Part shown: in pieces, positions 1-64,000 of the stretch
Position numbering within the stretch: position 1 is the first letter of the stretch
Layout of the letters: every line of letters begins with the position of its first letter
DNA from: Blastocladiella emersonii ATCC 22665
Lineage: Eukaryota > Fungi > Blastocladiomycota
Assembly: GCA_025594325.1 (NCBI GenBank)
Contig: JANHCV010000011.1
Span: 248,001-312,000, forward strand
Reading direction: 5' to 3'
DNA length: 64,000 nt
Program-made: the position numbers and the translations under genes
Notes under the pieces: model-generated
The model's input: only the letters and a program-made list of their open reading frames with translations
Databases searched by the model: none
Told to the model about the DNA's origin: nothing

Positions 1-1
1 C

Positions 2-3000
2 GACGGCACATCGCCGTCGACCATGAACGCGGCCGGGCTGTACGGCTTCTACGGGATCCCGCTCTGCTCGCCGTTCGCGTCCAACCCGAGCCTCAGCAAC
101 AAGAACATGTACCCGACGTTTTTCGTACGTCGTGTCGTGTCGTGGCTGAGGGCGCTTGATTGCGGCCATGGCTGACCTCGCCCGGCCACCGTCTAGCGCA
201 CGCTTCCGAGCATCGAGGTGCTCGCTAAGAGCCTCGTCACGTTCCTCAACAAGATGGACTGGAAGCGCGTCGGCATGTTCTACGACGAGGCCGACCCCGC
301 GACCCTCATGAGTACGCTTCCTCATCACTTTGACGTACGAGAGCGCCCGACCTCACCACGCCGCACCCTCCAGAGTTCCGCTCGGTCCTGTCGGCCGCCA
401 ACTCCATGGGCATCGCGACCACGTTCCAGTCGGTGGCCAAGTCGACGTCCTCGCTGTGCGCGCAGATCCAGCGGTCCGACACGCGGATCCTGCTGGCACA
501 GAGCGACGACTGGGTCGCCGTGTTCCAGGCGCTCGAGACGTGCCAGTTCTTTGACGGCAACCACGTCCTGATCGGGCTTAACAACTTCAACGACACGCTC
601 GCCGCGTACATGACCAAGTCGCCGTTCGCCGCGCTGTACAAGAACTCGAGCAGCCACATTCTCGAGGCCGACCTGCCGCAGCCGGCCTACGGGTACCTCG
701 CCGACGAGTTCCTCGAGACGCTGCCCAAGACCGACTTCCCGTTCAAGGACCTCGACATGACGCTCGACGACGTGAAGCTGAACGCGGCCAACGTCGACCT
801 CGTGATCGGGTGCGCGTACGTGGTCGTGGCCGGGTGGGACAAGCACCGCGTGCACCACACGGAGCACGTCACGCCGGACCTGCTGCCGCTGACCATCAAG
901 CTCGAGGACTTCAATGCGACCATGATCGAGGGCGTGCCGTTCGAGGTGTCGACGACGGGCGACTGGGTCCCCGAGTACTTCATCATCCGCGGCGTCAGCT
1001 ACCTCAACGCGACCTTCCTCGACTTCACCGACTACGCGCAGATCAGCACCGAGAACTGCTCGCTGTCGCAGGTCGAGCCATGGCGGTTCGCGCAGGCGTC
1101 GATCCCCGTCGACGGGCCGCAGCCGACGCTGGCGAACCCGACGTGGGACCAGCCCGTGAGCATCTTCCTGGCGGTGCTCGCGGGGCTCGACGCGCTGTTC
1201 GTGATCGCCATCACGGCGTGGATGCTGCGCACGCCGCCGCACGACATGCCGCGCGAGAACGTGGCGGTGCTCGGCGCCGGGTGCGTGCTGATGCTGCTGG
1301 TGGTCCCGCTGATGCAGGGAATCCCGACCGCGCTCATCTGCACGGTGCGGCCCATCGCCTTCGACGCCGGGTTCGGCCTCGTGCTCAGCGCCGTGTACAG
1401 CTGGCTGTACCACCGGTACCTCGTCTTCGACACGTCGCGCCCGCTGCGCGGCGCATCGCGCGGCCCGCTGTGGTGGGTCATCTTCACGTGCCTGTCGCTC
1501 ATCGCGTTCAAGCAGTGGGCCGAGGAGATCCGCGACCCCGTCGCCGAGATGGTCGGGAACAACAAGTCCGTGTACTACCGGTGCGTGTCGGCGAACCGGT
1601 TCATCGGCGTGCTGGTCCTCACTATCGGCCTATACGCCGGGCTCATCGTGCACGGGCTGTTCATGGCGGCCAAGCTCCGGTTCGACAGCACAGCGTCGCG
1701 CATGGGCGTGCTGCTCATCAACGCGGTGCTCGTGTCGATCAGCATCCCGATCAGCATCATGCTGGTGGTCCCGCTCGTCGCGCAGCTCCGGTCCCTGTAC
1801 ATGGCCTTCACGTCGCCCATCATCGTGTTCGCGCCGTTCCTGTTCCAGGCGACGCGCGCGCTCGCGTTCCGCGTCCGCCACCGCCGGTGGAAGCTGACGA
1901 CCGCCGAGATCAACCGGTTCTACGGTCCCGGCAGCTCGGCGCGCGGCGGCGGCGGCCTGTTCAGCTCAACGTCCTCCGCCGCCGTCGAACCCATGACCAG
2001 CTCCGCGGCGCGCACCGAGAAATCGATCCCGGCGCACCAGGCGCTCATGACGGCGTTCACGGCGGCGGCCCCGCCCAGCGTCCCCGTGCAGCGGCGCACC
2101 GTGCAGCAGTGGTCGGTGCCCTACGCGCTCAAGTGGTCCGGGTTCGGCCTGCTCGGCCGCCGGTCCGTGTACCCGGCGCGCGTCCTGCTCACGCGCAAGA
2201 TCTTGACGATCGAGTGGCGCGACCGCGTCTTCTCCGAACACGTCGCCGGGATCCTGATCCGCCGCCAGCCGCAGCTGCTCGTCGAGTCGCTCGACGACCC
2301 CGCGGGACCGCGCACGCGCGGACGGTCGGGCAGTCTCGGGTCGCTGTTCCGCACCGGTAATCTGTCGTCGTCAGCGTCGCAGGCGCCGACGAGCGTGGCG
2401 GCGGCGGCTGGTCCACGGAGCGCCGCTGCCGCTGACCGGTCGGTCCCCGAACCGCGCACCGCGCGCGCCCGCGCGGGGAGTCTCGGCGCGATCGACGTGC
2501 ACGGCCGCACCCGCCCACGCCCACCGTCCATCCTGACGTCGCGCGCCATGCTGTCGCCGACATCCACGTCGCCGTCGGTCCCCGCGATCCCGGAACACGA
2601 CATCGACGACCTCGACTCGCCGGTTGGCGGCGACGAGGAGTCGGGGCTGCCCGCGGCGACGCACTCGCCGCGGCGGCTGACGACCATGGACGACGACCCG
2701 GGGTGCCTGCGCGTCGAGTCGCTCGACTTCTGCTTCTTCCTGCAGTTTGCGTCGGCCGCCGAGACGCTGACGTTCTGCACGGCGATGAAGGACCGCGGGT
2801 GCGAGGGGTGCGCGATCGCGTGCAACATCGGCGGGCCCGCGGCGCTCGAGAGCAACGCGGGGGTCTCGTCGAGCCCGACGTCGTACACGCCCATCACGCT
2901 CATGTCCGTCGCCGAGGCGACAACGGGCCGTAGTGTGATCGACCAGCAGCGGCGGACCAGCGCCGCGTCCTTGGCGATTGGCCCGCGGCCGTCGGTCGCG

Positions 3001-3045
3001 CGGCGCGGGTCGCGGTCTGTCGCCGACTCGATGCCCGGCGCTTGA
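2..3045 (+). CDS. Class C GPCR-like receptor: ANF/Venus-flytrap ligand-binding domain + 7TM_3 region + long cytoplasmic tail; 5'-partial. Exons <2..124, 197..311, 374..3045
   Basis: Splicing two GT-AG introns (125-196, 312-373) gives 'SLSNKNMYPTFFRTLPS' and 'FLNKMDWKRVGMFY', typical ANF-receptor motifs. Seven hydrophobic segments at ~1153-1860, including TM3 'C..R...F..GF.LV.......R..VF'. Confidence 0.8.
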
Positions 3046-3119
3046 TTGAGTCTCACTACTATCCATAGCACTCTGTACATATCCTCACGAATTCAACTAT
3101 ACACACACAATCCATCAGC

Positions 3120-4386
3120 TCACGACTTGCCCACGACCGCCTCCCGGTCAACGGCCGCAAGCAGGCCCTCCTCGCCGAACAGCAGCTCGGTGCTGGCCGC
3201 GCCGCCCTGGCTGCGGCTGCTCGACGCGCGCGGCAGCGACCGCTTCGGCGGCATCCCGATCGCTGCATTGCCCTTGAGACTCCCGCGGCGCGACGGCGGG
3301 GCGACTGCGAGCGAGCGCGATCCGCGGCGCGAGTTGCTGGCGCGGACCCCACTGCGGCGAGGTTTTGTAGCGGCAGACGTGTCCGCGGGTGTGCGGTCGC
3401 GCAGCACGGCCACGGCGACGACACCGATCGCGACCATGGCAAACAGGATCCCGCCGATGGCGATGGGCGGGAGCTGGTGGACCGGCGTCCCAATGCGCGC
3501 CGCGGTGTCGGTCGTGGTGGGAGGAGGCGAGGCGGCTTCGGCTTCGGCTTCGGCCGCGGCGAGGACGGGGAGCGGGTCCATGGCGACGGGCGCGGGGATG
3601 GACTCCGCGTCCGTGAACGGGGTCGCGGCGGAGCGGCGGGTCAGGCTCGCGGTCGAACGGGCAAACGAGGTCGACGACGTGACGGCGCGCGAGCTCGTCA
3701 TCGCGGTCGCGGGCGGCTTCGACACGGTCGCGGGCGGTTTCGACACGGTAGCCGTCGCTGTCGCCGTCGCCGTGGCCGAAGGACCCAGCGGAGCGACCGC
3801 GACACCCGGCGTGTAGACGACGGCGGGCCCGCCGCTCGAAAACACCTGGGCCCAGTACGTGCAGGTGGCGAGTGCGTTGGTCGGGCACTTTCCGCTGGCG
3901 CGGGCGATGCCGACGTGGGCAAAGTTGCGGTTGAGCAGGTTGGCGAGGTGGCCCGGGCTGTTCTCCCAGCCCGTCAGCGCCGCGGGCGCGTCGACGACGG
4001 ACATGCCGTACAGAATGTTCTCTATATGATCGCAGCGCGTCAGTGCGGATCATGGTCTGACGGGTGCGGGTGTCGTACCGCCAAACGTGAACCAGTTATA
4101 TCCCGTGGCCTTGATCCGTGTCTGCGGCCCGAACCCGGTGCTTCCCGTGTGTGCGAAGAAGGCCTTGCCCGCCATGTCGCGGGCGTGCGCGAGCGCGGCT
4201 GTCGTCAGGTGCGCCTCGAGCTTGACGGCGGGGATGCCCGACTTGGCGCGGCCTAGTCGGATCTAGCACGGTCAGCAAGGCGCCGTGTGCGAGGGGCGGG
4301 GTCGAGCGGATGGACGCACGCGCGTTGGTCAGGTTCAGCGCGAGCCACTGGTGGTCGAGTGGGAGGGTTGCGGATGAGATGGACAT
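3120..4386 (-). CDS. CAP/SCP (PR-1-like) domain single-pass membrane protein, paralog 1. Introns 4319..4253 and 4078..4022; start uncertain (4386 or 4491)
   Basis: Spliced product has 'AHARDMAGKAFFAHTGSTG', 'ENI', 'WENSPGHLANLL', 'YWAQVF'. A Thr/Ala stalk and TM 'IAIGGILFAMVAIGVVAVAVL' follow, then RDR. Confidence 0.8.
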
Positions 4387-4568
4387 GGTGTGTTTCGTGA
4401 CGTCTACATGTACTTGCCTGATGATGGAGGGAGGAAGAGCGGGTTTGAAGGTCGAGGCTCGCGGCCGTCGCGCGGTCGGCGTGGGAGACATTTTTGACCA
4501 GCGAGCGCCTTGGCGCTGACGCTTTGCCTCGCACCACTCACGTCTGTTCAGAAACAAGGAAGATTATA

Positions 4569-5521
4569 TCAAGACGCTGGCACCGACATCTGCGCGCTTG
4601 GCGACGACGGAGACAACGGCTCCGACGCGATCGGCGGCGCCTGCGGTCCCGGGTGAATCTTGCCGCTCACCTTGGCGTCGGCCTTGGCCATGGCCGGCGT
4701 CGCGCGGCCGCCCGCGAGCTTGGTCTGGACCGCGAGCCGGACGCGCTGGATCTTGAGCCCGCCGCGCTCGCGGACGACGAATAGCGTGATGGCCGTGGCG
4801 ATCAGGAGGACGGCCGCGACCGAACCGATCACGATGCCCGCAATGACGCCGCCTGAGAGTCCACCACCGCCCGCGCCGGTTTTCGGTGGTGGCGTGGAAG
4901 TTGGCGTAGAGGAACCCGTTTTAGTCGTTGCCGTAGCGTTCCCGCCCGTCGACGCGCCCGCGGTGCACTGCGGCTGCAGTCCCGACGCGATGATCTGGGT
5001 CCAGTACGTGCACACGGAGCCCGAGTCGGGGCACAGGCCGAGGTACCGCCCGACGCCGTACTGCGCGGCCCAGTCGGCCTTGGCGGCGGCGATCCCGTCG
5101 GTCGTGTTAAGGAACCCCGCGACGGCGGCGGGCGCGTCGAGGTCGTCCTGCGCATACGAAACCTGCTCTACACGGGGACAGCGTGAGCGATTAAAATGGC
5201 CGTAGTTCGTGGGGGCGGGCATACCGGACCACTGGGTGACGAGGAAGCCCGTGTCCATGATCCGGTCGAGCGGAGAGCTCCCGCTGAAGCCCGAGTGGCT
5301 GAGGAACCGGTTCAGCGCCATGTCGGTGGCGTGGAACAGCGCAGCCTGAGCGAGCCTTGGCTCGAGGCAGAGCGGCGCGCGCCCGCTTGCGTTGCGGTCT
5401 GGTGAGAGGGCGGAGATGGGTGAGCTGAGGGCGGATCCAAGGAAAAGCATAACATCAGCATACATTCATTTGTGAGGTTTAGCGCTCGCAGCTGGTAGTC
5501 GGCAAAGGTAGTTTGATTCAT
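4569..5521 (-). CDS. CAP/SCP-like single-pass membrane protein, paralog 2 (divergent). Introns 5463..5399 and 5224..5168
   Basis: 'ALNLTNEYRNASG', 'FHATDMALNRFLSHSGFSGSSPLDRI', 'CTYWTQII', TM 'GGVIAGIVIGSVAAVLLIATAITLFVV'. Intron positions match paralog 1. Confidence 0.75.
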
Positions 5522-5816
5522 GGCTGTGATCAAGTGCTGATCAGTGCAGGGACAAGTGAGCAGAGACAGTGCCCTCAAGGCCAGCTTCCTGTTCCGGTGT
5601 CCAAGGCTCCGCCTTGAATGTAGCAAAGTGTCTCCCTCGCGGCCATGGACGCGTTGCGCCGCAGCGTGACCGGTGCCGTTCGTTCGGGTGATCGACCACC
5701 CCTGGATCGACGCAAGCCACCCGCAAGGGACTTGGGCCGAGTGGAGCCCCGCACCGCGTCCTCGCTCTCCCCGCGCGCCCGACTTCCATGTATCATACCC
5801 CAACGACGTAGCCGTC

Positions 5817-7058
5817 ATGTTGCAAAAGCGCTTCCGGAACCTGCTCCTCGTGCTGGCCGCCGTCTCGACGCTGCTCGGCCTCGCGCTGTGTACGGTGGAT
5901 CACGGCCTCCGCTCGCGGCCACGGTGAACTGACCGCTCTTCTCGCCCTTAGTCTTGAGCGGGTCCATCAGCTTGTCGCCGCTCCTGCAGAACCCGGAGCT
6001 GCTTGTCGAGGATCTGGACGGCACCGTGTACGCCCCATCCCTCGTGCGTGGCCTCGAACGTCGCACTCACGGCGATCCCTCTTTCTAGCGCCGTCGTGCC
6101 GCCACCAAAACAGCATCCCGCAACGACGAACAGCACCGTTGTGCCCGCTGAGACCGCCAGCAACACCACCACCGCCGCGGTGGCCACACCCGCCGCGGCG
6201 TCCCCGCTCGCCGTGGCGCGCGAGGCGCTCGAGATGTGGCAGTCCGGGTTCAGCGCGCGGACCGACTGGTCGATGCCGCTGCCTAGCCTGATCCACCTGA
6301 CGTGGAAGACGCGCGACTCTTTGCCTTCGCTTGGCGAGGAGTGTCTCGCGAAATGGCGCGCGCTGAACCCGGACCACACGGTGCTGCTGTGGACCGACTA
6401 CGACGCGCTGTCGCTGGTGCGCGGCTACTTCCCGCACCTGACGCCGCTGTACCGTGCGCTGCCGCGCGGCGTGATGCGCGCCGACCTGTTCCGGTACCTG
6501 GTGCTCGCGACCTTCGGCGGCGTGTACGCGGACATCGACGTGTGTCCGCTGAAACCCGTGTCGGCGTGGATCCCGCGCGAGCACGCGGCGGAAACCGCGC
6601 TCGTCGTCGGCGTCGAGAGCGACACGGACCGGCCCGACTGGGCGCTGTGGTACTCGCGCCAGCTGCAGCTGTGCCAGTGGACGATCGCCGCGGTCCCGGG
6701 CCACGCGGTGCTTGCGGGTGTCGTTGCCGAAAGCACGCGCCGGCTGCGCGCGAAATGGGACGCGGGGCGACACGGGTGGCCCGCGGACACGCCCGACAAG
6801 ATCATCGAGCTCACGGGGCCCGCCGTGTTCACGGATGTGGCGCTCGCGTACATGGCCCGGTTCGGCGATACCTCGTTCGCCGCGCTCCACAACTTGCCCG
6901 GACCGCGCAGGTTCGGCGACGTGCTGCTCAACACCATCACCGCCTTCTCGCCCGGCGTCGGCCATATGAACGCCGGCGAGCCGTCGGACCCGCGGGCGCT
7001 CGCGCAGCACATGTTCTTGGGGAGCTGGAAGAAGGAGGCAGCGGCGGCGTCGACTTGA
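5817..7058 (+). CDS. OCH1: Glycosyltransferase family 32, OCH1-like alpha-1,6-mannosyltransferase (type II membrane), with one intron near 5890-5950
   Basis: N-terminal anchor 'MLQKRFRNLLLVLAAVSTLLGLAL', then 'RADLFRYLVLATFGGVYADID' (DxD), 'QLCQWTIAAVPGH', 'IIELTGPAVFTD', 'HMFLGSWK'. Confidence 0.8.
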
Positions 7059-7112
7059 CGACACTCAGTTTTGGGGATGGGATATCATTTAGATTCAAAT
7101 TTTGGACGAACG

Positions 7113-8514
7113 TCACAACCCCATGATCTTGTACTTGATCGCGCTCGGCACCGTGTGCACGACGATGCGCCCGTCGTAGCTCGACGTGCAGAACACCCAC
7201 GGGTCCGCGGCGCTCCACGCGAGCCCGTACACCGAGTCCTCGTGGTGGTCGAGCGACAGGACGGGCCCGTCCGCGAGGACCGCATCCCCACCACTGCGGC
7301 CCGACGCCGGGCTCGCCGCGCCGCCCTCGTCGTCCGTATCCGACGCGGCCCCACCACCGCTCCCACCGCCCCCGCCCGTCATGGCGAGCGGCTGCGACGA
7401 GATACTCGAGATCGAGTTGACGGCAACCGAGTGGTCGGTGCTCGCCGACAGGACGAGCTGGTCGTGGAACCGGTTATACTGCGCGCGCGTGGTCCAGTGC
7501 GAGTGCGCGCCGGGCAGCGTCAGCAGCGGCACCGCGCCGTTGCGCAGGTCCCAGAACCGCACGCTCCCGTCGTCGCCGCCCGTGCACACCTGGTACGGCT
7601 TGTTGGGGTTGAAGTCGACGCTGCGCAGCGGCGTTGCCCCGCCGTGTAGGTCGGCGTGTGTTGCGACGAGGGACGCGGACCGGAGATCGGCGAGGGATAG
7701 CGCGGAGCCGTGCGTCACGGCGAGCGTCGGGCCGACCGAGTGCGGGTTCCAGCACGCGGCGTGGATCGGCGCCGCGAGCGGGTCCGACGACACGGCGATC
7801 GAGGCGCCCATGACCGCCGTCGACAGGCCCTCGGATAGCGAGTAGATGGCCAGCTGCGATGTGTCGCGGCCGACGACCTTGGACGTCGAGCCTGCCGGGT
7901 TGAAGAGTACCCTACGGGGTCGAGCAAGTCAGCGGTGTGATGGGCGGATGGTGGCAGCGATGCGTACTCGCAGATCCCCGTCTTGGAAAACTTGTCCTCG
8001 AGGTTGACGAGCGGTTCGAGGTCGAGGTTCACGGCGCCGTTCTGCCCAGCCACGTTCTCGAGCACCGCGTCATCGAGCCGCCACAGCGTCGACCGCATCC
8101 GATGGCTGCGCTCGCCCACTACCCTTTCGCGTCAGTACCCGCGCAAGATGCACACAGACGCGAGCGCCGTACCAACATTATAGCTCGTCGCGACAATATT
8201 CCTTGCGTCGGGCGCGGCACACGACGCGATCGCATGAATCTCCTGCGGGTGGCGGAACACGACGTGGGCGAGCGCGGCGCGGTCCTCGAGGTACTCGACG
8301 ACGTGCAGCTCGTTGTCGGCGGCGCTCGCGAGCCCGAGCGTGCCGATCAGGAAGATGTTGCGCTCGGATTCGCCCGCGAGCGCGGCGAGCGCGCGGGTCT
8401 ACTTGAGCGTGGCAGGGTAAGGGGCGGTGGTTGGTGGCAAGAGGGGGCGGCCCGGCCTCAACTCACCTGGTTCCGCAGACCGTAGACGCAGGTCCGGTCC
8501 GTCGCGTCAGCCAT
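7113..8514 (-). CDS. EIPR1: WD40 protein EIPR1/TSSC1 (EARP/GARP-interacting), multi-exon
   Basis: Starts 'MADATDRTCVYGLRNQ'; later 'DFNPNKPYQVCTGGDDG', 'HSHWTTRAQYNRFHDQLVLSASTD', 'HEDSVYGLAWSAADPWVFCTSSYDGR'. Confidence 0.9.
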
Positions 8515-9082
8515 GATGCATGGAGTGTGCGAGCGTTTTCGTTTCGTTGAGGTCGGCGAGGCGCGGACCGCGAGACTTCGAAGTCGAGGCGAGGTGGCGT
8601 TCGCTTGAGCGACGCGTCGACCAACCGCCGCTCGCGTGATATCGCGACGCGTCTCACCGCGGGTGCTCGCTCGCGGGACACGTTCTGCGCAGGGTGGTTT
8701 TGCACGTTGTATTCGATTAAACACAAGGGAGGGAAGGAGGCAAGAGAGCAAGGCGGCAACGGGAGGGAGAGTTGGGGCCGCGGCAGCAGCAGCAAAACGT
8801 CTTCGGCGGAGGGTGGGAATGCGAGCGGGAGCGGGAGCGGCGGGCGGTCCATGGTTGGTTTGGGGGGAGAGAAATGTACAGCGTGGTGGGTACGGCGATG
8901 ATGATGGTGATGGTGACGACGGGAGAGAGCATGGTACAGGCCAGCAACGGGAGGAAGGGGACGGAGTAACCGATAGCGGGAGCGAGGACGTGTAGGGTGG
9001 GTCGGGGGTGGGGGGCATCACGGAGCTGGTCTAGTGTAAAAAGGGTTTGGGAACGAGCGGAACGAGAAAGGATGACGAGAGA

Positions 9083-12000
9083 TCAAGAGGAAGACGTCGA
9101 CGAGTTCTCAGCCGGCGCCGCTGCAAACGTGCTGTCGGGCGTGCCCGCGTGCGACGTGGCGGCGGCGCCGGGCAGGCTCGACGCGTCGGACACGGGGAAC
9201 GAGATGGTGGGCTGTACAGGCGCAGGCGAGCTGGTTGCCGGAACCAGGGCTGGGACGTGCGCCATGGCGGTCGGGTCGACGGCGGGCGCGCCGAGCATGC
9301 TCGGAGCGGCGGGCAGGAGCGGGACCGGTGCGTCAGCGAGCGCGGGCTGGGCCGAGGGCGAGGCCGCAATCTGCGCCGCGGGCTGCATCGCAATGCCCGA
9401 AGGCGCGACGTGGGCCATGGACGGCGGCGCGACCGCGGGCGGCATGGAGACGGCGAGCTGCGCGGCGTTCATGATGGCGTGCTGCTGCTCCAGTTGCTGC
9501 TGTTGCTGCTGGTGGTGCAGGTCGAGGTGCGCCTCGAGCCCGGCCATGGTGAGCTGGATGAGCGGCTGCTGCTGCTGCGGCTGTGGCTGTGGGGGCGGCG
9601 GCGCATGCTGGGCCGGCGGCGGCCGCGGGAGGATCGGCTGGAACTGCTGCTCCTGCTGTTGCGGCGGGGGCGGCATCGGCGGTTGCGGGAGCTGCTGCTG
9701 CATCATCATCGACTGCTGCTGCGGCGGGTGCATCACCATCCCCATGTTCGACGGGAGCATCGGCGCGGTGGCCATCTGCATCGCCGCCGACTGGTTCATG
9801 AGCTGCTGCACCGCGAGGAACTGCTGCTGCTGTTGCGCCTGCTGCTGCTGTGCGACAGCCGCGTTCGCGAGCGCGAGATCCGCCGCCGTGTACGAAACAG
9901 GGAGCGGGGCAGGCGCGGGCTCGCACGTCGGCGGGAGCGGGTGCATCATCGGGCTCGGCTGCATGCCCGACGCCGCGGCGGCGGCCATGGCGGCGAAAGC
10001 CGCGGGCGACTGCGGGGCGAGGGCGCCGAGCGGCGAGGCCATGAGCGCAGCGGTCACGGGGTCGACGGCGGCAGCGGCGCCGCCGGGCATGAGGTGCTGG
10101 TGGTGTGGGCCGAGCGCGGGCGGCGTCGACTCGTTGGACGGAGGGTTCGATCCGTCGTACGCCGAGGGTGGCGCCGAGTGCATGGCGGCGGGCGCGACGG
10201 TGGTCTGCTGCACGGGCGATTGCTGTTGCTGCTGGGCCATGAGGTCCGAGAGTGTCGGCTGCATCTGCGGCTGCTGCTGCTGCTGGATCACGGCGCCCGC
10301 GTTCGCAGCGGCCGTGACCTGCTGGAACAGGTTGAGTGAGACCTGGTCGATCTGCGCCTGCTGCTGGACCGGCATCGGCGGCGGCGGTGCGAGCCCGAGC
10401 TGCTGCTGGGTCGGCATCGGCGCGAGCCCGAGCTGCTGCTGCTGGTGCTGGATGACCTGCTGCTGGCGCATCTGCTGGATCTGCATCTGCTGGACGACCT
10501 GCTGCTGCGCGAGCTGGAGCTGCGCGACCTGCATGCGGTACTGGTGCTCGGCCGCCGCGGCAGCCGCCGCCACGAGCGTCGCGGGGGACGGGTTGTTGTT
10601 GGCGGCAGCAGCGGCGGCGTCGTGCTCGACCTTGACGACCGCGATCCCGCCGGCAGCGCCGCCCTGGTTCGGGTGTCCCTCGGGCTTGGGCGCGATAGGG
10701 ACGACGTCGTGGGACGCCGCCGGCGAGTTGTCGCGGGTGAAGGTGCGCCCGGCGGGGTCGGTCGGCGGGTCGGGCGCTGCGCGGGAGCCCGTCTCCTCGT
10801 CATCGTCCTCGTCGTCGTCGGCGGCCTCGTCGTCGGTGCCGGTGGGCTTGGGCGCGGCAACGGCGGCGGCAGCAGCGGCGCGGCGGCGCTTGTTGTTGCG
10901 TCCGCGGTTCTTGCGGGCGTCGTCCATCATGGTCTTGACGATGTACGACATGGCCCAGGTGACCTGCGACCCGTGCTTGCCGGCGCTGGCCTTTTCGAGT
11001 TTCGGGAACAGGCGCGCGGCCGAGAGCTGGATCACGGCGAGGGTGCGCTCGTCCTCGGCCAGCGTGAAGTCCTCGTCGAGGTAGCTCGCGGCGATGCGCT
11101 TGATGGTCGTCTACGAACGCGAGCGAGCGGGAGGAGCGTCAGACTGGTTCTGGGACACGATGAAGCGAAGTGCAAGTACCATGGCGAGCGACGTCTTGTT
11201 GCGCGGCGTAGGCAGCCCGTCATGCAGCCCGATGATCTCGACAAACTCAGTCCGCGTCTTGATCCGGCGGAGGGGCGGGATCACGCCGCGCTGCTCCTCG
11301 GGGAGGCGGAGGGGCAGGTTGACGGCGTACTGCTCGGGGAGCGGCTCGACGAGGTACGTGAGGAGGAGTTCCATGGGCACGGGTTTCGCGCCGGCGCCGA
11401 CGTAGAGGTCGGGGAACGCCTGGCGCGCGACGAGGTCGCTGACGGCGTTGCGCACGCGGACCATGGCGTGCAGGTCCGCGGGGTCGGCGGCGTCGGCCCA
11501 GTCCTGGTCGATCAGCTGGTCGGCGAGCAGGACGTCGAGGTAGGCGCGATGGTGCGGGTCGAGCGCCGCGAGCGCGTCCTCGAGATCCGGGTCCGCGGCG
11601 CGGATCTCGGCCAGGCGCTCCTCGATGAGCTCCTCGCGCGATTTCGGGGGCGGTTCGACGGGGTCCGAGGAACCCGGAGCAGACGTCGAGACCGGGGCGA
11701 TCGGGCGAGCATCGACCGCGGCCGATGGAGGGTGCTGCTGCTGCTGTTGCGGCTGCAGGGTCGGCACGGGAACCGGCGCCGGAGCCAAGGGTGCCGCGGC
11801 GAGCGCCGACGCAGCGGCGGCCGAGGGGCTCACGGCGAGCGCAGCGTGGTGGCGCATGGGCGATTCGAGCGGCGTGAGGAACTGCTGCTGCTGCTGCTGG
11901 GTGTGCACGGCCGCGAGATCATGGTGATGCGGCTGGAACTGCTGCTGGTGCTGCTGCTGTGCGGCCGGGACCGCGACCATGCCGGGCTGCACCGTGGTCT

Positions 12001-12568
12001 CAGCGACCGCAGCCTGGTGGTACTGGACCATCGGCGGCATCGAGCCGGCGGCGGCGGCCTGGAACTGCTGCTGCTGCTGTTGGTGGTGCATGGCGGCAAA
12101 ATGCTGGCGCTGCTGCTCGAGCTGGTACTGGTGGATGAGCTCCTGCTGCTGCTGGTTGAAGACGGCGTGCGCGTGGGCGAGGTCGGCGACGGACCCGCCG
12201 GCGGCCGGGCTCAGGTCGGGCGCGGCGGCCGCGGCCGAGACATGGCCGGGTGGTGGCGGCACGACGAGCGAGTCGAGCGGCAGGGTCGACGATGACGACG
12301 ACGACGATGGCGCGGCCGCAGCGAGCTCGGACGGCGGTTTCGCGATGGCCGCGGCGCTACTGCTTCCGCTGCTCCCGTCGCTCGGGACGAAGCCGGCGTC
12401 GAGGACGGTGAGCGACGGCGCGACGTAGGTGGCGGCGGGCGCTATTGTTGGCGGCGGGATGGTGGTGGTCGGGGTGGCGGCGGCGGGCATCGCGGCCGCG
12501 AGCGACGGTCGTCGCGACTGCTGCTGCTGGTGTTGCAGGAACTGCTGTTGCTGTTGCATCGGATCCAT
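9083..12568 (-). CDS. Large Gln/Pro/Ala-rich protein with a central globular domain and basic NLS-like motif; putative transcriptional regulator. Intron 11179..11111
   Basis: Two long ORFs joined by a GT-AG intron ('SLAM|TTIKRIAASY'). PolyQ tracts flank a ~230-aa ordered segment ending 'ARKNRGRNNKRRR'. Confidence 0.7.
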
Positions 12569-13774
12569 GGCGGCGGACAAAAGGGGCGCGCGCGTGCGTG
12601 CGCGGACAAAGCAGGCGGCCGTGTGCCGCGATAGGTGGCGGAGCAGGGGGCGCGGCACCACTCGACGGGGTCGCTCGGGGGGAGGGGTGGCACAGCAGCA
12701 GGACAAAGCACTCGGGCCAAGTCGGGCAGGCAGCGGGGCCGTCGGTCGCGGCGAGGATGGTGGCGCGGTGACGAGCGAGTCGTTGACGATGGCGGCCGGC
12801 CACGAGGCGATCAGCGCGGGCGGGCGATCGTTCACACGCAGCGAACAGCGCACAGCACTCGCGGACGCGTGAATTAGGCGTAGGCGCGCGTTTCGACAGG
12901 GCGCGCCGCGCGAACTAGCTCCAAATCGGCGGCGCACGAGGGCACGAGGACGATCGGCGGTCGCGGAACGGTCGCGAGGGCGAGACGGTGGCGGTGGCGC
13001 GGCGGGCGGTGTGGGGCCGAGACCGGGGCCGAGTGCGCAGCGTGCAGCGGCAGCGGGGCCGAAACGGGCGGCGGGCGGCGGGCAGGGCGTGGGCGATGCG
13101 ATGCGTGGGCGGCCGCGGGCAGCGAGCGGTGCGGTGCGGGCGGTGGGCGTGGGCGAGATTGCACGGAGTTGGCGGCGGTGTGGTGGCCGTCGTCGCAGAT
13201 GAGGGCGTCGCGGCGGGAGGGAGCGCGGGGAGAGCCCACCGTTGGGGCCGGCGGTGTCCTTGAGGGAGTCCGCGGTCTCACCGCTGCGTGAGCGAGCGTG
13301 AGCGTGACCCGCTGCGACCGCTTGCGTTTCCCCTTGTCCCGCAGCTTGGGAAATGGGAGGGGCGCCGAAGTCGAAGCTCGGACCCACTTCCACTCGCACC
13401 AGCCACCGCCACAGAAATGGCGAACTGAAACTTAATTTTCGCGCTGCAACGTCAGCGTCGACGCTGCGATGATCAGCGAGGGCGAGGAGAGATAACCGGA
13501 CACATCACGTTGCGCACACGGGGTCAGGGGATGCCCACGCGCGACGCGTTGCGCCCGTGTTTCGCGTTTCGCGTCGCGTCGGCGCGTCGCGTCTCACCTT
13601 TTCCGGCGCGTCTCCAACTGCCCGCCCGCCTCCTAGCTACTCTGCTCTGCTCGGCGCGCCGCTGGTCGCTCGCTCGCTCGCTCGCACTCTCTGCAACACG
13701 CATCGACTCTGCTCCATCCATACCCGCAGGCGGACGATACCGAGCACCTCGCGAGCGGACGCGCGCAACCGACC

Positions 13775-14524
13775 ATGTTCCGCAACACGTTCCAGTCGGG
13801 CTTCCTGTCCATTCTCTACTCGATCGGGTTCGTGCCTCGCTCTCCCTTGCGACCACGGCCCGATCCGCTCGACCAACCACCGCACCCGCATCCGTCTAGG
13901 TCCAAGCCGCTGCAGATCTGGGACAAGCAGGTCCGCAATGGCCACATCAAGCGCATCACCGACAACGACATCCAGTCGTCGGTGCTCGAGATCATCGGCA
14001 CCAACGTGTCGACCAACTACATTTCGTGCCCGGCCCAGACCAACCGCACGCTCGGCATCAAGCTGCCGTTCCTCGTCATGATTATCAAGAACCTGAAAAA
14101 GTACTTCACCTTCGAGGTCCAGGTCCTCGACGACAAGAACGTGCGCCGCCGGTTCCGCGCCTCCAACTACCAGTCGACGACCCGCGTCAAGCCCTTCATC
14201 TGCACCATGCCCATGCGCCTCGACGACGGGTGGAACCAGATCCAGTTCAACCTGTCCGACTTCACCCGCCGCGCCTACGGCACCAACTACATCGAGACCC
14301 TGCGCGTCCAGATCCACGCCAACTGCCGCATCCGCCGCATCTACTTCTCGGACCGCCTCTACTCCGAGGAGGAGCTGCCGCCCGAGTTCAAGCTCTTCCT
14401 CCCGATCCAGCAGCAGAACGGCCAGGCCCAGCCTGGTGCGCCCGGTCAGCAGCAGCAGCAGCAGGCCGCGGCTGCACCACCCGCTGGCGCGCCCGCCGAC
14501 AAGCCGCCGCTGCCCGTGGCCTGA
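13775..14524 (+). CDS. CFAP20: Cilia- and flagella-associated protein 20 (BUG22/GTL3). In-frame 72-nt intron 13828..13899
   Basis: '[18 protein letters not shown]|[21 protein letters not shown]...[42 protein letters not shown]' matches CFAP20 as recalled. Confidence 0.97.
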
Positions 14525-14635
14525 TCCGGTCCATCGATGCTGGTCATCGTCGCCTACCTCTGCTGTTCTTCCCCTTCCCTCCCTCTCGTGTCATAATTTA
14601 CCCTCCCGCTGCTGCTCCATTACAACCCGTTCATA

Positions 14636-16522
14636 CTATTGCCCATCTTCATCACCCACAAACGCCATAGCCTCGTCGAGCGCGCGCACAAACAGCCCTC
14701 GCAGGACCTCCTCGTCCTCGAGCCCGACGCTCACGCGGACGAGCCACCTTGACACGCCGAACGTCTCGGCCCAGTCGAGCTCGCCGTAGTGCGCGAGCAG
14801 CGTGTACGGGCACGCGAGCGTGAAGTTGGTTCCGAGCGACGGCCCCTTGTACACCTGGAGCGCGTCAAAGAACGCCGCGGCCGCGCGCCGCGACCCGCGC
14901 AGCTCGACCGACACGAGCCCGCCGTACCCACCGTTCGGCGTCCTTACCGCGTCGTAGTGCGCGCGCGTGGCCGACCGCGACGGGTAGTGCACGGCACGGA
15001 CCGCCGGGTGCGCGGCGAGCGTGTCGACGAGCGACACCGCGGTCTTGTTGATGCGGTGCACGCGCGCGACGAAGGTGCGCGAGTTGCGCTCGAGGTAGAT
15101 GGCGTCCTCGGCCCAGAACGCGGCCTCGTCGTGCGCGCTCTTGAGCGCGGCGTGCAGCGCGCCCGCGAAACGCGACGCCGGGTTCACGACGGCGCTCCCG
15201 CCCATCACGTTGCTGTCGCCGCTGAACACTTTGGTCAGGCTGCTCACCACCACGTCGGCGAGCGGGAGCACGTTCACGTTGACCAGGTTGCCGATCGTCT
15301 CGTCGACCACGAGCAGGAACCCGTGCTGGTCGGCGAGCGCGCGGAGGGCGGAGAGTGGCGGCGACTTGAGCAGCGGGTTGGACGGGAACTCGCAGAACAC
15401 GGCCGCGATTGGCGGGCCCGTCGCCGCGAGGTCCGCGAGCCGCGCCAGGTCCGCGTCGTCGCCGTGTCCGAGGAACACGCACGGCGGGGTGCCCTCCGGG
15501 CAGAACTTTTCCTGGATCTTGAGCGTGTCGAGGTATGGGAATCTGAGGGCGGGTGCACACGTTAGCGGCTGCACCATGACGTTGTACTCATATCGAACGT
15601 ACCCGAACTGAACCGTTCGCGCGCCCGGCCGCACCGCGACGCACGCGCGGTACGCGTGGTAGATGGCGTTCATGCCGGTCGGGTACAGGTACACGTCGTC
15701 CTCGGACACTCGCGGCGCGACGCCCTCCTCCTCATCAGTCCCGGTCACCTCGCCGCCCTCAGCGCGCGCCACCGCGTCCGCCGCAGCGACGAGGTTCCCC
15801 GCAATCCGGCGGCGCAGGATCACCTTGGCCTCGCGGTCGAACCCAGGCGGGAGGTACCGGCCGTACCGCTCCTCGAGAAACTGGCCCGCCTCCTCATCGC
15901 CGTCCGCGGCCACACCGCGCGCGCGGGACTTGGCCGCCGCGAGCTTCGGGTCGGGCCCGTTTAGCCCGGTCGACTCGGCGGCAGCCTTGGCGAGGGCCTC
16001 GAGACATCGCGCCGCGAGCCGCGACGGGACCACGGTGCCCGTGTGCTGCCAGTAGTGTTTCGCGCGCGCCGCGAGCGAGGGCGTGTGCAGGACGACGCCG
16101 AGCGACACGGGCCGTGTCGCCGCGGGGTCGCCCGGCGTCACGTTCACGAGACACTCGACGATGCGGACGCGCGGCGGCGGCGAGGCGGGTTTCGTCTCCT
16201 CAGTCTCGCCGCACGCGCTCGCGCGCAAGAGGAAGGCGCGGCAGTCTTGCGCGGCGGCGCGCGACGGGAGGACGAGCGCCTGGACGTTGGGTCCGTCGAC
16301 GGCCGGGATCGCGAACCGTTTCAGGCACACGGCGAACAGCTCGGCGACGGGCTGCGGGTACACGAAGCGCGGGTAGCCGGCGCGCAGCGCGGTGACGACG
16401 CGCGGGTCGCCCTCCTCGTAGTCGACGTTGTCGGCCCACGTCGGCAGGCTCACCGAGACCGCGTGCGGCGTGTGTAGCGGGATCGGGGTGCCGAGCGGCG
16501 GGCAGGCGGGTGTTGCGTTCAT
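14636..16522 (-). CDS. STR2: Cystathionine gamma-synthase (fungal STR2/Met-7 type, PLP-dependent). In-frame 60-nt intron 15602..15543
   Basis: 'LGTPIP..PHAVSVSLPTW', 'YLYPTGMNAI', 'FGFPYLDTLK', 'CEFPSNPLLK', 'VVDETIGN', 'SLTKVFSGDSNVMGGS', 'KGPSLGTNFTLACPY'. Confidence 0.92.
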   Translation of the reverse strand: MNATPACPPLGTPIPLHTPHAVSVSLPTWADNVDYEEGDPRVVTALRAGYPRFVYPQPVAELFAVCLKRFAIPAVDGPNVQALVLPSRAAAQDCRAFLLRASACGETEETKPASPPPRVRIVECLVNVTPGDPAATRPVSLGVVLHTPSLAARAKHYWQHTGTVVPSRLAARCLEALAKAAAESTGLNGPDPKLAAAKSRARGVAADGDEEAGQFLEERYGRYLPPGFDREAKVILRRRIAGNLVAAADAVARAEGGEVTGTDEEEGVAPRVSEDDVYLYPTGMNAIYHAYRACVAVRPGARTVQFGYVRYEYNVMVQPLTCAPALRFPYLDTLKIQEKFCPEGTPPCVFLGHGDDADLARLADLAATGPPIAAVFCEFPSNPLLKSPPLSALRALADQHGFLLVVDETIGNLVNVNVLPLADVVVSSLTKVFSGDSNVMGGSAVVNPASRFAGALHAALKSAHDEAAFWAEDAIYLERNSRTFVARVHRINKTAVSLVDTLAAHPAVRAVHYPSRSATRAHYDAVRTPNGGYGGLVSVELRGSRRAAAAFFDALQVYKGPSLGTNFTLACPYTLLAHYGELDWAETFGVSRWLVRVSVGLEDEEVLRGLFVRALDEAMAFVGDEDGQ

Positions 16523-16849
16523 GGTTTGTGTGTGTGATGGGTGTCGGTTTGACGACAAGGTAGGAAGGGGTGCCGCGGGCTATATGGCAGCTCCGCGATG
16601 CTGCATGCGATTCAGGGACGGGCGCAGATCCATGGCGATGGCGTGCCCTCCAAGCGCGGGGCGGGTATTCGAGGGCGGCGACGCGTAAACGGTGCCCGCG
16701 CCACGCGCCTGACGCGATGCCGGGCTGGGACGCGTCGAATATCATATGACGCGCTGCGTTGCGCCACCGTCACGGGACCCGTTACGACGTGTTGCTCAAG
16801 CTTATTCCTTTCTGCGCTTCTGCCTCCCTGTACCCAGCCTCTCGCTGCA

Positions 16850-18104
16850 ATGACATCAAATGAACCCCACAACTTGCCGTGCCTGCCCTTCGAGCTGATC
16901 GAGGCGATCCTTGTGACGGCCGCGCGGCTTCCCGGTCAGCTACCGCGCCACCTGCGCGAGCTTCTCCGCGTACTCCCGCGCCGCCAAGACGACACGTACA
17001 GTCCGCTTGCCCGCTTCATCCTCACCCGGCTGCCCAACTGCCGGCCCAACTGGGCTGCCTTCTACGGCCGCGTCGATGTGCTTCAAGAGTACCTCGCGTC
17101 CGGCCTCCCCTTCGACTACTTGGGGGCCGCCATGGACAAGGCGAGCTACTCTGGCCACGTTCCCGTCTTGGACTGGTTTGTTTCGTTGGGTCTCGAGCTC
17201 ACGCACTCCCGGAAAGCGGTCGAGTGGGCGTACCGCCACGACCAGTACGAGGCGCTCGCTTGGTGGTTCAAGCGCGGCGAGTACGCCGACTTTTTCGCGA
17301 CGCTTGTCGATTCCGCAAGTATGACCAACAACACCTGGTTTTTAAAATGGTGGGCCGCCGCTGGCGACGTTGCGCTTCCTTACTCGGCCGCCGCCATCGA
17401 CCACGCGAGCGCAAAGGGGCACATCGGCGTGCTTGACATCTGGCGGTCGTCTGGTCGCGAGCTCAAGTTTACGGAAATGGCGATTCACGAGGCCAGCGCG
17501 CATGGCAAGCTGTCCGTCCTCGATTGGTGGAAGGAATCGGGCCTCGAGCTCAAGTACACGAACGTTGCCATGGATTACGCGAGCGAGCACGGGCACATCC
17601 GCACGCTTGACTGGTGGCTTCACTCGGGACTCGAGATCAAGTACTCGGCCGAAGCCGTGGATTCCGCGAGCAAGCATGGACGCGTGCCGACGCTCGACTG
17701 GTGGCTCAAGTCGCAGCCCCCGACCAAGTACACGGCCGCGGCCATGGACAGCGCGAGCGCCAATGGACACGTCGACGTCCTCGAGTGGTGGCTTTCTCAC
17801 GATCTGGAACCGCTGTACAGCTGCGGCGCGATCGACTTGGCCAGCACGAATGGCCAGCACGAACGGCCACATTGACGTCCTCAACTGGTGGAACCGTGCC
17901 GGACTCGCCCTCAAGTACTCTGAGGCGGTCATCGAGGGCGCCGCGTTCGCTAGTCTGGAACCGACCTTGTACTGGTGGTCGTCGCACTCGCAGCTCGAGC
18001 TGCTGATCTCGGAGCGCGTGTGGGACTCGGAGCGCGTGTGGGACTCGAAGCGGCCGATCGTTTGTCGCTGGCTAGGTAGCCTCGGGCGAGTCACTCGACA
18101 GTAA
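16850..18104 (+). pseudogene. F-box-like N-terminus + ~10 ankyrin-like repeats (~29 aa). Reading frame broken at ~17850 by a 13-bp duplication (truncated allele, pseudogene or assembly artefact)
   Basis: 'LPCLPFELIEAIL' then repeats of consensus Y(S/T)xxA(M/I)DxASxxGHxxVLDWW. The repeats continue in another frame after the duplicated 'tggccagcacgaa'. Confidence 0.75.
17838..17863 (+). repeat. Perfect 13-bp tandem duplication (tggccagcacgaa x2) causing a frameshift
   Basis: Directly visible at 17838-17850 and 17851-17863. Confidence 0.95.
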
Positions 18105-18308
18105 AATACAGTACAGGTTAGGTCTTGTTTTGTGCCTGGGACGCGCGTTTCGCCCTGAAACCAACGCGTCGTTCATCCCGGTGGCGCCGCGTGACCGCAT
18201 TTGGACAGTGGATGGACAGCCAGGTCGGAGCGCGCAACGCCACCCTCGAACACTCTCGTCAACCCGACGCTTGCGACTCAACGAGAGCCCATGAAAAGCG
18301 AATGAACC

Positions 18309-20114
18309 ATGCATCCAGTGTCCCTGCCGCGATCGAACCGGTACCCGGAGCCGTCGACGCCGGGCAGCAAGACGGCCAGAAAGACATCTTGGCCGATCCC
18401 GCTTCCTTGCACGACGACTTCGCTCGAGGACCATCTCAGCCTGGTCGCGCGCTCGCTTGAGCCGACTCGCCGCCAGCGCGAGGTGGTCGTCGGCGCCATG
18501 GAGGTCGTCGTCGATCTCGTCATGGACGCGTTGAGCGCCAAAGTCCCCCACTTGAAGGCGACCCGGGCGGCGCGCGTCGGCTCGTTCTTCAAGGACACGG
18601 CGATCCACTTCTCGTTCGACATTGATCTTGTCTTTATGTTCGAGCGGCTCAACGTGCTGACCGACCTGAACAAGGCGCTCGACGCCATGCAGGAGACGCT
18701 GCTGCTTGCGCTTCGACCCATGAACTCGCAGCACGCGAGAATTTGGCCACTTGCCAACGGGATTTTCGCATGTATCCACGGTGTCGAACGACGGCAAAAC
18801 AGTCTCGCCGCGTCCGTGTACTGCGGCCCGCTGACTGCCGACGGGTCGATGCTCGCAACGTACACGATCAAGCTCGACCTGCTTTGCACGCGCGAGGTTG
18901 TCTCGAACCCCAAATATCGCATGGGACCTGTCGGGACTGCGCTCCAGGTCGCCGCGCTCAAACACGTCTTTGAGCATGACACGTACGATTCAACGCTCCA
19001 AGCGCATCGCCGCGTGTACCAGCCGCTCGTATCCGAGGCCGCCGTCGAAATGATCCGGCGCGCGCCGGCCGAGGCCCGCGTGCTGACGCGGCTCCTCAAG
19101 TTTTGGTCTTTTCTCGTGCTCTCGTCGCGCTTCACGGCCATGTCCAAGTCGACGGTGCTCGAGCAACTCGCGCTTTACGTCGTTGAGGAGGCGCAGAAGC
19201 GCAACGAGCCCTTGACGCTCAAGTCGCTGTTTTGGAGCGCGATCCAGAAGCTTGCCACTCTCAAATCTCTCCAGCTCGGTTCTCCCGGGCGCCAGGCCAT
19301 GAAGCAGGATTGCTACATCATTCACAAGGTATGCTTACATCTGATTCATGAGTTCGCTCCAACTGAAGCCTTCGTGATCGACTACATGTAGTGCGACGGT
19401 CTCAACAACGTGCTCGACCCAGTCAACTCGCGCCCCTTCTCGCGCGAGTACCAGCGTGAGCTGGAGCACGCAGCTCGCGCACTTGTCGACCACGTTCTCA
19501 CGTCTGGCGGCGTTGAACTGGATTGGTCGCCGTGGCTTGTTATTATTCCAGCTACTCGCCCCTTGCTTACCGCGTACCGCATGACCATCATGCTGCAGGT
19601 CCTCGACGCTTCTGACCCGAGGACCAAGTGCCCGGGCGTGTGGTCCGTGACGGATCGGTTCCGCGAGATCAACTTCCACTACCAGGTCGCTTCGTGCCTC
19701 CATCTCGCCATGCTCGCGGAGCCCGACCACGGCGAGGTGCTGACTTGCGGCTCCGCCGCGTCGATCGACATCCAAGGCGTCAAGAGTTCGCGTGGCACCG
19801 ACCCGAAACACTTTGCAACCAGTGCGGGCACCGATCCGAGCTCGCGTAGGCTGCTTGCTCATCTCCAGGCGCTGCACGACATGACGGAGCAGCTCGTCGA
19901 CTTCTCATACCTCGGCAAAGCCAACGAGGGCGTTCTCAACGACACCAACTCTGAGGCTATCTCCATGGTGCTCCCCGTGCCGCACGGCGGCGGCGAGGGC
20001 ATGTACATCGAGCTCACAGTTCGCCGCTTCGATCGCGACCCGCTCGCTAACTTCGCCGACAAGGAAGCGGGCATCATCGCCAAGGCGCTCGAGGACAACA
20101 CGTCCATCGCGTAA
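18309..20114 (+). CDS. OAS/CD-NTase-like (Pol-beta superfamily) nucleotidyltransferase with an extra ~200-aa C-terminal domain; ~580 aa. Exons 18309..19328 and 19392..20114
   Basis: 'RVGSFFKDTAIHFSFDIDLVF' (GS + DxD), third Asp in 'IKLDLL', then 'IRRAPAEARVLTRLLKFW', 'STVLEQLALYVVEE' and, after the 63-nt GTATGC..TAG intron, 'NVLDPVNS'. This is the motif order of OAS1. Confidence 0.8.
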
Positions 20115-20350
20115 TAAACGGTTTTTGAGAGTGTACTCGCGTTGCGCCGTGATGGCCGACCTGATCATACGACGTGATCAAAAATCCGGTGAACGATCCA
20201 CCCGAGCACAAGAATAGAAGCGAGTGCGCCACTCCCGCCCGCCCGCGACGACCTTCCCTCTCGTGCATGTCCCTTGCTTGGACGAAGCACAACTAGAAAG
20301 CACGAGACACTTGGCGCACTGCGCTGCATGTAACCAACGCGACCGACACC

Positions 20351-21409
20351 ATGAGTTCCGCGACCAAGTCGGGGACCACCGTCAACTTCCAAGTCGGCGG
20401 CAAGCCGCCGGCCGGCGCCGCCGCCGTCGCCATGGAGTGCACCAACGGCGCCTTTGCCACGCGCCTCGGCTTCCAGACCACCAAGCCCGACAGCACGAGC
20501 AACGCGAGCGACTGGGTCTCGGGCATCTCGATGCTGTGCTCGGACAACAGCAACAAGACCATGGGCTGGCAGTCGTCGTCGCGCGCGACCAAACTTGGCG
20601 AGACGTTCCCGAACGGGATCAACTCGCTGCTCGTGAGCTCCGGGTCGGTGATTGACGGCATCGGCTACGGCAGCACGCTGGTCGGGACCACGTCGGGATC
20701 GGGGCTGTGGCGCCAGGACCTCAACGACACGCTCAAGTCGTGCTTCGTCAAGGGCTTCTCGGGCGGGACCGGCAACTGGATTTTCAACCTTGACATGTCC
20801 TTCATCTGCCCCGTCGCGACAACCTCGACTACCGCGACCGCGACGGCGTCGCGTGCTACGGGCACGGCAACTGCGACCGCGACCTCGTCCGCCACCGCGG
20901 TGCCCAACGACAAGATCGAGGAGCAGTCCAAGCCGACCGGCGTCATCATCGGCGGCGTCGCTGCGGCGCTCGTCGTCGCGATTGCCGCGTTCACCTGGTA
21001 CAAGCGGCAGAACGCCAAGGCCGCCGCCAAGTACCACCTCGACGACGACTCGTTCCCGACCACCCCGTCGCCGCCCGCACCCGCGCCGGCGCCAGCGCCC
21101 GCGCCGACCTCGACGATCACGTACCACGACGTCGGTCTCGCGTCGGGTACGCTGCCGCCCATGACGGTCGCGCCCAAGCCCATGACCATGGCTCCCCAGC
21201 AGCAGCAGCAGTCGACGATCGTGCAGGTCCCCACCGACATGGCCGGGCTGCCGGACCCCAAGGGCGGCAACTGGGGCGGCGTCGCGCAGCAGAACATGAA
21301 CGGCGCTGGGCCCGCTCCCGTCGCGGCGCCTGCTCTCCCCGTGCGTCCCGCACCCGCGACTTCCCGCCCTGCGAACGGCGACGACAACGAGCCCCTATAC
21401 CTTCCCTAG
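20351..21409 (+). CDS. Beta-prism (VMO-I/jacalin-like) domain single-pass membrane protein, paralog 1
   Basis: 'ECTNGAFATRLGFQ...VSGISMLCSD', 'SGSVIDGIGY', Thr-rich stalk, TM 'GVIIGGVAAALVVAIAAFTWY' then KRQ, Pro-rich tail ending EPLYLP. Confidence 0.65.
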   Translation: MSSATKSGTTVNFQVGGKPPAGAAAVAMECTNGAFATRLGFQTTKPDSTSNASDWVSGISMLCSDNSNKTMGWQSSSRATKLGETFPNGINSLLVSSGSVIDGIGYGSTLVGTTSGSGLWRQDLNDTLKSCFVKGFSGGTGNWIFNLDMSFICPVATTSTTATATASRATGTATATATSSATAVPNDKIEEQSKPTGVIIGGVAAALVVAIAAFTWYKRQNAKAAAKYHLDDDSFPTTPSPPAPAPAPAPAPTSTITYHDVGLASGTLPPMTVAPKPMTMAPQQQQQSTIVQVPTDMAGLPDPKGGNWGGVAQQNMNGAGPAPVAAPALPVRPAPATSRPANGDDNEPLYLP

Positions 21410-22073
21410 ATCGTCGGCGCATCGGCGTCGCGCGTTTTTGTCCCTTATTTTTGTGTCCCCGCATAGTGCACCTACTACCTTTGTGTTTTCCCACTTTTCG
21501 AACTACGCTGAGCGTACAAGTGGCGTTCGCGCCAAACAGGGAGGGGACGACAGGCGCGCTGCAGGACCGACTGCTCGCGGACGCGTCGCGATATCACGTT
21601 TTTGCGTCTCACGCGCGAGACACGCACGGCCGGCGATCGCCACTCCACCCTCTCTCGCTCTTCTCCGACGTGTCGTCGCCGGTTAACGCCCGCGTATACC
21701 GAACACAGGCAACGCAAAGGCCGCGCGCTCCACGTCGTTGCTTGCCTTGCCTGGGCGGACTCGCACACCCCACTAGCACCCCTGCCCATACCTCCGCCGA
21801 TTCCACGTGAACTATCTTGACTCTGGCCGCGACAACCTGTCTCGAGCAGCACATCCAGGAGCCCTCACGAACCGCGGGCTCTCGAATGCACGCACTCGAA
21901 ACGGGCGGCGGCCACGGCGAACCGTCGCCCGTTTCAGCATCAACTTCGCCGTCAGGAGCAGTCGTCGACTTCTTCTCTCCCGCACGCTTTCCCATCGCAT
22001 GTAACGAGCTAGAACGGCACAGCACAACTTGCCGCATTGCTTTGACCGAACCAACTCAAACCACGTCCCGGGG

Positions 22074-22952
22074 ATGAGCAGCAATACGACCAAGACGGGC
22101 ACGACGGCCACGTACCGGCTCGGCAGGAAGCCGACCAGCGCTACGCCTGCCGTCGCCGAGTGCACCAACGGCGCCTTCGTCACGCGGCTCGGGATCCAGA
22201 CCGAGAAGTCGACCGCGGACGAGAACCCCGTCGACTGGGTGGCCGGGATCAGCGTGCTCTGCTCTGACAAGACGAACCTGACGACGCTGGGCTGGAAGCC
22301 CACTCGCCCGAGCCGGCTGGGCGAGCTCGCGCCCAACGGCATCAACACGCTGATCGGGAGTTCCGGGTCGGTTGTCGACGGGCTCGGGTACGGCAGCACG
22401 CTCGTCGGCACCATCGCGGGCGCCGGGGTGTGGCGCCAGGACCAGGACGCGTCCGTCAAGGCGTGCTTCCTGACGGGCCTCGGCGGCAACTACGGCAGCT
22501 GGATCTTTAACCTCGACTTCAAGTTCGTGTGTCCCGTCGCGACGACGTCAACGTCCGCTACGGCCTCGGCGACATCGACGTCGGCTCCGACCCTGCAGCC
22601 GCCACCAACCGATCCGCCCGAGTCCAACTCGGCGGCCATCATCGCCGGGTCGGTGGGCGGGGTCGCTGCCGTGGCCATCTTTGTCTTCGCCGGCATGACG
22701 CTGCTCAAGCGGCGGCGCGCGCTCGCCGCGGCCAAACCGGTTGCCCAAGACGATGTGTTTGACGCTCCACCAGCACCGGCCGCCGCGCGCCCCACCGAGG
22801 ACGACCTTCCGCACGCTGGTAGCGGCTATTGGGGCACACCCGCGGGCACCGGCGCGGCACGGCCACCGCCTGCTCCCGGTGCGCGACCTGCAGGAGCCCG
22901 TCCCGAGTCTGAGGTGTTGTATCTTCCATCCGAGCCCGTGTACCTTCCATAG
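22074..22952 (+). CDS. Beta-prism-like single-pass membrane protein, paralog 2
   Basis: Clearly homologous to paralog 1 ('ECTNGAFVTRLGIQ', 'SSGSVVDGLGYGSTLVGT', 'WIFNLDFKFVCPV'); TM then KRRR; ends EVLYLPSEPVYLP. Confidence 0.7.
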   Translation: MSSNTTKTGTTATYRLGRKPTSATPAVAECTNGAFVTRLGIQTEKSTADENPVDWVAGISVLCSDKTNLTTLGWKPTRPSRLGELAPNGINTLIGSSGSVVDGLGYGSTLVGTIAGAGVWRQDQDASVKACFLTGLGGNYGSWIFNLDFKFVCPVATTSTSATASATSTSAPTLQPPPTDPPESNSAAIIAGSVGGVAAVAIFVFAGMTLLKRRRALAAAKPVAQDDVFDAPPAPAAARPTEDDLPHAGSGYWGTPAGTGAARPPPAPGARPAGARPESEVLYLPSEPVYLP

Positions 22953-23310
22953 ATCAATCCTTCTGCGACGGGCTTCCGGACCGCGAGGTCTGCATGGGCG
23001 GCGGTCCGCGCCGCTTGCCTGGATAGGGTGCATACTCGCGCGAAGCTGCGGGAGTGATTCCGCAGCGGTGCGGGGGCAGCTCCACGCCGCAGATTCGGCA
23101 CAGTTGATCTGCCGTATCACCCCCAAATCAGGTCGCCGATCAGCCCGCACATGCGCGAAACGAAGCGAGAGGGGAGGCGCCGCCGGTCCACTCGCCGGTC
23201 CGCTTGCTCGCCGACCTCGCCTCTGTTGTTTGAGTTCCCGGCCCCCTGTCGGGCAGCTTCCTCTCCCCTCCCCAACGATCGGGAGCGCCTCCCTAACTGC
23301 CAGCCTTGCG

Positions 23311-24219
23311 ATGGAATCAACAGCAGCAACTGCCGCGTTGGGCACGCCGACGGCCGCACGTCGACTCGGCCGCCCGCCCGGATTCGGCGACTCGGCGACG
23401 ACCATCACCGCCATCTGCCCCGCCGGATCCGTTGCGACGCAGCTCGTCGTTCAGACGGTCCAGGTCAGCGGCGTCGAGCGGATCGCCGGGCTCCGGCTCG
23501 CGTGCTCGGACGGGTCCTCGGCCGTGGCGCACTGGGATTCGGCGGCAGCTCCCGCGACCCTCGGCGACGTGGTGCCGGGCGGGATCAGCTCGCTGTACTC
23601 CCGCGCAAACACCGCCGCGGGTGTCGAGGCGATTGGCTACGGCGCGGCTCCGCGCACCGCAGACGTCTGGCGCCAGGACGACGACGCCGCCATCAAGTCG
23701 TGTCTCCTCACGGGTCTCGCGGCGAGCGTGCTCGACGACCGGTGGATCGCCGGGCTCGACGTCAAGTTCGCGTGCCCTTCACCACCACCATCCTACGTCG
23801 CACTCGCGCAGAATGCTGGCGACGGATCTCCCCCGCCACCTCCGCCCCCGCCTCCGCCGCCGCACGGTGGCCTCAGCGTGACGACGATCCTGTTCATCGT
23901 GTCGGGCGGGTTCGCCGTGTTCGTATTCACGCTAGCGGCGTGGACGTGTTTCCGCCAGCGCAACGTCAAGTACGCGCACGACGAGCTCGCGATCGAGGTC
24001 GACGTCGAGCGTGGCGGCGTCCGCAACCAGCTGCACGTCGATGACAGCGACACGTCGCCCGCGCTCACGGCGGTCCCGGCGCCGCGGAGGGGGTCGGCGC
24101 CGCGCGCGATCGCGGCGTACGCGGCACCGAAGCATGGCAACAGTAGCCGGACGGGGTTGGCGGGGGCGGCGAGCGGTGGCGCTGCAGGGTCGTCGGGGTC
24201 CAGGCACGGCGGCGCGTGA
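23311..24219 (+). CDS. Beta-prism-like single-pass membrane protein, paralog 3 (most divergent); possible upstream exon
   Basis: 'ICPAGSVATQLVVQ...IAGLRLACSDG', 'WRQDDDAAIKSCLLTGL', 'WIAGLDVKFACP', poly-Pro stalk, TM. A ctaac..cag acceptor-like motif lies at ~23293-23303. Confidence 0.65.
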   Translation: MESTAATAALGTPTAARRLGRPPGFGDSATTITAICPAGSVATQLVVQTVQVSGVERIAGLRLACSDGSSAVAHWDSAAAPATLGDVVPGGISSLYSRANTAAGVEAIGYGAAPRTADVWRQDDDAAIKSCLLTGLAASVLDDRWIAGLDVKFACPSPPPSYVALAQNAGDGSPPPPPPPPPPPHGGLSVTTILFIVSGGFAVFVFTLAAWTCFRQRNVKYAHDELAIEVDVERGGVRNQLHVDDSDTSPALTAVPAPRRGSAPRAIAAYAAPKHGNSSRTGLAGAASGGAAGSSGSRHGGA

Positions 24220-24472
24220 GAAGCTTACGCAGTCAAGCTTTCGGTTTTGTTTGTGCGGCACGCCCGGCTGCGGGTATACACTATAGCGGGCAGCTCAGTT
24301 TTGATTGTTCATTGATGCACTGGTTGATCGTGGGCGGGATGAGCGGCGCGTCGCGCTGCGCGTCGTTGCGCCCAAACTCCATGCGTCGCTGCTGCGGCTC
24401 GCCAGCTTCCTTTCTCGGCCGCGAACACGCTCGCATGAATCTGGTTCCCCTCGAGAACGCTCTATATTCCTA

Positions 24473-26812
24473 TCACACCTGCCCACCCGTCTGCTGCGGT
24501 GGGACCTGCCGCGGCTGCCCGGCTGCTGGCGGCGACACCACGCCCGCCGCCCCCGCCCCAGCCATCGCCGCGTGCAGTGCCGTGCCCAGCCCGCGCGTCT
24601 CAGCAACGAGCTGATCGAGATCCATACTCTCGCGCAGCGCCGCGACCGCGTCGTGGAGGTGCGCCTGGTACGCCTGGATCGTCGTGGTGAGCGTCGTCAC
24701 GTACAGGAGCAGCTGGCGCGTGTCGCGCGGCAGCGCCGATGCCGGCGGGAGCTGCGGGCCGAGTCCGCCCGTCGTGTTGGGGCCAGTCCCCGAAAGGCCG
24801 AAGAAGGCGGCCGAGGGGCCCACGGAGAACGGGTCGTCGAAGATCGAGCCGAAGGCGGCGGTCGCGGGGGCTTGGTCGGCGGTGGAGGGGTGGTGGTGAT
24901 GGTGCGGGATGGTCGGCGGCGTGTTCGCGGCGGGCGCCGACTCGCCGCCGGGCGCATTTGCCGGTGAGCTCGGCCGCGTGACGCCCGGCGGCGCGGGCGG
25001 CGCCCGCTGCTCGCGCATCTGGCGGCGCACGTCGGCCGTGGCGGTCGTCGGCGTGGTCGGCTGCGACGACGACTGGTTGAGGGCCGCGTACCGCCGCGCC
25101 ATGACCGCCTCGAGCTGCATCTGGTCGCGCTGCGCCTTCATGTGCTCCCAGACGACGGTGAAGTTGCGTCCGACGATGATGGACGGCAGCGCGATGAGCA
25201 GGATCCCGCACATCATGGCGGGGAACGCGATCACCTTCCCCACAAAAGTCTGCGGAACCATGTCGCCGTAGCCCGTGGTGGTGAGGGTGACGATGACGAA
25301 CCAGCACGCGGCGGGGATCGAGTCGAACCGCGAGGGGCGGCCGAACTTGTCGACGAACCCGCTGACGGCGGGGTCCCAGGTCCCGCGCTCGGCGAAATAC
25401 AGCAGCGTCGAGAAGAGCGTGACGGTGATGACGGTGAAGAAGACGAGCGCCGAGAGCGCGTCGAGCGAGCGCTTGAGGGCGATGATCAGCACCTCGATCG
25501 AAAGCTGGACCAGCGACGAGTGCCGGAACACGCGGAACACGCGGAACAGGCGGAACGTCTTGAGGATGGTCGTGCGGAACACGTACGACATGTGCGCGGC
25601 GACCGCGTCGGCGGCCGTCTCGCCGGGCAGCGGGCGGTCGCTGCTCCGCGACGCGAGCTCGACGTAGTACGGCACGATCGCGACCAGGTCGATGAGGCCC
25701 AGCGGGCTGCGGATGAACCGCCACGCCGACGCAAACGAGTCGCACCGCGCCAGCACGCGCAGCACGTACTCGAGCGTGAAGACGGCGATGATGAAGATCT
25801 CGATGCCCTGGCGGATCGCCCAGATGTCCACCTCGTTCGAGTACAGCGACGGGATCGTCTCGAGCGTGGCGACCAGCGTCGAGGCCACGATCATGAACGC
25901 GATGAACATCGACAGGTACAGCGCCGGCTTGGAACTTGACGGATCCTCGAGCAGATTGTACAGTTTCTGGTTCCACGTCAGCGAGTCGGCGTCGTCCTCG
26001 TCGTCGCCGCGCACGTTGCTCAGCGTCTGGTCGAACGACACGGCGTCATCGTCATCATGGCCGTGGTGATGCCCGCGGAACCGGTTGAGCAGCGCGGCGC
26101 CGATCTGCCCCGGGTGGAACAGCATGGACGTGGGCGACGTTGGGTTCTCCTCGCCCGAATGGTGTCGGCGCGGGGCCGCAGCCCCGTCGACGCCAAACGC
26201 CGTCTCGGTGAGCGGGATCGCCGCGTCCATGTCGTGGACCGAGCCGAGCCGCTGGAACCCGTTGCGCGACCGCGTGTTGCGCGACCCGGTCCCGCCCGCG
26301 CGCGATGCCGGCGACGCGCCCTTGCCGGTGCGGCTGGGCGGGCCGACGCGCGCGCCGACGCGCGACAGCTGGCCCTTGAACGTGTCGCGAAGGCGCGCCG
26401 AGAACCGGCTCACCGCACCGCCGGTGTGCGAGTCGTGTAGCCGGTGGTCGCTGGCGGCCGACGACGTAGCGTACTCGGACCCCGCGGCGGGGTCCAGGTC
26501 GTCGAGATCGATGCGGAAGGCTTCGGGCACGGCGGCGAACGCGCTCTCTTCCCCGTCGGCGTCGTCGTCCGTGTCCTCGCCGTCGTCGTGGTACACGGGC
26601 AGGAGCGCGGGGGAGGTGCCCGAGCGGCTGCTGCTGGCGTGCGGGTCGACGAGATGCGCCCCGGACGAGGACGCGGACACGGTCGTTGAGGCGTGCTGGT
26701 GTTTCCGCCGCGCGCGCGAGCGGGAGCGGCTGCGCGAGCGCGACGTGCTCCGGCGCGTCAGCCGCGACTCGGGGCGCGAGCCGTCGTGGTACGACGAGGC
26801 GTGGTGATCCAT
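24473..26812 (-). CDS. Voltage-gated potassium channel (6TM Kv/Shaker-superfamily), no recognisable T1 domain
   Basis: 'LYNLLEDPSSS', 'FTLEYVLR', 'IDLVAIVPYY', S4 'KTFRLFRVFRVFRH', pore 'SIPAACWFVIVTLTTTGYGDMVP', S6 'GILLIALPSIIVGRNF'. Confidence 0.93.
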   Translation of the reverse strand: MDHHASSYHDGSRPESRLTRRSTSRSRSRSRSRARRKHQHASTTVSASSSGAHLVDPHASSSRSGTSPALLPVYHDDGEDTDDDADGEESAFAAVPEAFRIDLDDLDPAAGSEYATSSAASDHRLHDSHTGGAVSRFSARLRDTFKGQLSRVGARVGPPSRTGKGASPASRAGGTGSRNTRSRNGFQRLGSVHDMDAAIPLTETAFGVDGAAAPRRHHSGEENPTSPTSMLFHPGQIGAALLNRFRGHHHGHDDDDAVSFDQTLSNVRGDDEDDADSLTWNQKLYNLLEDPSSSKPALYLSMFIAFMIVASTLVATLETIPSLYSNEVDIWAIRQGIEIFIIAVFTLEYVLRVLARCDSFASAWRFIRSPLGLIDLVAIVPYYVELASRSSDRPLPGETAADAVAAHMSYVFRTTILKTFRLFRVFRVFRHSSLVQLSIEVLIIALKRSLDALSALVFFTVITVTLFSTLLYFAERGTWDPAVSGFVDKFGRPSRFDSIPAACWFVIVTLTTTGYGDMVPQTFVGKVIAFPAMMCGILLIALPSIIVGRNFTVVWEHMKAQRDQMQLEAVMARRYAALNQSSSQPTTPTTATADVRRQMREQRAPPAPPGVTRPSSPANAPGGESAPAANTPPTIPHHHHHPSTADQAPATAAFGSIFDDPFSVGPSAAFFGLSGTGPNTTGGLGPQLPPASALPRDTRQLLLYVTTLTTTIQAYQAHLHDAVAALRESMDLDQLVAETRGLGTALHAAMAGAGAAGVVSPPAAGQPRQVPPQQTGGQV

Positions 26813-27048
26813 GGCAGCCGTCGAGGCGGGTGCGGAGTGCGGAGTGGGGAGAGCGAGGGCGCTGCGGGCGGACCGAAGAACACGGCGTGTGGCGCGTCGC
26901 CCAGATTTCCGGTTCGCGTGCCCTTGACAGACGTGACGCGGGTGGCTGAGGCGATCATGTCTCCGCCTCGTCTCCGCCGCGATACGGCACTCGCCCTCCC
27001 TCTCCCTCACGGCCCTCGCATGCAGAGGGGCGCCCACTAGACACTGCC

Positions 27049-28973
27049 ATGTATCACTCGCTCCGCTCGGCCGCCGTGCTCCGCCGGGCTGCCGCCGCTG
27101 CCTCAGCCGCCGGCCCCACCGCGGCTCGCGCTACCGCCTCGGCGCCCGCGCGCCGCGTGCTGTGGTCGGACGCGCGCACGTACACGACGCCGCCCGTCAT
27201 CGCGGAGCCGCACCGCCTGCTGCAGGACGTGCCGCGGTTCACGTTCCTGAACCCGGTCATGTCGACGCGCATGGTGCGGGCCTACAAGCGCGAGCGCAAC
27301 GCGGCGGTGGCCATCCTGAAGCGGCACTTCCGGCAGCCCGACATCATCCAGCCGGGCAAGCCCATCGACATGCAGATGTCGGCGGTGCTACAGAAGCTCG
27401 GGTTCAAGGCCAAGGTGTCGTGGACCTACGACTTCCAGACCGTCGAGAGCGTGCTGGCGTTCCTCGAGGAGCGGTCCAATGCGCAGCTGCTGTACAACCT
27501 GCTATCGCTCGCGTCCGTCGTTGCCGGCGCCGCCATTTCGTGGTACTACGCCGACCAGGCCAAGAAGCGCGAGGAGCAGCGGTACCGCGACGAGCTCAAG
27601 CAGGACGAGGAGCGCCGCCGGCTCGAGGCGCAGAAGCAGAAGTGGGACGCGCTCTTCGACGTGTCCATGACCGTCCCGCACGCCGACCCGCTGTCGCCGC
27701 GCCTCGTCGGCGCCATCCGGTGCCCCGACTCCCGCGCCGTGCGCGACGAGATCCTCGCCATCCTCGACGCCGACCACGCCGTGCACTCGTCGCCCTTCTT
27801 CAACGTGATTGTGGGCCCGAGCGGCAGCGGGAAGAGTGTTTTGGTGACCGGCATCTTCGACGAGATCCTCGAGCAGGTGAACCGCGCGCACGCGGCCGAC
27901 GAGTCGGGCGACGACGAGGACCTGCGCGGCCGCCGCGTCGTCCTGTACACGGACTTCAAGGACGCGTTCAAGGTCAACTCGCTCGAGTTTGTCGAGGAGC
28001 GCTTCTTCGACTTCCTCGACGAGCTGCAGGTCCGCAGCGAGCGCAACGGCGAGCGCATCGCGCTCTTCATCGACGCGGCCGACCTCATGGCCAACGTGTT
28101 TGACGGCGACCGCCTGCCCGCCGTCATGCGCCATATCCACGAGACGGGCAAGTTCGTCGACGTGTTCCTCGTCTACAACTCGCACTCGGCGTATTCCCGA
28201 GCGGTCGCCCAGCCCGGGATGGCCACGCAGCACCGCCTCATCACCGTGCCGTACATCGAGGACCGCTCGGCGCTGCTCGGGTACGCCCAGGAACTGCGCA
28301 GGCAGTGCGCGGCCGCGGGGCTCGGCGACCGGTGGAACGTGCCCGAGGAGGCCGTTGTCGAGATTGTCGGCGGCCAGTTTGACGACTATGCCCGGATCAT
28401 GCGCACCATCAAGGGCGGGCACAAGACGCTTCGCGGTACGTTTGCCGCCACTCGCTGACCTCGATCCCGACTCACACTGCACGCGTCCCCGTAGAGGTGC
28501 TCAAGGAACTCCTCAGCCAGTCGCAGGAGCGCGTCGAGGGCGCGCTGAACATGTACACGGGCAAGATCGACCTCACCACAGGCTACTATCTGTCGATCGC
28601 CGAGAGCATCGTCGCGCGCCGGCCCGTCTCGGTGCCGCTGCACCTGCAGAAGCAGTTCATGGACCTCAACTACTTCTTCCGCACCGACACGGCCTACGTC
28701 CCTCCGACCGCTGCTGGCGACTCGTCCGCGGCGGCGGCGGCGATCCTCGACGAGCGGCACCGCGACGGCATGATTTTCTACTACCCGCGCGACCAGACCG
28801 TGTTCGAGCACGTGCTGCGCAACCCGCAGTACAAGAAGCACCTCGCTAACGTGCGCAAGGTCGCCGACCGGTCGCCGCTCATCTCGAGCGAGGCCGCCGA
28901 GGATATCCTCGCCGCCAAGTCGGCCACGCACCAGCGCGGCAAGCGGCGGAGCTGGTGGCGGTTCTGGTCGTAA
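27049..28973 (+). CDS. Predicted mitochondrial single-TM P-loop NTPase (AAA/STAND-like). Intron 28436..28494
   Basis: Arg/Ala-rich presequence 'MYHSLRSAAVLRRAA', TM 'LLSLASVVAGAAISWYY', Walker A 'GPSGSGKS', Walker B-like 'ALFIDAAD'. Confidence 0.7.
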
Positions 28974-29038
28974 ACCCGCAAATAGTAGATCCTAGGTAGT
29001 AGTGATATATATACGCAATCGTGCAATCTCCCCCTCGC

Positions 29039-30893
29039 TCACCCATCCAACGGCGCGTGCCGCACCTCCTCCTCCTCACTCTCCCGCTTGCCCACCACCT
29101 CAGGCTTGAGCGGCGGCGAGACCGCGGGCGATGGCGGGAAATGGAAATCGCGAAAGACGTGCTCGAGCTCCTCGAGCGGGTGGTCGAGGTCGCCGTACTG
29201 GAACGGGAGCACGGACATGGCCTCGACGCCGTGGTCCGTGGTCATGACCGACTTGACGCGGCGCGCGCGGTTCAGCAGCGCCTGCACCTCGCCGTGGATC
29301 GCGTCCTTTGGCGGCGCGTGCGGCGGCGTCGACCGCAGCGCGGCGAGTGCGGGCCAGTCGATGTTGCGGAAGAACGGGTGCGTCTTCAGGTCGGCGAGTT
29401 TGGGGCGGTTGTCGGGGTCTTTTTGGAGTAGCTACGCGTGCGGGAGGGGGGTTAGGTGGGTGGGTGGATTCGGGCGTGGTGAGGGTGAGCGTACCTTGGT
29501 GATGAACGCGGCCGCCTCGCGCGTAAAGTAGCCGGGGATCTTGGGTTTCCGGCTCAGGATGCCCGTCTCAACGTCCTTGGGCGTGCGGCCCGTGAACGGT
29601 GGCTACAACACGGACACGCGCGCGAGTCAGCACCCTGCACTACGCGACCCGACAGCCGTCACGCGCGTACCCCGCCCGAGAGCATGTAGTAAGTGAGGAT
29701 GCCGAGCCCCCACACGTCGACGCGCTCGTCGTACGGCTTGCGCTGGATCATCTCGGGGGCCATGTAGTCAAAGGTGCCGCAGAAGCTGTTGGCGCGGAAC
29801 TGCATGTCCTCAGTGAAGGCGAACTTGGCCAGGCCAAAGTCGGTCAGCTTGATGTGGCCCGACGCGTCGATGAGGATGTTCTCGAGCTACACGCAGGGGG
29901 CGTGTGAGTGGGTTTCGGTGGAGTAGGGTGGGGCGAGGAGGGGAAGCAGTACCTTGAGGTCGCGGTAGATGATCTTCATCGAGTGCAGGTGCTCGAGCGC
30001 GAGGAGGATCTCGGCGACGTAGAAGCTCGCGGTGCTCTCTACACTTCCGAGAGTCAGTCACCCACGCCCACCGAACCACACCACCATGAGCGTACCGATA
30101 CACAGCCCTTCCTTGGCGACATACTCCCACATCTCGCCGCCCTCGGCCCAGTCGAGGATCAGGTACAGGTGGGTCTGGTCCTGGAACGCCCACCGCAGCG
30201 TGACGAGGAACGGGTGCTGGTTGATGGACGCGAGAATGTCGCGCTCGTTGACGCCGTCGCGGTAGATCTTGGGCCGCGGCGACCCGCCCGCCTTGGGCGT
30301 GCCGGGGCGCGGCGGCGTGGAGGTGCCGTTCGCGGGGTTGGAGTCAAGCGACTCGACCGACGCGGTCGCCGAAGCAGCAGCAGCAGCAGCAGCGGCGGCG
30401 GCGGTGGCCGCAGCGGCCTCCTTGGCCTTGCGCTTGGCGGCCTTGGTCAGCTTGGGCCGCACCACCTTGTTCATGACCTTCATGGCGTACAGCTTGCCCG
30501 AGGCAATGTGCTGGACCAGGTACACCTACTTCACGCGGGCCCGTCAGCCACCGGTCGGCGCGACGCGACGCGATGCCCACGAAAGGGGAGGGGGACCTTG
30601 GCGAACCCGCCGGTGCCCAGGAGCTTGAGCACGGTAAAGTCGCTGCACGTCATGACGGGCGCGGCAGCGGGCGCCGCGGGGACGGGACCTGGTGCAACGC
30701 GCGCACGGGAGGGCGATCAGGGCGCGCCATAGCTGCGGGACGCGAGAAGGGGATGGATACCGGCAGCAGCGGCAGAGGTGCCGTTGGCCTCGACCGCGGC
30801 CGGCGCGGCAGTGGGCGGAGCCGGGTCCGCTGGTGTCGATGCATGGTGGCCGTTCGGCTCAGTGGCGGCCGTGGCCGTGGCCGGATCGTTCAT
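29039..30893 (-). CDS. AGC-group Ser/Thr kinase, S6K/Psk1/Ypk3-like; multi-exon
   Basis: 'LGTGGFAK', 'YAMKVM', 'HPFLVTLRWAFQ', 'IIYRDLK|LENILIDASGHIKLTDFGLAK', 'SFCGTFDYMAPE', 'HPFFRNIDW'. Confidence 0.9.
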
Positions 30894-31556
30894 TTGCAAG
30901 TGTAGCGTGGTGGTGTCAAGCGGGAGAGAGCGAGCGTGGGAGGAGGCCGGCGGCCTGATAACTCTCTCGACCGGAAGCGTGTGGCGCGCGGAGACATCGG
31001 GCACGACCTGCCACTCCTGTCGGCACTCTGAAACGCGACGCGATCCTCGTGGCGCAGCAGCAAGCAGCACCGACGCGCTGACCGACGCGCTGACCGACGC
31101 GCTCCACTGGCCTGCACCAAGGGTGCGCGTCTCGTGGATTTTTCGCCCTGGATAACAGGGTATATGTAAGTTTCCGTGCACCGCCCACGGCTCTGTGTCG
31201 CAGGCGCCAAGACCCACGCGCGCTGTCCCTCGCACTGGCGGCACCGTCCTCACACTCGCGACAACACTCCGCTAAGGCGTTACGCTGCTGGACACGATGA
31301 CTCTGGCAACCGGTTCGCGCGCTCGCCACGCTGCCAGCAAGGGAACTGCTGTCAGCAAGGAAGGAAGCGTGCGGTGGCCGTGCAAGGCAACCAAACACCT
31401 TGCGTTCATGCCAGACCTTGGGGTGACTCATGCGAGCCCCGAGCCAGCGACCTCGAGTAGAATCAAACCCCGCCCGCTTCCTCTCCCCTCTCCTCGCCAA
31501 CTGCGTTCATCGTCGCGTTGAAGCTGTTCTATACCCGCAACACGAGCGAACCCATC

Positions 31557-33633
31557 ATGAACGCTCTCGACACCGCGCAAGTCACCGCCGCTGCTCTCGC
31601 GTCGTTCTACACGGTACGCTCGGCCCGCTGACCACATGCAGTCAAGTCCATAAGCTGATCCAACCCGCCGCCCTTGTCCAGGCCACCCGCGACGCCAAGC
31701 ACCAGCCGTCCCAGCTCGAGTTTGAGGCGGCGCTCTTGACCAACGCTAGCAAGCTGCTCGCCATCTACGTTGCGTTCGCGCACCACTTCGAGGAGCCCAT
31801 TGACCTCTCGCCCGCCTTTGTCGCGTCGCTCTTCGAGTACCTGACGGACCCCGGCTACATGTACGGGTGGGGCGTGATTGAGGGCCGCGCCGCGCGCGAA
31901 GCCGCGTGCGTGTACTACTCGCAGACCGCCGGCGCCGGGTGCACGCCCGTCCCAGCCGCCAGCTACGAGCACTGCGCCGCCGACCTCGCGGGCTCGTTCG
32001 CAGAGATCGTAAGCCGCGCTGCCGACGAGGACGTCGAGTGGCACGCGCTGCGGGTCGTCAAGGCCATTTACGAGGTCTACTTCAGCTGGCTCGGTAAGTC
32101 GCAAAACAAGGAGCGCTCCGTGGCGGACCGCCACGTTATCGCCAAGGAGTTTGCGGTGAAGAAGCTCTATGCGCTCATTGGCGGCTGGTACTTCAAGCAC
32201 GTCGTGTCGTCTAGTGTCCGCAAGTGGCTCGCGGCGCCGTACGGCGCGGACGGCGGTGACGGCATGTATCTGGACGATGGCGAGGACGCTGAGTACGAGG
32301 AGGAAGAGGAGGAGTGCGAGGAGGAGGTAGAGGAGGAGGCTGACTACGACAAGACCAACCACGGCGCGACCACCGCGACTGACTCGCTCACCGATCCCAG
32401 CAGCGACGACGACGGTGAGTGCGACAGCGACTGGATCGATGTCGATACTGACGCTGACGCACTCGCCGACGAGCTGAAGGTGCAGTTTGGCGTACTGCGC
32501 ATGCTCCGAGGCGCGGCGCTGTGGCTCATTCGCGAGCGGTGGGTCGCGCCGGTCTTAACTGTCCCGGACCTGGTGCCCGAGCTCCAGTTCCACTACACCA
32601 AGCACCTAATGAACCGCGTGCACGAGTCGTTGGTCGAAAGCGTGGTGCGGCTGCTCGACGGGGTGCGTCCGCTCAGAGTGCCAAGGCCGGCAAGCTGCTC
32701 AACATCCGCCTTGAGCTCGTTTTTGACCAGGGCAAGGATAAGGACGAGGACCTGCTGGTCACGCAGGCCTACGCCGCGGCGCTGTTCGAGTACCTTACCA
32801 AGAACGACATCGGGGGCCTGAACAAGGACTCGGACTCGTCCAGCATCATCGCCGCGCTCCGCTACCGCGCGCGCACCGGCGCCAAGGCGTACGCGCCCGC
32901 GCCGCCGGGCTTCGAGCCGATCGTCGCCGAGCTCGCGGGCGGCTTCTGGCGCCTCGTGAACCGCGCCCTTGACCAGCACGTTGCGCGGCAGATCACGCGG
33001 ATCGTCATGGCCGCGCACGCCGCGATCCTCGCCTCGTACGAGAGCGAAGGATGTTCCAAGACGTACACCAAGGCGCAGTTTGCGCCGCTCGCCAGGGTCA
33101 GCGCCCTCGACACGGTCCACTTCCTCGTGCGGTACCCCGGCGTGTACATCTGGATGCCCCCCGCGCTCGGCGCGTGGATCAACTGGCGCGGCGACGACGA
33201 CGATCCCGCCGCGCCGCAGCCCGACCTGGGCGACGAGTTTGAGCAGGCGTTCCCGAACATGGTCATCGCGGCCGGCTTGTTTGACGCCAAGGAGGAGGAC
33301 CACGACGGCGAGTCCGAGGACGACGGCGACTCGAACGACAGCGACTCGCACGGCGACGACTCGAACGACAGCGACTCGCACGGCGACGACTCGAACGACG
33401 GCGACGACACTGACCGCGACGACACTGACCGCGACGACTCGCGCAGCAACGACATGGACGGCGACGGCTCGCAGGGCGGCGTCAAGGAGGCCATGGACGA
33501 CGTCCTCGCCATGGAGCTCAAGATGCGGTTCCGTCTCCTCCGCGGGCTGCGGGACACGGCGATCTGGCTGATCATGAACGGGTGGGTGGCGCATGACTTC
33601 ACCCTCCCGGAACTGGTGCCCGAGCTCGTGTAA
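31557..33633 (+). CDS. Orphan protein built from two ~300-aa helical modules, each with an acidic low-complexity insert. Exons ~31557..31613, 31682..32662, 32731..33633
   Basis: Module pairs 'AFVASLFEYLT'/'AYAAALFEYLT' and 'LADELKVQFGVLRMLRGAALWLIRERWVAPVLTVPDLVPEL'/'LAMELKMRFRLLRGLRDTAIWLIMNGWVAHDFTLPELVPEL'. Two 68-nt GT-AG introns restore frame. Confidence 0.65.
33328..33432 (+). repeat. Coding tandem repeats: 30-bp unit (DSNDSDSHGD) x2+ and 15-bp unit (DDTDR) x2
   Basis: gactcgaacgacagcgactcgcacggcgac at 33328 and 33358; gacgacactgaccgc at 33403 and 33418. Confidence 0.9.
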
Positions 33634-33880
33634 GCGGGATGCGATCGTGCGGCATGACCGGCTGGATACATTTGCATTTAGTTCTCTATGGATCGAGAGT
33701 GGTTGTGGGCATGGAGGTGAGAGGCGCTGAGAGTGAGGCATGAGCGAGGAGAAACAGTATGGTGGCGCCACAGCGACGGACGTGGCAGCTGGGTCGAGTG
33801 ACTCTCGCAGCAGCGCCGCTCGCCCTTCCGCGAAGGCGCACCGCGAGCGAGCTGGGCTCCCCAGATACCCGCCCTCTACC

Positions 33881-35240
33881 ATGGATGACGCTACCAAGGA
33901 CCCCGTAAGTCGATGCAACAGATTCATGTATACCGGGACGCGATCTGACGCGACTCGGCCCCCGCGGTAGGAATTCCCGATCGTGTGCGAGCCGTGCCTC
34001 GGCGACAACCCGTACATGCGCATGGTACTGTCGCTCTCGCTCTGCAACTCCCGCGTAGGTGCCACTAACACCCAAACCACCGCGCGTAGACGACGCAGCA
34101 GCAGGGCGCCGAGTGCAAAGAGTGCCACCGCCCTTATACGACGTACCGGTGGGTGCCCGGAGCGGGGCAGCGGTACCGGCGGACCGAGATCTGCACCGTG
34201 TGCGCGAAACTCAAGAACGTGTGCCAGTCGTGCATCCTGGACCTCGAGTACGGCATGACGACGCAGGTGCGCGACGCGGTGCTGGGCGCCGAGGCCGCCG
34301 CGGGCAACGTGTCGAGCGACGCCAACCGCCGCTGGCTGCTGCGCACCGCCGAGGCCAACATGGCCAAGACGGGCAAGTCGCTCGTCGACTACGGCCGCAT
34401 CGACAGTATCGCCAAGGACGCTCTGCGCAAGATGGCCCGCGCCGGGTCCGAGCCCTACGCAGGCGGATCGAGCGATAAGTCGGCCGCGCACCGTAAACAT
34501 ATCCCGGGGATCTGCGGCATGTGGCTCAAGGGCAAGTGCACACGCGGCGAGCACTGCCAGTACCGGTACGTTCGTTGCGTCGCTCGCTCTCTTCGCACCC
34601 CACTTACACCCGCTCAACATGTAGCCACGAGCTGCCCAAGGACAAGGCCAAGCTGGCCGATTTCATCGCCAAGAACGGCGGCACGCTCCCCGCGCACCTG
34701 CAGGAGCATCTGCACCAGCACTCCTCGTCGCAACTCGCATCTCACCTCACGCACCGCAGCGTGCAGCCGCCCGGCGCCCGCATCGCGGACCGCCACCTGC
34801 GCGAGGCCGAGCAGGCGCACGCCAAGTCGACGACGCTGCTCGTGACGCAGCTCCCCGAGTCGGCCGCCAACGAGCCGGCCCTGCGCGCGCACTTTGAGCC
34901 GTTCGGCGAGATCAAGTCGGTCGTCGTCGCGGCCGCGAAACGGTGCGCGTTCGTCAACTTCACGGCGCGCGACGCCGCCGAGCGCGCGTTCGAGACCGAG
35001 GCTGTCATCGAAGGCGAGCCGTACAAGGTCGCGTGGGGAAAGTACGTTGTGATTGCTGCGCGAGGCTCTGGCTGGTCGTTCAGGGCTGACAAGATCGCGA
35101 CGTGTAGGGCGCGCCCCGTCGGGCCACAAGCTCCGACTGCTGCCGCGACGGCGGCAGCCTCGCCAACACCGGGCAAGGGCAAGCAGGGCGGCGGGAACAA
35201 GTACGAGTACGCGGCCATGAACCCGTCGCTCATCAACTAA
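33881..35240 (+). CDS. RBM22: Pre-mRNA splicing factor RBM22/SLT11 (N-terminal Zn finger, CCCH, RRM); 4 introns
   Basis: 'EFPIVCEPCLGDNPYMRM', 'ECKECHRPYTTYRW', 'TEICTVCAKLKNVCQSCILDLEYG', CCCH 'CGMWLKGKCTRGEHCQYRH', RRM 'CAFVNF'. Confidence 0.93.
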
Positions 35241-35334
35241 CCGGTCTACCCCAAGATGCGCGGTATCAATCAAACATGGAATACACTCCCCGTTCACCTG
35301 ACAAAATCGAATGAATGCCCCACCGCCAACGTCG

Positions 35335-37624
35335 CTACGCTGCATCCCGCGACCGTCTCGACTTGCGCGCGCGCTTGGCCGGCGGCGGCTCGCTCCGCTC
35401 CGCGTCGGCGGCAGCGTCAGCGTCAGCGGCGGCAGCTTGGTCTGTCCACGCCGCGTCGAGCAGCGACGTGCCCGGCGGCGCCGCGGGTCCGTCGAACATG
35501 GCCTGGACCGCGATATCGGTTCCCACATCGGGGGCAGGGACGAGCGCGGGCATCTCGAGCGGGAGCGGCGGCAGCGGCAGCGGGGGCGCGAGGAACGGGT
35601 GGTCGAGCAGCGGGCTGCTGGGTCCCGCGGACGCGGCGGCCGCCGCCGAGGCGATGCGTGCAATGCGGGCGGCCGCGTCGGCCGGCTCGGTGGTGGTGTC
35701 AGGTTCGGGAGGCGGGACGGCAAGGGCGGCGGCAGGGGCGGGAGGGTCGAGCAGCGAGTCGGGCTCGGGGACGATCATGGACGCCGTCATGACCGTCGAG
35801 ACTGGGATCGCGGCGGACGAGGTCGTGGGTGACGGCGCGGCGGCAGGGACGGCTGTTGCGTTCGTCGCGGACTCGGCCGCTGTTGTTGCCGCCGAGGCAG
35901 CCGCAGCGGGCGCGGGGGCGGGTGCGGGGGCGGCAGCAGCAAGCGCAGCGGCCGCGGTAGGCGCGGAAGTCGCGGTCGCGGGAGCCGCAGCGCCCTCCTT
36001 GCCCTTGATCATGCCGTCGAGGAGCGCAAACTTGCGCTTCTGGCGGCCGAACCGCAGGCCGCACGCGTTGCACAGATATCCGTTGTTCTCGCCGCCGCTA
36101 GAAGTCAAAAAAGGTGAGTACAGGGAACGGCGAGCGGAGCACAAGTAAAGTGAACGCGTACCGTCGCCAAAGTCTACTCTCGGTCGTCTGGCACACGGTG
36201 CAGACACGGACCTTGGGCTCGGTCGGCCGGCGGGCGCGGCGGCGGCCCGGGTTGAGCGACGGGAGGACGTAGGCGGCGGCCGCGGCAACCATGGACGGCG
36301 GCGGCGTTGGGCCGGGCACCCTTGGCGCATCGGCCGGCGCAGCCGGTGCTGCTGGGAGCGGCGGCAGGGAGGGCAGCGGGGGAGGCGGGTGGTGCATGAG
36401 CGCGGCCGGGGACACGCCCGCGGGCGGCGCACCGCCATCGACCTCGTCGCCGGCATTGGGAACGACGGGCGCGTACGCGTACGGATGCGCGTCGCGGTGC
36501 ACGTGGCGCGGCGGGGGCGGCGGCGGCGGCGGCGGGCCGTCGTAGTGGTGATGGCGGTGAGACTGATGGTAGCCGTAGTGCTGGTCGTGATAGCCACCGC
36601 GTGGCGGCGGATACGCGTGCGGCGGTGGGGGCGGGTACGCCGGGTGGCGCGAAGGTGCGGGCGGGCCGCCGTAGTACGGCAACGAGGAGGATGGAGGGCG
36701 CGGCGGGTACCCCGCGTACTCGTCGCCGGCGCCTTCTGCATAGCGATAGTGGTGCGGGTCCGGGTACGGCTGCTGCTGTTGCACCACATTGTCGGGCCCG
36801 CCGCGGAACGCGTCCTCGACTTGCTGTGCGGGCGGCGCGGGCGACACTTCCGGCGGCACCGACTCGCCCGGCGGCCCCTCGCGCTCGCGCATGCGGCGCG
36901 AGGGTTCCGGGTGGGTGTCGGGGAGGAACTCGGGCCCACACTCGCCGGCGGCGTCAGCGGCAGCGCGTTCGGCGGCCGTCAGTCGGCGGTACCCGGGCGG
37001 GGGCGGTGGGAGCGGCGGGAGCGCGAGCGGTCGCTTCGCGACGAGCTTGGCAAGCGGGAGCAGGCCGTCGGCGCCGCGCGCGTCCACGGCGCTGCGCGAG
37101 CGGCCGTAGTCGCCGTCGTAGACCCCAAAGGCGCCGCCGGCGCGCTTGGACGCGTACGGCAGCCTATCGCCGTAGTAGCCGACGGGCGGCGGCGGGGGCG
37201 ACGCGAACAGCGCCGAGTGGTGGGGCGGAGGCGGGCGCGGCGGAGGCGGCGGGTAGCCGCGCGGTGGCGGAGGCGGCGGATAGTGGTGTTGCTGGTGCTG
37301 GTGCGGGTAGCGGTGGTCGTAGTGGGGGTGGTAGTGGTGCGACGGCGGCGGCGCGTACGGGTCGGCGGCGTAGCCGGACCGAGCGGCGTCGTACTCGTAG
37401 CCGGCCATGTCGTAGCCGCCGCGATAGTAGTCGGCGTCGGCGTCGCGCGCGCGCGCGTGCGGGTGCGGATGCGACGGGTGCGAGTACGGGCCGTGGCGCG
37501 CGTCGTAGCTGGCGCCGTACGACGCCCGATCGCTCGCGTCGGCGGCAGCGTCGTGGTACGGGTGCTGGCGCGGCGGTGCGGGCGGCATGTGCAGCGGCGC
37601 GCGAGGATGTGCGTCACGCTGCAT
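35335..37624 (-). CDS. Single-finger GATA transcription factor (C-x2-C-x18-C-x2-C) with Pro/His/Tyr-rich N-terminus; intron splits the finger (~36161..36098)
   Basis: Spliced 'CTVCQTTESRLWRR|GGENNGYLCNACGLRFGRQKRK'. Confidence 0.88.
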
Positions 37625-38535
37625 CGTGCGGCGCGCGGGCGGCGTGGCGTGGGGTCGAAGAGAGGTGGGACGCGCAGCAGAGGAGCGAGCGGCGCGGATC
37701 GCGAATAGCGAAAACACCAGGCGGACAGCGGGCTGCGGGGTAGAGCGAGGGCCGATCGCCACCGCCGCCGATGGCGAGACCGCGTAGTCCAGCGGCTACT
37801 GCGCGAGGGCAGGCAGGTGCGGGGGCGAGGTCGCGGTCGCGGACGCGGACGCGGCGGACGCGGACGGACCGGCGACCGAGGGCAGGAGAAGGAGCGCACG
37901 CGGGCAGGCAGGCAGGCGGGCGGGCGATGCGTTGCGCCGAGTGCCGAGGGCGGGCGGGGTGTGGTGGGGGGTGCGGCCGCCAACGGGGGAGCGTAGACGT
38001 CCGATGGGCGGACGCGGCAGTGCGAGATCCAGGGCCGGTGCGGTTGAGCACGCGGATGGATGTGCGACTGAGCGCGCGCGGGGCGGGTCGGGTGCGAGAG
38101 GGCGGGAGGGAGGGATGCTGCAGCGGGCTCACAACCGAGACTCGGGGAGAGGGACTTGGACCGTATGTAGGATCCGGCCGGGACGGTCGATTGCAGCGGC
38201 CGTGATGCGCGATGGCGATCAGCAGATGGGCGCGGGCGTGGGCGAGCGAGCGAGAGAGGGGGGCCGTGCGGCGAGGGCGAGTGTGGGAGCGGCCTTGTTC
38301 GACCGCCGACCAAGTCCGAGTCAGCGTGCGCTGTGCGTGTCCGCGCCCAGAGCCCGCGTGGGAACGTGGGAACCAGCGCCGGGCAGGAGAGCGGACCACC
38401 AGCGATCGAGCGCGCCCTCCTCCCTCGACCGACCTCACAGTCGCTGCCGCACCAGCTTGGTCTCCCGGATAAGTTGGCCACGCAGTCCGCCTGTTCCGGC
38501 GGTCCAGACCGTTCCGATCACGGGCGAGCGCGCGG

Positions 38536-38544
38536 TTATCTGAT
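38536..38544 (-). promoter_or_regulatory. ATCAGATAA extended GATA site, with a second GATAAG at 38468-38473, upstream of the GATA gene
   Basis: + strand ttatctgat is ATCAGATAA on the minus strand, matching the ATCWGATAA consensus of fungal iron-responsive GATA factors. Confidence 0.3.
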
Positions 38545-39139
38545 CACCCGCGTCACGGCCTGCTTGCTTCGCTCCCTCGGCCCTCGTCACTATTCGTCAC
38601 TCGGAGCCACGGCCGGGCTCTCTTCCATCTCTGACAAGACAAGGCGGCCTGGCGGCTGTGCGATGGGAGACGCGCACCGACAACGGGGGAACGGGCTCGC
38701 GGCGATCGCGACCCACGCGCCCCGATCACTTTCGCGCCCGACTCCCGACTTCCGCTTCGCTCTCCCGTGGCCGCGAACGTGTTCCGTTGGACGCGTCGCG
38801 CCGCGATGTGTGACGCGTCTCTGCCGCCCCCTGAGTCCGCGCGCCGTCACCCTGCGCCGCGCGTCACAATGGGCGCCGCCAGACGGGGGACGTGGATCCG
38901 CACTGCGCGATTTTTCGGCACGATCCACTTGGCGCACTCGCTCCCGCGCCACGGCCTCGGCCGCCCGCTCTCACCGCCCTCGATTGCCGCCATCGTGTGC
39001 CTATTGACCGGGTCGTCACCGCCATCGCGCGCTTGCTGGCCTGCGTTGTTGCCGACCCCATCGTCCTTGACTGCCCGTACCAGCACGCCCACTCGCCTCA
39101 CACACGCGCGATTACGGGCATCAACGCATGGGGGACTCG

Positions 39140-39790
39140 CTCGAGGGATGCGATGATACGCATGTCGCGCACCTGATCATTCACGCTCGCGGTCGCGCTC
39201 TGGGCCGTGGTCATGGTCGCAAGCAAGCTTCTGTATCACCGATCCACCCGTGCTCTCTCTCCTCCACTCGGCGTCCGCCGCCACTGTCGTCGCCGCTGCC
39301 GCTGCGGCTGCACCGGCACCCGCGCGCATATGGCCCTCATTGACGCGTCAGGACGCATGTTGCGCACCGGATTGTTCGCGCTCGCAGTTGTGGTTATGGT
39401 CGGTCGCAAGCTTCTGTGTCAACTCTCCACCCGTGTTCTCTCTACTCGGCGCCCGCCGTCACCGTCCTCACCGCCGTCGCCCCTGCCGTTGCACTCGCAC
39501 CAGCGCGGATACGACGGCCCTCAAGGGACGCGTCAACACACATGTCGCGCACCAAATCTTCCTGGGTCGCGCTCGCGGTCGTGGTCATGGTCGCTCGCAA
39601 GCTTCTTTATCTCTCGCCACCCTGTCCGTGCTCCCATCCTTACTCGGTACCTGTTGCTGCCGCCATCGCCTCGCCACTGCTGCTGCACCCGCGCGGGCGC
39701 AGCCCTCAAGGGACGCATCGATACGCACGTCGCGCGCTAGATGGTTTGCGCTAGCTAGCTTCTATATCATCACTCCACCAGTGCTCTTTA
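39140..39790. repeat. Degenerate tandem array, ~185-195-bp unit, ~3.5 copies
   Basis: Anchor catgtcgcgcacc at 39161, 39356, 39541 and 39726 (variants); gtggtcatggtcg..gcaagcttct recurs at ~39210, ~39390 and ~39580; ccctcaagggacgc at ~39518 and ~39703. Confidence 0.85.
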
Positions 39791-40665
39791 CTCAGTGCCT
39801 GCTGCCGCAACGACCGCGTCGCCCTCGTCGTGCACCACGCGCTTGACAAAGAACGTAGCGCGTCCCCAGTACAGCTCGTACTCGCCCATCGCCGTATACC
39901 CGCGGCGGAGGTACATGCTGACGTTGCGCTCGGTCGCCGACAGCGTGCACAGCGCGAGCGCCTTGACCTGGCCATCCTCCACCCGCCACGGTCCCGCGGG
40001 GAACCCGACGCGCACCGCCCACGACTCGGCAAAGTCGAGCAGGTCGCGCCCGTGCCCGGCGCCGCCGACCGTCGGCAGCACCGCGAGCATCGACAGCGCG
40101 ACGGTGCCCGTCTCCCGGCACGCGTACGCGGTGCGCATCGCGTGCGCGTCGCCGTTGAAGGCGGCCAGGTCGTAGTCGTAGTTGGCGAAATCGACGGCGA
40201 TGGTCCCCGCGGGCCGCCATTCGGACCCGTCTTCGAGCGTGAGGGTGAAGTCCTCGGTCGCGCCGCGCAAGTCGTAGTCGATCCACTCCCCGCGCTCGAT
40301 CGAGTAGACGCGCCCAGTGCCGTGCTCTGCCTCGAACGCCGCGAACCCCGCGAGCCACGCGCCGCTCGGCACCCACAGCACGTACATGGCGCGGTCGCCC
40401 GCGCGCTGGTGCGCCATCCACTTGGGCACCGAGCCCGGGTGCCACACGGGGATCCGCGACGCCAGGAGGAAGGGTTCGAGGGTGTCGACCAGCGGCGACT
40501 ATGGGGCGGGGTTGGTGGTGGAGTCAGGGACCGGTGGGTGGCGAGTGAGAGTGCGGGCGGGCGTACGATGAGCACGCCGTCGCGCCAGACGACCGCGGGC
40601 AGCGGCTTGTTGCTCGGCGCTAGCGTCCCGCCGACGGTGGTGCGTACGAGTTGCATCGGCTTCAT
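39788..40665 (-). CDS. GNAT-family acetyltransferase-like protein. Intron 40566..40499
   Basis: Motif A 'LSMLAVLPTVGGAGHGRDLLDFAESWA' and motif B 'NVSMYLRRGY'. Confidence 0.75.
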
Positions 40666-40906
40666 TGCGTAAATCTGCGAGGGGGGTTCCAGTGCAGGAG
40701 AGAGAGAGAGAGGGAGGGAACACGGCGCGGGTGTGGCGACGTCCATTGGCCATCGCTGCTGTGCCCTGCGACCCGGCACAGCGAGCCGCGACTCCCGACT
40801 CCCGTGCATTTCACCGATCACTCTCTCCATCATCGCCGGGGTCGTGTCAAAAGGGACAAACACTCTTTGCATATGGTGGTACACAAAATGCCAAACACAC
40901 TCACCC

Positions 40907-41566
40907 CTACTCGATCTTGACCTGGACGCGCTCGACCTGCGGCGCGGCCTTGGGCACCGTGACCGTGAGCAGGCCGTCCTTGAAGCTGGCCATGAGCTGG
41001 CCCGGGTCGATGCGGTGCGGGAACGTGACGGTGCGCTGGAAGTCCTCGATCACGCGCTCCTGCGCGATCAGCTGGTGCGTCGCCGCGGTCGGCGACGACT
41101 TGACCGCGGACTCGTTGGGCGCCGTCGCCGTGTCGGTCAGCGCCTCGCCGCCCGTCGTCGGCGACAGGCCCTCGTTGGCATCGCCGGCGGCCGAGGAGGA
41201 CGAGGGGGCGGAGAACTCGGCCTTGGCCGTGGCGTGGATCGACAGCGTGTTCCCGTCGACGATGCTCACGTCCATGGCGTCCTTGGCCACGCCCGGCAGC
41301 TCGGCGACTACCACGTACTCCTTGTCGTTCTCTACGTCGCGTTCATGTTGCCCGAAGTGAGTGTCCGTGTGCATCGAGGGATGCACTCGCGACCGCGTAC
41401 CGTGAACGTCCATGGCCGGGATCCGCGGCCCGCCAAACGCCGACGCGAGCGCGCCCGCGGCCGACGGGCTGAACGCGCCGCCGCGGCGCAGCGGCAGCAG
41501 GAACGGGTCCTCGAACGCGCGCGCCATGCGCGCCATCTCGGGGAGCACGGTGCGGAGGAGCGACAT
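40907..41566 (-). CDS. HSP20: Small heat-shock protein (HSP20/alpha-crystallin). In-frame 69-nt intron 41400..41332
   Basis: 'MDVH|ENDKEYVVVAELPGVAK', 'ERVIEDFQRTVTFP', 'ASFKDGLLTVTVPK', C-terminal 'VQVKIE'. Confidence 0.92.
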   Translation of the reverse strand: MSLLRTVLPEMARMARAFEDPFLLPLRRGGAFSPSAAGALASAFGGPRIPAMDVHGTRSRVHPSMHTDTHFGQHERDVENDKEYVVVAELPGVAKDAMDVSIVDGNTLSIHATAKAEFSAPSSSSAAGDANEGLSPTTGGEALTDTATAPNESAVKSSPTAATHQLIAQERVIEDFQRTVTFPHRIDPGQLMASFKDGLLTVTVPKAAPQVERVQVKIE

Positions 41567-41647
41567 CTTGGTGGTTGATTGCGTAGCTTCGTGGGTGTAA
41601 GGCTTCACGAGGAGGGCGGGTCGAGGGGCCGGAGGGCGGGTGCGGGC

Positions 41648-41653
41648 TTTATA
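41648..41653 (-). promoter_or_regulatory. TATA box candidate (TATAAA) for HSP20
   Basis: + strand tttata at 41648-41653, ~82 bp upstream of the HSP20 ATG, in GC-rich context. Confidence 0.4.
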
Positions 41654-41836
41654 CTCGTCGACGGCACAGCGGGAAGGGAGAGGAAGCGGGGCGAAGCCGG
41701 CCGACGGCGGCGGAACGAACGAGAACGGGAGCGTGGCCCCGGCTCAGCGTGGCGCCCAACGCGTCGACGAGACGCGTCGCTCATCCTCTGCGCGCGCCAC
41801 ACCGTCGGCCGCGTTCCGCCGCCACGTCAAACGACC

Positions 41837-43096
41837 ATGAAAACGAACACTAGAGAACCCGAAACCCGCCGAAACTACGGCGCCGCGGCGCTCGCCGACT
41901 ACATCGAGACGAAGCGCCTGCGCGCGCAAGTCACCCACGCTCAGACGCTCGCCGACCAGCTCGCCTCCGACTTACGGGCGCGCGACCGCACCATCGTCGA
42001 CCTGCAGTCGCGCCTCCGCTCTCTAATCCTGACCAACTTCTGCGAGCTGTCGGACGCCGACCTCGCGGTCCCCTCGGACCTGTTCCCCGAGGCCGACGCG
42101 TCGGGCCTGTACTCGCTCAAGCGCGAGCAGCTCGTCCACCTGCTGCTCAGGAAAGAGGTCGTCGTCCGCGGCCTCGTGCGCCGGCTCTGGGCGACCAAGC
42201 GCGAGCGCGACGCCGCCTTGCTCGACGCCCACCGCGCGTGGGCCATCCGCGACCCCGCTGCTCCGCCGCCGCCCGTCCGCGCCTTCGACGCGGGAATCAA
42301 GCAGTGGGGCTTCCACGACCGCTCGCCCGCCGGGGTCGAACGTGCCGACGACCGCATATCGGCCGCTGTCCGCGACGCCGGCACCCCGCACCCGAAGGCG
42401 TCCCGCGCACACCCGGCCCTCGCACACGACCCCGTCGCGCCGCGCCGACACCGGCTCGACCGCGATGCCGCGCGGCGGGACGCGAAGCGCAAGGTCGGGG
42501 TGACGGCGGCCCGGCTCGACGCGTGGCTCGCGGACCCCGTCGCGCCAACGGAGGAGGGGATGCCGCCGCAGCCGCGGCTCGTGCGCGGCCACGTCGATCC
42601 GCACCGCGCGCGCGAGGAGATGGAGGAAGAGGAGGATGATGGATTCGTATACAACGTTTCGGACGATGAAGACGACGTCGCGCCGCAGTCGCCGGCCCGC
42701 GCCCAAGCGCGCGAGATGGTCGCCGCGACGCTCGCGGGGGTCGCGGGCCGTACACCGAGATCGCCGGTTCTCCCACCAGCCGAGCAAGACGCGGGCGTCA
42801 ACGACGACTTTTTCCTTCCCGACCCCGCTCTCGCCTCGAAACCCGCCCCGCCGGCGCCGCGCGTCGAAGTTGCGGTCCCCGTGCCGCCGCGCTCGCTCAA
42901 GAAGATGCGCGAGTCGCTCGCCGCGACACTCGCCGACCGCGCGGCCCTGGCGGACGCGCTGGCGGCGGCGCAGGCGCGCGAGGTGGAGCGGGGCAAGAAG
43001 CACGCGGCCGAGGTGCGCGACCTCCGCGCGACGGTCGCGCGGATGCAGGCGTACTTTGACGGGCCGCGCGACCGGCCGAAGCAGCAGGAGCGGTGA
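41837..43096 (+). CDS. Uncharacterised protein with N- and C-terminal coiled coils, divergent from HSP20
   Basis: Long ORF with genome-typical codon usage; heptad-rich 'LRAQVTHAQTLADQLASDLRARDRTIVDLQSRL' and 'LKKMRESLAATLADRAALADALAAAQ'. Confidence 0.65.
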   Translation: MKTNTREPETRRNYGAAALADYIETKRLRAQVTHAQTLADQLASDLRARDRTIVDLQSRLRSLILTNFCELSDADLAVPSDLFPEADASGLYSLKREQLVHLLLRKEVVVRGLVRRLWATKRERDAALLDAHRAWAIRDPAAPPPPVRAFDAGIKQWGFHDRSPAGVERADDRISAAVRDAGTPHPKASRAHPALAHDPVAPRRHRLDRDAARRDAKRKVGVTAARLDAWLADPVAPTEEGMPPQPRLVRGHVDPHRAREEMEEEEDDGFVYNVSDDEDDVAPQSPARAQAREMVAATLAGVAGRTPRSPVLPPAEQDAGVNDDFFLPDPALASKPAPPAPRVEVAVPVPPRSLKKMRESLAATLADRAALADALAAAQAREVERGKKHAAEVRDLRATVARMQAYFDGPRDRPKQQER

Positions 43097-43155
43097 GTAG
43101 AGTGAATAGACTGTGTCTGATTGCAAATCGATCCAAAAAGGTGGGCGGGACTCGT

Positions 43156-44738
43156 TCAGTCGTCGCGCTTGCGCTTCCCGCGGCTTCCGGCCTCGTCGCG
43201 CTGGACGCGGACGAGCGAGGCCGCGCTCTGCCCCGCGTTGAACAGTTCCGGGAGCGGATCCTCGAGCGGGACCGTCAGGACCCAGGACTCGTCGAGGTCC
43301 GCGTCCGGGTTCGCGCGCAGGGCGGGTGGCGCGGCGAGCGGCATAGCGGACGCGGCGGGCGTGAGGAGGTCGAGGACGGGGGTCTCGGCGGGCGGCACGT
43401 TGGGCCGGCGGCGCGCGAACCCCGTGGCGAGCCCCGCGGGCGCACCCGTCCCGCTGGCGGCGGTCGGCGACAGCAGCGAGGCCTCGTCGATGATGTCGAA
43501 CTCGTCCTCGCGCTCCTCGTACTCGATGTTGTCGTCGAGCTCCTTGAAGTCGGGGGCGAACGCCGACCACTTGTCCTTGGGCGTCGAGCTCCACACGTAC
43601 AGCGTGCCGTGCTGCGACACGGTCACGCACAGCGGGAGGACCGGGTGCCACTACGTTACGGGAGTATTAGTTAGGCTCTTCACGGAGAGGAGCGCAACGG
43701 ACGTACGGCGAGAGAGACTAGCGACTCGGTCGGCCCCTCAATCAGCTTGACGAGAGTGCCCGTCGCGCGGCTCCACAGGCACATGGCGTGGGACCGGCCG
43801 GTCCCGCCCACGACAAACCGCTCGCTCGCGCCGCCGGTCCACGCGGCGCCGATCCACGAGTGGCGGTTGACGAGGTCCTGCAGCTTGAGCACGGGGATGC
43901 ACTCGAAGTGGACCTCGTCGGCAACGGCCGCCGCCGCAGCCTCGGCCTCGCCCGCGGGCACGTACGGCAGCATATAGGTGCGGATGGTCTTGTCAGCGAC
44001 GGTGATGGCGAGGTGCTGGCCCGACCGCGACGGCGCAAACTCGCGGACCGCGGTCCCCGCCAGCTTGTCGGAGAAGACGACGCGCGGGACCGGGTCTGCG
44101 GCCGACGGCGCGGTCGCCACGGACCACATGCCCTTGGACGTGCCGGCGAAAATGAACCGGCCGAGCGGGTCCCACGTCGCGATCACGTCGAGCCCGTCGA
44201 ACCCGGCGGCCGCGGGGACGTGCTCGGGCGGGACGACCGAGGGGAGCGGGGTCACGGCGCCCGAGTCGGCGTGCAGCAGCACGGGCGCCGACTTGGCGAG
44301 GCTCACGAGGACCAGCGACCGCAGGTACGGGTGGAAGGCGACGTGGGTGACGGGCGACCCGAACGTGTGGTCGTGAACCGGCAAACCCGTGGCCACGTCC
44401 CACACGATGCAGCGCCAGTCGAGCGCACCCGAGGCCAGGTACCGGCCCGAGCGCGACCACGACACGGACGACACGGCGGCGGCGTGGCCGTGCAGCGTCC
44501 GCAGCACCGCCATGGTGTCCACGTCCCACACCTGCACGGCGCCCGTCGAGCACGCGCACGCCAGGTGGTTCCCGCGCCGGCTGAACCGCACGCTCGTCAC
44601 GGACGTGTCGTTGACCGTCTGGTCGATCTGCGCCGGGTACGGGTCGAGCCACGACTCTGTTCCCGGAAGAGTGCGTCAGTCGTCGATCCGCGGTCCGGTC
44701 CATGGCGGGCGGAATGCACCAAGTAGCGGGATGTTCAT
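43156..44738 (-). CDS. SWD1: COMPASS/Set1C WD40 subunit SWD1/RBBP5; 2 introns
   Basis: 'MNIPLL|ESWLDPYP', WD repeats, 'WHPVLPLCVTV', 'WSAFAPDFKELDDNIEYEEREDEFDI'. Confidence 0.93.
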
Positions 44739-44872
44739 TGCAGCGGCGAGGGGGTGACGAGGAGCAAGGGAAGCCGCCGTCGCGCGCTCATCTCCTCAAA
44801 ACCGCACTGCGTGACGGGGCGCGCCGCGTGCTTCCTCCCTCTCTCCCCGTAGCCCACAAGCGATGCACTCGA

Positions 44873-46944
44873 ATGAACTCGCGCCATAGCGTAGCACCTG
44901 CACCGGCGTCCATCGCGTCGACGGCGCCGTCGAGCCGGCGGTCCGCGCGCACCGCCGCGTCGTCGTCACCGTCGTCGCGTGGGAGCGCCGTGCCCCCTCG
45001 CGACGGGCCCCTCCTGCCGCCGCCGTCCTCGGCAAGCGACTGGGACCTCGCATCCTCGGCGAGCGCGCACCACCGCATGTACCACGGCGGCGGCGGCGGC
45101 AGCCCGCGCAGCAGTGTCCGGAGCGGGTCCACGCGGCCGCGCCACGGTCACGGCGGGGTTGACCCCAACACCACCACGACCTCGTCGATCGCGTCGGCAG
45201 GCGCCGCGTCGCTCCTCGACGCTCTCGGCGCGCTCGAAGATCTCTCGCTTGACCTCAAGGTGCGTGCACCCCCGCTCCTCCGGGCCACCGCCGCTCGCTC
45301 ACGCCGCGCCGCCCGCAGTAGACGCGCAACGAGTCGCTCGACGTCCGCAACCGCGACCTCGCACACCAAGCGCGCGCCCTGGCGCAGCTCGAACACTCGT
45401 TAGCGCGCCGCGCCGCCGAACTCGACGCCCGCTCCGCAACTCTGGACGCGCGGGACCTCGACCTCGCCGACCGCGAGGACGCCCTCGCTCGCCGGCTCGC
45501 TGACTACGACGCGATGCTCGCCGCGCACGCCAAGTCGCTCGACGACGCCGATGCCGCGGCGTCGGGCACCGCGGCCCGTGTCGCGTCCCTCGAGGCGTAC
45601 GCGGCCGAACTCCAGGCGGCGCTGAGATCCGCTGCGAGGAATAATAAGCGCCTGCAGGTCTCGGTCCGCGAGCTCACGGGAGCGGCAAGAGCGATGCGCG
45701 ACGAGGTGGGCCAGCGCGACGCCGTCGTTGCCGAGCAGGCGGCGAGGGTGGACGCGCTCACGCGCGACTTGCGGCAGACCAAGACGCACCTGCGCACGCT
45801 CAAGCTCCAACAGCGTCCGGCAGCAGCGACAGCAGCGGACCCGGCACCCGACGCGGCGCGCACCGCGGTCCACCTGCGCGCCCAGATCGCGTCGCTGTCG
45901 ACCGATCTCGCCCAGGCCGACGTGCGCGCGCACCACCTCGAGTCGCAGCTCCTCGCCGTCGCCCGCACCCGCGACGTCGAGCGCGCGCACTTTGACACCG
46001 AGCGGTCGGCGCTGGTCGCGTTCGCCGAGGACCTCCTCGCCGTCCTCGCCGCCACACCCGCGACCCTCGCCGAGTCGGGCGTGCCGCCCGTTGGCGCTCT
46101 CCTCGAACGCGTCGCCGAGCACTACCCCGCGCACGTCCCCGCTCTCCTCGCCGCCCTCGCCGAAAGGCGGATCGGGATCCCGGACCCGTGGCGCGCCGTT
46201 GCCGTCCGCTGGATGCACGATGCCAAGCCCGGCAGCACCGCGGCCGTCCACGCCGCAGTGTGTCTCCTCGCTGACGGGCCGCGGCCACAGCGCGAGGATG
46301 ACCCGTACGCCGCGAGCGCGCGCGACGCACTCGCCGCCCTCGCCGTCGCGTCCGACACCCACCCGTCGCGCGTCCTCGCCGCGTGTCCCGCCCCGCTCCT
46401 CGCGCCGTGGCTCGCCGACCCCGGCTTCGCCGCGCCCGCGTCGTTTGTTCTCATCAACCTCGCGACCCACGACGCGGGGCGGTTTCTGGCGCACCTCGCC
46501 GTCGCGGAACCTCCATCCGCAACATCCTGCGCCCTCGACGACGCATCCGCCCTCGTCCTCGCGCGCCTCGCCGACGCCGGGATCGCGTACATCAGCCCCG
46601 ACTCGGCGTCCGCGTCCGCCGACCTGGTCCCGGCGCTCGCCGCAGACTTTGACCCGGCCCCCGCCGAGACGTGTGCCGCGGCGATCCGGCACCTCGCTGC
46701 GCACGACTCGCGGTGGCTCCGCGACCGTATGCCCCGCACGCTGCACCAGGCGCGACACGCGCTCGCGCTGTGCGGCGTCGCGGCGGTCAAGTGTCCGCCC
46801 GAGCCGTGGACGGGGCATGCGGGGCTCGCGGTCGTTGTGGATCATCTTTTGGGGATTGCGGCGATCGCGGTGGGTGAGGAGGGGGAGGGCGTCAGGATTC
46901 TTGACCCCGAGGTCGCGGGGGCGTTGTTCCATGCGGACGCCTAG
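44873..46944 (+). CDS. Ser-rich N-terminus + long coiled coil + helical (ARM/HEAT-like) C-terminus; intron near 45260-45320
   Basis: Two ORFs joined at 'DLSLDLK|gtgcgt..ag'; extensive heptads at ~45330-46030; Leu/Ala-rich helical C-terminus. Confidence 0.6.
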
Positions 46945-47005
46945 ACGGCGGCGTTGGGAGTTTGAGATGTGGGAGACTACGTTCTTTGTGTGTGTCTATA
47001 CTCTT

Positions 47006-48754
47006 TCATGGCGACCGGAGACACTGCAGCACCATCGTCCCCTCCTCGCCGACGGCCGCGACGAGACAGAACCGCGCGTCCTCGGCCTCAAACGTCTCGA
47101 CGGCCGCCATCCGCGCGGGCTCCGGCACCTTGACCGCCTTGATCCCGTCCTGGCTCGGGTTGAACTGGACGCGCGGCGCCATGACCCGTTCCATCCGGTC
47201 GCGCATCGCCCTTGGCCACGTCCGGCCCGTGTCCGCGAGCGATACGGGCGTCTCGGCGTCGACCGCCGCGACCCGCGCGCGCACGCGGCGGAGTACCTTG
47301 CACAGGTCCCACACGCCGACGCGCCCGTCGCCCGTCCCGCACGCGACGAGGCCGGATGGAGAGGGAGAGGCGAACTTGAAGAACCACAGGCTGTGCTTCG
47401 GGTACGTCAGGACGGCTAGGATGGGCACGCGCGGGCCGCGTTCCTACACTCTCGCGTGTCAGCCATGTCGACGCAGAGTACGCCGAGGACGTACGGGAAC
47501 ATTCGCATCCAGCCCCTCCAACGACGACGACCCGGCGTCCTCCGCATCCCCGTCCGCGGGCCGCCACAGCACGAGCTCGCCGTCAATCGACTTGGACAGC
47601 ACCGCGTCGCCGCCGACGTGCGCGACGCAGTCGACAAAGTTGGCGTGCGGCCACTGCGTCGTTGCGGCCGCGTGGTGCAGCTGGATCGGCGCCGCGGGGC
47701 GCGACGCGGCGAGGTGGTCGAGCTCGGCGTCCGTCGGTAGCGACCACACGCGCGCCGAGTTGTCGGCGCCGCCGGACACGATGCGCGGGAGGGTTGGGTG
47801 CCACGACTACAACTGGCGGTGTTAGTTTGGTGTGAGTTGGACGTGTGGCCGAGCGTACCAGCGACAGCACGCCCTGGCGGTGTCCGCCGATACCGCCGAG
47901 AACCATGAGGTGCGAGCCCGTTGCGAGATCGACGACGCGCACTGCGCAGTCTTTGCCCGCGACCGCCGCGAGGTGCCATCGGCGCGGGTGGATCTGGATC
48001 TCGTTGATCTCCTACACACATAGCTCTATCAGTGCCAATCCCGCAAAGCAACGACTTGGTCCCGTACGCCAGTGAACCCGCGCACCGTCGCGACGCACTT
48101 GCGCTGGGCCACGTTGAGAACCTGCAGCTGCGCGTTCTGCCCGCCGACGCAGCACAGGAGCTGGCCTGGACGGCCGAGCGCGGTGGCGGGGAGATCGGCC
48201 GGGGTCAGCGTGAAGGCGAGCGTGAAGAAGTGGTCGGGCGGCGCGCGGGTCGGTGTGACGATGGCGGCGTCGTCCTCGTCGCTCTCGCTCTCGCTCTCAG
48301 ACTCTGACAACTCGGGCTCAGGCTCCTCCTGTTCCGACTCGGACTCCGAGCTGAACGAGGACGGCTCGGACGACGACACGTTGCCCAGCCGGCTGCTCCT
48401 TCTGCGCTTGAACGGCGGCGGGTTGATCGGTGCGCGGGGTGGTCGGCGCTTGCGCGGCGCAGCAGTGTTCGACCGCGTCGCCGTCACCGAGCTCCACAGC
48501 GCGATCGGCTTGACGGTGATCCCCTTGCCCGGCTTCCCCGTCGGCGGCACGGCCAGCGTCACCTCGTACACCCACACGCCCGTGCCGGCGACGCCGACGG
48601 CGATCCGGTCGGGCGCCGTCGGCCACAGCGCGAGCCCGTACAGCACGTCGCGGCTCAGCTACCGTCAAGAGTCAGCCGTGGCCTCGGTGGAGCTGATAGA
48701 GGGAGAGCGGCGCACTCGCTGGACATGTTGCAAGAAGTCTTCATTCGCTTTCAT
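47006..48754 (-). CDS. EED: Polycomb PRC2 WD40 subunit EED/ESC/FIE-like; multi-exon
   Basis: 'GGIGGHRQGVLSL', 'IVSGGADNSARVWSL', 'HANFVDCVAHVGGDAVLSKSIDGELVLWRP', 'LWFFKF', 'ACGTGDGRVGVWDL' follow the EED motif order. Confidence 0.78.
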
Positions 48755-49109
48755 CGAGTCTCGTCGCGGCACGGGGTGCGTCGCGGAGCAGCGGCGCCGA
48801 TCCTTGCCTCGCCTGACGTCTCGCACCCCAGCGACTCCCCTCGACCGGACCCGAGGACTCCTCGAGGGACGGCCGCGGAGGTCGCGGTGGCGGCGCAGCA
48901 AGGCGAGCGAGCGATGGCAAGCTTATGTCTCCGCGTGGAGACAGCGACGCGTTCAACGGGCCACGTGGCGGGCGCGACGCGTCTCGCAGGCGGGCGCGCT
49001 CCGCCATCGCCGCTTCCTCTCTCTCTCTATCCGCTCCACATTGATTGTGCCACGAAATCATCCTCCCCGCCTGACTGAATGGAACCCTAAGCACACACGC
49101 ACCTACACC

Positions 49110-52100
49110 ATGGCGGGAACCAACCTCGGGCTCGACCCGCTCCCGCAGTTCGTGACGGGCGGCGACTCGGTGCTCACGTCGTTCGTGACGACGCCCGCGA
49201 GCGGGCTCGGCACGGCCTCTTCGACGGCGCCGCGCGGCCGCGCCGGGTCCAACGGGATCGGGTTCCTGGCCAACTCGGCCAACATCGCGAGCGGGCTCGC
49301 CGCTGGCACGCGACGGGGGAGCATCCTGTCGAGCCGCGCCAACGGACCCACCGCCTTCGAGAAGCTCGTCCCCAACTTTGTCAGCAAGCACGTCCGCGAG
49401 TACGTCGACGACCAGCTCAAGCGCATCAGCGAGGGCAAGGCGCTCGGCGCCAGCGGGGCCACCGCCGTCACGTCTACGGCGGCTGCGGCTACCGCGCACC
49501 TCGCGGGATCCGCCAAGGTCGTCGCGGTGCCCGCTATCGACATCAGCGTCATGTCCGCGCTACCGAAAAGCGGGACGGCCGAGCTCGCGCCGTGGCTCGA
49601 CAGCGAGCCGGCCTCGCCGTTCGACAAGTCGCTCGGGCTCAGCTTGACCCGGTCCTCGTCCATTGTCACGCCGCTCGAGGACAGCTTGTCGGCCGACAAG
49701 CGGCCGTCGTTTCCGACGAGCGGACTCACGCTCACCAACTCGGACGGGACCACCAAGTCGGCGCGCGGGCGCAAGAGCTCGAACCGAAGTACGTTTCCGC
49801 TCTCTTACCGCTCGACTGAGTGCTGACTCTGCGACGTGTAGAGGAGAAGAAGACGGCCATCGACATGAGCGAGATCGTGCGCAACCTGCAGCCCGTGGCC
49901 ATCGAGGGGTGGGCCGCCGTCGTCATGTGCGACGTCAGCGGGTACTCGTCACTCACCAGCTACCTCGCCGACCGCGGGCCCGACGGCGCCGAGATTATGA
50001 GCAAGATCATGAAGGGGTACCTCGACAAGGTCCCCTTTTCTGACCCTCATCTCGCACGCGACGAAGCACACTGACACATAAGCTCGCGTAGATCATCCAA
50101 ATCATCTCGCTGCACGGCGGCGACATCGTCAAGTTCGTCGGCGACGCTGTCATCTTCTACTGGAAGTACACGGAGCCGTCGGCGTCGTGGCTCAAGTTCG
50201 CCGAGACGCGGATCCGCGACGACCACCCGGACTGGCCCAAGGAGAAGATCGCCGAGTGGGTCGACCGCGCCAAGGCGCAGCGCCAGGGCTCGCCCGTCGT
50301 CAAGGCCGCCGAGTGCTGCCTCGACCTGCTCAACAAGCTCAAGAACTACCGCGTCAAGATCCCGCCGCTGCCCACGGACCCGCGCGGCGAGTCGGTCGAG
50401 CGCGAGCTCAAGATCCACCTCGGGATCGGCGCCGGCAAGATCTACGACGTGCACGTCGGCGGCAACCCGGGCCGCTGGGAACACTTTGTCGTGGGCGACG
50501 CCATGGAGCAGCTCGCCACGGTGCTCGACCTCGCCAAGCCCGGCCAGGTCGCGCTGTCGAAGAAGGCGTTCGAGTGGTTCAAGCACTGCGTGGTGCTCGG
50601 CCGCGTCAACCTCGAGTCGTACGACACGAAAAAGTGCTACATCCTGAACGGGCTCGACAAGACGGCCATCAACCTGATCCTGCCCGAGAACGAGGGCGAC
50701 GACGGCGACGACTTCATGGCGCTGTGGGACATCCAGCTCGGCGACCCGACCACCTCGGGCAACATCGAGCTGTACCGCCAGTACATCAACCAGTCGGCGC
50801 TCTTCAAGCTCGAGAGCGACATCCAGAGCGCCAGCCCGTTCCAGCTCAACCAGGGCGTCAACCACCTCATGTCCCTCAACGAGCTGCGCCAGGTCACCAC
50901 CGTCTTCATCAAGATCGGCAGTCTCTCGTTCGCCCCCGTCGAGGCCGTCGAGGAGGCCATCAAGGAGCAAGAGGCCTACATCTCCGAGCAGCACGCCAAC
51001 ATTTTGACGCTTGAGCGCGAGGTCGCCGCCCTCGAGTCCGAGCTCCAGGCCAAGGGCAGCCAGGAATCCGCCGCCGTCACCGCCGACGCGGCCACGCCGA
51101 CCGCCAACGAACCCTCGCCGACTACCCCGACCCCCGCGTCCGTGGCCGCGGGCAACCGCCGCAAACTCCTCACGGACCGGCAGGCGACGCTGCAGGAGGC
51201 GCGCACCGCCGTCGGATCGTCGCAGGCGGTGCTCGGCACGCTCAAGGTCGACCACGGCGTGGCCCTGCGCGAGGCGCTCGCGCGGTGCCAGGCCGCCATG
51301 ACGTCGGTCCAGGTCGCGCTGAAAAAGTACGAGGGCATCCTGCGTCAGTTCCACGTCGACGACAAGGGCGCCGTGATCCTCGCGTTTTTCGGGCTCCCGC
51401 CGCTCGCGCACAAGAACGACGCGACGCTCGGCGTCCAGGCCGCCATGATGATCTGCGAGGAGCTCAAGCGCCACTTTGAGGTGTTCTCGATCGGGTTGAC
51501 CACGGGTGTTGTCTCGATTGGTGGTGTCGGTAATTCGCTACGCACCGAGTACGCGCTGGTACGAACTTGGTCTCGCAGGGTCGTCGGCGGAGGCTGACAC
51601 GCGTCAGTTGTAGATGGGCGACTCGATCAACATGGCCGCGCGCCTGATGAGTCTCCCGGACGCGAAGCGCAACGTGGTGTGCGACGAGCGCACCTACAGC
51701 CTGTGCACGACGTCGTTCGAGTTCGAGGAGCTCGGCCAGGCCGTCGTCAAGGGCAAGGCCATGCCCATCAACATCTACCAGCCCGTGCAGCTCAAGGCCG
51801 TCGAGAAGCGCGAGGTCGACCGGTCGCCCACCTCGTCCATGATCGGCCGCGTCCGCGAGCAGCAGGCCGTCCACGATATCTTTGAGCGCCACGGCCGCGG
51901 CGGCGCCAGCAACTGCTCGATCCTTGTCGAGGGCGAGGGCGGACAGGGCGTCAGCACGTTCGGCGGGTTCGTACGGGATACGGCCGAGACGGCTGACTAC
52001 GCCATCTGGTACGCGCTCCGTTCGTTCTACCCGCGAAGCACCGCGGCCTGACACCGAACCCAATGTCTAGCATCGGCGCGTGCGTCGAGTCCGAGAAATC

Positions 52101-55100
52101 GACGCCGTACTTTGCCCTGCGCGGCGTGATCCGGGACCTGCTGCGGATCCTCGAAGAGTCGCAGCTCGGCGAGGACGGCGCGCTGCGCGTGAGCCCGCCC
52201 GGCGCCAACCTGTTCCGGCCGCGGTCGCTGCTCGCCTCGGCCATCCTCAACGCGTCGCGCGGCAAGCTCGGGCTGATCCAGTCGACGCGCGCGTCCAACG
52301 ACTCGGTCGCCAACCAGACGGCCGCCAACGGCCAGGTCGTCGCCCCGACCGACGTCGGGTTCCGCAGCTCAGACCAACACATCAGCGGTGGCGCGCAGCA
52401 GCAGCAGCCGACGAGCGACCGCGTCGAGACCGAGTTCGAGGGGCTCGCGAAACGCGCGCTGTCGCGGCTCCGCGAAACGAGCTACCCGGCGCGCGTCCTC
52501 GAGATCGTGTTCCCCGAAGAGTTCCCGAGCGATCTCGGCGGGAGCATGATGAACGTCGGCGCCGGCGGCGGCGGGATGTCGGGCGGGGGCGGTGGGGTCG
52601 GTGGCGGGGCGAGCGGCGGGTACGGCATGTTCGGGCGGCAGCAGGACCTGACGTCGATGCTGCAGAACGCGCTCAACGCGCTCAGCAACATCAACCGCCT
52701 CATGGTGATGCTGCCGGACGCGCACTTCATGGACCGCGCGTCGTGGGAGGTGCTGCGCGAGCTCGTCGAGTCGTGCCCGCGCGTCCTGTTCGTGGTGCTG
52801 TCGCACCCGGCTAAGCACCTGTCGCCCGTCGTCCTCGAGTACTACGAGCAGTACCGCAAGCTCGCGTCGCTCATCGTCCTGCAGGGCCTGTCGCAGGCCG
52901 AGGTCGGCGAGCTCGTCATGCAGTCGTTCAACCGGCTCGAGGTCAGCCAGGGCTCGGAGCGCGTCGCCACGTCCACGGACCCGCTGCTCGCCGCCAAGGT
53001 GTTCACGGTCTCGGGCGGCAACCCGCTGTTCGCTAGCTCGCTCGTCGTGTCGCTGCGCGAGAAGAGCTCGCTCGACGTTACCGAGACAGGCCGGCTCACC
53101 TTCTTCAGCCCGCCCGGGTCGCAGGGCAAGGCCATCGTGCTCGACGCCATCATGCCCGGGTCCGACCTGCACTCGCTCATCGTGTCGCAGTTCGACCGCC
53201 TCGACCCCATGTTCCAGATGTTCCTCAAGATCGCGTCGGTCCTCGGCCAGCACTTTATGCTGCGCGACGTGCTCGACTACTTTGAGATGGAGCAGCGCGA
53301 GGGCCAGGGCAACGAGCGCGGGAGCAACGGGGGCGCGCCGCTCGGGCACCGCGACACGGACGCGCTGATCCAGGACATCGACAAGTTTGACCGGTACGGG
53401 TTCCTGACGCTGTCGGGCAACCTCGAGGTGGGTGCGCTCGTGTCGTTCAAGAACACGATCATCCGCGACAGCATCTACTCGACGATGCTGATCGCGCAGC
53501 GGCAGGCGCTGCACCTCGGGTTCGCCAAGTTCTACGAGCGGCGGCTCGAGATTGCCGACTACGCGCACGACACGCAGCTGATCCTCAAGGTGTACGAGCA
53601 CTACCAGAAGGCCGAAGGCCAGACCGAGAAGAAGCTCGTCTACCTCGAGCGCGTCGCCCACCTCTACTTTGCCAGCCACTCGGTCAGCGAGGCCGTCGCA
53701 CACTACCGCGACCTGCTCACCATGCCGGCCATCCAGAAGTGGCCCATCGGCACCCGCGCGCTCCGTCTGCCGAGCGGCCGCGAGTTCACGTACCTCGACC
53801 GCTCGAGGTGGCACAAGGAGCTCGGCGACGCGTACATGATGCTCCACCGCCTCGCCGACGCCGAGGTCCACTTCACCCTCGCCCTCGCGTGGGTCGGCTA
53901 CTTTATCCCGACCAACCCGTGGATGCTCCACTTCAAGTCGTTCCTCGAGTACTGGAAGCTGAAACCGCCCAAGGCCCGCGCGGGGCTCCCGCGCTCCGCG
54001 TCGACCGCGTCGGCGGCGACCGACACTGCCTCGAGCCGGCGTGGCGGCGGCGGCGGGTCAACGACGGGTGCTGGCGGCGCTCCCGCTGCTGCCGGTGACG
54101 ACGCTGGTGGGGCCGCAGTCGAGAGCGCCATGCGGCTCCAGCGACTCCGCGGCGCGCTGCTGTCGCTCATCGAGCTGTGCTCGATCCAAGAGTTCACGGC
54201 GACGTGGCGGTTCCTCGTGTGGAGCGGCGCGACCATGTCGGCGCAGACCAACGACGACCCGGTCTCGGCCGCGCTCTTTGCGCTCGCCGGGTTCGCAGTG
54301 TACACGACCAAGAAGAACACGGCCAAGGCCATGGAGTGCATCGAGCACGGCCTCCTGATCGCCGAACGCGCGTCCGGGATCTCGACCGACTCGACGCTCA
54401 GCCACGCACCCGCAGCGGGCGCACCGGCGGCGGCGACAGGAGCGGCGGCGCCCGGGTCGACGATGCACGTCGCGCTCCCGGCCTCGTCCATGGCCATCGC
54501 GACGACGGCGGCCGCGCGCGCGGCCATCTCGAACGCAGTCGGCCCACCGCCGACGCCCATGTCGCCGCGCGTCCCGGGCGACCTCGACCCGGCCAACAAG
54601 CACCACTCGCTGAGCCGCGCGGCGCATTTCGGGCACTCGGCGACCGTGGTCACGACGCCGGCGGCCATCGACACGCGGCTAGCGAACGAGTCGACGCGCG
54701 CGCTCGCCGTCTCGATCGCGCTGACGTGTTCCGCGGCCATCGACCTGCTCGCGGGGCGGCTCATGTCGGCGCGCGACCGGTGCACGCGCGTGATGCGGCT
54801 CGCGGACGGGACGGGTGGCGCCATGGTCGTGTTCCGCGCGCAACGCATGCTGATCCTCATGGACCTGCTCGACGGGCGCCACGTCGAGTGCAAGGCCATG
54901 GCCAACGACCTGTGGATCCGCACCAAGGACCGGTCCCGCGACTCGCGGTTCTGGTCGCTCGCGAATATGGTCCTCCTCGATATCAACCTCAAGGGGCTCC
55001 GCAGCCACGCGCACGACCCGACGTTCCTTCACTTTGTCAACGATATGAAGCGACGTATCGCGCTGCTCTCCGAAGACTCGGCGGGCGGCGACTCGGGCGG

Positions 55101-55911
55101 CGGGATGGGGTCGGGCGCTGGTGGCGGGTCCGGCGGCGGGTCGGGCGCGAACCGCACGAGCGGGGCGGGTGCAGCAGCTGCCGCCGCGGCCGCGGCCGCC
55201 GTCGCGAGCGTGGTCCCCTCGGGCGCGTCGCTCGGGGCGAGCAATGCGGGCACGCTGCTCCACCACGGCGCGGGGTGCATCGGGCGGCGGCTCGTCGAGG
55301 TGTGGATGTCGCTCGAGTTCGAGTTCTGGCGGCGCAAGGCGACGGGCGCGACGGCGCCCGCGGTCGGCGGCGGCGGGGTCGCGCTGGGCGGGTCGGGCGG
55401 CGGGGCCGGGGCGGCCGACGACGGGTTCTTTGTCGACCGAATGAACCAGTTCGTCCTGCTGGTGCGCCAGATTGGCAAGATCCAGTTCCACGCGGTGATC
55501 GGGATCATCGGGACCGTGCACCTGATCAGCATGGCGTACGAGTCGGACCTGGTCAGCGTGTTCGGGTCGCGGCGGCAGGTCGTCGGCGTGCTGCGCGAGA
55601 CGATCCGCGCGCTCAAGGCGCGGTTCGCGGACGTGCCGTGGACGCGCTGGATCGTGATCCTCGCCGAGGGCATGAGCATGATCCTCGAGAACCGCAAGTC
55701 CCGCGCCCTCGCCATGTGGGAGGCCGAGGTCGCGGCGACCGTCAAGGCCGGCGAGATGGTCATGGGCGCGCAGCACGGCATCTGGCTCACCAAGGTCGTC
55801 GCCGCGAAGCTGTCCAAGTACTCGGAGGGCCGCGACCAGAAGTCGTCAGGCACCGACACGGCCGCCATGGGAGCGTCGCGCGCTGCGTTGAGGACGGTGC
55901 TGGATTCATGA
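49110..55911 (+). CDS. ADCY10: Soluble adenylyl cyclase type 10 (sAC/ADCY10)-like: tandem class III cyclase domains + STAND-like NTPase + helical/TPR-like region. Introns 49789..49841, 50030..50091, 51559..51613, 52009..52070
   Basis: C1 'VMCDVSGYSSLT', 'GGDIVKFVGDA', 'LKIHLGIGAG', 'HFVVGD'; C2 'NELRQVTTVFI', 'RQFHVDDKG', 'GDSINMAARLM'; later 'DAHFMDRASW', 'SGGNPLF', 'LKIASVLGQHF', 'SFKNTIIRDSIY'. Confidence 0.9.
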
Positions 55912-56482
55912 TAGCGGGCAGCAAAGTAGATTATAGACCACTGTACTTTCGTACTCGACACGGCACGCGTCGCCGACTTCCTGAGTGAGGTATCGCTCGT
56001 CGAGGACCGCGCGACTGAAAGAGGGGTGCGTGTCGCCTGAGCGGAACGCGGGCAAGAGAGAGACGACAGGCACACCAAAAATGATTCAGAATCAGCAAAC
56101 AAACGAAAGTACAGCAAAGAGAGAGGGACGGGTGATCGGAGTAAGGGGGGACTAGGGGAGGAAGGGAGGGACAGGAGGTGATATGCGCAATCAGGGCAAG
56201 TGGAGCTCGGTTCTCGTTACGCGGCAGTCGGGAGGGACGGGAGAGATCCGCGCACATGCGCAGGGGGGGGGGCGAACAGGTAGACTAGAGTGGGTGGGGA
56301 GAGGGGCCAGACGGCAGCGGCCCGAGTACGCGGCGGTCTAGGTGGTGGAGGGGGGAGGAGGGGTCGGTCGAGGTCGCGGTCTCGAACAAAGGGATAGGGA
56401 GGGTATGGGTTGCCCGGAGATGACGAGACCGAGGCGGAGGCCGAGAGTGCGCAGCGGCGGCGAGCGGTGGGGCGACACGGCC

Positions 56483-57181
56483 TTAGGCCATGTGCAGGTG
56501 CTGGAGGCCGAGCTGGCTCTCGTGCACGATGCGCTCGAGGACCGAGTTGAGCGCCTGGCGGCCAATGTGCGCGTTGTCCTTGAAGCGCTTGATGAGGGCG
56601 TCCTCGAGGTACGACGAGAAGCGCGACATGGACGCGGACACGGCGGCCTCCTGCACGAAGCTGGTGCGCGACGCGTCCTTGGGGTCGGGGCGGTACGTGA
56701 CCGTCTCGTCCATGGTGATGAGGTCGCGGAACGTCAGGTTGGTCGACACGGCCTTGTACGTCTGCGTGGCCAGGTCGATCTCGGAGACCTCGAGCACGTG
56801 GGTGACGGGCGCGCTGCTGCCGAACAGGCGCGCGACGAACATGGGGATGTTCTGGCGCAGCGTGAACAGGCGCTCGGTGCGGAGCACCTTGCGCTCCTCG
56901 TCGACCTCGCGGCGCAGCACGTCGACCGTCATGACGTGTGGTGTCCGCTCGTTCGGGTACTTTTGCCACACGGCGGCGGTCACGTAGCTCCAGGGGTGCC
57001 TAGACGACGGCGGCCCGGGTCAGTCCTCTGACGGAGCGACGGGCGGTACATACGGGTCCCGGCCCAGGCTGGGACGACGTGCGAGCACGCCAACCGGTGC
57101 CTGCAGCCGCCACAGCGGTGGCCGGTGGCCCGACTCCATGTGTACTTACGAGTAGAAGTGCTCGGAACTGTGAAGCTTCAT
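56483..57181 (-). CDS. PRELI/MSF1 (Ups2/PRELID3-like) mitochondrial lipid-transfer protein; intron ~57149..57001
   Basis: 'MKLHSSEHFYS|HPWSYVTAAVWQKYPNERTPHVMTVDVLRR..LRTERL', 'STNLTF', 'TYRPDP', 'F..NAHIGRQAL'. Confidence 0.88.
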
Positions 57182-57867
57182 GGTAGTGTGCGTGTGCGGG
57201 GGGTGGCCGAGGGTGTGCGGGTGCAGCGAGTCGGGGAGGCAGCAGCTCGGGGCTTAAGAGCGTGAGCGATCCGCAATACAGAGTCGAGTCGTTTGCGCCA
57301 AGTCGTCAGCACTCGCAGCAGCCCTCGGCGTCGGGATCTGTGACGGGGGCGGGCGAGATGGCCGCGCCGGCCGATCAACACGGCGGCGGCCGCCCGCGGC
57401 ACTCCCGGCGGCGCCCGGCCCCCGACGTCACTCGCGTGACTCTGCGTGCCGCCGGCTGAAATCGTCATGCAGCCTTGTCTCACGTCTCGCGCCACCCCCG
57501 TCACATGATTTCGAGGCGCGTCGCCGATCGCGTCGACGCCGGACCGCGGAGACCGCAATGCCGTCGCGGGTGACGTCGCCGACCCACACGCTAATGCGAG
57601 CGTCTCGCCCGCGCGCCCGAAATAGCGCACTAGCCCTTGAGCGGCGACGGAGCTCTCAGGGTGGCGCGACGCGCTCGTGCTCTCACTAAACGCTGCATGG
57701 AAGCCGATCAAAGACTCTCGCGTTTCCCGTTCTCCTAGCTAAAATAACACCGTGAAAACAAACTATTTCATTGAAGCTTGCACAAGGAACATGAAACCAA
57801 AACGATCGCTCGGCTTGAATCGCGAGCGCCGCGACGCAGAGCAGAGCAGAGCACTTCCGGACGCCGA

Positions 57868-60270
57868 TCAGAGGTTGAGGGCAGCCAGCCCGCACGCGAC
57901 CGGTGCAACTCGCGCAAACTCGCGAGCGACCCACACCGAGTCGGCCTCGGCACCTGTGGAACGCGTGAGCAAGGTGCGGACGAGCTCTGCAAGCTCCTTC
58001 GGCGCAGCGAGTGCGTCCAGTGCGCCATCAGGAAACATGCGCAGGACGTGCACCGAGAGACCGTCGGTCGAGTTAGCCTCGGCGCGAAGCGTGTGAAACA
58101 CTTTCTGCGGAGCGCTCGCGATGAGTGCGCGAACGACAAGGCGAGCAGAAGCGATCGGATCGCACTCAAAGTGGTTCGATGTCGAGGTAACCAAGTCGGG
58201 TCCAAAAAAATGCTCGTAAAGACGCGACCAGACATTGTCAGCGTCCGGGAACAGCGAATCGTATCGGTTAGGCGTGTACTGAGTCAACAGAGTCTCGACG
58301 AGATCACGCCAGACCCACTGAAAGGCAAGCGGACAATCACGGCAAACCGTGGGCACCGAATCGCGGACGTAATGGAGCCGCTTCGGCGTGTGCGGGACCC
58401 CAGCGGGCATAAAGAGTGCAAAGATTACTGCCTTGAGCAGAAATTCTGGCCATGGATAACACCTTTGCGTCATAAGCTCGACTTCGGGTCCCGCTCCATC
58501 CAACTGAGCAGCCGCGAGAAGCCAAGTAAGATCGACCGCCACGGACCAGAGTTCGTGCTCGTGTTGGACTTGAGCACCGGAATGAGGAAGCGCGGCGAGA
58601 TGAAGCTGCTCGAGAGGAAGCAGCTCGAGAGGAAGCACCAATCCTCCCTGCTCCGTAATCAGAAAGCTCGCGCCCATCCGGCAGGCATCGTCCCATGCTC
58701 GTCATTGAGCGCAGGGTACTTGAATCGGACAAAGTCGTCCAGAGTCAGCGTGGGGTTGCCGTACTCGGGCTCGCCAGTGTAAAAGCCCGGAGCAAGCGCA
58801 AATTGGAGCACGGCAAAGTAAGACAAATCATTGCCATGCGGCCATTCTTGGCTAAAGCAGATGTCATAGGCTGGATCGAACGCGCTTCGGTGTTAGATTT
58901 CCATCACTGTAGCCTGGGCACTGCGAGTCATGCGCACCTCCAAGAAGCAGCTCGTTCCATTGCTTTGTCGTGTACTGCGTGCGAAGCCGCTTGATGAAAT
59001 CGAACCCTTTCAGATTGATCACCGTGGCAACGATCCACGTTAGATGCTTGGGAAGAATCAAACCGTGCGAGTGCATGAGCTCAAGGTGCTCGATTAGAAA
59101 ATCAGGGTCTGCACACCACGCTGAAATTCGCGTGCTCAAGTGGTTGAACGGATCGCCGATGATGAGTGGATGGGCCAGTGGATGGGCCCGTTCCCACGGA
59201 AAGAGAATGACGACGTCACCGATGTCTTCGCGGATAACAAGGGCGGGCACGACTCGATTAGGAAACTGGGCAAGAAGCGGAATGAAAGCCCGGTGGCCCG
59301 CCCGCACACTCGCAATAACGTAGTTTCGCTGCACCGCGACCGGCATTTCCTGCGTGTGCTGGAAAATCCACAGAAACAGGTCCTCGGCTTGACGATAGGG
59401 TGCATCCAACTCGCAAGCAAACGCCAAGACGAAGCGGGCCATGTCTTCGGTGCACAGAGTTGCAGCGATGGTTGCCGTATCAATATCAAGGCCGGACGTC
59501 GCGAGCAGCTGCTGGAACGTCGGATATCCCCATGCGAACACCGAGAGATATACTAGCGCATCGGCAAATCGCATTGAAAGGGTCGCCATCCCCATGAGCT
59601 CGAATTCGTGAAATTCGTTGGTGAGGTTGAGTCGATGGAGATACAGCGCCCAAGCATCAAGTTGGATCTCGACGTTTAGAAGATGCGGCACGTTGAGAAC
59701 AGCGGCAGCGAGGGCCCGGTGCAGGAAATCGGTCCAGCCGAACATAATGCCCAAGACGATCGACTTCACAAGGACGGCAAGTGGATGCAGCTGCACTAGG
59801 ATGCAGGTTGCCGAATAGATCGGCTGGTCAAGGCATTCGCGAAGCACCTCCTGAGAAAAGGTGGCAGAGCGAAGGCGGCGGCGACACGACTCCACAACCA
59901 GGTTTTTCAGGCTCTCCAAAGCCGCCGGAGGTGGCGGCGCGTGCGTTTCGAAGCAGAGCCCAAAGTACGCGTGCATGTCGGAACTGGTCGGATCAACGTC
60001 GGCAAGTGTCAGGTGCGTAAGCGGGTCGTCCGGCACCAACCAGTAGTTGGTGTTTCTGAGCGCAACGAGTTGATTGGAAACACTCAGGCTCCACGCGAGA
60101 CGGAGCTGCTCGTCGACAGCAACCAGGGCGTGAAGCGAGGCCGAAGCAGCCGCGATAGCGGCGCGCGGCTTGGCGAGCCGAACCGCGGCCAGGACCAGTT
60201 CGACGGGCAGACGGGTAGGTGCATGATTCCCCAAATCCATTGCATCGGGTTGCATTGCGTTTACATTCAT
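57868..60270 (-). CDS. Orphan multi-exon (or partly degenerate) gene with F-box-like N-terminal motif in an A/T-richer region
   Basis: ORFs 60270..58864 (468 aa, 'PTRLPVELVLAAV') and 58677..57868 (269 aa). A gtgcgc..ctaac..cag intron near 58938-58872 extends the first ORF; the join to the second is unresolved. Confidence 0.5.
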
Positions 60271-60718
60271 GGTGCTGGCGTTGCGAGTGGCCAGCGAAGG
60301 GGGCGGCGCGCGTTGAGCGAGTGGGCGGACGCGTGGGAGTCCATCCGGTTTCGCGTTTGCACCGCGCTTGATCCCAACGGCTGTTGCGGACCGGGAACCG
60401 ACTCACAAAATCTATGACACGTTTAACGAGGCTAGATTATTTTTCATTCAGCAAGGTATCGTCGCGGAGCGCGATCGCTGCAGCTCCTCGCGGACAGCCG
60501 AGCAACTGTCTCGCTTCTCACACCACACGTGATATCAGAACGCGTCCGCCGATCGGGTCAAGCCCGGCGAGACGCTCCGTGGGTTCACAGTATAACCCAC
60601 GCGACAGTTTTGGTTTGATCGAATAAATTATATTTATACTTGAGGCACCTAGACGCTTCGCGTCTGGTTTTCAATCGAGGGCTAAAGCCCGCGCCACGTT
60701 GGGCGCTTGCGCCATTTC

Positions 60719-60778
60719 GCGCATCGCAGCTTTGCGCGTCGCAGCTTTGCGCGTCGCAGTACAGCGCGTTGCAGCTTT
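60719..60778. repeat. 15-bp tandem repeat x4 (gcgcgtcgcagcttt consensus)
   Basis: Copies at 60719, 60734, 60749 and 60764. Confidence 0.9.
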
Positions 60779-61480
60779 AGTTCAAGTACACACGCGCACG
60801 CTGGCCCGACCGCGAGAGACGCGTCGGGCAATCACGCGAGTGGCACGCGCCAGCGGCGCCACACTTCCAGTCACCGCCGGCGGACTGCCTCGCCGCGGGG
60901 TCGCACGCTCACCTCAAGCGAGCGTCTCCGCTCCCTCTGGTTTGGTTCTAGATCGCTGCTACTATTAGCCGTCGTTATACACCCTTTCCTCCCTTCTGCG
61001 TCTACCTCCTTCGCTGTGTCCATCACCGTCTCCGTCATCTCCTCAGCCTTCCGTGCATCGTGCTCAACCTTCCTCTCGCACCCTGCACCTGTACGCTTCA
61101 ACTGGTTATGAGCCCTGCTCGCCCTTGAAACTCGATGTACGTACGGCCTCCGCTTCCTCCGAGTCGCTTCCACACCTCCCTGCCGCCGCGCGGTCACTGC
61201 ACCTGCGCCCGCTGTACTGGCGTGGGCCGCGGACCGTGCGAGCGGCCAAGCACCAGGGCGGGAATCGCTGCCTGCCCCGGTGGCGGGTCCCAGTGCCTGC
61301 AGCGGTTGACACGGGGCCGCCGGCGCGGTTAGCCCGGCCGCCCACCTCCGTTCTCCCTCACGTCGACGTGTGCGCCACCTCGCGCTCACGGCAGCAGATT
61401 GTGCCGTTGGGTATCCCGCGTATCAGTGCACCACCGCCTTGCGCGTTAGCCAAGTGCGCACACTGTGTTAGCAGATACCC

Positions 61481-61702
61481 TTCCGCACGATAGTCGCGAT
61501 GACGGAAACGCGTGTTTTGTTTATTCCGAGGGATTTATGGGACCTGCCGGCTAAAAAAGCTGAGCTGCCGAGGGGATTTTTCCGCACCCGCCGACACTCC
61601 GTGCGGACGCGCCGAGGGAAGGAGCGGATCGGCCGAGACGCGGGGCGGGCTGGCCGTGGCCCCGTGCGGACCCGCCGAGGCTTCGTGCGGATCCACCGAG
61701 GA
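61481..61702. repeat. Cluster of CGTGCGG/CCGAGG motifs in both orientations, including a 7-bp-stem inverted repeat
   Basis: cgtgcgga..ccgagg at ~61600, ~61663 and ~61684; inverted ccgcac at 61483 and 61582; tccgcac..gtgcgga stem at ~61581-61607. Confidence 0.6.
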
Positions 61703-62398
61703 ACTCGCTTCGCACGCTCTAACTCCCTCAGTTTGCGCCCTCCTCACCCGTAACTGCACACGCACGCTCGCACCACTCCCTGCAATGATAATATATGAAC
61801 AGTTCCACGAAAATACGACTCGCCGTGCGCGAACCTTGGAAAGCTCAGCCCCCCGCCATGTCGATCCGCTCTCGTCCGCTCTCTTGTCGCGCGGGCCACC
61901 CGTGTCACCATGTCTTGATTGACGAGCACAATCTACCGATGTGAGTCGTCGATCTGGGCTGCCGCCGTTGCTCGGTTTCCACATGCCGCGACCACACTCT
62001 GCCGCGACCACACTCTGCCGCTCGCCGCGCGGAGCCGCGCGAGTCCTGCCGTACTAGTGCAGGCCGCCGGGTTTCGGATCATCTCGAGTGGGTGAGTAGT
62101 TGTCGTTGCCGCGTCCACCAAGCGCTTGCGCCACGCTGACCGCGCGGGCGACGATCGTTCCAACTCTTCACGTCCAACGGACGCAACGCGCTAGAAAGCG
62201 CGACGCGGCCGCCGCGGGCACTGCCGACTGGAACATGGGCTAGATCGTCGCCGTGCAGCTGCCGTGGTGGCAGCATGCGCTGATGCGCAGTAAAATCGAC
62301 ACGGCTCTCGTCGCCGCGTCCAAGATCGCTACAGGGATCACGCTGAACACTTGATCCTGCTCTCAGGTCGCCATCTGGTCGCGCGCGTGAAGCTCCTC

Positions 62399-62773
62399 TC
62401 AACGGAGACCATGCGCTATTGTTTCTAGTGCGCGTTGAGCGACCCGAGACGCGCAGCGGCCGATCCACTTCGCGGACATCGCAAGACGACGTCGTTCCGT
62501 TTCCTCGCCTTCGCTACTGACCTTCTGTACCACTATCCGTTGCACTAGGTCGGTCGCATTGCCGCGCTCAACCTCAGCATTACCGGTTACTTCACGATAG
62601 AGGGTGGTGTGGTCCGCTGCGTCAGGAACCGCCGCGGACCTTTGGGCTCGCGCCTCGATCGCGTCGATTGTTTCGCCACGAGACGAGGAGCAGACTGCTC
62701 CCGGTGATACAGAATTGCCGTCGCTATGGGCGGTAAGAGAAACAGCTGTATTGTCCCGAGTATCATGTCTCAC
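62399..62773 (-). CDS. Small hypothetical helical ORF
   Basis: 124-aa ORF with protein-like charged composition; no recognisable motif. Confidence 0.25.
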   Translation of the reverse strand: MRHDTRDNTAVSLTAHSDGNSVSPGAVCSSSRGETIDAIEARAQRSAAVPDAADHTTLYREVTGNAEVERGNATDLVQRIVVQKVSSEGEETERRRLAMSAKWIGRCASRVAQRALETIAHGLR

Positions 62774-62896
62774 GTCTCACGAGGCGACGTCACATGATTG
62801 ATCAACGCGTCTCCTTCACCATCAACGAGTTGCGCGACTGATCCACCAGCGGATTTAGAGACAAACGAAAATATATGAGGAACAAAAAACTTTGGA

Positions 62897-64000
62897 CTAG
62901 CCCAGGACCCGGTACACGGCGAGCGAGATGGACTTCATCATGTTGGACGCTGTCCCCGCTGCGTTGCGCAACATCGGGACTTGGTCGCGAGGGACGGAAA
63001 GGCGGACGGCGGGCACCGACGGATTGGGCAGCCCGTAGGTAGCCTTCTTCTCTACAGTAACAGGCACGGACTTGCGTGCGCTCGACTTGTAGGGCTCAAA
63101 GATGGATGCGCTGCCGCCGCCCATGTCGTCAAAGTACCACCACGAGCCGCCGTAGACGAAGGCGCTCGTATAGTGCGCGGTCCGCTCGCTTGGGTGATAG
63201 TACACGACGGCGCAGAGGCGAAGCGCGAGTCTACGTGAGTGGGCGTTCACACGTGAGTTGAGTAGGAGGAGACAGAGAGCAGTTGGCGCGTACCCATTGG
63301 TCGTGATCATGGCGGGGACAGGGTCAGACAGCGGTCCAGTATGGTCGCGCATTGGAGAAACAGCGAGAAAGTGCGGCGCCGACGGGACGATCAGGTTGTC
63401 GCGAATGAAGCGAGGACAGATGCATCTAGACGCAACAAGAGTGAATCAGTCAGTATCACGTCAAGCGATGCAAGCGAGGTGAAGGCGATCAATCGAGGTG
63501 GCGAACTTTTTCATGTCCTTCTTCGCGACCAATTTCTTGTCCTCGAAGGACTCGTGGCGCGATGACGCGCGGCACGGACACGCGTCGCACGGATCGAGGC
63601 AGCTCTTGACCGCCTGCTCGATGTTGGGGGTGTACGGCGTGATGATGGACGCCGAGGAGGAAGGGAAGTCGCGTCTGTTCTTGAACGAGCGCGTCCCAAA
63701 TCGCCTTGAAGTTGTTGGGGTCAGACAGTGCGCGCACGCGCGCTCGTCTTCCGGGTGGTATTCGAGCGCGAGGAGCGGGCGGTGCAGCGTGTTGGTCGCG
63801 CGCGCGCTGTCCAGCTGCGCCATGTCGACCTTGTACATCTCGAAGACGTGATCGGCGACATCGCCGACCCACGAGACAGACACGTCGGTTTTGCTGTGCA
63901 CGTCAAACCCACCCGGCAGGCGTCCGCCCGTCCTATTTGCGAAGACGTGCGCGTACAGGAAGCGGGCGCGGTCGTACTCGCCTGCCCGCAGAAGGCGAAA
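62897..64000 (-). CDS. Divergent ubiquitin-specific protease (peptidase C19/USP-fold)-like protein, C-terminal part; gene begins beyond the window
   Basis: His box 'LRLCAVVYYHPSERTAHYTSAFVYGGSWWYFDDM', terminal 'SLAVYR', finger Cys pairs 'CAHC' and 'CDAC', and 'APHFLAVS' after splicing. Frame is open to position 64000. Confidence 0.6.

Follow-up and report, generated by a model that had tools for sequence, protein, structure and literature searches.

A predicted OAS-type nucleotidyltransferase with a family-specific C-terminal domain in the fungus Blastocladiella emersonii

The gene, its neighbor and its relatives

The window, a 64-kb stretch of DNA, comes from Blastocladiella emersonii, a member of the Blastocladiomycota, in keeping with the first-pass annotation, which had placed it in a zoosporic fungus. 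It carries a two-exon gene on the plus strand that begins with an ATG at 18309, preceded by an in-frame TGA. Exon 1 (18309..19328, plus strand), taken from the open reading frame and its translation, encodes residues 1-340 and ends on a complete codon; it opens with about 34 disordered basic residues, after which come the N-lobe and the greater part of the C-lobe of an OAS-like core. The intron (19329..19391, plus strand) is a 63-nt, phase-0 intron of the form GTATGC...TAG that ends in an in-frame stop. Exon 2 (19392..20114, plus strand) encodes residues 341-580, which are the last ~40 residues of the core and then a C-terminal domain; its 240 codons are followed by a TAA stop at 20112-20114. 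Joined, the 340 and 240 residues give a spliced product of 580 amino acids that is colinear with three relatives, and the earlier estimate of ~580 residues is therefore correct.

Alignment of the window protein with its three relatives runs across the exon junction without a gap (HK/CD in the window protein versus HM/CD, HQ/CD and NR/VD, the slash marking the junction), and the DNA of all three has a phase-0 intron at the identical position, with lengths of 74, 76 and 67 nt. Because three full-length relatives are colinear across the junction and carry their own phase-0 intron there, we consider the 19328/19392 splice junction to be validated by homology. Among the sequencing contigs (four runs from one sample, DNA-like in character), one spans the intron in unspliced form and none contains a joint that skips it. 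The G+C content is 44% in the intron versus 62% in the coding sequence, and GC3 is 80% for the gene and 81% and 91% for the flanking genes. Conservation of intron position and phase in three genera indicates an old resident gene, and by this shared position the intron is older than the split between Blastocladiella, Catenaria and Allomyces. The suggestion that a canonical 63-nt intron marks a resident eukaryotic gene is supported both by this conservation and by the native base composition. Bacterial contamination or a recent transfer is ruled out by the conserved intron, the native GC3 and the absence of a bacterial match.

Two antisense open reading frames overlap exon 1 on the minus strand (18278-19147 and 18072-18977); they have no support as genes and we regard them as by-products of a G+C content of 62-68%. 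A search with Rfam found no RNA families anywhere in the 64-kb window.

The same strand carries an ankyrin-repeat gene (Pfam Ank_4, E 2e-19) whose end lies 200 bp upstream of the OAS-like gene. Catenaria has a homologous ankyrin gene 2.5 kb downstream of its own OAS-like gene, with 27-39% identity that includes the N-terminal region, and no ankyrin-repeat gene was found within 10 kb of the B. emersonii paralogue described below or of the Allomyces gene. We treat the linkage as a lead for a functional pair, not as proof of one. The reading frame of the ankyrin gene in the window is shifted by a 13-bp tandem duplication near 17838-17875, which is present in contigs of three runs from one sample.

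The relatives were identified by an exhaustive phmmer search of the exon 1 product against 1.84 billion cluster representatives, which returned six proteins at E<=1e-3. Three of these are full-length relatives of 566-630 amino acids, all from Blastocladiomycota: a paralogue from B. emersonii ATCC 22665 itself (KAI9173152, 586 aa, 44% identity, E 4e-61), whose gene of 1835 nt is on a separate contig, ORZ38600 from Catenaria anguillulae (566 aa, E 1e-27) and KAJ3373864 from Allomyces arbusculus (630 aa, E 4e-17). Two more matches are apparently low-complexity noise. The sixth is from a copepod; it contains two OAS units, matches Pfam OAS1_C and is the sole non-fungal homologue from a single-sequence search. 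In this library no protein exceeded 50% identity to exon 1, so the product of the window gene seems to be absent from the public protein sets that were searched. A word-index search with exon 1 as the query had no match; the same search with the family profile found, besides the paralogue, only two fragmentary Allomyces macrogynus models, and a query with one copepod OAS unit added only two further copepod proteins.

All four family members are alike in length, in their C-terminal extension and in the position and phase of the intron, while pairwise identity within the family is otherwise 27-44%. These comparisons describe a small, fast-evolving family that is limited, as far as the searches show, to Blastocladiomycota. 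In a small tree of seven rows with long branches, the fungal proteins form a group separate from copepod OAS. The terminal branch of the window copy is the shortest, at 0.35 versus 0.91 for the paralogue, and this copy is 33% identical to the Catenaria protein versus 23.5% for the paralogue. From the short branch and the higher identity, the window copy looks like the less-derived of the two B. emersonii copies.

Sequence and fold of the core

Pfam searches with both exon products returned nothing at E<=1. On the window protein none of OAS1_C, NTP_transf_2 and SMODS reached E=1 and Mab-21 (PF03281) had no match, while across the six family rows OAS1_C (PF10421) had no match at E<=10 and DZF_N gave one sub-threshold match in a single row (E 0.031). 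Single-sequence phmmer against the PDB also found nothing. When a profile of the N-terminal part of the four proteins was searched against the PDB, OAS filled the first six places, with porcine OAS1 (E 2.9e-6) followed by OAS2, OASL and human OAS1; the best non-OAS nucleotidyltransferase was CdnC (E 0.79). With the full-length family profile, all six PDB sequences at E<=10 were OAS (OAS1, OAS2 and OASL), and the match to OAS1 (E 3.8e-7) had stretches in the N-lobe (16-101) and the C-lobe (196-248), that to OASL (E 0.0019) covering its residues 189-313.

Profile-profile comparison of the family with three copepod OAS by hhalign gave 95.3% probability (E 2.3e-8) over 207 columns, which reach from the helix at the N-terminus to those of the C-lobe and so include both lobes. 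Protein-language-model features, computed for exon 1 and the Catenaria orthologue, likewise ranked OAS clusters highest (score 0.96, about 200 of 256 features shared). Judged by these comparisons the core is homologous to OAS, with a similarity far beyond chance.

AlphaFold models were made for the exon 1 product (residues 1-340). The single-sequence model (pLDDT 45.6) was discarded, as Foldseek TM values were about 0.2 and DZF, OAS and Utp22 were inseparable. A second model used an alignment of eight rows (the four fungal proteins, an A. macrogynus fragment and three copepod OAS) and reached a pLDDT of 79.4 and a pTM of 0.77, with residues 1-34 below 50 and residues 35-322 mostly above 85 in pLDDT; because of its three copepod OAS rows this model is not independent of OAS and leans towards it. 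The predicted fold is two-lobed, with an alpha/beta N-lobe built on a five-stranded sheet and a helical C-lobe.

In a Foldseek search of the PDB with the alignment-based model, OAS1 with dsRNA ranked first (E 1.1e-8), OASL and the NF90/NF45 DZF chains were almost level with it, and CdnC, cGAS and GLD-2 came next. A VIA scan of 48,161 chains, which is independent of Foldseek, left this ranking unchanged, with scores of 20.3 for OAS1, 19.2 for OASL, 18.9 for OAS3, 17.9 for DZF, 17.5 for PAP, 16.5 for cGAS and 16.2 for CdnB. DZF is the nearest structural cousin of OAS, so a close score is expected. The top eight matches in AFDB Swiss-Prot were all OAS, and in the ESM Atlas OAS had TM values of 0.68-0.70 versus 0.60 for SMODS and DZF.

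For the Catenaria orthologue, the ESM Atlas model made by single-sequence ESMFold (pLDDT 0.57) was also nearest to OAS, over residues 41-368 with a TM of 0.73 normalized by the hit, followed by bacterial SMODS, DncV, DZF and PAP; the alignment to OAS runs about 40 residues beyond the equivalent of the exon junction. This model uses no alignment and provides an independent prediction, which agrees with OAS as the nearest fold. Sequence profile, profile-profile comparison, language-model features and fold all identify OAS as the nearest family. Structural placement with housekeeping nucleotidyltransferases or with NF45 and ZFR, which the first-pass annotation had named as a result that would overturn an OAS-like assignment, is contradicted by their lower ranks in fold comparisons and by the lack of a sequence match to them.

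One reading of such a core is that it belongs to a non-canonical RNA 3'-tailing enzyme of the TENT/PAP kind, which acts on cellular RNAs and is no messenger synthase. Chains of poly(A) polymerase, TENT, TUTase, CCA-adding enzyme, Utp22/Nrap, DZF and cGAS were all absent at E<=10 from both PDB profile searches, which returned six OAS entries, and neither Pfam PAP_assoc nor PAP_central matched. In the fold comparison OAS scores about 3 Z units higher than PAP, and a fast-evolving family (27-44% identity) confined to one phylum is unlike the conserved tailing enzymes. We therefore regard a tailing enzyme as quite improbable and an OAS-type enzyme as the better description of the core.

Catalytic residues

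Template-free (Pol-beta-type) nucleotidyltransferases share a signature of three acidic metal ligands together with a Ser and a Lys that set the orientation of the NTP's gamma-phosphate (PMC3467086). In human OAS1 the metal ligands are D75, D77 and D148, and their mutation abolishes 2-5A synthesis (PMC6019448). Each part of this signature has a counterpart in the window protein. The P-loop VGSFFKDT (18576..18599, plus strand; G91, S92, K95 and T97, with the G91-S92 codons at 18579-18584) stands opposite GGSSGKGT in a HMMER alignment to porcine OAS1, and its shape, GS..K.T, is the OAS form. The strand FDIDLVF (18615..18635, plus strand) provides the predicted metal-binding residues D104 and D106, corresponding to D75 and D77 of human OAS1; their codons fall within 18618-18626, they are family-invariant and the same HMMER alignment places them. 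The predicted third ligand, D190 (human OAS1 D148; codon 18876-18878), lies in the strand KLDLL (18870..18884, plus strand), is invariant in all eight alignment rows and sits in the middle of the modeled strand 185-195 at a pLDDT of about 90; its assignment comes from MAFFT and strand topology, hhalign shifting this stretch by about 6 residues. In the model the aspartates are on strands 105-111 and 185-195, both within blocks with a pLDDT of about 90.

The C-lobe helix RRAPAEARVLTRLLKFW (19056..19106, plus strand) is the counterpart of R.RPTKLKSLIRLVKHW in OAS1 by HMMER alignment to OAS1 residues 196-214. The family shows no variation at R257, L259, R261, K264 and W266, and we predict K264 to be the Lys that orients the triphosphate. 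G91, S92, K95, T97, D104 and D190 are invariant across the fungal and copepod OAS rows of the eight-row alignment; the catalytic Ser and three Asp are common to the family and copepod OAS by MAFFT and are aligned to OAS1 by HMMER.

These results reproduce most of what had been read from the letters of the sequence. The positions first given for G91-S92, D104/D106 and D190 are exact. HMMER alignment to porcine OAS1 recovers the pairing of RVGSFFKDT with KGGSSGKGT, the DxD of FDIDLVF with that of SDADLVV, and two C-lobe helix pairings (R..L.R..K.W and LE.L..Y), while MAFFT against copepod OAS recovers the third Asp in the pairing of KLDLL with EFDVL. The last of the six proposed pairings, of NVLDPVN with VILDPAD, is not supported by the family, where LDP occurs in the window copy only and the relatives have NNLT, NNLL and NNLL. 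On our own reading, rather than from the output of a tool, the counterpart of LDPADPTGN in OAS1 is more likely the family-conserved H-x-C-D-x-L-N-N, and the earlier pairing was probably offset.

The proposal of an intact catalytic triad holds in an extended form, with the Ser, three Asp and Lys all present and family-invariant. S92, D104, D106, D190 and K264 complete the five-residue signature of active template-free nucleotidyltransferases in the window protein and are kept by every one of the four family members, which are otherwise 27-44% identical. That the five residues remain invariant at this level of divergence points to selection on catalysis. This observation bears on the idea that the protein is a catalytically silent OAS/DZF pseudoenzyme, a scaffold for RNA or NTP binding in the manner of NF45/NF90 or human OASL. 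DZF proteins (PMC3467086) and human OASL (PMC6019448) are defined by the loss of catalytic residues, the opposite of what this family presents, and no DZF chain was found at E<=10 with the family profile. We consider a silent scaffold highly improbable. Instead, the full and invariant signature suggests that the protein is an active enzyme.

The C-terminal domain, proposed function and comparison with known systems

The C-terminal domain comprises ~200 residues (381-580; 19512..20111, plus strand), was delimited by the family alignment and has a net charge of -9. In that alignment it is conserved within the family alone. A profile search of the PDB gave no match at E<=10, there was no match in Pfam, NCBIfam or PADLOC, and hhalign against OAS gave a probability of 0.5%. 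In the ESM Atlas the domain showed weak PAP/OAS-like features, with structure matches at a TM of 0.35 or less, and these features may reflect the context of the N-terminal core.

The trigger of human OAS1 is bound in a dsRNA groove whose basic residues include R195, K199 and K205 (PMC6019448). In a HMMER alignment read by hand, in which the numbering is good to within one residue, R250 and the invariant R257 stand at or beside OAS1 K199 and K205/206, while V246 stands at R195 and E255 at K204/205. On this hand reading two of the three groove residues have no basic counterpart. As aligned, these residues speak neither for nor against a dsRNA trigger of the OAS1 type.

Taken together, we think it likely that the gene encodes a resident B. 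emersonii template-free nucleotidyltransferase of the OAS type, with a private C-terminal domain and a product that is probably a second messenger. The protein would consist of three parts: a disordered basic N-terminus, a two-lobed core (about residues 35-380) and the family-specific C-terminal domain of ~200 residues. The cleft between the lobes would bind two Mg2+ or Mn2+ ions and NTP, and nucleotides would be joined there without a template. By analogy with OAS and the CD-NTases, the product would most likely be a short 2'-5'-linked or cyclic oligonucleotide acting as a second messenger. Activity would probably be controlled by the C-terminal domain or by a ligand on the basic face of the C-lobe helix, and viral or other foreign nucleic acid could, speculatively, be the trigger.

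RNase L reads 2-5A through its ankyrin repeats, and we know of no RNase L outside animals. By analogy, Blastocladiomycota might keep a form of nucleotide-messenger immunity in which the OAS-like core makes a 2'-5' or cyclic oligonucleotide under the control of the C-terminal domain and the linked ankyrin protein reads it; we offer this pairing as a long shot.

The central example of an innate immunity that bacteria and animals have in common is provided by OAS, cGAS and the bacterial CD-NTases; in this picture fungi are, to our knowledge, a conspicuous gap. An intron-bearing OAS-like family, catalytically intact by sequence, in an early-diverging fungal phylum would fill this gap and would support the view that OAS arose in the opisthokont ancestor or earlier and was then lost from most fungi. 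Through this family one could also study, in a tractable enzyme, which products OAS-type synthases form and what they respond to outside animals, and the attached C-terminal domain is a candidate for a new regulatory or sensor module.

Published surveys, in which a match to Pfam OAS1_C (PF10421) is the criterion for OAS, give a different distribution. In a survey of 174 species, 15 of them fungi, amoebozoans, choanoflagellates and metazoans were the only groups with OAS-related proteins (PMC10400998). Neither Allomyces, Catenaria, Blastocladiella nor any other fungus is named in the supplementary CD-NTase files of a EukProt-wide study, where fungal names appear in the viperin files only (PMC10732462); EukProt includes at least the Allomyces macrogynus proteins. 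The B. emersonii genome paper makes no mention of an OAS-like family. The present family shows that Pfam-seeded surveys miss divergent members.

Among known systems, the bacterial CBASS CD-NTases (SMODS; CdnB, CdnC, CdnD, CdnE, CdnG and DncV) and the eSMODS raise the question of whether the same function had a separate origin, through transfer of a bacterial CBASS CD-NTase into a Blastocladiomycota ancestor in an eSMODS-like manner. Single family sequences match bacterial cyclase models only: PADLOC model PDLC00803 gives a weak match (E 7e-6) in five of the six family rows, which are all of the rows that contain the N-lobe, and NCBIfam CBASS_cyclase_a matches two rows (E 1.4e-4) without reaching any curated cutoff. 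Pfam OAS1_C does not match, and published trees nest eukaryotic OAS in bacterial clade C and document repeated transfers (PMC10732462). The PADLOC match is confined to residues 65-128, the P-loop/DxD stretch, and the C-lobe of the window protein is unmatched by CBASS models. There is no match to Pfam SMODS (PF18144), the fold score is below that of OAS, and the gene has an ancient spliceosomal intron and no effector operon. We regard a bacterial origin of this kind as improbable.

The DZF pseudotransferases (NF45/ILF2, NF90/ILF3, ZFR and SPNR) have lost catalytic residues (PMC3467086), whereas the window family keeps all five. With cGAS and the cGAS-like receptors (Mab21, PF03281) the protein would share a superfamily, the logic of a messenger synthase and activation induced by a ligand. 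It is closest to the 2'-5'-oligoadenylate synthetases OAS1/2/3 and OASL, which are composed of Pfam NTP_transf_2 and OAS1_C, although its identity is 13-16% to the vertebrate enzymes and 19-20% to copepod OAS. Like these enzymes it has a two-lobed core of equal size and equal order of strands and helices, with a GS..K.T P-loop, a DxD, a third Asp and a helix R..L.R..K.W followed by S..LE.L..Y. Unlike OAS, it goes unrecognized by Pfam OAS1_C, matches the residues of the OAS1 dsRNA groove in part only on the hand reading above, has a 50-residue insertion at about residues 135-185, between the helix after the DxD strand and a hairpin, and carries an extra acidic C-terminal domain of ~200 residues where OASL has ubiquitin-like domains.

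The OAS-like gene and its overlapping reading frames

The public protein sets that were searched seem to lack the product of the window's OAS-like gene (18309-20114), although they do include its B. emersonii paralogue (KAI9173152). Exon 1 found no protein of greater than 50% identity among representatives of ~15 billion public proteins, and its best match in that search was the paralogue, at 44% identity. Opposite exon 1, the minus strand carries two long ORFs (18072-19147; 301 and 289 aa); there is no sign that they are genes, and such frames are expected at 62-68% G+C. Downstream on the plus strand lies a 352-aa ORF (20351-21409). Its product contains a hydrophobic segment and a region rich in Thr and Ala, and a Pfam search gave no hit at the cutoff applied.

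Introns and gene models in related sequences

In addition to the phase-0 intron shared with the window gene and its paralogue, the OAS-like genes of Catenaria and Allomyces each carry a further phase-0 intron, located after residue 289 in Catenaria anguillulae (locus L002:10001-11938) and after residue 293 in Allomyces arbusculus (locus L003:10001-12030). Both fall within the variable loop that follows the LE.L..Y helix, and they may represent a second common intron that was lost from Blastocladiella.

Both OAS-like models of Allomyces macrogynus (P0007 and P0008; AMAG_00291 and AMAG_20771) are broken: one is missing the middle part of the core, and in the other the end of a class-V aminotransferase is fused to the N-terminus of the OAS-like protein. 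An aminotransferase gene directly precedes the OAS-like gene in A. arbusculus (L003:8223-12030), which indicates that the two genes adjoin in both Allomyces species and were merged by annotation. The copepod protein P0006 (Tigriopus kingsejongensis, 1074 aa) is a tandem OAS protein of two units, the first of which contains a stretch of ~100 residues repeated verbatim, probably as an artefact of the gene model or assembly.

An ankyrin-repeat gene near the OAS-like gene

Directly 5′ of the OAS-like gene on the plus strand is an ankyrin-repeat gene (16850-18104; Pfam Ank_4, E 2e-19). Its frame is shifted by a 13-bp tandem duplication (GCCAGCACGAATG / GCCAGCACGAACG) at 17838-17875 that is identical in contigs from three runs and so did not arise as an error in just one assembly, with the limit that all three runs derive from one sample and the confirmation is not independent. 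By eye, the sequence LPFELIEAIL at the N-terminus of the protein is F-box-like, without Pfam support. Portions of the repeats have 90-95% matches on several further contigs, indicating that this ankyrin-repeat family is multi-copy.

Neither the B. emersonii paralogue (locus L001) nor the Allomyces OAS-like gene (L003) has a homologue of the ankyrin-repeat gene within 10 kb. A homologue does occur in Catenaria (MCFL01000008, L002:14462-16324, plus strand; 27-39% identity over query residues 12-336), 2.5 kb downstream of the OAS-like gene and on the same strand. The proximity of ankyrin-repeat and OAS-like genes in Blastocladiella and Catenaria may reflect either conserved linkage or chance within an expanded family.
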